From the NCBI GenBank assembly GCA_965637545.1, contig OZ281496.1, positions 12,214,001 through 12,278,000 on the forward strand: DNA of 64,000 nt, written 5' to 3'. This DNA is from Phallusia mammillata (taxonomy: Eukaryota). Numbering within the stretch: the stretch's first letter is position 1; each line of letters opens with the position of its first letter. Below, piece by piece: positions 1-64,000 of this stretch. The position numbers and the translations under genes were made by a program. The notes beneath the pieces were generated by a model. That model made no database searches. It saw only the letters and a list, made by a program, of their open reading frames with translations, and was not told the origin of the DNA.

Positions 1-579
1 CAGTTACATGGGTGCTTTGAAATTTTAGTCTAAGCTGTGAGTCATTGTAAATTGCCATCTAAAGATTTTCATCTATTTGTTAGAGGTTATTCCAGGTATG
101 AAGTCACTGATGGAGGTTTCTCTTGTGTCAAGTCTCTGCCTGATGATGTTGATCATTCTCATTCTGACTGTTGTTATGGTGATGAAGAAGAAAGATGTGA
201 AGAAGAGTGTGATTTAGACAAAATGGAAAGAGGAAGGAAGAGTGGAAGAATGACAATGTAAAGACCTAAAAAACAAACTGATCATTATAGTTTATATTTA
301 CACAGAATGCATTTAATTTTCGTGTGGTTGTTTTAATACAAAAATAACCCACTTAAATTGACTGGTTGATAAAAGTTGTCTATGCGAGTGATATAAGGTT
401 ACAGTCACCTTTACTGCTATGATAATTAGAAATCAGTTATTTTACTATAAGAAAACACACCTGGAATAATCCTAATTATCAAAATTTTGAAGAAGTTTGG
501 GATGTTGTCATTGCTTTGTTTAAATGGGAAACAAAATTGGTTCTTGGGCAGTTAATTTAGTCATAGAAATCAAACTTAG

Positions 580-1274
580 TGTTACGGACAAATTCACAAT
601 ATTTAAATGTGATTTTTATGCTTTCTTTCCCAAGTGCAACCATGCGTTACGTCTATTCCCAAGTGCATTGTTCTTTGTTAGTTTTGGGCCAATCCTAACT
701 TTTATATGTGGTCATGTGACTAAAACGTGCTTGGACTTAGCCACACCTTGTTCTAAAAGTGCAGTTTGTATGTTTTAGTGCAGTAATCTGTTAGAATCGA
801 CTTAGTTTAAATGTTTGTGTGTTAACCAAATGTCAGCAAGTTTACAAGTATGTTAATGTATAGCCATGTGAAGTGTTTCTAGTAACTTTTCGTTTGTTAT
901 TGTTGTTTGAATGTTTAGACGATAAAGCCAACACCATAATGTCAAACACCTAGGTACTGTGAACTTCAGAAATCTCAACTGCTCAAGTGCTTAACTGTCT
1001 CAATTTCCTCTATTCTGTATAGTCTTGACATCCACTGTGGCGCAATTCAGCTGTTTTGGATCTTGGATACGAACTGTATTTGTTGTCATTCGTGCACTGT
1101 TCTTGCACCTTCATCGCCATAATATAACACTGAAAACCACAGTTTGTGCAGTCTAGAGGGCAGTTGTGAATTACTGACTCATTGTACCTGATGATGGTAC
1201 CAACGAAGGCATTAGCCTAGGTTTGCCTAAAGTGAGCTTAGGCCGTGACTAGTCCTAAAATTTTGGACGTCACA
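580..1274 (+). repeat. 5' LTR of the BEL/Pao element
   Basis: TGTTACGGAC...GGACGTCACA; matches 8390-9084 except T709 versus C8519 (compared by eye). Confidence 0.98.
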
Positions 1275-1358
1275 TCATTTCTGAAGAAGCCAGACCCCTT
1301 TCTATTAAGAAAAGGTGTCTGAAATCTGCTGTCTGGCATTAGTGGTGTTGCAAATACA

Positions 1359-4300
1359 ATGCCTGGATCAAATTCTAGCACATCCTCTCATGAGGATGTG
1401 GACGGAGTGCTTCAAGAAAAGTTGCATTTCTTGAAATCATCTCGGAGTGGGCATTTGGGTGCTGTTACCAAAGCCGAAAATATTGTTTGTAACTTAATGC
1501 TAGATGTTTCTAATATCAAGGAAGTACCAGCTGCAAAGGAAGCTTTTGATAGTTCACTGACAAAGTGCTTGGACTGTTGCAAGGAATACCATTCTGTGAT
1601 TCCAGATTCACTCTACTCTCAGAAACAAGAGGCAGTGGACAAGATCAAGTCCCTGGAGGAAAAAGGGGACAACATAAATTCTATGTATCAAACATTTCTA
1701 CAAAATGCTGCTGTGGAGTTGGGTTCTACTGGTGGGCATTCGAAAAGCTCACATCACTCAACTGGGTCAAGATTGTCCTCTAAATCCAGTTCACATCGTT
1801 CTAGTAGAACAAGCTCAAGATCTTCACACCACTCACACTATTCCAAGGCTCCTAGTTTGAAATCATTCCGCTCTTCTTCTTCAATATCAAGCAGAAGCAC
1901 TACATACTCAATGAGGGAGGTGCGGCGTGCTCAGCTAGAAAACAAGCTGACAGAGTCAGAGGCACAATTAACTCTCCAAGCATCAGCTGATGCTGTTAAT
2001 GATGCACTGATGAAAGCTGAGGAGATAAAACGTAAGGCCAGAGAAGACGAGGATGCCTTAAAGATGATGCTTGAAGATGAAAAGGAAGAAAATGCCCAGC
2101 GAAGAAGGGCAGAAGAAGAGGCCATAGCCAAAAGAAGAGCAGAAGAAGAGGCAAATGCCATGCGTAAAAGGGCAGACGAAGAGGCAAATGCCATGCGTAA
2201 AAGGGCAGAAGAAGAGGCCATAGCCAAAAGAAGAAGAGAAGAAGCTGATGCAGAGAAAAGGGCGATTAGAAGAAAAATGGAACAGGCTGCAGCTCGACGG
2301 AAAAGAGAAGAGGAAAGGGCTGAAGCAATTTTAGCCAAGGCAAAAATGGAACATCGACAAAAATCTTACAATGCACAGTTGAAAGTGCAGCGCAAGAGGC
2401 ATGAGGTTGACCTGGTTGTACTTGAGGCTGAACCAGTGGGATCCTGTGATTCTCGTCATGAATACAGGTTGGATATGCCCCCACTAAATCAGATAGATGA
2501 CGCCACGGTGGGAAGCTCTGCTTGTCTACAGCAGTCTGCCCATGACCTAGCTCCGATGGACTGTCCAATGCCTGGTGAAATGCATACCATTTCTGGTTTC
2601 ACCCCTCTAGCCACAGCAAAGCTGCCACAGCCTGAATATCCTGTCGCTCATCCAGCAGAACAGCTAAATGTTTCTGCCGATCCATACTTGCCTGTATGTA
2701 CACAGACAGACATAAAGCAGGAGACTCACAGTCCTTCTATGGGGCCGGTCTCCAAGTACAAACCTCAGCCAGATGAGAGCTTCACCAAAGATGACTTTCA
2801 CTATGGAAAGGCCATGGTGGACTTGGTGGAGAGTACGAAAACCATGCTGCATGGCTTTACACTGCCCAAAAGGGGGCTCCCAAAGTTCTATGGGAATCCA
2901 ATGAATTACCACAACTTTATGAAGAAATTTGATGAGATGATCACAAGGCATTTTCCTGATCCTGCTGTACAACTTCAGTACCTTGTAGACATGTGTGAAG
3001 ACAAAGCCTATGATGTTGTCCATGGATGTTGTGCCACGAGCCCACCTGAATTGGGTCTTGCTACTGCTCGGGAGTTGCTGAGAGATAACTTCGGGCGCAT
3101 GGACTTGGTGGTAAATGCACATGTCAAAGAGTTGACCAAGGGTCCACCAATTAGGACTGGGGACAATGAAGGTCTTCGTTCTCTTGCTACAAGTATGACA
3201 AATGCTTTAATGGTTTTTCGATCTTTGGGTTGTGAGTCACAGTTGGACTATTCCCAATTCCTAGTGGACATATTTCAGCGACTACCCAAGCACATGCAAA
3301 ATACATTTGTCACAGAGGCCAGTTCACTCTACCGAAGGAATGGGAATGTGACATTCAGCAATCTGACATCGTACCTCAACCAGAAGGTGATGGATTCCAA
3401 CAACATGTTTGCGGATGCATTGACAACAGTTAAGGAAAGGGATCCAAAGAAGGACAAGCCCCAGAAGAAGAAAGAACATGCTGTGTTCTCTGCACAAACT
3501 ACTTTGGGCTCCACATCATGTGAACATGTTGACAAACCTAAACCTCCAGATCAAACAAGGAAGAAGAAGCCACAACCATGTGTGGTTTGTAACAAACCTC
3601 ATCCATTATGGGTATGTGATGAGTTCCAGAAAAAGAAACAGTTTGACCGTTGGACAACAGTCAAGAATAACAACTTATGCTTCAACTGCTTTTCACCAGA
3701 CCACATGGCAAATGAGTGTGTCTGCTCCAGAAAGTGCAAGTCTTGTGAAAAACCACATCATACTCTACTTCATCGTGATGAACAGCGAAATATAGAAAAA
3801 ACATCCACATCGACTGAGGAAAAGAAGAATGCTGAAAGTCCCAAGGAAAGCTCAACGACATATGTAGCCACTGTTACTACACCCCCTGCAGGAAGGGACA
3901 GGGTTAGACTCAAGGTGGTGCCAGTACATGTGTGGGGAAGGGATCTGAATCGTGTAGTGGAGACATATGCATTTCTGGATGAGGGATCTGACACTACATT
4001 CTGCACGTCAAATCTGAAACAGAGACTCAAGCTTGAAGGAAAACAAGTTTCCAGAAGACTTAATGGCATAAGTGGCAGTAAGGATCTGCAGGGATACGAG
4101 GTCGGACTGTCCCTACAGGGGATTCAAGAAACAGATTCAATCCGTATTGAGAATCTACTGACGGTGGATGCTCTACCAACACTGAAGAACAGTATACCTA
4201 CAATGGAAGATGTAAAGCATTATTCTCATCTGAGGGGATTGGACTTTCCAAAGTTACCTGATGCAGAAGTGGATATTCTCATTGGGGCCGGTACGCAGGA

Positions 4301-7300
4301 AGCCCATTCTATCAGGGAAGTGCGAACCGGGAAGCCAAGACAGCCAACAGCTATTCACACTGGACTTGGGTGGACCTTAGTTGGCACTGATGCATCAGAG
4401 GACAGTTGCAATGTTAACTTCGCCACAATTGGCAATAATGAACTACATGACATGTTCCAGAAGATGTATAATCATGACTTTATGGATGACAAGTGTTCAA
4501 ATGATGTCTCTCTATCTATGGAGGACAAAAGGGCACTCGCCATGATGAATTCGACTGTGCAAAGGAAAGGCAAGCATTATCAGCTTGCGCTACCATGGAA
4601 GAATAAAAATGTAAAGCTACCTTATAACCGTGGAACAGCCGAGAAACGCCTTCTTGGTTTAAAGAGACGATTAAAGACAGATCAGTCACTGTTCCAGAAG
4701 TACAGTGAAAAGATTAATGACTCGCTGAAGAATGGTCATGCCAGGAAAGTACCAGATGGAAAGGATCCACACCCGGGAAAGACTTGGTACATTCCACATC
4801 ACTGCTGCACTGGTGGAAAGTTTCGGGTTGTGTTTGACTGCGCTGCCAAGTATGCAGACACATCCCTCAATGAAAATCTCTTACAAGGACCTGATTTGAC
4901 CAACAACCTTGTTGGTGTTCTTCTTCGTTTTCGCCAGGAGAAGATTGCATTGATGGTTGACATTAAAGGAATGTTCCATCAGGTTTTTGTGGACCCAGAT
5001 GACTGTGATGCTCTGAGGTTTTTGTGGTGGCCAAATGATGACTTGTCCAAGCCACCTGAGGATTACCAGATGCTGGTGCATCTTTTTGGGGCAACTTCTT
5101 CTCCAAGTTGTGCCAGCTTTGCATTGAGAAAGGTTGCTGAGGATAATGAGAGCAATGCAACAAAGGAAACAACGGATACTGTCCTGCGGAATTTTTATGT
5201 AGATGATTGCCTGAAGTCGGTCAAGACTTTAGAGGAAGGTTCCCAGCTAGTCAAGGAACTGGATGAGCTACTTAAGTGTGGAGGATTTCACCTTACCAAG
5301 TACCTGAGTAACAGCAAAGAACTGTTAATGTCTATTAATGAAGATAACCTTGCTCCATCAGTGAAAGACATGGACTTGGATGGATTGCCAATCGAGAGAG
5401 CTTTGGGAGTGTACTTGAACACTGGTACGGACTGCTTCGAGGTCAAAGTGAAGTTGAAACCAAAGCCCTGCACAAGACGTGGAATTCTGTCAACAATAAG
5501 TCAGTTGTTTGACCCCATGGGGTTTGTGCAACCCTTTATCTTGCCAATCAAAAAGCTTATGCAAGAATTATGCAAAAGAAACATAGGATGGGATGAAGCT
5601 ATTCCCACCGAGTTTGAGGTGGCCTGGAAAAAGTGGCTGGGCAATTTATCACTGCTGGAATCAATTACTATTCCTAGATGCTTTAAAACAATGGACTACA
5701 TAAGTGCTGAGCTCCATTGCTTTTGTGATGCAAGCGAAACTGGTTATGGAGCTGTTTGCTACCTTCGCCTGGTAACTGGTGGTTCCTACCACTGCTCATT
5801 TGTGATGGGAAAGTCCAGAGTTTCCCCTTCAAAGGCAGTTACCATTCCCCGGCTTGAACTCACTGCAGCAGTGGTTGGTGTTAAACTAGCGCAGTTTGTG
5901 ATTCGTGAGTTGGATCTTGAGTTGGAAAAGGTTGTGTACTGGACAGACTCCACTTCTGTGCTTCAGTACATCAGAAATACATCACGCCGCTTTCCGACGT
6001 TTGTTGCCAATAGGCTGGCTGTGATTCAAGCAGCCACAGAACCAGAACAGTGGAGACATGTGGATACAAAGCAAAATCCTGCAGACATTGCATCTAGGGG
6101 TTTTTATCCTGACCAGGTGGACAAGGCAAAGGCATGGTTATCCGGTCCATCATTTTTGTGGAAAGAAGAAAGTTGCTGGCCAGAACAGCCAGCTGTGTTA
6201 CAATTGCCAGAAGACCATGAAGATGTTGAAGCCAACACAATTGTAGTAGAAATTGTGCAAAATGGTTTGGACAACTTGCTAGACAGATACTCTTCATACA
6301 ATGCTGTACTCAAGGCCACTGGTTGGTTGTTGCGGTTCAAGCAGTACATGATGTGTAAGTTTTCAGAGAAATTACGCAAACCTGCACCCAAGGCAGGTCT
6401 GCTGACGGCAGAGGAAATGGAAACAGCTGTCCATCAAGTGGTGAAGCTGGTTCAGCATCAAGCATTCGGATCTATGTCATCGGATCTTAAGGAATACCAG
6501 AGCTTTTCCCACTACTTGGAATCTCAGCATTCGAATGGATTACATATTCGAAACCGGGCTCTTGGTAGACTTAGCCCTATGAAAATAAATGGCACTATGA
6601 GAGTGGGAGGTCGCCTACAACATGCAACTCTGCCAGAGGACATGAAGCACCCTATGATCTTGCCTAGTCGTCACCATGTTACTGGGCTGATTATACATCA
6701 TTACCATCAGCGAGAAGGACATAGTGGAACTCAACACGTTCTAGCAGCCACCCGTGAGAGGTACTGGATTCTCAAAGGCCAATCATCTGTTCGTCACTAC
6801 TTGAAGGACTGCAGAAAATGTCGTTTTTGGAAAGCACAAGCTGGTAGGCAGTTGATGGCACCCTTGCCGGTTTGTCGTGTTGAGTCTGGACAGTTACCCT
6901 TTACTCATGCAGGGGTTGACTACTTTGGCCCTCTAATGGTAAAAATTGGACGCAGTCATGTGAAACGATATGGCTGCATTTTTACTTGTATGGCTACAAG
7001 GGCTGTACATTTAGAGCTAGCTGGCTCACTGGACACTAGTTCATTCATACAGGCACTTCGTAGATTTGTGCTGAGAAGAGGATCTACCACTAAACACATA
7101 TATAGTGACAATGGAACCAACTTCATTGGAGCTGACAGAGAACTCCGCGAAGGGATTAAAGCATGGAATCAACAACAGATACATACAGAGCTACTACAAA
7201 AGGGAATTGAATGGCATTTCAATCCCCCAGCTGCCAGCCACCAAGGTGGTGTATGGGAGAGAATGATTCGCTCTGTGCGAAAAATTTTGCAGTCACTGAC

Positions 7301-7790
7301 TGGAGACAAGATATTGTCTGAGGAATCTTTGAACACCTTCCTGATAGAAGTGGAATCGATCTTAAACAACAGACCACTGACACCTGTCAGTGATGATCCA
7401 AAGGATGGGTCTGCTTTGAAGCCCATTACTTTGTTAGCTGGTGGAATTGAAGCTACATTGCCACCTGGAGAATTCATCAAAGCAGATGGCTACAAGAAAT
7501 CCTGGCGCGCAGTCCAATGGTTGAGCGACCAGTTTTGGAAGCGCTGGGTGAAGGACTATTTGCCACTTCTGCAAAAACGCCAGAAGTGGTTGCAACCTGA
7601 GAAGAACTTTGAAGTTGGAGATGTTGTGTTGGTAATGGATGCCAATACAAAACGAGGAGTATGGCCCAAAGGACTGGTCGAGGAGGTCTTTCCAGATCAT
7701 GACGGGATGGTGCGGAGAGTTCGAGTCAAAACTTATGACTCAACTTTGATGAGGGACATCCGAAAGCTGTGTTTACTTGAATGTGGCTAA
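1359..7790 (+). CDS. BEL/Pao Gag-Pol polyprotein, 2143 aa, uninterrupted
   Basis: Zn knuckles CVVCNKPHPLWVC, CFNCFSPDHMANEC and CKSCEKPHHTLLH; protease FLDEGSD; RT DIKGMF...YVDDCL; RNase H FCDAS/PRLEL/TDS; integrase HHCC plus GVDYFGP, SDNGTNF and WERMIR; C-terminal LQKRQKW...LCLLE typical of BEL/Pao. Confidence 0.97.
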   Translation: MPGSNSSTSSHEDVDGVLQEKLHFLKSSRSGHLGAVTKAENIVCNLMLDVSNIKEVPAAKEAFDSSLTKCLDCCKEYHSVIPDSLYSQKQEAVDKIKSLEEKGDNINSMYQTFLQNAAVELGSTGGHSKSSHHSTGSRLSSKSSSHRSSRTSSRSSHHSHYSKAPSLKSFRSSSSISSRSTTYSMREVRRAQLENKLTESEAQLTLQASADAVNDALMKAEEIKRKAREDEDALKMMLEDEKEENAQRRRAEEEAIAKRRAEEEANAMRKRADEEANAMRKRAEEEAIAKRRREEADAEKRAIRRKMEQAAARRKREEERAEAILAKAKMEHRQKSYNAQLKVQRKRHEVDLVVLEAEPVGSCDSRHEYRLDMPPLNQIDDATVGSSACLQQSAHDLAPMDCPMPGEMHTISGFTPLATAKLPQPEYPVAHPAEQLNVSADPYLPVCTQTDIKQETHSPSMGPVSKYKPQPDESFTKDDFHYGKAMVDLVESTKTMLHGFTLPKRGLPKFYGNPMNYHNFMKKFDEMITRHFPDPAVQLQYLVDMCEDKAYDVVHGCCATSPPELGLATARELLRDNFGRMDLVVNAHVKELTKGPPIRTGDNEGLRSLATSMTNALMVFRSLGCESQLDYSQFLVDIFQRLPKHMQNTFVTEASSLYRRNGNVTFSNLTSYLNQKVMDSNNMFADALTTVKERDPKKDKPQKKKEHAVFSAQTTLGSTSCEHVDKPKPPDQTRKKKPQPCVVCNKPHPLWVCDEFQKKKQFDRWTTVKNNNLCFNCFSPDHMANECVCSRKCKSCEKPHHTLLHRDEQRNIEKTSTSTEEKKNAESPKESSTTYVATVTTPPAGRDRVRLKVVPVHVWGRDLNRVVETYAFLDEGSDTTFCTSNLKQRLKLEGKQVSRRLNGISGSKDLQGYEVGLSLQGIQETDSIRIENLLTVDALPTLKNSIPTMEDVKHYSHLRGLDFPKLPDAEVDILIGAGTQEAHSIREVRTGKPRQPTAIHTGLGWTLVGTDASEDSCNVNFATIGNNELHDMFQKMYNHDFMDDKCSNDVSLSMEDKRALAMMNSTVQRKGKHYQLALPWKNKNVKLPYNRGTAEKRLLGLKRRLKTDQSLFQKYSEKINDSLKNGHARKVPDGKDPHPGKTWYIPHHCCTGGKFRVVFDCAAKYADTSLNENLLQGPDLTNNLVGVLLRFRQEKIALMVDIKGMFHQVFVDPDDCDALRFLWWPNDDLSKPPEDYQMLVHLFGATSSPSCASFALRKVAEDNESNATKETTDTVLRNFYVDDCLKSVKTLEEGSQLVKELDELLKCGGFHLTKYLSNSKELLMSINEDNLAPSVKDMDLDGLPIERALGVYLNTGTDCFEVKVKLKPKPCTRRGILSTISQLFDPMGFVQPFILPIKKLMQELCKRNIGWDEAIPTEFEVAWKKWLGNLSLLESITIPRCFKTMDYISAELHCFCDASETGYGAVCYLRLVTGGSYHCSFVMGKSRVSPSKAVTIPRLELTAAVVGVKLAQFVIRELDLELEKVVYWTDSTSVLQYIRNTSRRFPTFVANRLAVIQAATEPEQWRHVDTKQNPADIASRGFYPDQVDKAKAWLSGPSFLWKEESCWPEQPAVLQLPEDHEDVEANTIVVEIVQNGLDNLLDRYSSYNAVLKATGWLLRFKQYMMCKFSEKLRKPAPKAGLLTAEEMETAVHQVVKLVQHQAFGSMSSDLKEYQSFSHYLESQHSNGLHIRNRALGRLSPMKINGTMRVGGRLQHATLPEDMKHPMILPSRHHVTGLIIHHYHQREGHSGTQHVLAATRERYWILKGQSSVRHYLKDCRKCRFWKAQAGRQLMAPLPVCRVESGQLPFTHAGVDYFGPLMVKIGRSHVKRYGCIFTCMATRAVHLELAGSLDTSSFIQALRRFVLRRGSTTKHIYSDNGTNFIGADRELREGIKAWNQQQIHTELLQKGIEWHFNPPAASHQGGVWERMIRSVRKILQSLTGDKILSEESLNTFLIEVESILNNRPLTPVSDDPKDGSALKPITLLAGGIEATLPPGEFIKADGYKKSWRAVQWLSDQFWKRWVKDYLPLLQKRQKWLQPEKNFEVGDVVLVMDANTKRGVWPKGLVEEVFPDHDGMVRRVRVKTYDSTLMRDIRKLCLLECG

Positions 7791-8389
7791 ATTTCTACTT
7801 TCTGTGCATGCTCTTTCATATTTGTAACCTTTTCATTCTTCATTACACCAACATATATGCCTCTTCACATGTCATTCTTGCTAAGTCTGTACTACCTATA
7901 TGTCTTTCATCTTGCCTTATAGCCTTATCATGCATGTTAGTGTTGTGTAGTGTGTTCTTCATAAATTGTAAACATTCCGAATACCTCTTCAACTAAACAT
8001 TGTAATGTCTGTACTGATAACAACCAAGTATTGTGAAAATGTTTTGTTTTCTAAGCCTTTCTGTGTTTTTTACCTTGCCAAAATCTGTCATTGTTTTTTA
8101 CCTCCTAGAACAATATTTGGTGCAAAATTTGTAGTTAATTGTGAAGCATTTGAAACTGTGCATTTGATACCATTCTTGTCAGTATGTAACATATTCACTC
8201 AGTCATAGTTGTGTCTTTGTTTTGTTTTTAAGCCCAGGATGGAAATGTTTGTGTGGGTACTTTGGTTTGGGTCAGTTACCAAATTTGTAATCACAGCTCT
8301 CTCTGTGACCAACCTTCCTGTGCCTTGTTCTTTGTCCGTTTTTGTTTTGAAAAATGTTTCCATGCTGTCTGACATTTTTGGGGCCGGAA

Positions 8390-9084
8390 TGTTACGGACA
8401 AATTCACAATATTTAAATGTGATTTTTATGCTTTCTTTCCCAAGTGCAACCATGCGTTACGTCTATTCCCAAGTGCATTGTTCTTTGTTAGTTTTGGGCC
8501 AATCCTAACTTTTATATGCGGTCATGTGACTAAAACGTGCTTGGACTTAGCCACACCTTGTTCTAAAAGTGCAGTTTGTATGTTTTAGTGCAGTAATCTG
8601 TTAGAATCGACTTAGTTTAAATGTTTGTGTGTTAACCAAATGTCAGCAAGTTTACAAGTATGTTAATGTATAGCCATGTGAAGTGTTTCTAGTAACTTTT
8701 CGTTTGTTATTGTTGTTTGAATGTTTAGACGATAAAGCCAACACCATAATGTCAAACACCTAGGTACTGTGAACTTCAGAAATCTCAACTGCTCAAGTGC
8801 TTAACTGTCTCAATTTCCTCTATTCTGTATAGTCTTGACATCCACTGTGGCGCAATTCAGCTGTTTTGGATCTTGGATACGAACTGTATTTGTTGTCATT
8901 CGTGCACTGTTCTTGCACCTTCATCGCCATAATATAACACTGAAAACCACAGTTTGTGCAGTCTAGAGGGCAGTTGTGAATTACTGACTCATTGTACCTG
9001 ATGATGGTACCAACGAAGGCATTAGCCTAGGTTTGCCTAAAGTGAGCTTAGGCCGTGACTAGTCCTAAAATTTTGGACGTCACA
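8390..9084 (+). repeat. 3' LTR of the BEL/Pao element
   Basis: Direct repeat of 580-1274, preceded by the PPT and followed by the TSD CTTAG. Confidence 0.98.
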
Positions 9085-9124
9085 CTTAGTCTAAGAATGT
9101 TTTAAAAAATTGGCGCAGTATATC

Positions 9125-9332
9125 GGTAGAACTAGTAACACTGAACTTTGGCTGGGCCCGGGTTGGTAGGTGGCGAAACGGAGCATAGGCGTTTATGGTG
9201 CTGACTCAGCAATCATGCTTACCATAAACCCAAATTGCTGAATCAGCACCATAAACGCCTATGCTCCGTTGCGCCACCAACCAGAAATTCTCACACCGGG
9301 CCCCAGACAAGCTCAGTGTTAGTAGCTCTACC
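9125..9332. repeat. About 208-bp foldback (MITE-like inverted repeat)
   Basis: AACGGAGCATAGGCGTTTATGGTGCTGACTCAGCAAT pairs with ATTGCTGAATCAGCACCATAAACGCCTATGCTCCGTT; outer arms GGTAGAACTAGTAACACTGA and TCAGTGTTAGTAGCTCTACC pair imperfectly; no TSD found. Confidence 0.85.
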
Positions 9333-9677
9333 CACTAGTTCACCCACAACTTTAAAGTGGTAGTTTTTAGAAAGAAAATTGAATCGTTTATAGCAGTGTC
9401 AGTTGAAACTAATTCTGTTACAGTTGTTTATTGTGTACATTTGACCGCAGATACCGAAAACAGAAAAAAAACTATACATTCTTTAAAGCCCTTGAAACAT
9501 TTTAGGGAAGAACTACAGAGCTTTTGTCAGTTTGTCATCTTGATTTTTTTAATTTGGAATTATGTTTTTATTAAGTTTATACATAAATAACTTGCAACAA
9601 AAAAGCTTTGGCCTTAAAGTACTTACACTGGACAATTTGACTCGAAGTAAAATGTCTTTAAAAACATTAATGTTAAG

Positions 9678-12600
9678 AAATGTACAAAATATACTCAAAA
9701 AGATTGGCAGACGATGAGCGTCAGTGTAAAGTTTCATTTTCAACATAAATATTAATTTCGCCTATTAAGGCATGGTCAGTTTCTGTCTAAGAAAAGAAAA
9801 GAAACGATAAAAAAACATAAAAAGTTAAAATACTAAAACAACTAACAGTTGCGAAAACCAGACAATGGCGAGAAAAATATGGAGAACGGCTGTGATAAAA
9901 AGCCAAAACTGACTCACTGCAAATAAGGTGGCAACGCCGGTAGCAAACAAAAAACTAGCAGTTGTAAAAATGGCGAGCGTGTTGATTGATCGGTGTGAAT
10001 TCCATCTAGTACTGAAACGTTTTTTTGTTTGTCTTACGTACTGCTCTTTGCATGTTGTACAAGTGGCCACGTATATGCCATAATTTTTGCAAGTCAACTG
10101 TTGTCTTAGGGGAATAGAGTGGTAGGAAGGCGTGGTGATGCAGGTAGCGGAAGGAACCATTGCCTTAAACCCCTTTCTACCACCACACAATGCGCATTTG
10201 CCGCATGGTCTAGAATATCCACCAGCCTGTTTATAGCTCAACATACCCGGTGCGCGATTCTTGGACAATATCGCACCGAGTGTTTTGGGCGTTGAAACGT
10301 AATGCAAGCTTTGGGCTTTGGCGCTTTTTCTTTTGTTGACAGTTTAAGGATGCCTGGGAAATTGGTAGCCCAGAAAACTATTTTATGCTGCTTCTGTGGT
10401 GTTGCTTTAGGCCCGAAACGTAGTTTCCAGGTGGAAGCTAAATCGATTATGTCCGAAGTCAATCTTTTTGGAAAGCAGGAAAATAAACATTTTTGCTTCA
10501 ACCTCACAAGGCTGTGGATGAAATCGGTATCCGTTTCATTCAGGCGACGCATGCGTACCGCTTCCGAAAAGACAATGGATTTAAATACACACGGAGGATG
10601 GTGCGAGAATCCATTCAAAAACGATAAGAAACAGCCGTAGGTTCAACATAATCTTTTGTTATAAAACCTGTTGCGGTGGTGTCGGACGTTACATGGAGGA
10701 CGTCGAGGAATTCCAGTTCTTGTCCAGGTGTAGCTGTACATACCTTTCGAAAAGTGAAGGACAAACCGAAACTGGCAAAAGTTTTTCTCAATACCTGCTG
10801 TCCATATTCAGCATCATTTTCACTTTTTGAAATCCATATTATATCATCAATAAATCTTTTGAACACCATCGTGTAATTTAGTAATGGTGGAGGAGCATGG
10901 ATGGATGATGGTTGAAGTGCAATATTGGCCACTGATACCGAGTGGTTGTCACCAGTGATTATTCCTGTCTTTTGGGAATATGGGCAGTTGTCAAACTGGG
11001 TGACAACGTTTTCAAGACAGTGCATTATAAGCTTGACCAGCGTCTGCTGGCGACGCTGTGCTTAGAATGGTTTTTCAAGGCATGAGCTAGTGCCACCTTT
11101 GTAAGGTTTCGGTCCAGGCTTGGACATAGGGCCTCTAAGTCAGCAGCCACGATAACTAAACTATCCGCATGGCTTTGTGCCTGGTCATCCAATATCCACT
11201 TTTCTATTTCTAACAGCTGCCCTTTGCTGTCCTTGCAGTATTCGTCAACGGTACTTTTGCAGAAGGGTTGGCTGACAGGTTTAAGTAGGTACTCTTGCAG
11301 TGCTGTAATACGCGACAGAGACGTATCCCCCGCCGCATGTACCAATCTCACCGGAATATCTGAGCACTTTGCAAGTTGCAGTTGTTGTGGCGCCATTTTG
11401 TGGGTTTTAAACAAAGGGTATGCGTAGGCTGGTTTGTTGTTGCTAAAAAACTTGGCTGAAGGTCCTGAAACATGATGGTAAGTAGAACCAGTCGCTTTTA
11501 TACCTATGGTGTGGAACAACATGTCCATGTCTATGACATTGGTCATGTGGAGTTTTTTTTTACCAATGCTTCGCACTCGAGATAGATATGCCTTTGGTGA
11601 CTGTCAAAATCCTCAGGTTTAACTGGCAATCTGGAAAACTTCATGAGGTTCTTTCTCATGATATGGCAGAAGTTGGAGTAGTCGACTACGACAATTTTTC
11701 CATCTTAGTCCGTCTCACATATGACTATGACGTTATTCGCGACAAGTCGTTTAAGCTTCTGCAAGCTTGAGCGATATTCTAGATTCAACGTCGTACAGCA
11801 GGACCCAGAGTGCGCATTTTTACCCGTACACTTTCCGTTTAAGCAAGAGTTTTTCGTCAAGAAGACTAGGGTCAGGTCTTGAAAATTTAGGAATTTTTAG
11901 TTTGGGCGGCAGCATTGGTTCATCTTGTGATGAATCATCTCCAAAAACATTGTCCCATTCTATTCTGTGAATGTGGGACTATGCATTTAATCATTCTGAG
12001 TTTTTTTCTTTCTTCGTCCAGTCAGGTGTAGGGGCAAAGTTTAATCCTTTTAAGAGGAACAATTTGTCCGTATGTGACAAAATCTTTCTGGATTTATTTA
12101 AAATGCAATCTTCGGCTTGCTGGTTTTTAATAGCGGCATTAGCTTTACATTTACGTCGGATGTAGCGGTTTCTGTCGCTTTTATTCTTCAAACGACGTTT
12201 GGTGCAACGTGCGTCACTCCGAAGCGCGGACTTAAAACGTTTGCGGAGTTCAGCTTGTTTGAACCATAACCAACTAAATTTTCGCTAATATCTGATTTGG
12301 TAGCTGTGGTAGCAAGCGCCGTGGTCGGGCGGCAAAACTTGAGGAAGGGTAAGGGTTTTGTACGGAGCTAGTTGTTCAGTAATTTTCCTCCTCTCTTGAA
12401 TAAGCAGAAGATCAAAATCTACACCCCTACGTTGGTTTGAGGGGAGTAGGACTTTGTGTTTTATGCATTTTCGCAAGAAAGCAGCTTTGGTGATAATCGT
12501 TATCCCTTTCTTTGGTCTTATTGGATCCACCTTGTGCAAATAAGGGATTCTAGTTTCCACGTCAGAAGTAAGTGTCATGTCATAACAGGCTACAAGAATC

Positions 12601-12698
12601 AGCCTCTGTAACAGGGTGTTGACCGACAGGTCTGTCTTTACTTGTCAAATATACAAAATATACTCGAAAAGAGTGACAGACGATCAGCGTCAGTGTAA
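9678..12698 (-). mobile_element. Decayed Penelope-like element (RT plus Cys-motif GIY-YIG endonuclease; Neptune-like), several frameshifts
   Basis: Minus-strand pieces LLKGLNFAPTP, YPLFKTHK...IPVR, AADLEALCPSL, FKRFIDDIIWI...FLDV and CGKCALCG...GIYVATCTTCKEQYVRQTKKRFSTRWNSHR; 52-bp direct repeat at both ends (9678-9729 and 12647-12698, 47/52 identical). Confidence 0.88.
9744..9785 (-). ncRNA. Degenerate type I hammerhead ribozyme in the 3' terminal region of the Penelope-like element
   Basis: Minus strand reads CAGAAA-CUGACCA-U-GCCU(UAAU)AGGC-GAA-AU(UA)AU-A-UUUAUG; core G8 is replaced by C and stem I has one mismatch. Confidence 0.6.
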
Positions 12699-13220
12699 TT
12701 CGCTTGTACTTGCGATTTTCTAGTAAAAGCTGAAAATGCAAATCTGTGTTTATTCGATGTGCGACCCTGCTGTATTAATTACATTTTCCTAACTGGTTCT
12801 TGTGTTAAAAAGGTTGCTCACCCCTTGTTTAGACAACAGTCAAATGACCGGTTGGTTTGAAATGCATTTGGCGAGCCTTTGTCGATCTTTCTTTTGCCGT
12901 TATGCACCAGTGTTCAGTGACCAGTGTTGTTAGTTGAGAGTCAATGATTAAGGCTAAAACGATCAGCGTCTGCAGCGTACTAAAGTCCGTTATGTTAACA
13001 AGAAAAAAAGGAAAGGGTTTTATTCTTTTCTCACATCTTCTGTAAGGTCAAACAAAAATATCAGCGTAACAGTAAAAGTAAATTTGTTTGTATTGTATTT
13101 ATGTAGAAACTGAAAAGGGCTTTGAATCAGGTTAACGACTTGGTTAACATGAGTCGAAGTCTAAAGCTTGCGAAACACACCTTATGAATCACTATGTTGC
13201 TTCTGTAGCAAACAATAGGG

Positions 13221-13965
13221 CAGTGGTTCTTTGCCTTTTTATAACAGCCGAACCCTAAAGTTACATCCTAGGTTTTTAACCCATTTTGTTGGGTGGGTCA
13301 TAATTAGTTTTTTTTATAAATTCTGACATAGCAATACAAGCAACTTGTTTCATGATTGCTTTAAATCCGGCAATTTTTAGTTTTTACCAAAATAAAGCAT
13401 TGTATTTTTAGCACCTGTGCACAAACATGAAAAGATGATGTAATAAGTTTTTGCTGAAGAACGCGACCAATGCCCATTGTTACGTCAAAAAAAAATAAAC
13501 CTTAGAGGTGAATAACCATTTTGCTAGAACGCTCGCGATATTTGTTTTGAAATACTTGGTTTATTTCATGTATTTACCATCTATTAGCGCCCAAAAGCCC
13601 AGCTTAACTTGTTGCTTGGTGTATAGATTGAGCTGCACAACGAGGATCAGTCTTAAGTGTTTATGATGTCATAATCTTTTTTGTGATCCTTGTGGTACCT
13701 GTTTTGTACGCATTGTTGGCACACAATAGGCGTACAAAAAGATTGACACATACCGTTATTAGCTTGGTAATACTATTTTCAGTACCACAAAACACCCCTG
13801 CCTAAGTTTAACCTTTCAGTGTTTTGATATTGAGCAAATACAAATTGCAGTTTTTAGCGACTATAGACCTAAAAGTATGACAAAAACGAGTATTTGTAGT
13901 GTACTTCATAAGACCTACGTCGAACCCCTGATTTGGCGTTGCCAAACCCTGGTTAAGAACCACTG
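13221..13965. mobile_element. Non-autonomous hAT element (MITE), 745 bp
   Basis: TIR CAGTGGTTCT...AGAACCACTG; perfect 8-bp TSD CAATAGGG at 13213-13220 and 13966-13973. Confidence 0.92.
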
Positions 13966-15127
13966 CAATAGGGGGTTGAAATCTTTTTAACTCTAAAATT
14001 ATACTTTGTTTAACAACTGATTGTTTACTACGATGGCACTAAACAAAATATCGCAAAGTGAATCTTCACTTGGTTTGCAGTAGTAGGTTTAAACTATGTT
14101 TCCATTTGTGTTGTGATGGTTTGTTGAATAATTCACAAAATCAATTTTGAATTTTCACCAGTTGCCTGTTCTCTTAGTTTCTAAATCCATGGAAGCTAGC
14201 TAATAGGCCATGCGTCGAATTGCTTCCTGTGATACGAAAACGTGGTAAAACCGCAAGTTGCAGCTGCACAACCCGTTAATGTCTGAATTGCTTCGTTTGC
14301 ACGCAACAACTGATCTTTGTAGTCCAGTTAAGGTTTACAGTAGCGAGGGAAAGCTAGTGTTTATATTAGTTAGATGTTAGAGGACGAATTCGTTTGTCTG
14401 TCACGTTTAGAACACACCGTTTTAATCATTTTACCAGTGGTATGTTATGTTGGGTTAGATTCGGAAAAGTAAAATATCTTTTAAGTGCGTTTAATTGCAG
14501 TTTGAAACAAAAAAGCTACTCAGAATTATTAATAAACCTGGTTGGAATTTCCACAGAGGTTTGGACTTAAGTGTTTTAATACTTGGAAACACTGATACAT
14601 AATATTTATTGACTTGATGCTACTATACGTTGGTTTTGAATAAGATGACTTTAGTCTACGTTTACTTTTCATTTTATTGTACATCTGTTGTTATCTTAAG
14701 GCTTCAAAAAAATGAAGACCCACTTCTCTTAATTACAATTACTTGTCTTGAATAGAACAAATGTATGGCAGACGTGACATCGACCGCTTCATGCGCAGAT
14801 AAGAACCTCTGAACTGAATACATATTTTCTGACAGAGTAACTCTAATACCTTGAATTGGTTCAATACATAAACCCTTTGGCAAACCAGCGCTACAGGAAT
14901 ATGTCCGATCAGTTGTTTGGCCAAGTTTGTAACCAATACAAATGACGCTTGTAATCGAAGACGCTAGAAAAAAGAAAATTGTTGCACAGCTGACTGCCGC
15001 ATTGCAAAGCTACTTGATTTCAGTTAGCTTGAAACATTACTCGAGTATTAGGATTGCAGATAGTTACACACATCAGTTAATTACAAAGTATTACAGAGCT
15101 AAGAGTTGTAACTTGTTTGTTTTTCAG

Positions 15128-16080
15128 TTGGTATTCTTGTTGTTTCATTGTGCCAGGCAACTCACACTAAACATACATCTTATATATGTGATGTTTGTGT
15201 AAGAATATTTGCAATAAGAGGACATTGGAAAACACACATGTTTACACAATCCAGTAAGAAACCTTATCGATGTGATGTTTGTGAAAAACGCTTCAGCGAA
15301 AATGGAAGTTTGAAAAGGCACATGTTGACGCACACCAATCCTAAACCGTATCGATGTAATATTTGTGAAAAATGCTTTATACGAGGTGATTATTTGAAAA
15401 CACACATGTTGACACATACCAAAGAAAAGCCTCATCGATGTGATGTTTGTGAAAAATGCTTTAACCAAGGTGGTAATTTAAAAAGGCACATGTTGACACA
15501 CACCAACGAAAAACCTCATCGATGTGATGTTTGTGATAAAAGATTTAGTCGGCGTGGAAATTTAAAAAGACACATGTTGACACACACCAAAGAGAAACCA
15601 CATCGCTGCATTGTTTGCGAAAAGCGCTTCAGCGAAAGTGGAAATTTGAAAAAGCACATGTTGACACACACTAAAGAGAAACCTCATCAATGTGATGTTT
15701 GTAAAAAAAGCATTACCTGGGGTAGAAACTTGAAAACACACATGTTGACACACACCAATCAGAATGTGACATTTGTGAAAAATGCTTTAAAGGTGGAAAT
15801 TTAAAAAGGCACAAGTTGACTCACACCAAAGAGAACCTTATCGATGTAACATTTCTGAAAATTGCTTCAGCCATGGTGGAAACTTAAAAACACACATGTT
15901 CACACACACCAACGAAAAACCTCATCAATGTGATGTTTGTGAAAAAAGATTTAACATCAGTGGAAATTTAAAAACACAAATGTTGACGCACACCAGTCAG
16001 AAGCTTTAGCCATGTGATGTTTGTGAAAAAACGCTACACCACAAGTGGGAGTTTAAAAAGTCACATTACGACACACAAAA
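15128..16080 (+). pseudogene. Tandem C2H2 zinc-finger exon: about 11 fingers, 6 intact, the four 3' fingers frameshifted or degenerate
   Basis: 84-bp period; C-x2-C-x12-H-x3-H with HTKEKPHRC-type linkers in ORF 15148-15804; finger-like sequence continues out of frame to about 16080; possible splice acceptor TTGTTTTTCAG ending at 15127. Could be a truncated but expressed gene. Confidence 0.85.
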
Positions 16081-17629
16081 AGACAAACTCCATTGATGTC
16101 ATACATCTACAGGTTTAACAGTAGTTACAATTTTAAACAAACACGTTATGATGCACACTCGCGAAAACTGGTGTACGATTTTAAATTATGTGTGTTGGCT
16201 TGCACCAAAGTGAAATTCCTCTCGTATGTTTTGTGAAGGAAATAACAAATAGCACCAATAGACATTTGAAAACACGCTGGTGTGCTGTTTGTAAAAATGT
16301 TTAACGCATCTAGTTTATTGGAAATAAGGCATTTAAAGTTTATCTTGCAAATAGGCAAAAGTTTATAACAATGCCCTAAAAGAATAGCGAATGTTAAACC
16401 AGGTCATACTCAACCAATGAATTTGTTTTACAAGTTTAAACCCATTCAATAATACAACGCAACACATTGCTAAATCGAAAATAGGGAAGAACTGGATTTC
16501 TTACTGCTTGACATATAGTAGTGGTTTTCTAGATTACTTCTTTCGGGGCTTGCCAAAGCGACATGTAGGGTAAATTTTATATAGTTTTGCTAAATTACCC
16601 TGCAGTTTATCACGTCCGGTCAACACCGAGACCATATTAAGACTGTGCACTGACAAGACCTTAATTTGTCAATAAGTTCAATTTGTTGCAACAGGATGTT
16701 CGTCAATGCTCATCAGAAAACTGAAGAACACAATGTAAATCGTCATTTGGGGTCTAGTGTAAACAAAGGTTGTTTTACGGGTTCGTGTTTCTTGATGATT
16801 ATCACTATAGCTTCTGTTTAATAGTTGATGTTTAAAATATCTATCCCGTGTGGGTCTGTCTGTTTCTAACATGAAAGGCAACTAATCTGACCGCGTGTTG
16901 TACGTAAAGCTACTAATTTAAAGGTAAAACTAGTTGCAGAGATACACGTTGTCGATAGGTATTGTGACATTATTGATGTGCATGCGTCACTTTGTTCCAA
17001 AATGCATGACAGGGATTTCCTTGTTCCATGTGAACCAAATCAGTGGCAATTTTCTACGCTTGAAAAACCACATATAATACGAAAACGTTCTAAAGGCGGA
17101 GGTCGCAATTGCACAAATGATTACTGTCTAAATTGCATCATGTACGCGCTACAACTGGCCACAGTAGCCCAGTTGAGGGTTTATGCAGTGGCGAGGTAAA
17201 GCTAGTCTGTAAGTTGGTGAAATTCGTTAGTACGATTGGTTGGTCTGCTATGCTACAACAACACAGGTTTAATATCCACTGCTTAGATATTTTATCTGTG
17301 GTCTGTATTCTTGCATTAGATTGGAGAAGCTAAAAAAACCTATTTAAGCGAAAACGTGACTGCGTTTTTCAAACGAAGCAAGGGACGCAAAAATTAATAT
17401 TGCATGTCTGCCTGATAAAAACACTTAACTTCCAATCAAACGTTACTTCGTGGGCGGGGTGTTTGACACCCCTGTTTTAACCCATTTGACATCTGTTGTA
17501 AAGCTCAACGTTTAACACTCAATAAGTTAAAGTGGAATTGTTGCCAGTCGATGCCGGTCAGCTCTTCAGTCGAAAATCAGTAAAATTGTGAAAAAGTTTT
17601 ATTTATTATTCAGCATTTTTTTCAACATG

Positions 17630-20600
17630 TCATTTTGTTTTTGTCAGACAAATTCCTCCCAATGCTAAGACAACAGTTATCCAGAAAATTGCTCGGTATA
17701 CGGGATTGGCAATCATTTCGTTGACATCTGCAAATGCGTCACCAACCAAATTTACACATTCGTCACTTCCGTCTAAACAATCGCGAATTCCATTCTGCGC
17801 CAGTTTCCATTCAACCGACAAGGGTTGTTTATTTCTGCAATAAAATCGCTCCATTTCGCAACGGCATTTGGTTTCATCAGATTCATTGTCGCAAGCAACA
17901 GCCACTGGATCGTCATGCGCTTGCGCATGAACTTTCTCATCAGCAGGAACGATTAAACACAACTTGTGTATAGGCCTTCGAACACAGTTTCCCTTGGATC
18001 GAACCATGACGCTTCGTACAACTCCATGCTCATCAGGATGGACGGCGACGATTCTTCCTATCGACCACCACGATCTCGGGGATGCGTTGTCCACCAAAAG
18101 GACAACGTCGTTCACTTGGAGATTCTTTTTTTCATCATGCCATTTTTGACGTGAGATAATAGTACGCAAATATTCTCTCGACCAGCGCTTCCAGAACTGA
18201 TCCGAAAAGTATTGGACGTGGCGCCAACCTTGGCGGGCATTACAGTCACGGTCTTTTGTAGCGGCCGGCGGAAGGCCGCCAAAAGGGTTTACCCTGAGCA
18301 AATGGTTCGGGGTAAGTGGAGTTTCATCATCAACGTCCCAGGTGACCGGTGTCAGAGGACGAGAATTCAGAATTGATTCAACTTCCGACAGCAGAGTTTG
18401 CAGTTGATCATCAGTGAGCGTCCGTTCGTTTGTCAAGGCTGAAAGTATACGTCTTGCCGAACGGATCATCCGCTCCCAGGCTCCTCCCATATGACTAGCG
18501 CTGGGCGGGTTAAAGGTCCATTGTATTTCCTTCTGCTTCAAGTGTTCTTCGATCTGGTGCTGGTTCCAGTTTCGAATTCCATCCTTTAGAACACGTTCCG
18601 CACCAACCAGGTTAGTGCCGTTATCAGAGTACATGTGCAAAACCATACCTCGTCGCGCAACAAAGCGGCGGAGCGCGTTGACGAAGGCGTCGGTGCTCAA
18701 GTCACATGCAACTTCCAAATGAACTGCACGTGTTGTGAGGCAGGTAAATAGACATCCATATCTTTTCACTTCGCTGCGCCCTCGTCTGACTAGCAGAGGG
18801 CCAAAATAATCAACACCAGTATAAGCGAATGGGTGGACGTTCATTTGTAAACGAGCAGGTGGGAGTTCAGACATCAGCTGCTTCGCAGGCTTGGCATCGC
18901 GGTATCGGCACTTCAGGCAACGACTTAACGCGCGGCGAACGGCAACTGCTCCACCCACGATCCAGAAACGTTGATTCAGAGTCGTCAATGTGTGGTTCAA
19001 TCCAGAGTGACCAACACGCTGGTGGAAATCAGTAATGATTAGATCGGTCAAACACGAGTTGTGAGGGAGAATCGCTGGATGGCGTGCCTCGTATGAAACT
19101 GGGGCTTTCTCCAGTCGCCCACCAACGCGTAAAACTCCCTCAACAAGAAATGGATCCAATCGAAATATTGGTGATGACTTAGTCATCTTTTTCAATCTTC
19201 CTTCTCCGGACATGCCAAACATCCATTGGGCAAAGTGACATCTTTGCGCATACTTGACCAACTCCATCTCAGCAAGCTTTAACTCATGAACTGTCAAAGG
19301 CGTGTTTGAAACTGGCTGAGGTTGGCGTCGCACTCCTTGTAACAAATAATATTTAAAGCGCAGCATCCAAGCGACTGCAGACTTTAACTTGTATAGAGAA
19401 GAAAACCTCATTAACAGTCGGTCCATTGGGCAAGCAGACTCCACAACCGTAAATATTTCAGCAGGTTTCTTCTCAAACACATTAGCATTGACCTCGACGT
19501 CCTGTTTCTCGAACATATTCGGCCACTTTGCAGGCTCATCCTTCAGAAACACTGGACCAAAAAACCACATATCCGACTTTGCAAGAGTATCAGCCGGTGC
19601 ACCCCGAGACGCCAGGTCAGCCGGATTCTGTTTTGTCGGCACGTGCTTCCAGTTCCGAGTGCACGTATTTTTCTCAATGAAAGCAAGCCGACGGGATACA
19701 AAAAGCGGAAATCTTCGTCGATCGTTTTGTATGCTTTGCAGCACCACAGAAGAATCCGTCCAAAATATTGACGGACGCAGATCTAACCCTAGTTCCCCCT
19801 TGATTGTCTGCTCCATCTTCACAGCAGTAACAGCAGCCATTAGTTCAAGCCGAATGGAAACTTCTCCTTGAGGGGCCAGTCGAGATTTACTCATGACTAG
19901 AGTACACGTGACAGAGTCCTTTCTTGTAGATCGCAGGTAACACACTGCGCCATATGCCTCCTTCGATGCATCGGAAAATACATGCAATCGGCTTCCTTGT
20001 ATATTGTCGTACGCGTGCAAGTTAAATGAACGCGGGATACTGATGTCGCGTAGACTTGACAACCTGAATAACCATCTTTCCCATTTCCGTAGGTCCTTTG
20101 GGTGCATTTCCTCGTCCCACTCCATTTCTTGCTGACATAAACTTCGGTAGATCAAACGTGCTTCCACTACCACTGGAACAACAAACCCCAGCGGGTCGAA
20201 CAACGAATTCATCGTTGACAGCAATCCCCGACGAGTGCGCGGTTTGACCGGCAAAGAAACCGTGAAATTAAACTCATCGGCTTGAACGCTCCAATGTACA
20301 CCAAGCACACGCTCCTGCACATCTTCATCTAAAGGGTGTGTCAACAGAGACTTGGACAGTTCCTCAGTCGGTAAACTATCCAAGATTTCCTTGCTGTTGG
20401 ATAGCCACTTGGTCAATCGAAACCCGCCTTTCGCAAGCAGGGAGCGCAGTCCTGCAACGAGTTCTAGACCAGTGTTAACATCCGAAACCGACGTGAGGCA
20501 ATCGTCCACATAAAAGTTTCTTTCCACAGTAGACGCGACAAGCGGTTCAAATTCACTGCCAAAGTCACTGGCAGCTTGTCGCAAACAAAATGCGGCACAG

Positions 20601-21175
20601 CTTGGAGACGAAGCTGCGCCAAACAGGTGAACCTTCATTCTGTGCGGAGTTGGGGCCCTTGACAGATCGCCTCCTGGCCACCATAAAAAACGTAGGCAAT
20701 CGCGGTCACGCGGAGCCACACGAACTTGATAAAACATGGCTTCAATATCGGCCACAAGAGCAATAGGTTCCTTGCGGAATCGCAACAGCACTCCGACTAA
20801 ACTATTTACAAAGTCGGGACCTTGCATTAGAGCCTGGTTGAGTGACAAGCCACGATATTGAGCAGCGCAATCAAATACAACACGGAGTTTACCTGGCTTG
20901 TTGGGATTTACAACACCGTGATGGGGAATGTACCAAACGCGTTGATTAGTACTTAATTCCTTTGTGGAAATTTCTTCTGCATACCCTTTGTCAATGGTCG
21001 TTTGCATTTGCTCTCCATATTTCGACATCATGACGTCATCCCTTGCTAGACGGCGTCTTAGGCAGGCTAAACGTTTTGTCGCCAATTTAAGGTTGTCGGG
21101 CATGATTTGGTGGTCGTGTCTCCACGGAAGTGGCAATTCATAGTGTCCATCAATAAATTTGTGTATTTCACACAA
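17630..21175 (-). CDS. BEL/Pao pol fragment (RT-RNase H-integrase), open for 1181 codons, lacking gag, protease and LTRs, with a foreign C-terminal extension
   Basis: GHYELPLPW, DIEAMF, YVDDCL, FSDAS, GVDYFGP, SDNGTN, WERMIRS and RPIHKLCL; no LTR seen on either side; the first codon given is TTG, so the true start is unknown. Confidence 0.93.
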   Translation of the reverse strand: MCEIHKFIDGHYELPLPWRHDHQIMPDNLKLATKRLACLRRRLARDDVMMSKYGEQMQTTIDKGYAEEISTKELSTNQRVWYIPHHGVVNPNKPGKLRVVFDCAAQYRGLSLNQALMQGPDFVNSLVGVLLRFRKEPIALVADIEAMFYQVRVAPRDRDCLRFLWWPGGDLSRAPTPHRMKVHLFGAASSPSCAAFCLRQAASDFGSEFEPLVASTVERNFYVDDCLTSVSDVNTGLELVAGLRSLLAKGGFRLTKWLSNSKEILDSLPTEELSKSLLTHPLDEDVQERVLGVHWSVQADEFNFTVSLPVKPRTRRGLLSTMNSLFDPLGFVVPVVVEARLIYRSLCQQEMEWDEEMHPKDLRKWERWLFRLSSLRDISIPRSFNLHAYDNIQGSRLHVFSDASKEAYGAVCYLRSTRKDSVTCTLVMSKSRLAPQGEVSIRLELMAAVTAVKMEQTIKGELGLDLRPSIFWTDSSVVLQSIQNDRRRFPLFVSRRLAFIEKNTCTRNWKHVPTKQNPADLASRGAPADTLAKSDMWFFGPVFLKDEPAKWPNMFEKQDVEVNANVFEKKPAEIFTVVESACPMDRLLMRFSSLYKLKSAVAWMLRFKYYLLQGVRRQPQPVSNTPLTVHELKLAEMELVKYAQRCHFAQWMFGMSGEGRLKKMTKSSPIFRLDPFLVEGVLRVGGRLEKAPVSYEARHPAILPHNSCLTDLIITDFHQRVGHSGLNHTLTTLNQRFWIVGGAVAVRRALSRCLKCRYRDAKPAKQLMSELPPARLQMNVHPFAYTGVDYFGPLLVRRGRSEVKRYGCLFTCLTTRAVHLEVACDLSTDAFVNALRRFVARRGMVLHMYSDNGTNLVGAERVLKDGIRNWNQHQIEEHLKQKEIQWTFNPPSASHMGGAWERMIRSARRILSALTNERTLTDDQLQTLLSEVESILNSRPLTPVTWDVDDETPLTPNHLLRVNPFGGLPPAATKDRDCNARQGWRHVQYFSDQFWKRWSREYLRTIISRQKWHDEKKNLQVNDVVLLVDNASPRSWWSIGRIVAVHPDEHGVVRSVMVRSKGNCVRRPIHKLCLIVPADEKVHAQAHDDPVAVACDNESDETKCRCEMERFYCRNKQPLSVEWKLAQNGIRDCLDGSDECVNLVGDAFADVNEMIANPVYRAIFWITVVLALGGICLTKTK
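17650..17900 (-). pseudogene. Fragment of an LDLa-repeat GPCR (RXFP/GRL101-like, tunicate LDLRR-GPCR type): LDLa repeats plus TM1, fused to BEL pol
   Basis: CDNESDETKC...RFYC...NGIRDCLDGSDEC (LDLa D-C-x-D-x-S-D-E motif) followed by FADVNEMIANPVYRAIFWITVVLALGG, resembling the pre-TM1 and TM1 segment of this receptor class. Confidence 0.75.
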
Positions 21176-21425
21176 ACGAAAGTTAATTGCAGGATTTTAG
21201 CTAGTTATGCAAAATTGCGCATAACAATCATCCAAAGACAGCATGTGACATCACAAACTGGACAAAAACATTACGATTGTGCGCGAACAATTGCATTTTT
21301 TAATAGTTGTCGTTCAATAAAGGCAAGTGTTTAGCAATGGAGACAGTCGATTCTCAATTCTACTTTGATTTAAACTTTTTTAGTGACACAAACTGACGCC
21401 AAAAAAGATTATAGAATTACTTTAA

Positions 21426-21470
21426 CCGCTTCGCGGTCCCCCCAAAATTGCCTCACGGACCCCTAAGAGG
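21426..21470. mobile_element. Possible 45-bp piggyBac-type deletion derivative
   Basis: TTAA on both sides (21422-21425, 21471-21474); ends CCGCTT and AAGAGG are inverted with one mismatch; internal GGTCC/GGACC. Confidence 0.35.
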
Positions 21471-21869
21471 TTAACAAGGATCTTGTTTTTTGTTAGGCTT
21501 AAAAGTTAAGCTACTTGTTTTTCAATAAAATTGCATTTCAGCTTTGCCACTCACTGAGTTACCTCTGTGGGCCATTTCTCACAGTTAAAAAACTGCATTG
21601 CTACGTGACTGACTTTTCTCGTATTTGCCGATTAAAGCATTTCATTTGAGGGTGTGCTGTCGGTGTTTTTGGTGAAGTACACGGGGAGTAGTTACGTACA
21701 TGCGGTAATTACGGAGATTGCAGAGGTGACCTGTTACGCCGTCCGAAGAAGCTGGCCACTTTTCCGAAAGGACTGCGTTACAACTCGGGAACCTTCACTT
21801 CAGAGTACTTTTCTTTTAACACGGTGTCGCGCTGAAGATCTACCAACTCCATCTGAAACTCCTCTAAAA

Positions 21870-22760
21870 CCGAATGAACATTCACAGACATTGGAGTAGA
21901 AAAGAGCGTGAATTATTTTTCCAATGTGAAAAAGTCTGGAAATCGGCGGTCAAATTTCCCATGCAGCATCATGGTTTTATCTGCATATTGCTTCATGGCG
22001 CTATTCTCAACGTTATTAAGAGTTGGAAAGTGGGCGAAGTTCCCGACCTTCAACTGGGATGCCCACAACAACAATTTGCACTTAAACGATTTTATGGCAT
22101 CAAACTTGATTGTTACCACCTTTGACGGACCTTGTAAAAAAGTATTCAACTTGTTCAAATGTGATGTTAGGTCACATAGAAATGCTAGTTCTGAATTAAT
22201 TTTGGTTCAGCAAGCTCCGGTATGTCGGCTTGTTTCAAAGCCATGAACAGACCAATATCATCCCTCTAGGCGAAAAAAACGTTTTAGCACATTTCCGACC
22301 GCAACTGGGCCAGCGTACATCTGTATGGTAAAGTATTTCACCATACTCACTTTCCATGGCTTCAAGGAATGATTTGAACTGCCTATGATTAAGACCCCGT
22401 CATCGGATAAAATTTACAGTTTTTACAACTTCCCCCATAACATCGTGCATTTCTAACGCTTTACCACACAGGGCCTCTTGGTGTATGCAGTGCACGGCGT
22501 GAATCGACACACCCAATTCTAGCATCTTGTTTCGAAGAAGCCCAACCAAACCTATTCTTTCAGATCGCATGGCAGGCGCCCCAACCATCAAACCACTTTG
22601 GATGCAGAGATTCTCTTCAAAAGCGGGACTTCAAATTCAGTTCACTTTATTCTTCCGAAGCTGGTCTTCATCTTTTAAGTTCACCTTATTCACACAGGAT
22701 CTCGCTTTCTTGTTGTCACAAAACTTGAACGCTCTAAAACGACGCTGTTCCCTCAACAGC
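21870..22760 (-). mobile_element. hAT (Buster/Charlie, GTF2IRD2-like) transposase relic
   Basis: GAPAM...HCIHQEALCGK...VVKTVNFIR and MNKLNTFLQG...KCKLLLW...FAHFPTL. Confidence 0.85.
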
Positions 22761-23339
22761 CTTCCATAAGAGAGCTGTTGCCAATCAGTTTATGCTGTCC
22801 GGGAGGATCTTCTAGTTTCTAGCAGGTTCGTCGGCATGCCAGGTCCCTTTCCTAGGCGTTATTGCGTATAACGGCTCACGTACAGTGTCGAAAACACGTT
22901 CGTTCGCATCAAAGCTATAAATAACTTTCAACAGGACAAGGCGTCGGTACAGCAGTAAATCGCTTCATCGGCATGTATTGCGATGGTAAAAACGAAGTTT
23001 TTGCGATGTATTTATACAACAACCTAAACATCCGCAACAACGATCTTTGTTGGAACTTGAAAACGTATTTACATGTGAACACACAAAAATGGAATGTCTA
23101 TCGGCCTGGAGCTTCAGCCAAAATCTTTTTGTAATTTACGTGTCAGTTCCTGGTCCGCAATCCGAAACAGATTTTTGAAAAAACAACGTTATTTTCCTCA
23201 TTTTCTTAGATAGACATGACATTATTACCACATTAACTTGGTTTCTACTCCAACTTGATGCCCCTGACGTAAATATGCACAAGGAATGAATTTATATATA
23301 ACATGGTACAGCACTAGTAGACAGATTGAAAGGTTAACG

Positions 23340-23548
23340 CAGTTCTCAAACTGTGCGCCGCGATGCCCTGGTGCGCCGTTTCAATTTTCCTAGGGCGTTA
23401 CAGAATAGTTCCGTTTCGTGGCTTTTTGTTGTTGTGTAAATGCAACTTTAATAATCAGTTTCCTCATTAACTTTTATTTGCTGGTGCGTCGTAAGTCCTG
23501 AAAACTTTTCCACGGGCGTCGCAACAAAAAAACGTTTGAGAACTACTG
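23340..23548. mobile_element. Eroded hAT-type MITE
   Basis: CAGTTCTCAAAC...GTTTGAGAACTACTG terminal inverted match; no TSD. Confidence 0.5.
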
Positions 23549-23949
23549 GATGAATGTGTAAACACCCAGTCGAACGAGTTTATTTGTTACGAAACAATGC
23601 CTTAGTTTAAAACGTCAATATACTATCACAATGGGCTTTGTGAATTACAAGTGTTACTGATTCACAGCATTTGAAGCCGTCAATCCAAGGACGAAACCCA
23701 TTTTTTAAAGCGCGTCACGCCATTTGACCAATCTATGATACGCACTTAGCAATACAATCGCTTTTGAGAAAGTCGTAATGCCAGTTAGTTGCCTGTCCCC
23801 TCAAATTTCCGCTAGTTGCGCCACTGCTTACAACGCTTACCAAAAGTTGTAAAAAAGCAGTGTTCATTCAATTTCGATCCACAGTGTTCATGAAATAGCC
23901 GAGAGTAATACCTGGTACGCTCAGAGATTCCTTGAACAAATCCTATTTC

Positions 23950-26700
23950 TTACTGTCATAAAAATGACACTTCTTCCATTGCGTTTAAAAATGGAACTAC
24001 ATCTAAATTATTGTACCAGCACAAAAAGTCATGCATCGACTTCATAACATACCGATTCCAAACTTTGCAACAACGTTCATAATCGGTCTCAGAAATAGTG
24101 GAACACTTCAAGGAACTGTAAAAAGGAGGCGTAGGAGTGGTTTGGTGCAAGAAAATTGCGCATATCTAAATACTTAAATTTACCAGTTTGAACACACATG
24201 TAGTTGTTATTCTTTTTTACAATAAAATTGATCTTAACGTTTCATTAAATTAATGTCATACTTGCCACCGTTGAATGAGTTCACTGGCAGGACGGTGAGG
24301 TTTTGGACACTGCCGCAGGCGAATGAGAGGATGTGGACACAGAGGTCTCTTGTACGCACAAGAGGCAACCGACTGTCACGTTCCCGTTTTCACGGTTACA
24401 CGAAAGATTGGGACTGACTATGGAAGTTCATTAACAGCTAACGCTCGTGTACTCTGATCGGCAAGAAACCTTTCCTTTTACATTTATTCACGTCCAACCA
24501 CACGTAATCAAAACAACAATCCAACACTACTTCGCAGTTATCTCTATCTTACTCTGAATCATTGTTTTTTTTGGTACATCGTGAAATAGGGGCTCTTATA
24601 TCGCTTGCGTAACAATGATTGGGGGAAAGGCGTAACTCACTATGACCATTTTCTTTAGATAAAACAATGAACACTGCAACGAGCGACGCGATAAAACTGG
24701 CACACTAGAACAATGACAACACAATAGCGCCTGCAACGATAGAATCCAGACGAACCGACATTGTCCATGATCCGCGGTAATTGGGTCGCAGGATATTGTC
24801 ATGGGGCGGTCTAGAATATTTGTGACACGTGTCACCCTGTCCGTGAGCTTACCCGCGTCACCAGAAGTCACAAAACACAGTGGATTTTCAAAACTGGAAA
24901 CATGAGAACACACAGATACGCTCAAAGGTAAATGTTCGGCTTGGTACTTTGTTTGGGGCGTGTCACTTGGGAGATGGTCGGTGAAAGAGTACGCCTCCAA
25001 ATCAAACGTGGTACGAAATGAAAAGAACCTTAAAGCAGTGGGTACGTTAATACTCACTGCCGCAAGTCGATCTATCACTGTTGGAGGGATTAGCAAACCC
25101 TCATGCGACCTACACTTCTCACCATTTCACTAAAAGGATGGGCAAACATAAGTAGGAGCAAAGTTTTCCACATCCCTGATGTAACTAAAGTGCCGCTTGT
25201 ACAGGTGTAGGTTCAACACCCGATCCGTTTTCACGAACTTGCATCTAACACTGTCTTGCACTGGACACTGTCGTCAACATCTTCGTCGCCGATTTACCCC
25301 AATCAACTCCTCTACCACTCCAACGCCAGGAAATTTTGATACACTAACTCCGACGGTGTATTTAACTGCGTCCTTTTCCACGTCATGAAACTGGAGAATA
25401 TGTGGCGCCAAACAGCTGAAAAAACATAAATTGTCAGAAAAAAGCTTTTCTTGTTGGAGGTCGGAAATCGCGGCAGGTCGCAAGGAGTCCTATGTGGAAA
25501 TATCTAGGGTTGGGCATTTGACCGGTCAAATAAAATCTGGTCAATTGACCGGTCAAATACTTGTCAAATAGGTCAAATATCGGTCAAATACTAAACACAT
25601 TATTAAACCGCAATTTTAGTTAAAAGTTAGAAGTTAAATCTTCTTCTAAACCATAAGTTATGGAAATGAAGGTTTCAACTCATGTAAATTTGTTTGTGAA
25701 ATAGGAAATGTGCAGTTTATATTATATTACAGAATTTTCCGACTGCATTGCATGCTTCATTTTATCAATGGCCCCACCTGTGTGTCTCTAATTTTCATTC
25801 AGTAATCACATTTGTGAACTGGATTCTCATAGTATTCTATATACATCAGATTTAAGTCTAATTTTGACTGAGATTTAACTGCAAAACTCGCTTATCCTGC
25901 TTAAAAGTCGTAATTTATGCTGTTACGCTGTTGTCACATCTCCATTCATGACAAAAAAGGAATATACAAAGGCTCGATATGTACGTACTTTATCTTAATA
26001 AGTACTGACCTGTAACTTATCCACAAACATCTATTCAGGGCAATTATAAGCTAAATATATGGCTACAAACAATTTTTGGGTCAACTATAGAAAAAAGGAC
26101 TGTAGACCTACAAGTTTACACAGCTGCTTTAAATTACTTAGATTTTTTATCTGCCAGTAAAAATGTGCAACATTTGCAAAAATGCCCAGATAAATACTAA
26201 TGAACTAACTTCCTCTCATGGACACATCACACTAGATTTTTATTAAGATAAAACGGTGCTAGAAGTGATCTATATTTTTTATTTGCATTGTAAACCTTGC
26301 AAAGTTTGCCACGACGTAAATCAGATCTTAATTTCGAATTAAAAGTATCTCCTAATTGTTTTGGCATTAATTTCAAATGAACAAAACACATCTATATTGG
26401 CTTTAAAAGCACTTATTAATACAAGAATTTGCCATAAACTGTTCTACCTGAGGGTTATTAGAAATAATTTATCCTTTCCTGACAACCAAAAAGCAAGTTC
26501 AAGAATATATAGTATTTGACCGGTTAAATAAAGTGCTGTCAATTGACCGGTCAATTGACCGTATTTGACTGGTCAATTGACCGGCTTGCCAACCCTAGAA
26601 ATATCAGAGTTGTTTTAGAAGACAGATTTTTAATAATTTTGGAGTTATCTTTGTAGCTGGACAAGGTTGCATGGCGACCCAAGTCTTCTAAATAAATATA
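23950..26700 (-). pseudogene. Polinton/Adintovirus-like protein-primed DNA polymerase B relic (copy 1), interrupted by a hAT element
   Basis: DNLCFFSCLA, LNLHLYKRHFSYI, FDLEAY...EHLPLSVSVCS, LPVNSFNGGKYDINLMKR and FYSSLK...WYNNLDVVPFLNA. Confidence 0.78.
25505..26597. mobile_element. Non-autonomous hAT-type element (1093 bp) with palindromic subterminal repeats
   Basis: Ends TAGGGTTGG...CCAACCCTA; perfect 8-bp TSD GAAATATC at 25497-25504 and 26598-26605; arrays of TTGACCGGTCAA at both ends. Confidence 0.92.
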
Positions 26701-27059
26701 CAAAAAATGTTCGAAAAAGCTTACCTTGCAGGATGCCTGACCAGAGCAAAGACCATGGCAGAACACGAGTTTGAATGGCATCTATGAACTTTGGTTGTTA
26801 TTAATTTGATGTGCGAGTGTCCGCTGTGTTTTGCTTTTGTTTTTTTCTGATTGGTGGCTGTCGGTGTTTGATAGAAACTCTCCCGAATGCTGCGAAAAAA
26901 CAAATATCACGATAATGTTTCGGTGAAAAATTCAATGCTAACTTACATAACTTGTCTCCACTTGCATGAAGCTTGGATTTGATTCTATTAGGTCTTTTAA
27001 GTTCCGCGAAGCTTGCTTCATATCTCTCTTTACGCTTTGTTGTGCACACCACGGCCAGA

Positions 27060-27790
27060 TGGTAAACTATAAAGGTATCGAGGTTGATAAGATCATCATA
27101 CCGAAGGTGTGCATCCCGAATTTGTAATGCCGGGGAAAGCTGAAAAAAGGTTAGTCTTGCAACATTTACTATAACTTAAAAAGGATTTTTGCAACATTCA
27201 CTTCTGTTTTGGCATTCGTTTAGCATTCTTCATTTTGTGACTTGCACAAATATGTAAAAACGATTTATCAACAAAGGTTTCTTTATGTTTCCCCGTAGCG
27301 ATTTGCCAGCAAGTCGTTAAGTATAAGTCAATTTATGTTTGAAACACAGATGAAATATTAGAGTTTATAAGCGCGTACTACCGTCGCACATCATCAGCCG
27401 TGAGCACATGACAAAACGTGTTAAAAAATTAGATAGAGCTGGAATGTTGTGCCGAAAAGAAAACAAATCCTGCAACGGCGAGTGGTGGCTTTCCAGATAT
27501 TGGGTGGCGCACGACAATTTCATAAGTGTGTTTCACCGAGCATACATAAAGTCATCTCGTGAAATATTTTGATAAAGTTTAATAAGTTTGTCATTGTGCA
27601 AAATGATACCTTAAGGTTCCATAAAACCTACTTTGAGGTTACTTTCAAGTTTTTTGAAGAGTTCTTGTAAAAATTCGTTTTTTTACGGGCTTCCATACGG
27701 ATTTTCTTTATAGCTGCTTTGGTAGGACATTTTGTTGCGGCATCCATTGTCATATTCCTCTTTCGTTACACTTCGGAGGTTGTTGAAGAA
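27060..27790 (-). mobile_element. Possible MULE/NOF-FB-like transposase relic
   Basis: Only one recognisable peptide, YEIVVRHPISGKPPLAVAGF; heavily decayed. Confidence 0.3.
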
Positions 27791-27889
27791 ATGTTGAATG
27801 AAATTGTTTTTCAAACTTGCATCATAATAGCTTTCAAATGATTGCGACCAGCTGCTTCACAGTACCACGCACAGTTATTGTAACGACGT

Positions 27890-27990
27890 TCGCGGTAGAG
27901 CGCGAGTACCGGAAAGACTCCTGTCGTGGGTCGAATCCCACCGCAGGCAAGATTTTTCTAGTCTGTTCCATGCCATATGCAATGCTTGGG
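27890..27990 (+). mobile_element. tRNA-derived SINE head (eroded)
   Basis: A-box-like CGGTAGAGCG (27893-27902) and T-arm/B-box GTGGG-TCGAAT-CCCAC; no complete cloverleaf. Confidence 0.5.
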
Positions 27991-30559
27991 AAACCACTAT
28001 GAACGCCGTCTTTTAGGACCTTTTTATCATTTTTCTCCCGCCATGTGTTTTTAATCCACCCCTCGATATCTCTCAATATGTGATTTATGCAAAAGACATT
28101 CACATTTTACCTGCCAGTAACTATTGGGATATTTTTTTTGCTTTTGGGATTCAAATGGCCGAAAAAATATCATAAAAATTCCCTGTGGTAGTTTAAAAAT
28201 ATTCTTTCGTGTAACGTGAGCGCCACTGCAAAAATGAGAACATCCTAATTTTTGACAAAAAGTTGCCCAAAAAAAAGTTGGTTTATTCATTATTAAAAAG
28301 TATAGAAATGTTACAACATGATTCAAGACCCTCCGCTGCTGTTGGAGTGTTGAATGTTGACTGTTTAAGTGATTCATCAGGTTATTAGTGCCATCGGTCA
28401 AACTTGTAAATATATTATTCTTCCTTATAAAAAAGGATTTGTTGCAATGGTAATCATTTAGTTTTGCTATATTATGTTTTTTACATTGTTCTGTATTATT
28501 GTAATTGTACATTACAAACATTTATGAAATCCCAATTTGTTTTGCAGGACTTTGGTGTAAGTTAAGAAACAAAATGAAAAAACTTTGTCTCTGTCAGGTT
28601 GGTACATCTGATATAGTTTATTGTGGTTGGATGTGGTTGATACCTCCTTCTGTAAATGGCCTAATTCAGGTGATATACAGCAGATGGCTCGAAACTGTGT
28701 TCTACCTGAACCAAACTGGAAAGTGTATGCATGCAAAATATTATGCCAATCAAGTATGTATGTGTAAAAACTGACTTTTTAAAATTTGCAGGATTATAAG
28801 GACAAACAGGAATTGGCCATAACTTATTCATGGTTTAGGAAACAAACGGCAACCGACCAAGAAGTCTTTTAATTCAATTAAAATCATGTACAATTCAAAC
28901 AATTGCCAAAAATGATGTATAATCTTCATTTCAAATCAAATTATGTGAGTATACTAAAACACATATTTATAACTTTTACCATACTAATCATACTGCCAAG
29001 GGCCAACCATTTTTTTCTGAGGGGTAATGAAATTCACATCGTATAAGGATGCAACAATCGACAACATTGAAAATTTTCTTTGGCTGGTGTTGGGGATTGG
29101 GAAAAGAAATTGAAAATTTAAGTGAGAGTGACAGCAATACCAGCACAGACACCATACGATGTGAAGACTGCGATGAAACGACTTTTGTCCCAACCTACCG
29201 TTTAAACTGTTCGTTTGTTATGTTCGTTTCAACTAACCGTGTTTTGACCACTGTCAGTGCAAGACAATAAATAATTTTGCATTTGGTGTAAAGCAGGGAT
29301 ACGTGTGGCCAGGCTACTTCCACGTTAGGCCCATATGTAAGGCCTACCAAGGGAAATTAGCGATGATACCGTTCCTGTCTCCCGCCAGTGATAAATCTAT
29401 GGGGTAACTCCGATGAGCAAGTTATGGGCCATACTAAACTCGGAAGATATTTGGACTAAGGCCCGCACTAAAATTTCTGACTAGGTCTTTCACACTGATC
29501 TCCATAAACCCTGGATTGCGCTTGTAACGGTTGCAACATTATTGTGCAATGTTTATGATAACGGTAAGATGTTATTTCGCAATAACGTTTCACACCACGA
29601 AAAGGAAGTGTTAACCCTCATTTCTGCAGAGACTAATGTTTATATTTCCGTTTCTATGGTAGTCATAAGTTATTTTCAGCCATTTTTCGGGTTCCAGAAA
29701 GATCTAACAGTAAACATAGTATTTATTCCCTTATGACACATATTTCCGTCCGCATTGGCAATGTTTCCGCAGTTGTGTTTCGTATTAGAACGCGTCGTTT
29801 CCACCCTGTGTAAAAAGGATTTGATGTTCACTATATGGCGCTATGGCACTATAATTTACATGGCTACCTTAAAATAAATAATATAAGTAACATGAGAAAA
29901 GGAATTCGTACACCGGCCTATGTTTCGCACTGTTATATAAGCGTGGCCTTTGATGTTTTCGGGCGGGGATTTTTGGTTTCTATTTTTATCCCATGTGGAT
30001 GTGTAGGTCCACTACCATAATTAAGTAATTGCCCTCATCATTTATTTTCCAATCATTACAGACGGTCTACAGCAGTGGTTCTCACCCTTCACAGTAACTT
30101 TTTGGCCTCGTGGCGCCTTCTTCTAACCCTGTAAGTCCTCTGCCCCCCCGTAAAAAATTAAATGGCACTGCACTAAATTTAGGATCTACTGGACTTAATT
30201 TAGGATCTACTCCAATAATGACAAAAATGTAAGGCTTTTCTTCCACCTCGAGTCCTCCGTGAAAGAGACCTTACTTATTCGAAAAATAAAAGCCATATGA
30301 ATTATATAGTTGCCATTTGGCACGTGCCATTTTGTATTACATGGCTCTTTTTGGTATTACGATTTGCATGTAATTTCAATTTATTTCAGAAAATTCAGTC
30401 ACTTTTGCAGGTGTACACATTTTTTGTATGGTATAAATCAGAAAAATTACAAATACATTTTATGTTAAACCATAAAATAAATGATAATAAAATCTCAATG
30501 TTTTGTCGTCCAATTGTAGAAGGGAAAGGAAAAGAAACATCGAATTAAACTGAGATGGA

Positions 30560-31150
30560 GTCATCTGATGTCCAATGTTTTGTCCTGAAAATGATGGAAA
30601 CGGTTTTTAGTCGGGTTAAACTTACGGCCTTCCAGCAATTACCCTACGTGACACAAAGCATTCTCCATCTTTAAATTGATTGAGCACAGCTTCCATGGCT
30701 ATTTGACTTTTAATCAGATACCAAAGAGAATCGGCATGTAATTTAAGACAGCAAAGGAGAGTTTTGTCAGCATGGTTTTAATCTGATTAAAAGCAGAAAG
30801 AGATTGATGAGACCAATTAAGAGGACGACAATTTGAAGGATTTATTTAAAGCATAGAGTTAAGAAATTGGAGAGTTATGCAGCACGTGGAAAGTAAAACG
30901 TCGATTGAGATTCCAAAAACCGACGTCGTTCAGCAACTGTGTTTGGCAAAGCAGCTGTTTTTCACAGCAGCTACGTGATCCTTAAAGAGGTCGTATACCA
31001 TCTTGACCGTCTTTTTGGTATTGTTTCGCAAATCAGGCATAGGTTGAAAAATAGTCTCAAGGCGTTTTCAGTTTTTGGAAAAAGAATGGCTAGCAATGAA
31101 AGAAGATCGTCAACAAAAGCAAAATAGGAATCCTCTAAACCAAGAACTAC
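30560..31150 (-). mobile_element. Ty3/Gypsy RT-RNase H relic
   Basis: FAFVDDLL, LPNTVAERRRFL, SAFNQIKTMLT and EAVLNQFKDGE in the expected order, with many frameshifts. Confidence 0.68.
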
Positions 31151-31829
31151 CTGGCCATTAGGATCACACCATCCACGGACCCCGCAAACATTTCGACGAT
31201 TGTTTTTTGTAATGTGTACTCCCAAACCACCGTCTAGACACACCCTGAGCCCCTGTGCGAATTTGGTAAGTTCGGCCTCTGTCAGATTGCAAACAAGACC
31301 TAGAGACACAAGTTGTCGCGTTTAAAACCCCCAGTCGGGGCCCTTTTCAGTGCCACTGGCCCGGGATTGCATGTGATGTAGGGTGGTAGTTCAACAGCCT
31401 GTCTAATTTAGCCCCCATTGAAAAAAAAAACGTTAAATTATCCAACTGGTACATCATCCAGGAGCTGTTTTCACGCTGAGCCTGTGTCCATGCGAGAGCG
31501 TTGCGTTGTAATGCATCAGATAGGAACGCAACGCAACAAGTGTTTCACGGCTCCACACAAGCACCGGCAAATCGAAACCATTAAAATTGTGAGATAAAAC
31601 CAAAACTTGCGTTGATTCTAACTGCTCCTGGCCACAGACGCAAACTGTCGTCGACTTACATGTTGTTTATTGGCAGTCTGCAATTGAACGTATATGCCAG
31701 GGGTGGCCAAACTGCGGCTCCCGAGCCGCATGCGTCTCGTTCAGCCTTTGACTGCGGCTCATTAATCAGTGATTATAAAACAATGCAGTCCGTCTATAGA
31801 CTGACTGTTTGTAATACCCAATGTACATT

Positions 31830-33800
31830 CTGAAAACGTAGCACAGAAGCGTACTACACTCTATGACGTACTCCTCTCAGTAACCTGAACGACAAATACA
31901 GTATACAGGAATCTCACTGTTGCAGTAAGTCTTTCTTCTGTACTGTTATTATTAGCCACCATGACACCACTTTTCGCCGACTTGCACGTTTTCTGGAGGA
32001 ATATCCAAACACACAGCGGCTGCAGACATTAAAAAAGGGCCACACTTTCCAGAATTGTTCGATTGTTTGGTAACACCAGAAAAAATACAATTCAGCTGTT
32101 TATGTTTACATGAAACAAGTTTGGTTAGAATGAACTGATCGTAAGGGCTATACTGCGCTTTAGGGGCGCTGTCATAAACAACAATCGTTTGTTCGGTGAA
32201 AAACTGTTAGATACAGTTAGCCAGTGATTTCCATGTACATTAACGATTTGGACAAACAATTTTGTGGGCGTGTATACCAGGTTTTTATTCGCTAATTCGG
32301 AGAAACAACTTTGTAAATCCATAACCATCGGAAACTACTGTGCCTACATGTACATTGCCGAGTCGATGTGCGAATCACCTAACCATTCATCTCGCTTGCA
32401 GCAAATCCGAATGATCTTGAGAATTCTTGAAAAATCTGGTGTTTCAGCACTGCAGCGTCTCGCCAAACAATCTTTCGGCATGCGACAGCTATCTTGCTTT
32501 TTGTCTGAAATCTGTTTTCGTTTACTCGTGCAACCCCGATGGTCGTTTACAGGGGCCTACATATACTTGCTTAGATTTTTATTTGGAGTCGTTACTCTTG
32601 TTCGCTTGCTCCACTTTTCCTCAGGCTCTGACGACTCTGTTTTTGTTCTCTTACGTTTTGCTCTTTCTCTGACCCCATCTTTATACTGCCGAACAAGTCC
32701 AAGATGCGTATCTGCATAAAGCCATGCAAACTCATGCACCCTCTTCTCTTTAACTCTTGCTGACTCTTTTCCATACTACCCTGCGTTCTATCGTCTTTCG
32801 TAAAGTTTTGCTGGACTCTGTTTGCACCTTCACAACAATAATTTTTGTAAGCAAGTGTGTCCCCGTGCCGAGCATCAATCCTGACCAAAGCGACATTTTC
32901 GGAAGATTGTATTTAATAATTTCTTCCCAAAGTTCTGGACAAAAAAATCATTGGTTTTTGAACCTTACCATCTGATTGCGTTGTCTTTAGCCCGCGTGAT
33001 TACTTTTTTTAAGTTATCAAACAATGTGTCGGACGTTACAGCCAAAGTTTCGCCAAACTAGACATCGTCGTTTGCGTCCGAAACGTTTTTTTCGGAAAAG
33101 TTAACCTCACTATTGCGGCTAACTTTCTGCTGCAAAATCGTCCCCAGCTTCCCTCTATGTAAAGCGCGTCCAGCGTAGGAAACAAAGTTGTCATATGATA
33201 CACAATTTGTTTTATTTCCTCCATGGATTTTGAAGTTTTTCATGTTCTTTGCAGCGTGGCTGCCACACAAATGCATAAACACGGCTTTGCAAACGTTTCT
33301 GCGATTTTCAAAACAACGAGAAAAAGAGGTTTCCAAACCATCCTAAGAAAACTTAGCCAAAACAGATAGGATGAGCTGAACACTACCGTCAAAGCCAGGG
33401 GTGCGTTTTGCTGCAAAATGTCCCAGAAAATGTTTATTTGATGTTGTGTTGTGAGGTACTCTACCCTTGTGCGGATTTCGTAAGCTGCATTAAACAGGGT
33501 TCTGTCATGAAAACGTCGCTATGTCTGTTCTGACCAAAGCATAATAGAACGCGGCTCGCACGGCCATTTTCTAAAAACACCTGGAAGATTTTTTCCGACA
33601 CTGTTTTCTTTCGGTCTGCCTCCAACTCGTTTTCATCTGAAACCTGGGTTTGTGATTCGGGATCCATTTGACCTGCTTTCCGCGGAAAAAAATAGCATTT
33701 GTTCTGTAATAATAGTTGTCATAAGAGCACAATAGCGTATGTAACCTATAGCCTGCAGTAATTCTTACAACTCTTTTCGGGAGAATCAAAAGGTTTTCGT
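31830..33800 (-). mobile_element. Decayed DNA-transposon ORF with Ulp1/C48-protease-like and PHD-finger remnants (MULE-like)
   Basis: HLCGSHAAK; FVQIVNVHGNHWLTVSN (Ulp1-like HW motif); VYCICR...VIECS (PHD-like). Confidence 0.5.
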
Positions 33801-35837
33801 TTTCACTGCTGTTTTAGATGCACGATATGCATCTTGCATGGTGATTTTTGCGTCTTAAAAGCTAATGAATAGCTGTTAAAAAGACCCGATCTTGTAAACC
33901 TGTTTTGTAACTTATCTAGAAACAAAACTGCGTTTTGGACTTGTAGCGGCAATGCTATTTGGTTAAAAATAGGACTAATTGGGTTGGTAACAAACATGCC
34001 TCTTATTTGAAACTATCTGGAACATTGCTCACGCAGATATTAAACGGACAATTTGAAACATTGAAAAAAATACAATGCGATCGGGGTTGTCGAGTGTTAC
34101 GACAATTGACAGTTGCTGGCAGGACGTTAATTGTAAGGACCCTGATATTTTCGTGGTATGAATGACAACGAAGTGAGTTCAGACAGATTGGACAAGTATG
34201 AATGAAGCTATCAACCGTAGATACACGAGTCGAAGGGGATTAACTGCTTGTAATGATGTCAAAAGAGCATGTTTATATCATCACATAAATTCAGTTTTAC
34301 ACTCCTCAGCTTCTGTCTTAAGATTTCCACAATTCTGTGAAATTCTTATATTAGAACTACCACACTTGAAATTTGTGGTCAAATTTGACTGCAAGCATTA
34401 TCGATGGGAGCCTCCTATCTCTGTGTCACATAGGTACTTGGCTACAAGCATATTTTTGTTGTGAGAAGTAAAATAGCTGATCACCATCAAATACTTTGTT
34501 GTTTAGGAAACATCTCAATAAATAGTGGTGTCAAGACCCGAGATCGAAGAAAACAACTGTTTTGCTGACAAAACACATATGGTTCAAAGAATCAGCAAAA
34601 CTGACAATTTGCAGTAAAAGGATTATGACAAATACTAGTCGCTAAAGAGCTAGTGGATACTTCATGTGATGTTTTTTTCTGTGCCAAAGCACGGAACAGC
34701 ATTTCCAGTATATCAGTGGAAAGGTCATCAACTTTAGTTGTGACATATGGACCAACGAATGATGGGAATTTTGAAAAAAATGATTTCAATACGGAATTGC
34801 TTTCAGCTTAATTTGTAAAGGCGTATCGTTTTTCTTAGTTAAGGGTTGGGGTACCAGGACAAAATACACCATCACCCTCAGCCCGCCAGTTTCACTTCGC
34901 CAAATTGCATGGTTGTCTGTGTCAAACAATTGGCTAAAGGGGTTAAACGTTAAGACGGTGTAGTATGATATTGGGACAAGTTGCGAGAACGAATTATAAG
35001 TGAAGCGAATTTGCATCTAAGCACAAAAATGATTAGCACATCTTCGCAGTTCGACCATAATGTGCAAGACAATTTGTGGTGATACCTTCTCGTGGTGGCG
35101 ATTAAACACGATGGAGGGGATTCCAAAAATGTTGTCCAGGATAAGTCGATGAAGAGCCTGGTGTCAACCAAATAAGGAAAATGGACGTCCTTTTTATGAG
35201 ATAACAAAGGTTGAGTCCTGGGCCAGAGCCTCTCCTCAAATGGGTCTACACCCCTGGCAAACGATAGAAAGCTCTTCAGACGCGGAGAAGTGAGGTCACC
35301 TTTTCATTTTTGTCGGGTAACGCATCGATCACTTTTTGTCATACCATATTCGTGACTTTCAGCAGAATCATTTATCTCACAATACGTAGATTATATTCAT
35401 TTTCTAAATGAGGTGTTATTTAACTTTGTGTCTAATCTGAAGAACGTTTGCGGACTATTTTTCAAATCTACGGTATGTAAGAAATGAAATAATAGCTTGT
35501 CTCGAGGTTTGTGTGGAGTTTGGAGACAGTTTTCAAACAAACGAATTAGCGATTTGCTCAAATTGACCCCATCAGCATTTGATGATGGCGATTTTGGAAC
35601 AAGAATTGCTTTGATTTTTGTTTTATGACAAACAGCAAAACTTAGTTCTGAAAAATGTGTGACCTTGCCAACAGTCGTTGGTTTTTTCCATCAAAACTTA
35701 TTCTTTTGCCAAAAAATCGCAATGGTTTTGATCCATCTATAACTTTACAGTAACGAGCACCACCAACTTTTTACCAATTTATGTGTAACGCAAATCGCCC
35801 GAACCAACATATGAATAAATGGCAGTAAGCAATTGCC

Positions 35838-36045
35838 TCGCAGGAAGAGGTTTGGCTGGGATGGGAAGCTTTGCAAGACACAGGGTTAGAGACTTGGCTG
35901 GGATCGGAAGGTTTTGCACAAGGTGGCGCCCGCCATCGGCGGTTTTGCATTAGAAGAGTAATCGACTTAGGAGGTTTTGCAGGAGAAGAGTAACCGGCTT
36001 GGCTGGAATCGGACGTTTTGCAGGAGAAGGGTTATCGACTTGGCG
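35838..36045. repeat. Degenerate minisatellite, roughly 40-45 bp period
   Basis: Recurring TTTTGCAGGAGAAGAGTAA and CTTGGCTGGGATCGGA motifs; the minus strand reads as PAKxPIPAK repeats. Confidence 0.6.
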
Positions 36046-37019
36046 GGGCTACGGGGGTCTCGATTTCTGACCACGCTGTGCACAAAGTTGGTGCGTTAAC
36101 ATTTGAGTGACTGATTACAAATTTTTACACGGTGCCACCTCGTGTGTCTAGGTGGCTTTGGTTTGCAAGATCTGCCATTGTTCTTGTGCTTTTGTTGTTT
36201 CAGTTTAATAACTAGCGTTAGCACCCTTCGTCGTTGTCAATTTTTTCATACCCGCATAGGAAACGAACATTTAGGATAGATTTTCAAATTAACTTAATCA
36301 ATTTCGTTTATGGACGTAGTACAATTGGCGTCCGTTTATTCACAGGTTTGTGTTTTCAGTTACCTATTATTAGTCAGACTAACGCTAGTCCAATAATAGT
36401 TTTTCGTCTCACAAAACCACCTCCAGGTTTTTCTAAAACCCTAAATTAAAAACCGCAAAACGTTCTATTTACTGCCAAATTAGTGCAAAAAACTTCAGTA
36501 AATGATTACCAATGCCAATCCTGAAAGTCTACATTCCATTGTTGCAAACAAAATATATCCACACCGAATGGGATTTTGATTTTTTGAAAATATTTCGATA
36601 CTATCCTGTATATGCGACATTTTCACAAATATTTTAAAATACTATATTTCATCTCTCAACAAATCCTACCCTAGAATGTGATCAATCACGACACTAACGA
36701 GACAGCTACTTTTTTCCTCGTGCTGCAAGGTTACCAAACAATGTCATCTTGCTGTGTTGAAACCCCCCGCCCTTGTTGAACAGCGCAGTGACATTGAGAG
36801 TGCGAATTAATGCCATTACAATTTTACTGGTTTTGTTAATTGAAACCATTTGTCCGCTTCTATGGTTGCAAAAAAATACTGACATTTGTATACTTTTTGT
36901 GGTGATTGAATTTAACAAATGACTATTAGTAATATAAATAGATATGTCGCTTGAATATGCGTGGTATTATCCACGTTGAAAAAATTATGTATTTTTTCCA
37001 AGAGGGTGGAAATGCCCAC

Positions 37020-37780
37020 CTCATTAGCCCTGGCTAGGTCCATGGTTGCGACCGTCCTGTTGGGTTCCACAACCTGTGCTGTCCGTACAAAATCGACAGC
37101 GTCGAATTACCCGCATCGCCATTGTTCGTTCATCCGTCTTGCTAATGCCCAGATTCCTAAGCATCTTTGTAATTTTCGATTTTGCGAACACGATACTCAT
37201 CTAGTTGTTCATAGCTGCTCTCGTAAGGAATGTGCGCATCTATCACAAGAGATTGTGCTTCGTTGGTGGTACATATGTCGGGTCGTATCACCTACGCCTC
37301 GGATGTATTTGCCGGCTCATTGGTAATACGGTAGTATCTCGGAAGACGTCGAGTAAGAACTCGCAATCGGCTGTAATGCCCATTCTTGTAAATTTGGGGC
37401 ACCGCAGAATGTGCATCACAGAGGCTCGTCGTCTTCGAAATGAAGGTGGGGCGGGGCCAGTGCGGCTTCTCCCTCGTCGTTAAACAGGCGTTCTAGCATT
37501 TCGAGCTGCTGACGACCTGCCGAATCCTCGTAACAAACAAATTCTTTATGATTGGTTTAAAAGTATGATTCGGGCGCAAACTCTAATCGGGTTTTGAAGT
37601 TGAGCCTCGCGCCGTCCTTTCAACCTCTTCTGCCATCTCTCTGACCCGCGTGGCAATGAGACATGTTTGTCACGATCGGAAGTTGCCTAGTACACGACCT
37701 GCACCCGATTGTAGCCGTCCTCGGTCGGCGTGGGAAACACCTGGATGTGCAGAGTCTCTCAGAACAGGTGGGCTGTTTGA
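37020..37780 (-). mobile_element. 3' relic of a restriction-like-endonuclease (RLE) non-LTR retrotransposon (R2/NeSL/R4 group)
   Basis: MHILRCP knuckle remnant; RPDI...LVIDAHIPYES...RKIENY (PD-D-K-like); CLGIW and LRNLGISK, across frameshifts. Confidence 0.55.
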
Positions 37781-38189
37781 TGTCGAAAAAAAAACGCTTT
37801 TGCCTACCTTGAAGCTCAAGGTTAGGCAGCGCATGCGTGGTGTAGGAGTAACTGTGAAAAAGAGAGCAAGCATTATCATACTACTGCTGCTACTGCTACT
37901 AGCCTGAGTTAATTTTGTACTACCACGGGCGAGCTTGCATAGAATCCCTGCAAAAATCGAACGAATTGACGATCTTTTGGGGCGTTGGTGATATTTGCGA
38001 GAATGGGTCGTTTGGTTGGTGTTTTCATGCTGCTTGCTTGCTTTCTGTTGCTTCTGCTGCTGTCCGTTTGTATCAGATAGTGGACCCGGGTGTGAGGCGG
38101 GGTAGTTAACGCTCCTCGTCGACCACGGGTAAGGTTGTAAAGTTTGGGAGTGATTACTCAACTATCGCTGGCGTGGCGCATTTATTGGT

Positions 38190-39760
38190 ACACTCATATC
38201 CAGAAATTTGAACTGATGCGTCTGGATGCACATAAAGTTGTTGTTTCGTTTAACCGGCTTCTCCCTCGTCGTTAAACAGGCGTTCTAGCTGCTGACGACC
38301 TGCCGAATCCTCGTAACAAACAAATTCTTTATGATTGGTTTAAAAGTATGATTCGGGCGCAAACTCTAATCGGGTTTTGAAGTTGAGCCTCGCGCCGTCC
38401 TTTCAACCTCTTCTGCCATCTCTCTGACCCGCGTGGCAATGAGACATGTTTGTCACGATCGGAAGTTGCCTAGTACACGACCTGCACCCGATTGTAGCCG
38501 TCCTCGGTCGGCGTGAGTTGTTGTTTCGTTTTACCACAAAGGTGATGATGTCGGTTCGGGTGAGCTGGGGCAGAAACCATCGCTTCATCAGGTTTACGTC
38601 ATATTTTCCACCGTTGAAGCTGATGACTGGTAAAATGCGTGTCAAGCCGCGCGCGGAGTACATGTTTTCGATACTCAGGAAATGAATATCATATTTTCCA
38701 CCGTTAAAGCTGATGACTGGTAAAATGGTAAGATGCGTGACAAGGCGCGCGCGGAATATCGCAGAGAGTGCCTGTCAACTTGGCACGACTCGCGTTTTCA
38801 CGATTAGTAGTTTGTCCAAATCGTTAAAAATCCCCTGGAAGCGTTCTATCATTGGTTCCCGTGACGCTTTCTGCACTCGCACGAGGTAGGAAAGCATGCG
38901 ATCGACGAGTATCGTAGCATCCCCATCCGTGATGAAGCACTGGGGCTCCTGGAAGCCAGATCATTAGAGCAAATGGAAACGCTCAGGGAAAGGTGCTCAA
39001 CATGCCAGGTCGTCTTTGACGCTTTTGCAGGGAGATTCTCCGTTTTGAAGTACGCCTCGAAGTCGAATGCGGCCCGGAAAGGGAAAAAACGAAGGGGTGT
39101 GGGGACGTCCATGCCGGCCCCGTCAAGCGCATTCATCACTGACACAGGTGCAAAATACACCCCGCCAACATAATTGTTTTTAAGCAAACCTTTGCAGGTG
39201 TTTTCGTGTTCGCTGCACTTGGACAACTTGCCAAAGTGTTTCCTGCAAACCTTGCACACAAACCGAGGCGAAAATGTCCAAATTTTCTATGTAACTAAAA
39301 TGCTTCTTGAATATATGTAAATTAAGGATTCGCGGTTCCTTGAATGCGCGGCGTCGCACACTCCGCGACTTTAGTATGCTGCCATTTCGAGGAGTGTCGG
39401 CCGCAAAATCAAACAGATTAATATTGAGCTTGCTCCTCGCGCCGGGAAGTGTCAGGGTTGACATTGACCACCAGAAGCCTGTCGCATTGGACTGGAGCCA
39501 CGAAACAAGGCTAGCGGAAAAAACACAGGTTGTCCTTAATCACCAGCCCTCGGACAGTCCTGTGAACCAAGCCACGGCAATCTCGCTCGGAGCTCGTCGA
39601 GGGAACGAATCAACAGCGGGCCGTCGAACAAATGGAAATTATTTTCTGATGTGTGGAAGTACCATCTTTCGCCTGTGACCCGCCGCAAGACCCGCGTTGA
39701 CGCGAAAGGCCAGGGAGCGCACAGCCATGATGTGTGCCACAGTGTTGGTGCGCCAGTCCA
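38190..39760 (-). pseudogene. Polinton/Adintovirus-like pPolB relic (copy 2)
   Basis: TGERWYFHTSENN, DNLCFF, LNLHIFKKHFSYIENL, CKVCRKHF, FDFEAY...EHLSLSVSICSN, LPVISFNGGKYDVNLMK and KRNNNFMCIQTHQFKFLDM. Confidence 0.82.
38252..38515. repeat. 264-bp insertion copied from 37463-37732, flanked by a 16-bp direct repeat
   Basis: AGTTGTTGTTTCGTTT at 38236-38251 and 38516-38531; the insert matches the donor except for a 9-bp deletion and 3 filler bases. Confidence 0.9.
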
Positions 39761-41836
39761 GCGGCAATCAGTAGTTAAACGCTGATTGGACTTAGATCTT
39801 GGTGCGATCGTATCGCGTCCCACGGTTTCACGATGATGCCACTAGCGGGGCGCGGAGCTGTTTCTGCAACAATAACGCGTTGGCGATGGCCAGGCAGTGG
39901 ACGCGGTTCTTGCGCCTTCTTTTCAGACGGTCTATGGCGCCGCCCCGCTGAATTGGTCAAGACCTGAAGTATAAAAAACGTTTTACCATTGGAAAAAAAT
40001 AAGAAAAACACAAAACGGTCAATGGGAACTTACTGTAGAATCGGCAGAAGGTTGAAGACCATCGCAGACGTAACCCTCCGATGGTATACTCCTTAAACAG
40101 TCGATTAATAGCACCAAAGTCGTCAAGAAATATGACACATTTGCTTTTTTCAACCGCAGATACAGCACAAGCTTGGTTCTGCGTTTTCCAGCGCACTTGG
40201 AAAAGAAATATTTGAAAAGGCAATGGTAACCGCGGTGTGAGGGAAAAAAACGATTAACAATTTATAGTTAAAAACACAAAACGGTCACTGCAAAAAGTCA
40301 CTTACGGTGGAGAAGGCTGAACATTTATGTCTGGGCTGCCATGCGCATGTTTCACAACTATTCAGCTTTCGTTGTTGTACGTACCGTTCCTAAACTCAGA
40401 AATAAGGCTGAAAAGCTAAAACCACCGTTTAAGCAGGCTGCATGATACACAAATTAAAGGATATTGTGAATAGTACCAAAAATGTCATCAGACAAATTGA
40501 GGCATTTTTGATATAACCATTAAATACAGATTTCGCTAAGAACGGATGACGCATTTCTTCTGCGATTCGCATTCGTAACAAGGTCACAGGGGCTTTCCTG
40601 GCGATCTTACCTGTGGCGAATGTGTACAACCTGGTGGATAAATTTCCTTGAAGACTTTGTGTCACAAAAACACAACGCTAACAATCAAATTCATGCCTAA
40701 GCCCTGTGGTTTTGCTGATGTCGAATTTTATATTTGGGTAGTGTTTCAAATTTATGGTGCACATACTAAGTAAAAAAATCGCTTCATGATACGGTCCGAT
40801 CAGATGTACCACCACTTTTCAGAGTTGAATGGCGCAACTAATAATAATTAGAAGAAAATAATCGAACGCAAACTTCATCAACTGACCAAGTGTGGCAGGA
40901 AAGCATCTAATCACAAATAAATCAATATAGGTTCTTTAATCATCCTCTGATACCTTACCATCAAAATACACATTTCAGCAAAATCAGTAATGTGTTTGTA
41001 CACAGTTACATCCAGAATTATCAACATCTTATTCAAACAATGAAGAAATCTTCCATATGTTCCAATACCATTCGCAACATTTAAGGCTATTTGTAATGCT
41101 ATCCAAAAGTGGATTAAATGGCTCAACTATGTGGAACTGGTTTTTTCACTTTTACCCCTAGGTTCCCTGTTGAACAGTCACTGAAATAATGTCTAGGACT
41201 ACAAACAACACGCAAATGATTTATTACAAACTAATTTTAGCATTACATTAAAAAAACGTCAAGCCAAAAACGCTCATAAACAACTAAAATCACCAAACTG
41301 ACCTTCTCATCACAAAATGTAGAAAGCTAAATATATAAAACGTAGTAACCAAAATATGTACGTGAAAGGATACTCTTACGTGAATTACGATTGGGATTAG
41401 GAGTCCAGTGATTTTTGTCTAAATTGACCTGCAGCCGCCGTTAATGATATTTGAATTATATGTTTGTCTGCTAATTACGACTTTGGGTGAGTGCATTTTT
41501 TTGTGAGCGGGATTGCCACACCTTTACTACTACTACGGGTAGAGCCATGTTCCAAAACTATTTTGTCCTTTTCCATTCCTTTCAATTGTACAGCGCGTTT
41601 CCTGGAGAAAAACGACATGAAGTGCTTTTTCTTCCCTTTATTAAAGTGAAAAATAGCTTTCGTTTGTTATGATTCCTAATACCCCCGACATTAAATTTGG
41701 CAATTACGGAAATCGCAGAAAAAGAAAAGTTAAAAAACAAAAACCCGCTATTGATACTTGTGATCTTCTATGTCCCCATCCATATTAAAAACCGCAATTA
41801 GTGCGTTGACAGTGTTACACCATAGATACTATAAAA

Positions 41837-42960
41837 CAGGGGGTGGCCAAACTGCGGCTCTTTGAGCCTTTGATTGCGGCTCTTTAGTATACTTCGACGC
41901 CAAAAACGAGATCCCGTTTTTTTTTGTTTTTTTTTAGACTTGTAGAAATGCCGGTGGTTAAGGCTATTCGGGTCAGGTGTAGGTTTAAAACTATTAATAT
42001 CGTTAAAAACAAGCATTTCCAAACATATCACCGGCGCTACCTTTTTGACCTAAAGTGAATCAGACTCCAGAGCCGCTCATTACTTTGATTATGAAACAAT
42101 GCATTCTATCACGTATTAACAATAAACTGATTGTTTGTAATAACCACTGTACATTCCAAAAACCAAAAGAACGTTATTATACAAAAGTGTGCATAGCTTG
42201 TGCATTGCAGTTAATTCAATTGTCAGAATTAAGTTGTGGGTCAGGGCTGACATTTTAAAGGCATTTTGCGGCTTATACTAGCAATAACTGCAAAGTGGAG
42301 CAAGAAAATGTCGTTAAGAACTCAATGCAAAAAAAGAAAGTATGAACAGGAAAATAGAACTTTTAAAACAGAATGGGAAGAAGAGATTGCATTCACTGAT
42401 AATGGAGGCAAACCTGTGTGTCTGATCTGTCAAGCTTCGCTTAATCATTATAAAATGAGTAACTTGAAACGTCACTACGAAGCTAAACACAAAACATTTC
42501 CCATCAATTACCCACCTAAGTCGGAGTTACGGAAGAATAAGCTTAATGAGTTAAGCAGAAAGTATTAACAACTTTCTGCAAGGAAGCTGACACAACTACT
42601 GAAGCCAGTTTTATTGTATCATGGAACATTGCCCGGTCCAAACACCCATATTCAGATGGTGAATTCGTCAAGAAGAATATATCTGAGGTGATTGCAGTGC
42701 TAGATCCTAAAAACACAAAACTTAGCGGCTAATATCGCTAACTCCGGTTTCAAGACACACAGTTGAAAGACGGGTATCTCTGATAAATGTTAATGTCGAA
42801 GACCAACTGCAAAATGATTTGAAAAAGTGTACTGCGTTCAGTTTAGCTTTAGACGAGTCAACAGATGTGCAAGACAACCCGTCATTGGCTGTATATGTTC
42901 GTTACGTTTCTGACGACGTTACTGTAAAAGAAGAGTTGTTGGACTTAATTGCATTAATGC
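41837..42960 (+). mobile_element. 5' part of a hAT (Charlie/SPIN, EPM2AIP1/GTF2IRD2-like) transposon
   Basis: Left end CAGGGGGTGGCCAAAC; KRKYEQENRTFKTEWEE...PVCLIC...NLKRHYEAKH; FSLALDESTDV...LAVYVRY. Confidence 0.88.
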
Positions 42961-43340
42961 GTAATAGAGATTTGGGGTTGGGGAAAAGCTGTTTTACTAT
43001 CATGGATGCGCAAAGCTTTGTTATGTTATTTATAAATTCAAAAACATAACCCATAGTTCCGCCTCTGATTATTTGCGTTTCTTTAAGTAGGAAGTTTAAA
43101 CGACATTGCTTTAACTCTAACACAATACAAAATGTATAACTGTGCTTTTACAGAAATCGTCCTAACAATACAAAATGTTTACCGATAAATTTCTTGGCGG
43201 GCCGCAAAAATAGGAACTTTTTTGTACTCAAACCTAAATTTGCTGTTTAATCGTCTCCACTGTTTGAGAGCTAAGTATTATTACCCCGATACACCTATGA
43301 AATTGCTTTGTTCAATACGCCTCAAATCCAAGGCTAAATA

Positions 43341-44948
43341 CAGACGAATCCGGTTAATCGCATAATCCGTTTAATTGCATCACAATTAAAAATCCCAAAC
43401 CGTCGCCCATCGTTTGTTAAGAAAATCGTCCGGTTAATCGCATACCGGTTTATCGCATAAACCGGATATTCGCATCGATTTTCAACGAAATATGCGATTA
43501 ACCGGATTGATGATCTCTATGTGAAAGTCGAACAGACCGAGTTTTTCTAAAAAAAAACGACGATATGATAGTAAAATCCTCCGGAGGTAATGTACACGAA
43601 AAGACGTGGATGCATGGTTGCATTACGCATCTAATTTCAACGTTGAAAATGACACGTCTCGACTATAAAATATTTTGGAAAAGTCATTAGGAGATTAAAT
43701 CGGCGTTCAGTGTAACGCTTTGCGATAACAAGGACTTTGCGATAACGTTATCTCAAAGCCGTGCACATTAATCCTTTTTTTATTGGCTTATCTAATCGCC
43801 AATAGTGATATAACAGGCGTTTTAAATTGATATGAAGAGTTCAACGTGTCAAAATTACGAAACTGGTGTTCTGGCAAAGACGCTGATTGTAATTTCTTAC
43901 TAAGTGCGAACTGCACCAAATTCGAAGTGTTAAACTGTATTGAAATTTAAACAATGTTAAATGTAAAACAAATATTTAAAAAAATGTTTTCTGTTATATT
44001 GTTCATGACCCGCCAAACACGTAATGGTTGTAAAAAATGTTAGATCGCAAGTAATCACACGATGTTGTTTAGATTCACGTAATTGGTAACGTGCCAACGA
44101 CTGACATATTTTATGTCTTCTATTCGTGACCTTGCGCAACTTATCAGGAAGAACACCGATTAAAAAAGGCATTTACTCCTCTAGTACTTGTTGCTGCTTT
44201 AAATTTTTGAAGCAACGATCACACGTTGATCACGTGACAGTCACGCTAGTCTTGCAGCTGTAGTTTTGCTGAGTAAGCTAGAAAGTAGCGCGACAAAGAG
44301 TCTTTAAAGTTTTGCTAAAATCAATTATTCTTTTTGTCAATTGTATAACGGGTTATAATAGAAACTAATGATGCAGCTCGCCTTAGCGCCCTTGCGCTGC
44401 AGAATGTGCCAAAGTTGTAAGTTTGACTAGGTTTCGGTCGTGTACGGGTTTGGGCTTGCTTACAAATATGCACCTAGCACTTTGCCGCTTAACACGTTGG
44501 TTTGAACTAGAAAACGAAACACGTTAGAAACAACAGGCCATTTTACGTGTATCTTAGGCGAGAGGCCTGGCACATTTATATGGGAAACTACCCAATACAA
44601 GACTAAAACGTCATAAATCGTCTTCATAGGGAAGTTCCCAAATTTAAACACAATCGCGCGCCAACTAAGTGTGTGTGTGTGTGTGTGTGTACGTGCGTTT
44701 CTACTGTTTCTTTAACACACTTAGGCGATTGTACCACAGCCACGACAGTTAGGAAGCATGACGTCATGCATTGCGCTGAGAGTTATAAATCTAGTTTTGA
44801 CTGGAGAGTACTTTTTTCGATTCTCGGCAACAAAAGAGAGAAAATACTGCCCCGTTGCCATAGTTGAGCTAGTAGATTATCGCATAATCCGGTTAATCGC
44901 ATCAAATACCCGTGGCAAATCGATGATGCGATTAACCGGATTCGTCTG
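43341..44948. mobile_element. Non-autonomous Tc1/mariner (pogo/Tigger-like) element, 1608 bp
   Basis: 23-bp TIR CAGACGAATCCGGTTAATCGCAT / ATGCGATTAACCGGATTCGTCTG with TA on both sides; internal repeats of CCGGTTAATCGCAT. Confidence 0.88.
44669..44690 (+). repeat. (GT)11 microsatellite
   Basis: Read directly. Confidence 0.95.
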
Positions 44949-45589
44949 TACTTAATTTAACGTCAAATGGCAAGTGGTTACTTGTTTCGTCAAATCGTCT
45001 ACTAGTTCAAAACGACGCTTCGTCCAGAATTGCAAGAAGGATCCAGAAAGTGAAGGATCCAGAAAGTACAAGACCTCAACCTAACTCGCAACTTCAGCAT
45101 GCAAAGAATTTTTTTCTTCCCGGTTATCCAATAGACAGAAAAAAAACTATTGATTTTAGCGAAATCGTTAAAATTTCCAAATTTGGCTCTTACTCAATAA
45201 AACTGCATAAACGTGACTGTCAGGTAATCAAAATACAGTGCCAGCAAAAAAATCTTTACATTCAATGGCAAAATAAACTTTACATTTCAATTTTGCAAAA
45301 AGTTATTAGCTTACTGTTTCCGTTAAAAGCATTGTGTTACAAAAACGCTTATGGTTATGTCATAAGCTACTGTCTGGCTACACTTTAAAGCAAGGCCATA
45401 CTCTGCGTGTCTAGTGTTGCTTTACAGCTTCGTGAATAGTACGGTCGGTGAAATCACACAATATTTCTTATTTTCCTAAAGTTGAGGTCTTGCAAAATTT
45501 TATTCAAGCACTAAAATGGGTCGAAAGAAGATGCAAATGGAAGAAAAATCTTGTGCCTTGACTTTGTTAAAGAATGGAGATTCTTTGAT

Positions 45590-45965
45590 TACTGCAGTGA
45601 GCATGGGCTTCTTGGCTGCACGGCGACATGGTAGCTTAAGATCCTTGTGGAGTCGATGACGAATTGTCCTGTTTGAAAAGTTGTGGAGAAGCTCAGGGTG
45701 CTTGTTGTTTAATTCAACGGCGGTTATAGATGGATATGAGGTTACTTGTTGCTTCAAAACCGTATGCGTACTTGGCGAAGTCTTCTTAGCTGCCCTAGAA
45801 CCTAATTACCTCCTCGGAGCCAACCTGTTTGGCAATTACGCCGCTGACCTTTTAATTGATAAATTACCTTTCTTGAGACCCCCAATATCTCTGGCAACAG
45901 CAATCACAGAATATCTACTCTCTAGCAAAGTCAAGGCATAAGATTGTTCTTCCATTTGCTTCTTT
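45590..45965 (-). mobile_element. Tc1-like transposase N-terminal (HTH) relic
   Basis: YSVIAVARDIG...GSRAAKKTS and PSITAVEL...SNRTIRHRLHKDLKLPCRRAAKKPMLT. Confidence 0.72.
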
Positions 45966-46075
45966 TTTTTGAGCCATTTTTGTGTTTAAATAAAATTTCA
46001 CAAGACCTCGAAACTTTAGGAAAACAAAAAATATTGTGTGATTTCACCGACCTTACTATTCACGAAGCTGTAAAG

Positions 46076-47898
46076 CAGGGGTGTCCAACTCAAACTCGGT
46101 GGCGTGCCAATTTTTGCCCTATAATTTAGCGCTGTGCCAACGTCTGATAAACTATCTTTTTTATTTTTTTAAGGCATACACTTTGTAAAGAACCAAACTT
46201 TATTTACATTTCAAAATCATGCTCATTCAGTATTTCATGATTATCAAAAACTGCTTCTTTGCAAGCGTTTGTCTTCTGCCAGTCTTGAAAGGTTGGCCTT
46301 TAACGGTGTAGTAGCGATTCTCATTACTGCATCTAAGTGCCCGTCAGTTAGTTGGCTACGTATTTTTGATTTATTGAGTTTCATTACAGAAAATCCTTGT
46401 TCGCATCTGTAAACATTTCAGAAAGCAGCAACTCCCGACCTTGAAGCTTAATGCACAATTTGTTCAAGTGTTGAGTTATATCAACTAAGAAAGTAAGGTC
46501 TAACAGCCAAGCATGATCTGAAAGAAGCATTAAAACATTTTTACCATTTTCGGTTAATAATGTTGGTCTTCTTTCCCTCAAAAAGATTCGTATTTCTTCT
46601 AAAAGAGCAACAAAGCGTTCCAACACCTTTCCTCGACTTAACCATCGTACTTCCGAGTGATAAATGAGATCTTTGTACTGTGCGGTGTTTTAAACCTTTT
46701 GCTCGTATTTCGTTTACGCATTTTACTATAACTTCCATTACATGCGTCATTTTTAAAGACTTGGCACACAGAGCTTCTTGATGAATGAAACAATGTACTG
46801 TTAGAATGCCCTGCTCAAAATTTGATTCTCGCAAGTGCTGCTTAAGAAGTGCCACTGCACCATTTACTTTGCCCGTCATAGAAGGTGCACCATCTGTTGT
46901 GAAACCGACTAATTTTGAAAGCGGTAAGAAGGGAACTTTATTGTGGAGCAGTTGCAGCACTCCTTCTTTTACATCCAAACCACGTGTAGTGCCACGAAGA
47001 GAAACAAGCCCAAGAAGATCTTCGTGGATTGACAGGTTTTTTGTTACACCGCGGATAAATACTAATATTTGGGCAGTGTCAATCATGTCAGTGCTTTCAT
47101 CAAAAGCTATGGAAAAACATTGAAATTCACCAGTTTTCGAAGACAGTTGTGCTGTTAAATCTTCACCGATATCTTCTATTCTTCTTGCAATAGTGTTTCT
47201 CGAGAGACTTATGTCTTCAAAAAGGTGTTCCTTATCTGGAAGCATTACTTTTGCAACCTCCTGAATACAATCTCTAACAAATTCACCATCTGTAGAAGGT
47301 CGTGCAGAACGAGCAATTTTTCTGCAATGATATATGATGCAATTACTGATTTTTTACTTCGATCGACAACATTCATGAAGGTATTTTGCTGTGCAGACAA
47401 AGAGCTTTTCAACTTTTTGACCAAGCCCTCCCTTGACTTTCCAACATATTTAAGATATTTTTCTTCATGCAAGGTTTGGTAATGTCTCTTTATGCTAAAT
47501 TGCTTTGAAATAGAAACACTTTTTCTGCATATCAAACACAATGGTTTCTCCTGCTGTCCAAGAATCGTTAAACAGTCGTAGGGGTTCATTTACTTTTTTT
47601 TGCTCATTTCTTCGACGCAAAAACTACAAATGGTGCAAATTTCCGGTAAAACCAGGTCAACAAGCAAGTACACAGTCGATATCAACAACCCAACTGGCAA
47701 CCGCAGCGCATGATACTTTGTAACATAAGTCAAATGTGAATGCCAGTGGTAATTGCTTCTATTGATTTTGTTACAAAACAATAGAACAACAATCGCCTTT
47801 GTACCAATTCTTAGTTTTTGGCATGTGAGATTTGCTGGTGCTTCAGACCTCGCGTGCCACTTTTTAATACGCCGCGTGCCACGTGTTGGACACCCCTG
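46076..47898 (-). mobile_element. hAT element with an internally deleted, frameshifted GTF2IRD2-like transposase
   Basis: TIR CAGGGGTGTCCAAC / GTTGGACACCCCTG; PLCLIC...KRHYQTLH, FSIAFDESTD, TTDGAPSM, HCFIHQEALCAK and MKLNKSKIRSQLTDGHL; the flanks are not a TSD. Confidence 0.92.
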
Positions 47899-48396
47899 AT
47901 CTACACAGTCCCACAGCCGTCAAGATTTAAATTGTTTGCATGTGGTTTGCAGAAGATGTAGCTGACGAATATTAATTTTAGTATTCTGGCGCAAGCACTC
48001 ATTGTATTGTCTTCTGCAGGGTAATGCCGTTTAGAGGGCACGCGAGTTCTTACACATGGGGCAACCATAGACACAGTACACAATATAGGAACAATAGTAC
48101 AACAGTAATAAAGCAAACAGGTTCGTTTTAAACACCAAATGTTTAGACATGTTAAAACAAACAAACAAACGAATGATTGTTGCGTGTTTTTTCTTCTACA
48201 GATTTCATGAAGCTGATTGTGTTGGCCGGTTTCGGTGATAAAATCGCCATTTAAATGACTTTTGCCTTGTTTAATATGTCACCGCAAAAACGTTTTGTAA
48301 ACATGCCGTTTATAAAGCTGTTGTGAAAGAAAAACAAAATGTTGTGAAAGAATCGACTGAAAAAATACCACTGAAGAAAATGGGAAATTGATTTAT

Positions 48397-49433
48397 TTAC
48401 TTGTAGAAAATGAGAAACAAACTTTTAATTAGCTGTTTGCTTACACTCCATTCTGTATGAGTGCCATATCCATTGTAGGACCATGTTGCGAAATCACCAC
48501 AGTACTTGTCAGCAATATTGTATCCTGTTGATCCAATACAGTTGTGCTCATTGTTCCACGGAGTTGTATGAACTTTAATCCCAGGACACAAAGCATAGGT
48601 CCATTCAACACCCGAAACTGGTCATAGACAACAAAACGTAAGTAGTTTGCGTTTGTGGCATAAAGGATTAACTTCTTACCTGAATGTATCCTGAGGTAAA
48701 ACATTTGGTCCAAACTGATTATCCAGAGCTGTTTCGTTGCCTTTGTCAAAAACAACATGTTCGGCAGGACCATTATCTCCTGGCCAGGTATATTGACGTG
48801 ACTAAGTTGCAGAGATTTCCATTGTAGTTGTTCAGAAAGTTGGACGTTGTTCGGTACCGAAAGTACGATAAAGCTTTCCAATCCTTTGGAGGTGTGCTAT
48901 TAGGAACCTTATAGGAACCAAATAATTACGTTTTTGCCCTCAATATCAAAATATCCAGGGTTTTTAAATCATCATCGGTAGACTCAACGACGTTTCCAAA
49001 AAATATAAGATTCACTTTTCGGCTGATATGCCGAGTTTCCATGTTTGTGGACCATCTGTCACCGGTTGTACACGCTCCATTTGGTTGTGCGTTGTTTTCG
49101 TGAACGGAAGCAACCTGGCTCCACCCGCCACTAACTGTCTCCATGTCACAATATGTCTGGTATTCAAATCCACTTGAATCTTGAAGTGAATATATGCCAC
49201 TGGTAGCGTTAGGTGAAGCTGCCTTGATGATTTGGCAGCTTCGGGGTTTTCCTTAAAAGATGGCAGTGACCAGTAATTACACGTAAACAAACAAATGAAC
49301 ACAGGAAATTACCTTGTACATTTGCTCCAACTTCATTCTCACAGTACGTTTTTTCTGTGACAAGTTTGCATTTTTGGCAGAGGGAAACTTGCACCAATGT
49401 GACAAATATCACGACGAATTTTGCAGCTTTCAT
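48397..49433 (-). pseudogene. ITLN: Intelectin (X-type lectin, fibrinogen-like) pseudogene, 3 exons
   Basis: Signal peptide MKAAKFVVIFVTLVQVSLC; PRSC...YQTYCDM...GGWSQVASVHENN...CTTGDRWS; KNPGYFDI; ALCPGIKV...EHNCIG...CGDF...GYGTH; GT-AG introns at 49252-49312 and 48618-48679; several frameshifts. Confidence 0.92.
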
Positions 49434-52339
49434 GTTTTGACAGTAGAATTAAGGTTTAAATACTGTGCAGATGAGAAATGTCCCAAAGGATAAACAACAA
49501 ATCGCAGCCCACGTTTGCAAAGTGAATTTACTAGCAAAGCATTCAGCTTTTTATGGCTCTATAAACGTGTACAACTGATGATGCGACCACCAGAAGTTTG
49601 ACACCGCCATCACGGTTGACATTTGTTTTCGTGTAATATTTAATGGTGCGGTAAAACCTAACACAAATAAGGAATAAGACATTTTGCACCAGACAATTTT
49701 GTAAAATTGAAATTGCGTTTTCGTCACAACCGAGGAATTTTAATTGACTTTGCTTGAAAAAGAAACTGTGTGCGTATGATGTTTGCCAAAATAAATTATA
49801 GAAGTGATGTTGGAATTTTTTGCAATTAGTGTGCACATTGCAGAAGATCGCAATTACAATGGTTTGTACTTCTGTTGGTCACGCGTACAGCCAAGTAGAC
49901 CACTGGTATGTCAGCGGTCTTTGGTCCAACTTACGTTATCCAAGTTAAGATAATCACAATCCACCGTTAACAACCGAGTTTTACCACGCTACCAAGTTCA
50001 TGTTGTTATGTGATTGCAGACGTTTGAGGGTTCCCGTCATACCGGAAGCAATTCACTTACTCGTTCGCAATAAGAGCTTTTGTTCTTTGCTTGTTAGTCT
50101 GGTATTAAATTAAAAGCACAATTTCACAGTCACAATGCAACAAACATATCTGTACTGAGGAAAATAATGGCACTAATAAACTTTAAACGCGACATGCTTT
50201 AATCAAACGCGACGCTTGTTTCGCACCTTTTTTCAATATTTTATGTAATTTAATTTTTATAAACGGATCTAACTGGTGTGGCCTCTTGTACCATAGATGA
50301 TAACATTAGCATTTGCAGCGACGTTTGCCTACTAAAAACACACATGAAAATTTAAGTCGATTTTGGTCGTTTTTTTTTCCTTTCGTGTGTAGTGTTCCAA
50401 ACATATCTTTAAATATACGTTTTTACATATTTGAGGAAGAAATGTTGCTTGGCCCGAAGACCTGTCGCGTTCCCAATTTTATTGAATACACGTCAGTCCT
50501 AAATATCCTCGTGTCCCTTTTGTCGACTACCCAGAAGCTGGCAGCACAAGCTTTTTCAGAGAAGATGATAAATATGCACACAGCCTCTTCTAATAGGACA
50601 TGTCCGAGTAAACAAAACAGGTCACTACGCCAACAATATTAGTGCCGTAAAAAGCAAAAAACTGAAATGAACAAAAAACAATCATTGAAATTTACCAATG
50701 AACGACGTGAGTATAGGGCAAACACATTCCGTGCAAAAGGCACGACTTTTGATTCGAAACCTTTGATTTAGTTCGCATCTTTAACGAATCTTTATTTTGG
50801 CAAACTCACTTTTGCCACCCAAATGGAGCCAGTGGTGTTACGAAAAACATACACTGTCCCATTCAGCCGAGGCAACTTTTTTGCGATTTTATTGTAATTT
50901 TACGTGGCCTAAAACATTTTTCCGGTGTTAAAAAATTAAATATTACCTCTGCTTCCTGGTTTCAAAGGTGAAATTCTACATTTACATCGCCGCACGTGCA
51001 TCACCATGTGTAACCGAACCGTCGAGCTGGTCGACAGTAGCGGGAATTTCGACCTGTACCAGTCTTCACGAAAGCCTGGTCAACTGCATCGGTGTCAGAT
51101 ACACTTGGACAACAGATTCCAGTAGACAACTAAAACTTTCAATATAAGCATACGGCCTGTGCATAATAATAAACAGCTTACATTCTGTTGCGTCGAAATT
51201 ACTCGGTGCAAAAGTAAATTCACAGCAGCTATATTGTGCAGCGAGTGGATATATTTTGACTGATACTTCAGCAGTTTGCAAGTTTGTGTATAAATACCAG
51301 AGAAAAAGAAGTGCGAACTGAAAGTGGTTGACGGCAGGCGTTTGCTATTGCGTATGGCAGCAGCAGAAACAGTTGTACCGACACTGAATGACATTAAGCA
51401 ACTTTTGACTTTCCTGTTTCAACTATGTTTTGAACTCTTGCTATTATACCCGACGGCCGTGCGTGGTACGTGTGCTATGTCATCACTACTTGTTTGTTTA
51501 AAGCAGCGAGTATGTACTAGGTTTCAAATTGTTGAACCAAACGACTTTAACTTCATTTTTAATAAGCTTGTCAGACTTTACAAAAGTACTAATTGAAATT
51601 GATTTGGGCATACTGCATGATGTAGTACTAGGAAATTTCTTTTGGTAAAACTAAAGGAAAAAAAAATTTGGTGGACTTGTGTACTTGATTCCAAACAGCT
51701 GACGTGAAAAACTTTTTGCCCTTTACTTGGTCAAGCCTTTTGCATGAAGATCCCTGATCCTATCCAAACTTGTCTCATCAAAGGGGAATGGTACAAAGTC
51801 TCTTGTGTCTAATGGATTAAACTTTTTAACTCTTCCAGATGAGGTCACTTACATTCTTTGGACCATTATGTCTTCCGGCACACTGCTTTCTTTTCGTTGA
51901 TTTTTTTTGCGTTTCATTCAAACCTTTTTTTCAAAAAAATTCCAGGTTTCTTTGTTTCGCTTCATAATGCTTATACAACTAAAACGGAAGTGTAAGAAAA
52001 TAAGTAGCTTGAAAATCGCAATTTTCATATCTGTAGTACGCAAAAATCGATGTGTATTTTGTTGGCATTGCAAACTTATACCAAGTTAACATGCTGATCG
52101 GTGTTAGCATATTGTTCCAAATTAATTTCAATTTAAGAGACTCCACAAAGCGGTAACGTTTATTGGACTACTATAGTCCCGGAACACAGCAGCGCTATAT
52201 ATTCCGTAACCGTTTTAAAATCACCCGTCAACGAAGTTATATTGAGAGCTTCAGCACCCTTACCCAGACTAACTACTAGGACCCAGAGGCATCGTTTGGC
52301 ACGACTTGAGTGCAGTTAATTTTATATTGAACGTTTGCA

Positions 52340-54330
52340 TAAAATGTCTCTTGTTGAGAGTTTTGTTGGTAGGATTGTTTCCAATCATGATTCTTTCATT
52401 GACGTTTGAAGGTGAGTGTTATACTTGTTTACACACATCAAAGTGCATCGTACTTGTCGGAATAGTTACATGTCACCTTGATGTAACTTAGTGCTACTTT
52501 AGAAAAGCGACATGATTTTTTACTCATTTAGCGTTAAGTTTCTTTTGTTTGCTGTGAAAAAAATTCAACGTATAATTTTGCAGCTCAACCCATTTCGCTT
52601 TTAACTGGGTGTCAGCAACTTACAGGATTTAGGCGATGTACAGGTATATGTGCACAATTCAACCTCACTTATTAGGCATACTTGTTGAATTAATGCTAAT
52701 GTGATACTTTGCTTACTTTGTAGAGTTGATTGGCTGAATGTCACTTGCCCTACCGGAACAAATATTATATTATCATCTACTGTTTATGGTCGAATACAAC
52801 ATTACTCGGGAGTACGTAGTAGAGTAACAACTAGGGAAATGTTAAAAACGATTTTATGCTAAATTTTTTTGTGAAAAATAGATGTATGTTACAATATGAA
52901 AAAAAGTGAGAATGTGTTCAATGTATGTAACTTTAATGTTTTCCTTTAGAGTCTGCAACAAAACATTGGACTATGCTACAGAAAATTTAAACTGTAACGG
53001 ATCTCAAGCAACCGAGATCATAAGAAATTGTCAAGACAAACCATACTGCCTAATTCCATCAAATTCTCATGATTCTAAGTTTGGAGATCCTTGTCCGATC
53101 GTAGAAAAATACATCCATATAAATATGACGTGCTAGATTTCAAACGAAGGTAATAAATGTTCTACTATTTGTTGCTGGTAATTTTTTTTTTTTGTAAAAA
53201 GGCTTTCAACCGAGAAGCCCAACGGGAATTAAAAACCAGCAATATTTAGGAATATTGAGTTAAAGTTTGCTTAAAATAGATCATTTGTTCAGCAAAACAA
53301 AATTTTGGTAGTTTTGTCTAAAAAGTTATCTTTAGAGGCGTTTAACTATCTTAAACTTAATGGAGGAGATGGATTGGCGAATATCAAAAACAAAATCGAG
53401 AGTATTGTGCAAAATCATCTAAAAACAAACGGAACCACCTACGACTATGCAAATGTTCTGCTGCACATCATTGTTGCCAACATGAGGCAAAATACATGCA
53501 AATGAGGCAAAATACAACTCAGTTTTTAAGAGGAGAATCATATCACATTAATTTTACATTCCAAACTGAAAATGTCAATCGAGTCGTTGCTGCTGTGTTA
53601 ATTTACAAGACAAACGCAACAGGTACCTCCCATTTTCAATTGTCCGACCCAAGTTTACGATACACGAGTACAAAAGGCACAACCTATATTGTCATTGCTG
53701 GCTGGGACTTCGATGGATTTCAACAAGCATTAAATGACACATTGGAAGGCAACAATAAACTGCCAGGAAAGGCAAATTTTTCTATGACAACGATGCCATC
53801 AGAATCGGTCTGCAATGTAATATAAAGGGAAACGAAAAACACAAGCAACCTTTTGGTCAGGAAACTGGAACCAATCTGCCTTTTCATCGACGTGGTTTCA
53901 AAGAAGTATTCAGACTTAGGTTGTAATACGATCGTAAATGAAAAAATGGGTGACGTCAATTGCAATTGGATGCAAATCACTGTTTTTACCGTTCTTTTGA
54001 CTGTGAGGACCATAATAATAGCCAAAGGTGTTAAGGTAACAATATTTGCGTGGTGTATATACCCTTTAAACAAATGTATACCTACGTTCTGTTTGCAGAT
54101 CACATCTTACGCAACGGAGGTAGCATCTATATGTTTTCTAATCGTCACCATTTTGATTCTCTGCAAGTACCAAAGAGTTCACGACAGAACTCCGGTTCAA
54201 GTCAGTATGTCAGCAGCTCTTCTGCTTCTTCACGCAGTCAATGTTACACACGACCTGGCCGTCTTACATGTGGTCTCTTGCATGTTTTTTGCTGTGACCG
54301 CGCATTATTTCTTGCTATGCGTGGGTAAGC
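52340..54330 (+). pseudogene. Adhesion GPCR pseudogene (SUEL/Gal-lectin plus GAIN/GPS plus TM1-3; latrophilin-like architecture)
   Basis: LNVTCPTG...STVYGR and NC...FGDPCPIVEKYI (SUEL); PICLF...SDLGC...VNCNWMQITVFTVLL (GPS-like); ITSYATEVASICFLIVTIL...CMFFAVTAHYFLL (family-2 7TM); stops at 53134-53136 and 53823-53825; 20-bp duplication near 53482-53516; 63-bp intron at 54036-54098; TM4-7 not found in the window. Confidence 0.82.
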
Positions 54331-54609
54331 ACGTATCCTTTAAGTGCATCTGTGCCGTTCACATTAAAACCATACAAAAAAAGGAAACGTTCTGAAAGGG
54401 GAAATGAATGTAGGTGTATGTAAAAAAATGTACACTTTCAGCAGTACTTTTCTTTCAGTACTTTCAGCAACATGTTATATGTTGTTTCAGAAAAACGTTT
54501 ACAACATGCTTTGCCGCAATACAGCAACCATAGAAGAAATCAGAGCAGCAAATACAGAGCAACAAAATGATGAGTTTACCAACGACGTGTTTAAATATGT
54601 TAGTGGTGC

Positions 54610-56620
54610 ATGAAAAGAAAATTCAGACTTTACAAAAAGACCGGTAGATAAAAACTGCCAAAAAAGGTGAAGACGCAAGCAAAAAGAGATGGGTCAGAAA
54701 CTTGTCGTCCAAGACTCTAACAGATGCGGAACATCGGGTGTTGGAAAAAGGCCACGGGTTTGCTATCGCCCCCCAAAAGGTTCCAGTCTTGGAAATGAAG
54801 ACTCGGCCACAACAACGCAGCTGCCGCAGATCGGATCGCACAGGTTCTGTCGAAATCCACGGCGACGAAACCCAATTTATCCCAGGAAGAAACACGCGCA
54901 CTAAGCAACCAACGAAAGGACGAGTCGATAACGATCTTAAAAGCGGACAAAGGAAACTGCACGGTGGTAATGGACAGACATACAGTACGAACAGAAGGCT
55001 CAATCGCTCTTCTTCCAAAATTTTACGGTTTGCCGAAGATTCACAAAGCTAATAACCGTTTACGACCTATTGTTTCATTCGTGAACTCGCCCACTTATAA
55101 TTTGGCAAAATTCCTAGCTGCCATAATCGCGCCTGTCGTCGCCGGTCTTTCCGATTATACAATCTGATTCGAACATTAAACCGGGCGAATGTCAAGTTTC
55201 CTTTGATGTTGTCAGTTTAATTAGATCCGTTTCTACTGATTTGGCGCTCTCGATCACCCTGGACAAACTCAAATACGACACAACACTACACGAACGCACC
55301 GGACTAGAACTTTCACACATAGGCACAGCATTACAGATTTGCCTTAACGCAACTGTTTTCACTTATAAAGATTGAATATACAAACATATCTTTGGCACAC
55401 CCATGTGCTCACCTATTTCAGCAATTTTGGCTAATCTCACCATGGAACACATCGAGCAAAAGGCACTTACGACTTTTCGCACACCGCCACGTCTGTGGCT
55501 TAGGTACGTGGATGACACATATGGCATTATCGACAGTAACATGGTCAACACATTTCACGCACACCTGAACAGCATATCACCAACAATAGCTTTCACCATG
55601 GATGGATGTGGCTGTCACCAGGCAACCAGACCAAAAGCTCACCTCCAACATTTACAAGAAACCCACGAACGCTGATCGATACCTAAATCACATCTCACCA
55701 TCCTCGGCACCAAAAGCTTACCGTCGCCAGAAAACTTTACAACAGAGCCAAGACACACATCAGGGATACGGCTATTCGCAAACACGAGTGCAAGAACATT
55801 GCAGGCGTGTTATGGAATAAAGACTTCCCGCGTAACGTACACACAGCTTGACACGTAACACAACAGACAGTTCAAATCGTTCACTTGCTTACCATACGTC
55901 CACGGTGTAGCTGAACGCCTAAAACGAATCCTGAACGACGCTGGGGTAAAAGTGGCGATGAAACCTTTTAAAACGATTGGACAGTTGCTACCAAAACCCA
56001 AAGATACCACTATACCACAACATCGTACAGGAGTTGTTTACCAGGTCCCTTGTCGTGATTGTAATTTGGTATACATTGGCCAAACTAAGCGAAATCTAAA
56101 TTCGCGCCTCAAGGAACACAAAGTAGCAGTCAAAAACATGGACGTCAACAAGTCCGCCTTATGCGAACATGTTTTGGAATGTGATCACCGCATTAATTGG
56201 AACGATGCCCAAATTTTGAAACAAGAACAGAATTGGTCAAAAAGATTGGTCTTCGAAAGTTGCCTCATAAATTCTAATTCAAATGTTTTAAATCGTAACG
56301 ATGGCAAAAGCCTGAGCTCAGTTTTCCGCGACATTTTGCGTGCGACTTCCCTGTCAAATATCGTGCATTAGTTACGCCCTGTCATTTTGGAGCGGACGCA
56401 ATCTCTTCACGGTAGCCTTTGCCTTAACGCAATTATTTTGTTTCGTCTCCCGCTGTGTTTGTACATTTTCGCCTCTTTGCCCGCTGTATTATTCATTCAT
56501 TGCTCTGAAGAAGCCCTACCGCTCTGGTGGGCGAAACGTCAGCGAAAATACAAGTTCTGGAAAACAAAAACTAGTATTTTGTTTAGCATTACACCAGTGG
56601 AACGAAGCAATTTATTAAAT
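54610..56620 (+). mobile_element. Decayed Penelope-like element (Penelope/Poseidon type; RT plus GIY-YIG)
   Basis: WVRNLSSKTLT...EKGHGFAIAP; FYGLPKIHK...LRPIVS; TPMCSPIS; WLRYVDDTY; TGVVYQVPCRDCNLVYIGQTKRNLNSRLKEH. Confidence 0.92.
56495..56548 (+). ncRNA. Minimal type I hammerhead ribozyme, 3' region of the Penelope-like element
   Basis: UGCU-CUGAAGA-A-GCCCUACC(GCUCU)GGUGGGC-GAA-ACGU-C-AGCG: intact core, 7-bp stem II with one bulge, palindromic ACGU stem III, GUC cleavage triplet ending at 56540. Confidence 0.85.
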
Positions 56621-56660
56621 ATGCAACCTGGTGAACGAAACGCCTGTTCAGTATTTTCTA

Positions 56661-57035
56661 TCATGCTTTTAACAAACAAAGTGTGATTTGTCTCCGAAAT
56701 TGCACATGGGACATTTTTTCTTGACTGATTTTGCAGTGTAGTCTCCATGCTGCTATCACAGATATATTGATTACATTTATAAACAGAGCCCAATACCACT
56801 TTTTACCCCGTATAGATGGACGGTAAGATTCTGCAAGTCTATCCATAAGATCGACACCTCCCATCCCTTTATTGTATGAGTGTATGAGATGTGGTTGTGG
56901 AACATGTTTTTCTCCTCCTTTTACTTGACGTCTTGCCTTGTGAAGTTGCTCATGATTTTCCCAGTTGCTTGCCAGCGATGAAGCTGTGAAGAACATTCTT
57001 GGGATCAGCCATGTGTAAACCAAACAACATTGCAA
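56661..57035 (-). mobile_element. piggyBac (PGBD2/3-like) transposase C-terminal fragment
   Basis: QPHLIHSYNKGMGGVDLMD...RGKKWYWALF...FRRQI. Confidence 0.88.
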
Positions 57036-57949
57036 AATGGTATTTCGAAGGAACGATGGTTTAATGCAGCGTTTCCCATCCTATGGGCCGCCTGTAAATT
57101 CTGTTGGGTCGCTTGTTTTTGTGGCATTAAAACCTACTACTCTTTGACTTCGTTTCGTAGCGTTATTTATTTGTTTCCCAAGGCTATAAATTGTTGCCCA
57201 ATTATAGTTTCATGACAATTTTGGGTAATAGTGATTAGTTCCGTTTGTGACGTCATAGTGATCACTGTTCAGCGTTGTCTGGCTGATAATGCTTTGAACC
57301 AGCTCCAAGTTGGTTGAAAGTTGAAACAAACGAATAGTATCTGTTTGATTTTTTAAACTGGCGCAGTAATTTCGAAAAGCTTTCCTTATTTACGAACAAA
57401 AATTCAACCCAAATAGTAAGAATGGATGTAGTGGGGTCGCGAGAAACCACAAACGAAATTTTAGGAAGTATTTGGGTCGCGACAAAAAATGGTTGGGAAC
57501 CACTGGTTTAATGCATAGTCCGGTATCTTTTAGTAGTAGTGTTTTTAAACGTTTTTCAGTTGTCAAAAGACTTACACAGATCTGTTTATAGGTTTAATGA
57601 CGAATATCATGGCCTAAATAAACGTAAAAATCGTCATGATTTGTGATTCAAACGTTTCGGCAAAAGCTCATGCCATCGTTAGTTATATGAGGTGTATATC
57701 GTTTAAATCCGTTTTGAGTCACTCAAAAGATTAAAAACAAGGGTCCGAAACAAGCCTCACGTAAAAACGATAGTTAGGGAACAGTTCACAACTTTCGCTC
57801 ACATTCTTTTACAGCCAACAGTGGTTGTAGGTTTTGCCACTGAACCACAAAAAGAACTAGAGTGTTTTCAGAATTTTATCACAGATAATATGTTGTGTAC
57901 ATAACCACTGCAAACAATGCACAGGCCGCCATTAAATTTGAAAACAAAG

Positions 57950-59095
57950 ATGTTATGCTGGGTGGAGGTATATTGAAAATAGGACTGATTGAATGGTCTG
58001 AATATATTCCGTTTTTTTTCTAAATGTATATTCTCAAGGCGCAGATTTGAACAAATACATTGGATGTTGCACCTGGAAGTTCCACAACCAACTACTGGTC
58101 CAACCACAAAAAGAAGCAAAGTAGAAAATCTGAAAAACCTTCAAGACAAATGTTTACAAAATTTTATTCCGGGTAGAAAAATAGCAGTTGATGAAAGTAC
58201 ACCTTCAAGACATACAATCCACAGAAGCCGACAAAGTGGGGTCTAAGGTTATATGTTTTGTCATATAGCTAAACAGGCCATATCTCTGCCTTTCAACCCT
58301 ATTTTGAAAGCCTTGTTGATCAGCAACTGCCACTCACTACAAGGATTGTTCTACACCTTGTTGATCAAGTTTTGGAAAAATCTCAAAGCAGTGGCCATCT
58401 GTACACTAGTACACAGATCGTTTTTACACAAGCACTACCTTGGCAGAGGACATTCAAAAAAGAAGTATACAGCTGACACCATACAAAGGGTAGGACTGCC
58501 TGTTGAATTGGAAAAAATGAAACTACAAAAACAAGCGAACAAAGCTTTTCGACATCCTGGCAGGATAAAAGACTGCAAAGCACATACCACAATGCTGACA
58601 CTGAGGAGCCTAAAAGATACGTAAAACAAGAACTCGTACAGAAATCAGTAGTGGACTTTGACTATGCTGCAAACATGAGTGCGTTGACCGTAGACCACTA
58701 CTGTGCTTCCTACTCGGAAGACGCTGAAATGGTGGCGAAAGCTCTCCTTTTGGATGTTGGATGAAGGAATTATCAATTCCTTTTTGCTATTCAAGAAAAT
58801 ACATGGAAGACCTGCCCGCCATATTCAGTTTTGAAAAAAAAAATGATAGTGCGGTTTGTCGGGGATGTCAGGAACAATGGAAAGAGAGGAAAATCCAGCA
58901 GTGCTGACCATGCTAAAAGTTCCCCATTTTATTAAAAAAGCTGAAAGAGGTCACAACAAGAATTGTCGTGTATGTTCCACCCTTAAAGAAAGAAAACTTT
59001 GTATTATTGTGAGACATGTGAACGAAAACCAGGTCTACATCCTGGACAGTGCTTCAAGAGGAATCAAACCCTTCAAAATTACAAACTCTAGCTGT
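57950..59095 (+). mobile_element. piggyBac (PGBD4-like) transposase relic
   Basis: FSRRRFEQIHWMLHL, IAVDES, KPTKWG, RKTLKWWRKL and a Cys-rich tail CRVCS...YCETCERKPGLHPGQCF. Confidence 0.82.
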
Positions 59096-59355
59096 TTACA
59101 TTGTTATGGTATTTTGTTCAATACAATTCAAGTTCTATTTTTTTGTGTTTCTATGTTTTATAAGTCAAAAGCATAGCTGAGAATACACACTGCATTTGCC
59201 AGCTGCGTACAAAATAAGCTCTTTTTTGGCCAATTAAATTTCAGAAATATTTGGACTTTAAGGATAAAAGATATCCAAACTTGTTTGAATACCTAAGGCT
59301 GTGAAAAAAAGCAAAAAAATAATTCCTTCCTTGATTGGCCGTTTATGGTCTAAAC

Positions 59356-59885
59356 CAGGGGTGTGCAACCCGCGGGCCACAATCCGGCCCGCCAAGCCGT
59401 TTAGTGTGGCCCTCAACAACACTTTGATTCAGAGCAAGTGAAAGTGCACATTTTGACAAAAAATCCAGTTTTTTTCGCTGGTTTTCGGAATTTCCTAAGT
59501 TGCTAGACGTAACAAGAATAAGCTAAACCAGCGCATGGAACTTAATTCACCCAGACCTTTGGTCTTCTATTGGCACTGGGTGCTTGTTGTGTATCTATAC
59601 CGAATGTGACGTAATATACCTCTTTGTGTAGTAAACAATTACTTTGTTGTGAAAGGCAGTGTTACTACGAAACTTACTTGTACCTAACATTTTAAAGTTG
59701 ATTTTAAACGCCAAATAAAACAAAACGCAGGGGTGTAGAAATAATATCGACATGATATTATAATGCAAGCCGCACCAACAGGAGGGGAAAAACGTGTAAA
59801 TATAGTACACAAAAAAATTGTGGCCCTCGCTTGATGTCCGAAATTGGTTATACGGCCCACCGACGAAAAAGGTTGCACGCCCCTG
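59356..59885. mobile_element. Non-autonomous hAT (Charlie-like) MITE, 530 bp
   Basis: TIR CAGGGGTGTGCAACC / GGTTGCACGCCCCTG; perfect 8-bp TSD GTCTAAAC at 59348-59355 and 59886-59893. Confidence 0.93.
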
Positions 59886-59889
59886 GTCT

Positions 59890-60500
59890 AAACTATGGGT
59901 AATAGTTGTTATGCTTGATGGACTGGCATACTTATATTGTAGTGTTGTCAAGTTTCGCGATATTGAGATAGCGGAACGTTGGTTCGAAGAAGAACAGCCT
60001 ATTATCAATACCCGGGCGGTCAACTTTCCCCGACAGCAGAGCTTCTCGGTAACAACACTACTGGCATATGGGACAATATGTAAGTATTTGACGTCTTTAT
60101 TAATTGTTCAAAATGAAACAAAATCTACCGACGTTTTTATCTTACAAAGCGTCAGCTGGAAGCGGTGAAAAGCCATCAAGCCAAATTGTATTACTTTCTG
60201 AATTGTTTTTGCGTTTGGCATTACCGCAACACTCGTTACTAAAAATATTTATTTTTTCTAGGCTAGAAACTTTTTCCCAATCCGTCCAAAGTGCTGACGC
60301 AATTGAATTGGATATTCGTAATTGGGAAAAACAAGCAATCTTTTCCGCCGTCTGCGGTTTGACTGATCCAATGTATCTCTAAACTTTTAATGACTAGACC
60401 TTTTTGACTATTTAGTTGCTCAAGGGAAATTGGTCGGTTTGCAATATTGTGATGGCGGTAACCTAATATTTTCTTCTCGACGACGAAATCACCTATAAAT
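59890..60500 (-). mobile_element. Possible MULE transposase relic
   Basis: KRLLVF, NTIWLDGF and IIGC...QRSAI...LQYKY in MULE-like order; heavily decayed. Confidence 0.4.
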
Positions 60501-60654
60501 AAAAAGATACAGTAAGCGGGAATCAACAAAACGTCCACATATAACAGAAGTTAGAGATCAACCCAAGAGTGCAACTTGCTCCCGATTCGCCAGTTTTTAT
60601 CACGCAGTCAAACTTGTGGGCAATCATCTTGTGAGCTCACACGCGAAGCACCAA

Positions 60655-62394
60655 TCTTCTACCAGTATTTCATCCACTAGCTCAAAATCCATTTTTTTGT
60701 ACTTAACTGCTGAACAAAAAACCTTAAATGAACAAGGTCTAAGCAACTTGATTAAAAGTAACTTCCAACTAACCAAATTGTGGTCTAACGTGCCCCCTTG
60801 ACCTTGTCAATCAAAATCTCAGCCACCGAGAAACATTTCAACATCGCCCATTTAAGTTACTTTAAATTTAAGCAGGATTTTTATCCATTTAAAATAATAA
60901 ACTACCAGTTTTACATTTCTTTTAAACAGCCAACTGTTCTTTTTTACTGACAAACACAGTTTTCGGCAAAGTTCCTGGCAAAAAATTACTGTACAGGAGC
61001 CTTCGCCCAACTTTTTCGCTACGCGCACGAAACCTGTGAACAGTCCCAATGAAACCCATTGTAGCGAAAGGTTCGCTTAACTTCGCCACGCTACGTCCGG
61101 TGTCAACGGGCCTTACAGCTTATAGTATGGAGAGCCTTTAAACAATGGAAGTCCATCTATGTTCACTACAAGAAAATACTGCTCTTTTTTGTACATACTA
61201 ACCAAACCTGTCTTTAATGATGTTAACCAATTTGGCATGTATATATAGCCTACATTCTGGGTGATTTTTACTTTAATTTCTTTAAAAAAAAAAATTTTAT
61301 GTGATATAACTGTGCAGTTTATATGATATTTTACGTTATATATCTATTCAGTTTATATGATATTTTATGTGATATATCTGTTCTGTTTGTATGATATTTT
61401 ATTTATTAAAATCTTTTTTTTTTTTTTTTTTTTGCTATGTAGAGGCCCCGCCCCGCCTCAACCAGTGACGACCGGCCGCAAAAAAAACGGTAGGTAATGC
61501 CGTCTCCTTCCTAGAAAAAGGAAAAAAATGCACAAAACATAAGCAAACAAAAACAAAACAAACAGCATAATAACATAAATAACATAACAAACGTAATGTA
61601 GAGTTAACATAAAAACGGGTAACCCTTGCAAACTGAAAAATACAAAAAGTAGACGCCGCGAGCTGGCAGGAGAGAGCAATACAAATCATAAAAATAAGGA
61701 AAAGAATTTTCGTTACATACAGTACAGATGTATATCTTCAGATTTTAATAAATTAAAGTTAAAATCACCCAGAATGTAGGCTATATACACATGCCAAATT
61801 GGTTAACATCATTAAAGACAGTTTTGGTTAGTATGTACAAAAAAGAGCAGTATTTTCTTGTAGTGAACATAGATGGACTTCCATTGTTTAAAGGCTCTCC
61901 ATACTACAAGCTGTAAGGCCCGTTCACACCGGACGTAGCGTAGCGAAGTTGGCGAAGTTAAGCGAACCTTTCGCTACAATGGATTTTTCGCTCAATTTCG
62001 CCCAACTTCGCCGAGGTTTCGTGCGCGTAGCGAATAAGTTGGGCGAAGGCTCCTGTACAGTAATTTTTTGCCAGGAACTTTGCCGAAAACTGTGTTTGTC
62101 AGTAAAAAAGAACAGTTGGCTGTTTAAAAAAAAATGTAAAACTGGTAGTTTATTATTTTAAACGGATAAAAATCCTGCTTTCATTTAAAGTAACTTAAAT
62201 GGGCGATGTTGAAATGTTTCTCTGTGGCTGAGATTTTGATTGACAAGGTCAAGGGGTCACGTTAGACGACAATTTGGTTAGTTGGAAGTTACTTTTAATC
62301 AAGTTGCTTAGACCTTGTTCATTTAAGGTTTTTGTTCAGCAGTTGAGTACAAAAAAAATGATTTTGAGCTAGTGGATGAAATACTGGTAGAAGA
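60655..62394. repeat. Long inverted duplication: arms about 60655-61413 and 61741-62394, spacer 61414-61740
   Basis: The left arm is the reverse complement of the right arm, with scattered substitutions, small indels and a roughly 120-bp AT-rich insertion; each arm contains flank DNA plus the Harbinger left end. Confidence 0.95.
61414..61740 (-). mobile_element. Poly(A)-tailed retroposed fragment (SINE or LINE 3' end) in the palindrome spacer
   Basis: The minus strand has a T-rich UTR-like body and ends GGCCTCTACATAGC followed by about 21 A. Confidence 0.55.
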
Positions 62395-64000
62395 GATAAA
62401 GAAGTATAGGTCCTTATATGACCTATCATTTCATGGCTATAGAGATAAATTTGCAAAAGAAAATGCCTGGAAAGCAATCGGGCAAACATTAAACATGGAA
62501 GTTTAGTGTGATGTAAAAGCAGACAGACATTTGCTTAAATATTAAAAACTTAAAACATGTGCATGTTATACCATATGTCATGTGAAATATCAATTAATTA
62601 ATACTTATGCATCAGTTGTCAAGACAAAATTTCCCCTACTTTTGTGTAGACTAGGTAATAAAATATTTATGAGGCTATTATTGTATGTGTGCATAATGTA
62701 CTATGTTTTTCTGTCATTCAGGAAAACTTGTTTTAATTGTTAAGCAGTGCATATCCTTGCTTCCTGTATGGCCTATGGGGATTTTCCATGCCTTGGTTGT
62801 TTGGATTCCCAAATTTGGTTGTATTGTATGGTAACATATTCATAGCTTTTTAGTGTAGCTATAGTAAATATAGCTATTGCATACCTTATTTAAAAACTGT
62901 AACATATTGGCACTAACATTAATTTCAACCAGGTGATGAAACAAAAAAAAATGGAAGTCCCTGCATGACAAATTCACGAGGGAAAAAATATTGCTGAAAA
63001 AGTCCGGCTCAGAAGCTTCAACTGCATCGCAGTGGTCATTGTACCCAGTGATGCAGTTTTTAGAAAAACAAATGGAACCCAGGGGGTGAGAGTATTTGTC
63101 TAGGTCTCACAGCTATATATAACTGAACGTAATGCACCCAAAGACAGTGCACACTGTCACAAACTATATGATAAGATTTATAATTCCACGATACATTGAT
63201 TGTGGATATATTTCGTAATCCCCCTTGCTGGTGCTTTTATTTGTTTAGTACAACTTCAAACTACAACACAGTCTTTGAGGAGACCTCACTCTGTGAGAGT
63301 GATGTTTCAGGTGTAGAAACAGTTTATTTCCAGGAAACTGTTTCTACACCAGAAACACAGTCAACCCCGGAATCAACCAACCCCACCAGAAAGACCAAAA
63401 AAAGGAAACCAGACATGGACTTGGCATTGTTGCATGCCTTAGAAAAAAAAACAGGTAACAGTAGTCAATGATTTTATCTGCAGTTTCCTTGTGTGTATTT
63501 TGTTCAGAACACAAACCTAGAAATAAGTTTTAATTTGTACATGCTAACAAAGTTTGTACCTGAAATTTCTGAAACCAGACCTTTTATGTAGTGTTTTTGA
63601 TTTGTTTTTCAGAGGAGACACAAGACCCTGGAGGAATTGTTTTTTCTTGGAGTGGCTGGTGAAACAAAGCACTGGCCTACTGTAGTGAAGTGCGAGTTTA
63701 AATTAAAAATCAGAACTCTAATGTTGGATATCGAAACAAAAATGGAGTCTGAAAAGTAAAATCTTCACTACAGTAGGACAGTGCTTTGTTACACTATATA
63801 TTTTATTTTTCAGATTTTATTTTATTGTTGTTTTAAAAAACACAAAGTTAATCTAAGATGGCATTGGTTCGTGTTTTAACACTGTAACAGGAAAGACCAC
63901 GTGAAGGTTGCCATCAACTTTCCCACAAACAGACATATAGACAAACAGTTACAGGACAAACATGGCTCTGAAAAGAGCCGTTTACATGCAAACTAACTAA
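61917..64000 (+). mobile_element. PIF/Harbinger transposon (left end) with a decayed spliced MADF/Myb-SANT plus BESS-like gene (about 62358-63760)
   Basis: TAA followed by GGCCCGTTCACACC; DEILVEEIKKYRSLYD...YRDKFAKENAWKAIG; KKWKSLHDKFTRE...WSLYPVMQFL; LEELFFLGVAGETKHWP...FKLKIRTLM. The right end is not in the window. Confidence 0.8.

Follow-up and report, generated by a model that had tools for sequence, protein, structure and literature searches.

Self-priming of reverse transcription is established for Tf1 of Schizosaccharomyces pombe and is also attributed to Tf2 of the same yeast (Levin and co-workers, in PMC3601003 refs 44-45; PMC6317226), and the primer of Tf1 is formed by the first 11 nt of the mRNA. 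Self-priming has also been inferred for the Tf1/sushi group, for the plant Tcn1 clade, and for the Ty1/copia TAR lineage (PMC6317226; PMC3601003). In the Tcn1 clade (Ty3/gypsy) and the TAR lineage (Ty1/copia: Houba, Osr-1), the prediction rests on complementarity between the LTR and the post-LTR sequence without a tRNA site (PMC6317226); on these predictions, self-priming is therefore not restricted to one superfamily. Another kind of non-canonical site without TGG is found in copia-type elements, which are primed by host tRNA halves (1/2 tRNA-Met, 1/2 tRNA-Ile; PMC6317226), the fragment being the same across families in a host. For BEL/Pao elements, the surveys PMC3118150 and PMC554778 do not discuss primer sites and do not mention self-priming. 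No claim of BEL/Pao self-priming was found in the open-access full text that we searched; subscription journals were outside the scope of this search, and priority elsewhere cannot be excluded.

The element described here occupies positions 580-9084 of the analyzed window, a 64,000-nt stretch (C3:12214001-12278000) of the ~240-Mb genome of Phallusia mammillata. Its main parts are as follows.

575-579, + strand: 5' target-site duplication CTTAG; the same 5-mer lies at 9085-9089.
580-1274, + strand: 5' LTR of 695 nt with TGT..ACA ends (TG..CA), set by alignment to 8390-9084 with 1 mismatch.
1359-7790, + strand: single gag-pol open reading frame of 2143 aa, with the Pfam domains DUF1759, RVT_1, Peptidase_A17 (Pao), Integrase_H2C2, and DUF5641.
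8380-8389, + strand: polypurine-like tract GGGGCCGGAA, seen in the sequence and adjoining the 3' LTR; most relatives have GGGGCC(G/T)G there.
8390-9084, + strand: 3' LTR, set by the LTR alignment, with the second copy of the 10-mer discussed below at 8774-8783.
9085-9089, + strand: 3' target-site duplication CTTAG, seen in the sequence.

The open reading frame runs from the gag domain DUF1759 through the reverse transcriptase and an integrase with an H2C2 zinc domain to the C-terminal DUF5641. A Pao-type aspartic peptidase is present in pol (Peptidase_A17, PF05380, E = 3e-51, residues 1372-1531), and the closest proteins are ascidian polyproteins annotated as Pao. With this peptidase, the domain order, the TG..CA LTRs, and a short target duplication all in place, the element is a complete BEL/Pao LTR retrotransposon. 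Canonical BEL/Pao members (Belpaoviridae/Semotivirus: Pao, BEL, roo, Sinbad) have the same protein architecture, the same LTR ends, and likewise a target duplication of 5 bp. The element is intact and young, the two LTRs differing at 1/695 bases. At least seven full copies were found in the genome, with 93-100% identity over a 601-nt LTR-to-gag query. The seven full copies carry distinct 5-bp target duplications (CTTAG, GCTAC, GTATG, AGAAC, ATGAG, ATTGG, and one within a TA repeat); the family has therefore transposed repeatedly and recently with the self-complementary design described below.

Several features of the locus were recorded beside this architecture. The tract 5' of the 3' LTR is nearly invariant from tunicates to Lingula in all fetched relatives, reading GGGGCCGG, then A/T, then TGT; for a "polypurine" tract, the one at 8380-8389 is unusually well conserved and contains G/C. 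The open reading frame has 2137 aa in other genomic copies vs 2143 aa here. At 2115-2177, in a repetitive, charged, alanine-rich part of gag, 63 nt are missing in frame from one RNA contig (run X1). The ends of the skipped segment are GA..AC, and it is more readily taken for a repeat-number variant than for an intron. A tandem array of about 11 copies of diverged 84-nt units lies at 15160-16115 of the window.

The internal region of the element starts with TCATTTCTGAAG, without TGG. Three short features around the LTR end are central to the following analysis.

964-973, + strand: LTR segment CTTCAGAAAT, the exact complement of 1277-1286 and the proposed self-primer, whose 3' end at 973 would be extended.
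1275-1276, + strand: 2-nt spacer TC from the LTR end to the primer-binding site, seen in the sequence; offset 2 also occurs in 5 relatives.
1277-1286, + strand: putative primer-binding site ATTTCTGAAG, able to pair with the LTR of the same element, identified by complement and fold.

The post-LTR site is the exact reverse complement of the LTR segment over 10/10 nt at offset 2, and the pairing ends on both sides. An earlier note, made without database searches, had claimed this match 2 nt past the LTR with its sharp ends and the absence of TGG, and all of these held. Its chance estimate of 7e-4, for one offset and uniform composition, is of the same order as the values we computed. A match of at least 10 nt at offsets 0-5 occurred with a frequency of 0.0041 when the LTR was shuffled 20,000 times under a first-order Markov model, and a match of at least 10 nt occurred with a frequency of 0.0014 in 4,964 internal control windows of the same element. 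A single 10-mer match of this level (p ~0.001-0.004) is expected occasionally when many elements are scanned, which speaks for the reading that the complement is fortuitous and without function. The 10-nt match alone is merely suggestive, and it is the comparative data that give it significance.

Folding of the 964-1289 RNA is more stable than that of shuffled versions (z = -3.16). In the minimum-energy and the centroid predictions alike, 964-972/973 closes onto the post-LTR site. The same pairing is present in the minimum-energy structure of 5/6 tunicate RNAs.

Within the Phallusia genome, CTTCAGAAAT is unaltered in all fetched LTR copies except four, which are a three-copy subfamily and the copy L030. 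In the subfamily (L008 and L024, which are the 5' and the 3' LTR of one element, and L026), T replaces C at 964. The sole full copy of the subfamily has A in place of G at 1286, so that the pair with T964 is kept by a compensatory double change. L030 has one G-to-C change within the LTR segment. One decayed copy (L007) carries a mismatch in the post-LTR site, which is a point against the proposal. Short repeats of the CTCAACTG type at 974-1000 expand and contract between copies (L006, L015, L019, L023), with the primer segment fixed.

A word search with pol residues 1100-1900 retrieved thousands of BEL/Pao polyproteins, the nearest pol match being that of the ascidian Clavelina lepadiformis (60% identity). 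Eleven relatives from other species were fetched with their flanks, their LTRs were set by self-alignment and target duplications, and the same complement test was applied. A complementary pair of their own, with differing letters, is present in 10/11 relatives, contiguous in 6 and junction-spanning in 4. The contiguous pairs join 9-13 nt at post-LTR offset 2-5 to a mid-LTR segment, and the sequence is different each time.

Clavelina (L068): 12 nt, offset 2, site ATTTCTACAAAA, LTR position 360 of 500.
Styela (L070): 10 nt, offset 2, site ATTACAAATA, LTR position 398 of 752.
Styela, second family (L072): 13 nt, offset 2, site ATTTAAAAATAGT, LTR position 487 of 744.
L069 (ENA assembly): 9 nt, offset 4, site ATATCTGCA, LTR position 410 of 799.
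L071 (ENA assembly): 9 nt, offset 5, site ATTTCTACG, LTR position 382 of 603.
Lingula (L078): 10 nt, offset 2, site GTGAAACATT, LTR position 184 of 291.

The control frequency per element ranged from 0/4964 windows up to 0.022, and multiplying the six tunicate frequencies alone gives a product below 1e-14. A chance complement is all but excluded by this product, by the recurrence of the pair at the same place with other letters in 10/11 relatives, and by the compensatory change within the family. In L071, TGG lies two bases past the LTR and the 9-mer matches its own LTR, while its sister L069 has no TGG. In a quick maximum-likelihood tree, three groups were recovered: the tunicate-type elements, six in number (SH-aLRT 98); the echinoderm elements, three in number (100); and Lingula with the two hemichordates (100). 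Collectively, the pairing and its evolutionary maintenance at the position where the minus strand starts are shown by these data.

In the sea-urchin, starfish, and acorn-worm relatives, no contiguous complement was found beyond a maximum of 6 nt, except for the 8-nt match of the hemichordate Ptychodera (L076), whose LTR end is irregular and which stands as a further point against the proposal. We searched these LTRs for junctions by joining any GT to any downstream AG inside the LTR and applying the complement test to the product. Four elements, from three echinoderms and one hemichordate, gain the complement only on removal of a predicted LTR intron with consensus splice sites. A slash marks the splice point in the following list.

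S. purpuratus (L073): junction AGTTG/TGAAC, donor G/GTAAGC, acceptor TTGTTGTTGTTTACAG/, site GTTCACAACT at offset 5.
Patiria (L075): junction AATCG/TGAAC, donor GTAAGC, acceptor ..AATTACAG/, site GTTCACGATT at offset 5.
Lytechinus variegatus (L077): junction AGTTG/CTAAC, donor GTGAGT, acceptor TGTTTATTTGTTTCAG/, site GTTAGCAACT at offset 5.
Glandiceps (L074): junction TCTAAG/AAC, donor AAG/GTGAGT, acceptor TTTTATTTTCTTGTAG/, site GTTCTTAGA at offset 2.

Without a splice-strength filter, junction matches were found in 3-8% of control windows. With the filter (donor GT[AG]AG; acceptor YAG after at least 8/12 pyrimidines), 0 control windows gave a match as long as the one observed in S. purpuratus, Glandiceps, and L. 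variegatus. The Patiria acceptor is one pyrimidine short of the filter and is positionally homologous to the sea-urchin acceptor. In the three echinoderms, the exon-1 half and the exon-2 half both co-vary with the site. In Ptychodera, exon 1 and the donor are conserved as in Glandiceps, and neither an acceptor nor a junction match was present. No junction-spanning complement was found in the tunicate or Lingula elements. The primer segment of these echinoderm and hemichordate elements appears to be assembled by splicing of an LTR intron, an inference drawn from sequence alone. The retention of the intron in both progeny LTRs is unexplained and counts against it. The spliced type would need either splicing of the 5' LTR copy with the 3' copy left intact, or priming in trans between co-packaged RNAs.

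We then consider a host primer. In this rival explanation, a host tRNA, a tRNA fragment, or another host small RNA primes the element, and the LTR match is incidental. It is supported by the known half-tRNA priming of copia-type elements and by the incomplete testing of the tRNA set. When the whole genome was searched for the reverse complement of 1275-1291 with up to 2 mismatches allowed, only element copies and unrelated single sites were returned, none of them tRNA-like, and no Rfam family matched in 560-1420 of the window. The Rfam tRNA search of the genome, which was a partial sampling, recovered one tandem Lys/Glu tRNA array only, and the longest complement to the recovered tRNAs, just three species (Lys-UUU, Glu-CUC, Glu-UUC), is 7 nt. 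This array, at C1:30.95-31.02 Mb (L038-L067), is long and alternates tRNA-Lys(UUU) and tRNA-Glu(CUC) with a period of ~324 bp and occasional tRNA-Glu(UUC) units. No credible tRNA-type site was seen in the window element or in its eleven fetched relatives. The site varies between families and always matches its own LTR; the two Styela families live in one host yet differ in their sites, which is evidence against a primer supplied to both by the host. In this respect the elements differ from copia-type half-tRNA priming, as the site here tracks the element's own LTR. Priming by a host RNA is thus rated as very unlikely.

Another explanation accepts that the pairing is real and selected and gives it a different role, such as packaging, dimerisation, translation control, or a stem of the U5-leader type, with something else as the primer. 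In its favor, covariation proves pairing and not priming, and the fold of 964-1289 is more stable than shuffles. Retroviral primer-binding sites are known to be flanked by conserved stems. Against it, the paired segment lies exactly at the required minus-strand start, 2-5 nt past the LTR, in all 11 positives including the window element, and none of the 11 has an alternative primer site between the LTR and gag. We regard this explanation as unlikely.

Self-priming with the element's own RNA is likely the best explanation for the element; cutting of the RNA and its extension are inferred by analogy with Tf1, and the precise 5' end of the RNA is an inference as well. The LTR-derived stretch 964-973, in the genomic RNA itself or in another copy packaged with it, would fold back on 1277-1286. 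The RNA would be cut after 973, presumably by the element RNase H as in Tf1, and synthesis from the new 3'-OH would proceed across the spacer, U5, and R as far as 974. The resulting strong-stop DNA would then transfer to the 3' R, in the part downstream of 974. The site would be regenerated from the primer during replication, and this regeneration would also account for the compensatory change of the L008 subfamily. What the data provide is the absence of a plausible host primer in the partial tRNA set and the demonstration of recent transposition; cutting and extension remain inferred by analogy. Against self-priming, the duplexes are short and A/U-rich, and neither RNA cleavage nor cDNA starting at the primer has been directly demonstrated. 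Self-priming is still likely overall.

The RNA 5' end bears on how close this likeness to Tf1 may be. Public runs containing the element were kept as contigs only, and contigs cannot map starts or prove RNA ends. Two features of the LTR are relevant.

899-918, + strand: degenerate version of the spliced leader (16 nt in ascidians), with the AG at its end (917-918) as trans-splice acceptor, identified with a contig of run X5 and the leader sequence of PMC1488885 Table 1.
1117-1140, + strand: possible poly(A) signal/site region, weak, with AATATAA at 1117-1123 and contig stops.

The X5 contig covers 917-1617 and is preceded by AGAGTACGGG, a sequence that the literature gives for the end of the SMART template-switch oligo, followed by ATTCTATTTGAATA. 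Together with the AG at 917-918, ATTCTATTTGAATA makes up the 16-nt ascidian spliced leader (PMC1488885 Table 1). The leader is joined at 919, and an RNA with the leader trans-spliced at 918/919, 45 nt upstream of 964, therefore exists. This junction is solid as a junction and is not proof of the 5' end of the genomic RNA. The primer segment may start 46 nt into the genome-encoded RNA (62 nt including the 16-nt leader) and not at its first base. It is also possible that the X5 contig merges a product derived from the 3' LTR with the genomic RNA 5' end, which is conceivable because R is common to both RNA ends, and a start near 964 is not excluded. In six tunicate LTRs, the primer segment is preceded at a distance of 24-33 nt by A/T-rich motifs that resemble a TATA box, and these would fit a start at the segment. 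Contigs of X8 and X13 run from 580 to 1119/1137, with no cover until ~1700; this is only a hint of poly(A), as contigs prove no RNA end.

We also considered the leader as part of the primer and rejected it, as a spliced-leader-like motif is not conserved beside the segment in other tunicate LTRs. The leader itself recurs in several settings. An older LTR copy (L027) reads TTTATTTGAATAAG/ACGATAA at the place of 899-919, and the leader may at one time have been copied into the LTR. The Clavelina LTR has, at 418-433 and downstream of its primer segment, a near-perfect leader 16-mer, TTTCTATTTGAATAAG, followed by GT like the donor of the SL RNA gene. At least 77 genomic sites carry the 16-nt leader followed by related bases, vs 0 sites in the reversed control. 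Many of these sites form pairs on one strand at a spacing of 3.4-5.9 kb, as LTR pairs of other retrotransposon families would (for example, C7:13571624/13576673, C1:2666701/2672638, C5:22248998/22253385, and C6:253610/257997). Unrelated MITE-like insertions are found in LTR copies at the equivalent of 918-920 (L009, L021) and near 1150 (L018); L009 and L021 are two different loci hit at the same TTTAGAC site, which adjoins the trans-splice acceptor.

The earlier note had inferred self-priming on the supposition that transcription starts near 964. The start is not shown, the SL junction at 919 being the only 5'-end evidence; the inference is supported and extended to relatives. The note had named three observations that would refute it, and none was met. 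No start well downstream of 964 was seen in the contig data, which cannot map starts. No tRNA or tRNA fragment matching 1277 onward was found by the genome pattern search and Rfam, with the tRNA set only partly sampled. Relatives that keep the post-LTR sequence without the LTR complement were not encountered, 10/11 having their own different pair.

Compared with Tf1/Tf2 and the Tf1/sushi group, the element is alike in having no tRNA site and a post-LTR segment of ~10 nt complementary to its own LTR-derived RNA, in keeping the pairing among relatives, and in closing the predicted fold by the primer-site pairing. The Tf1/sushi elements are Ty3/gypsy chromoviruses, whereas pol here is BEL/Pao; the element is inferred to be Tf1-like in its working and is not a member of that lineage. 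In Tf1 the primer coincides with the 5' end of the mRNA, whereas such a coincidence is not shown here and the SL-joined end lies upstream. A primer behind a long 5' leader, unlike that of Tf1, could pose an unsolved problem for plus-strand transfer. A further difference from Tf1 is the splitting of the segment by a predicted intron in the ambulacrarian relatives. The Tcn1 and TAR elements, which are alike in the basis of their prediction, come from plants and belong to the other two superfamilies, and a spliced primer has not been described for them.

The same design probably extends across the sampled marine-invertebrate BEL/Pao clade (tunicates, a brachiopod, echinoderms, and a hemichordate), with priming itself inferred. 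A bolder reading, which we hold to be as likely wrong as right, is that a whole clade of marine-invertebrate BEL/Pao elements self-primes. On that reading, the echinoderm and hemichordate primers would exist only in spliced RNA, splicing would license reverse transcription, and the sea-squirt elements would interact with SL trans-splicing in the LTR. To our knowledge, there is no earlier case of splicing creating a reverse-transcription primer, and the junction-spanning primers would be the first.

What is new here is likely self-priming in BEL/Pao, which of the three LTR superfamilies has received the least study, possibly with a primer that depends on splicing. If true, self-primers would be present in all three LTR superfamilies, and the finding would bear on whether tRNA priming derives from hairpin priming, as has been proposed (PMC3601003). 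It would also account for the failure of annotation tools that seek tRNA sites on these abundant marine elements.
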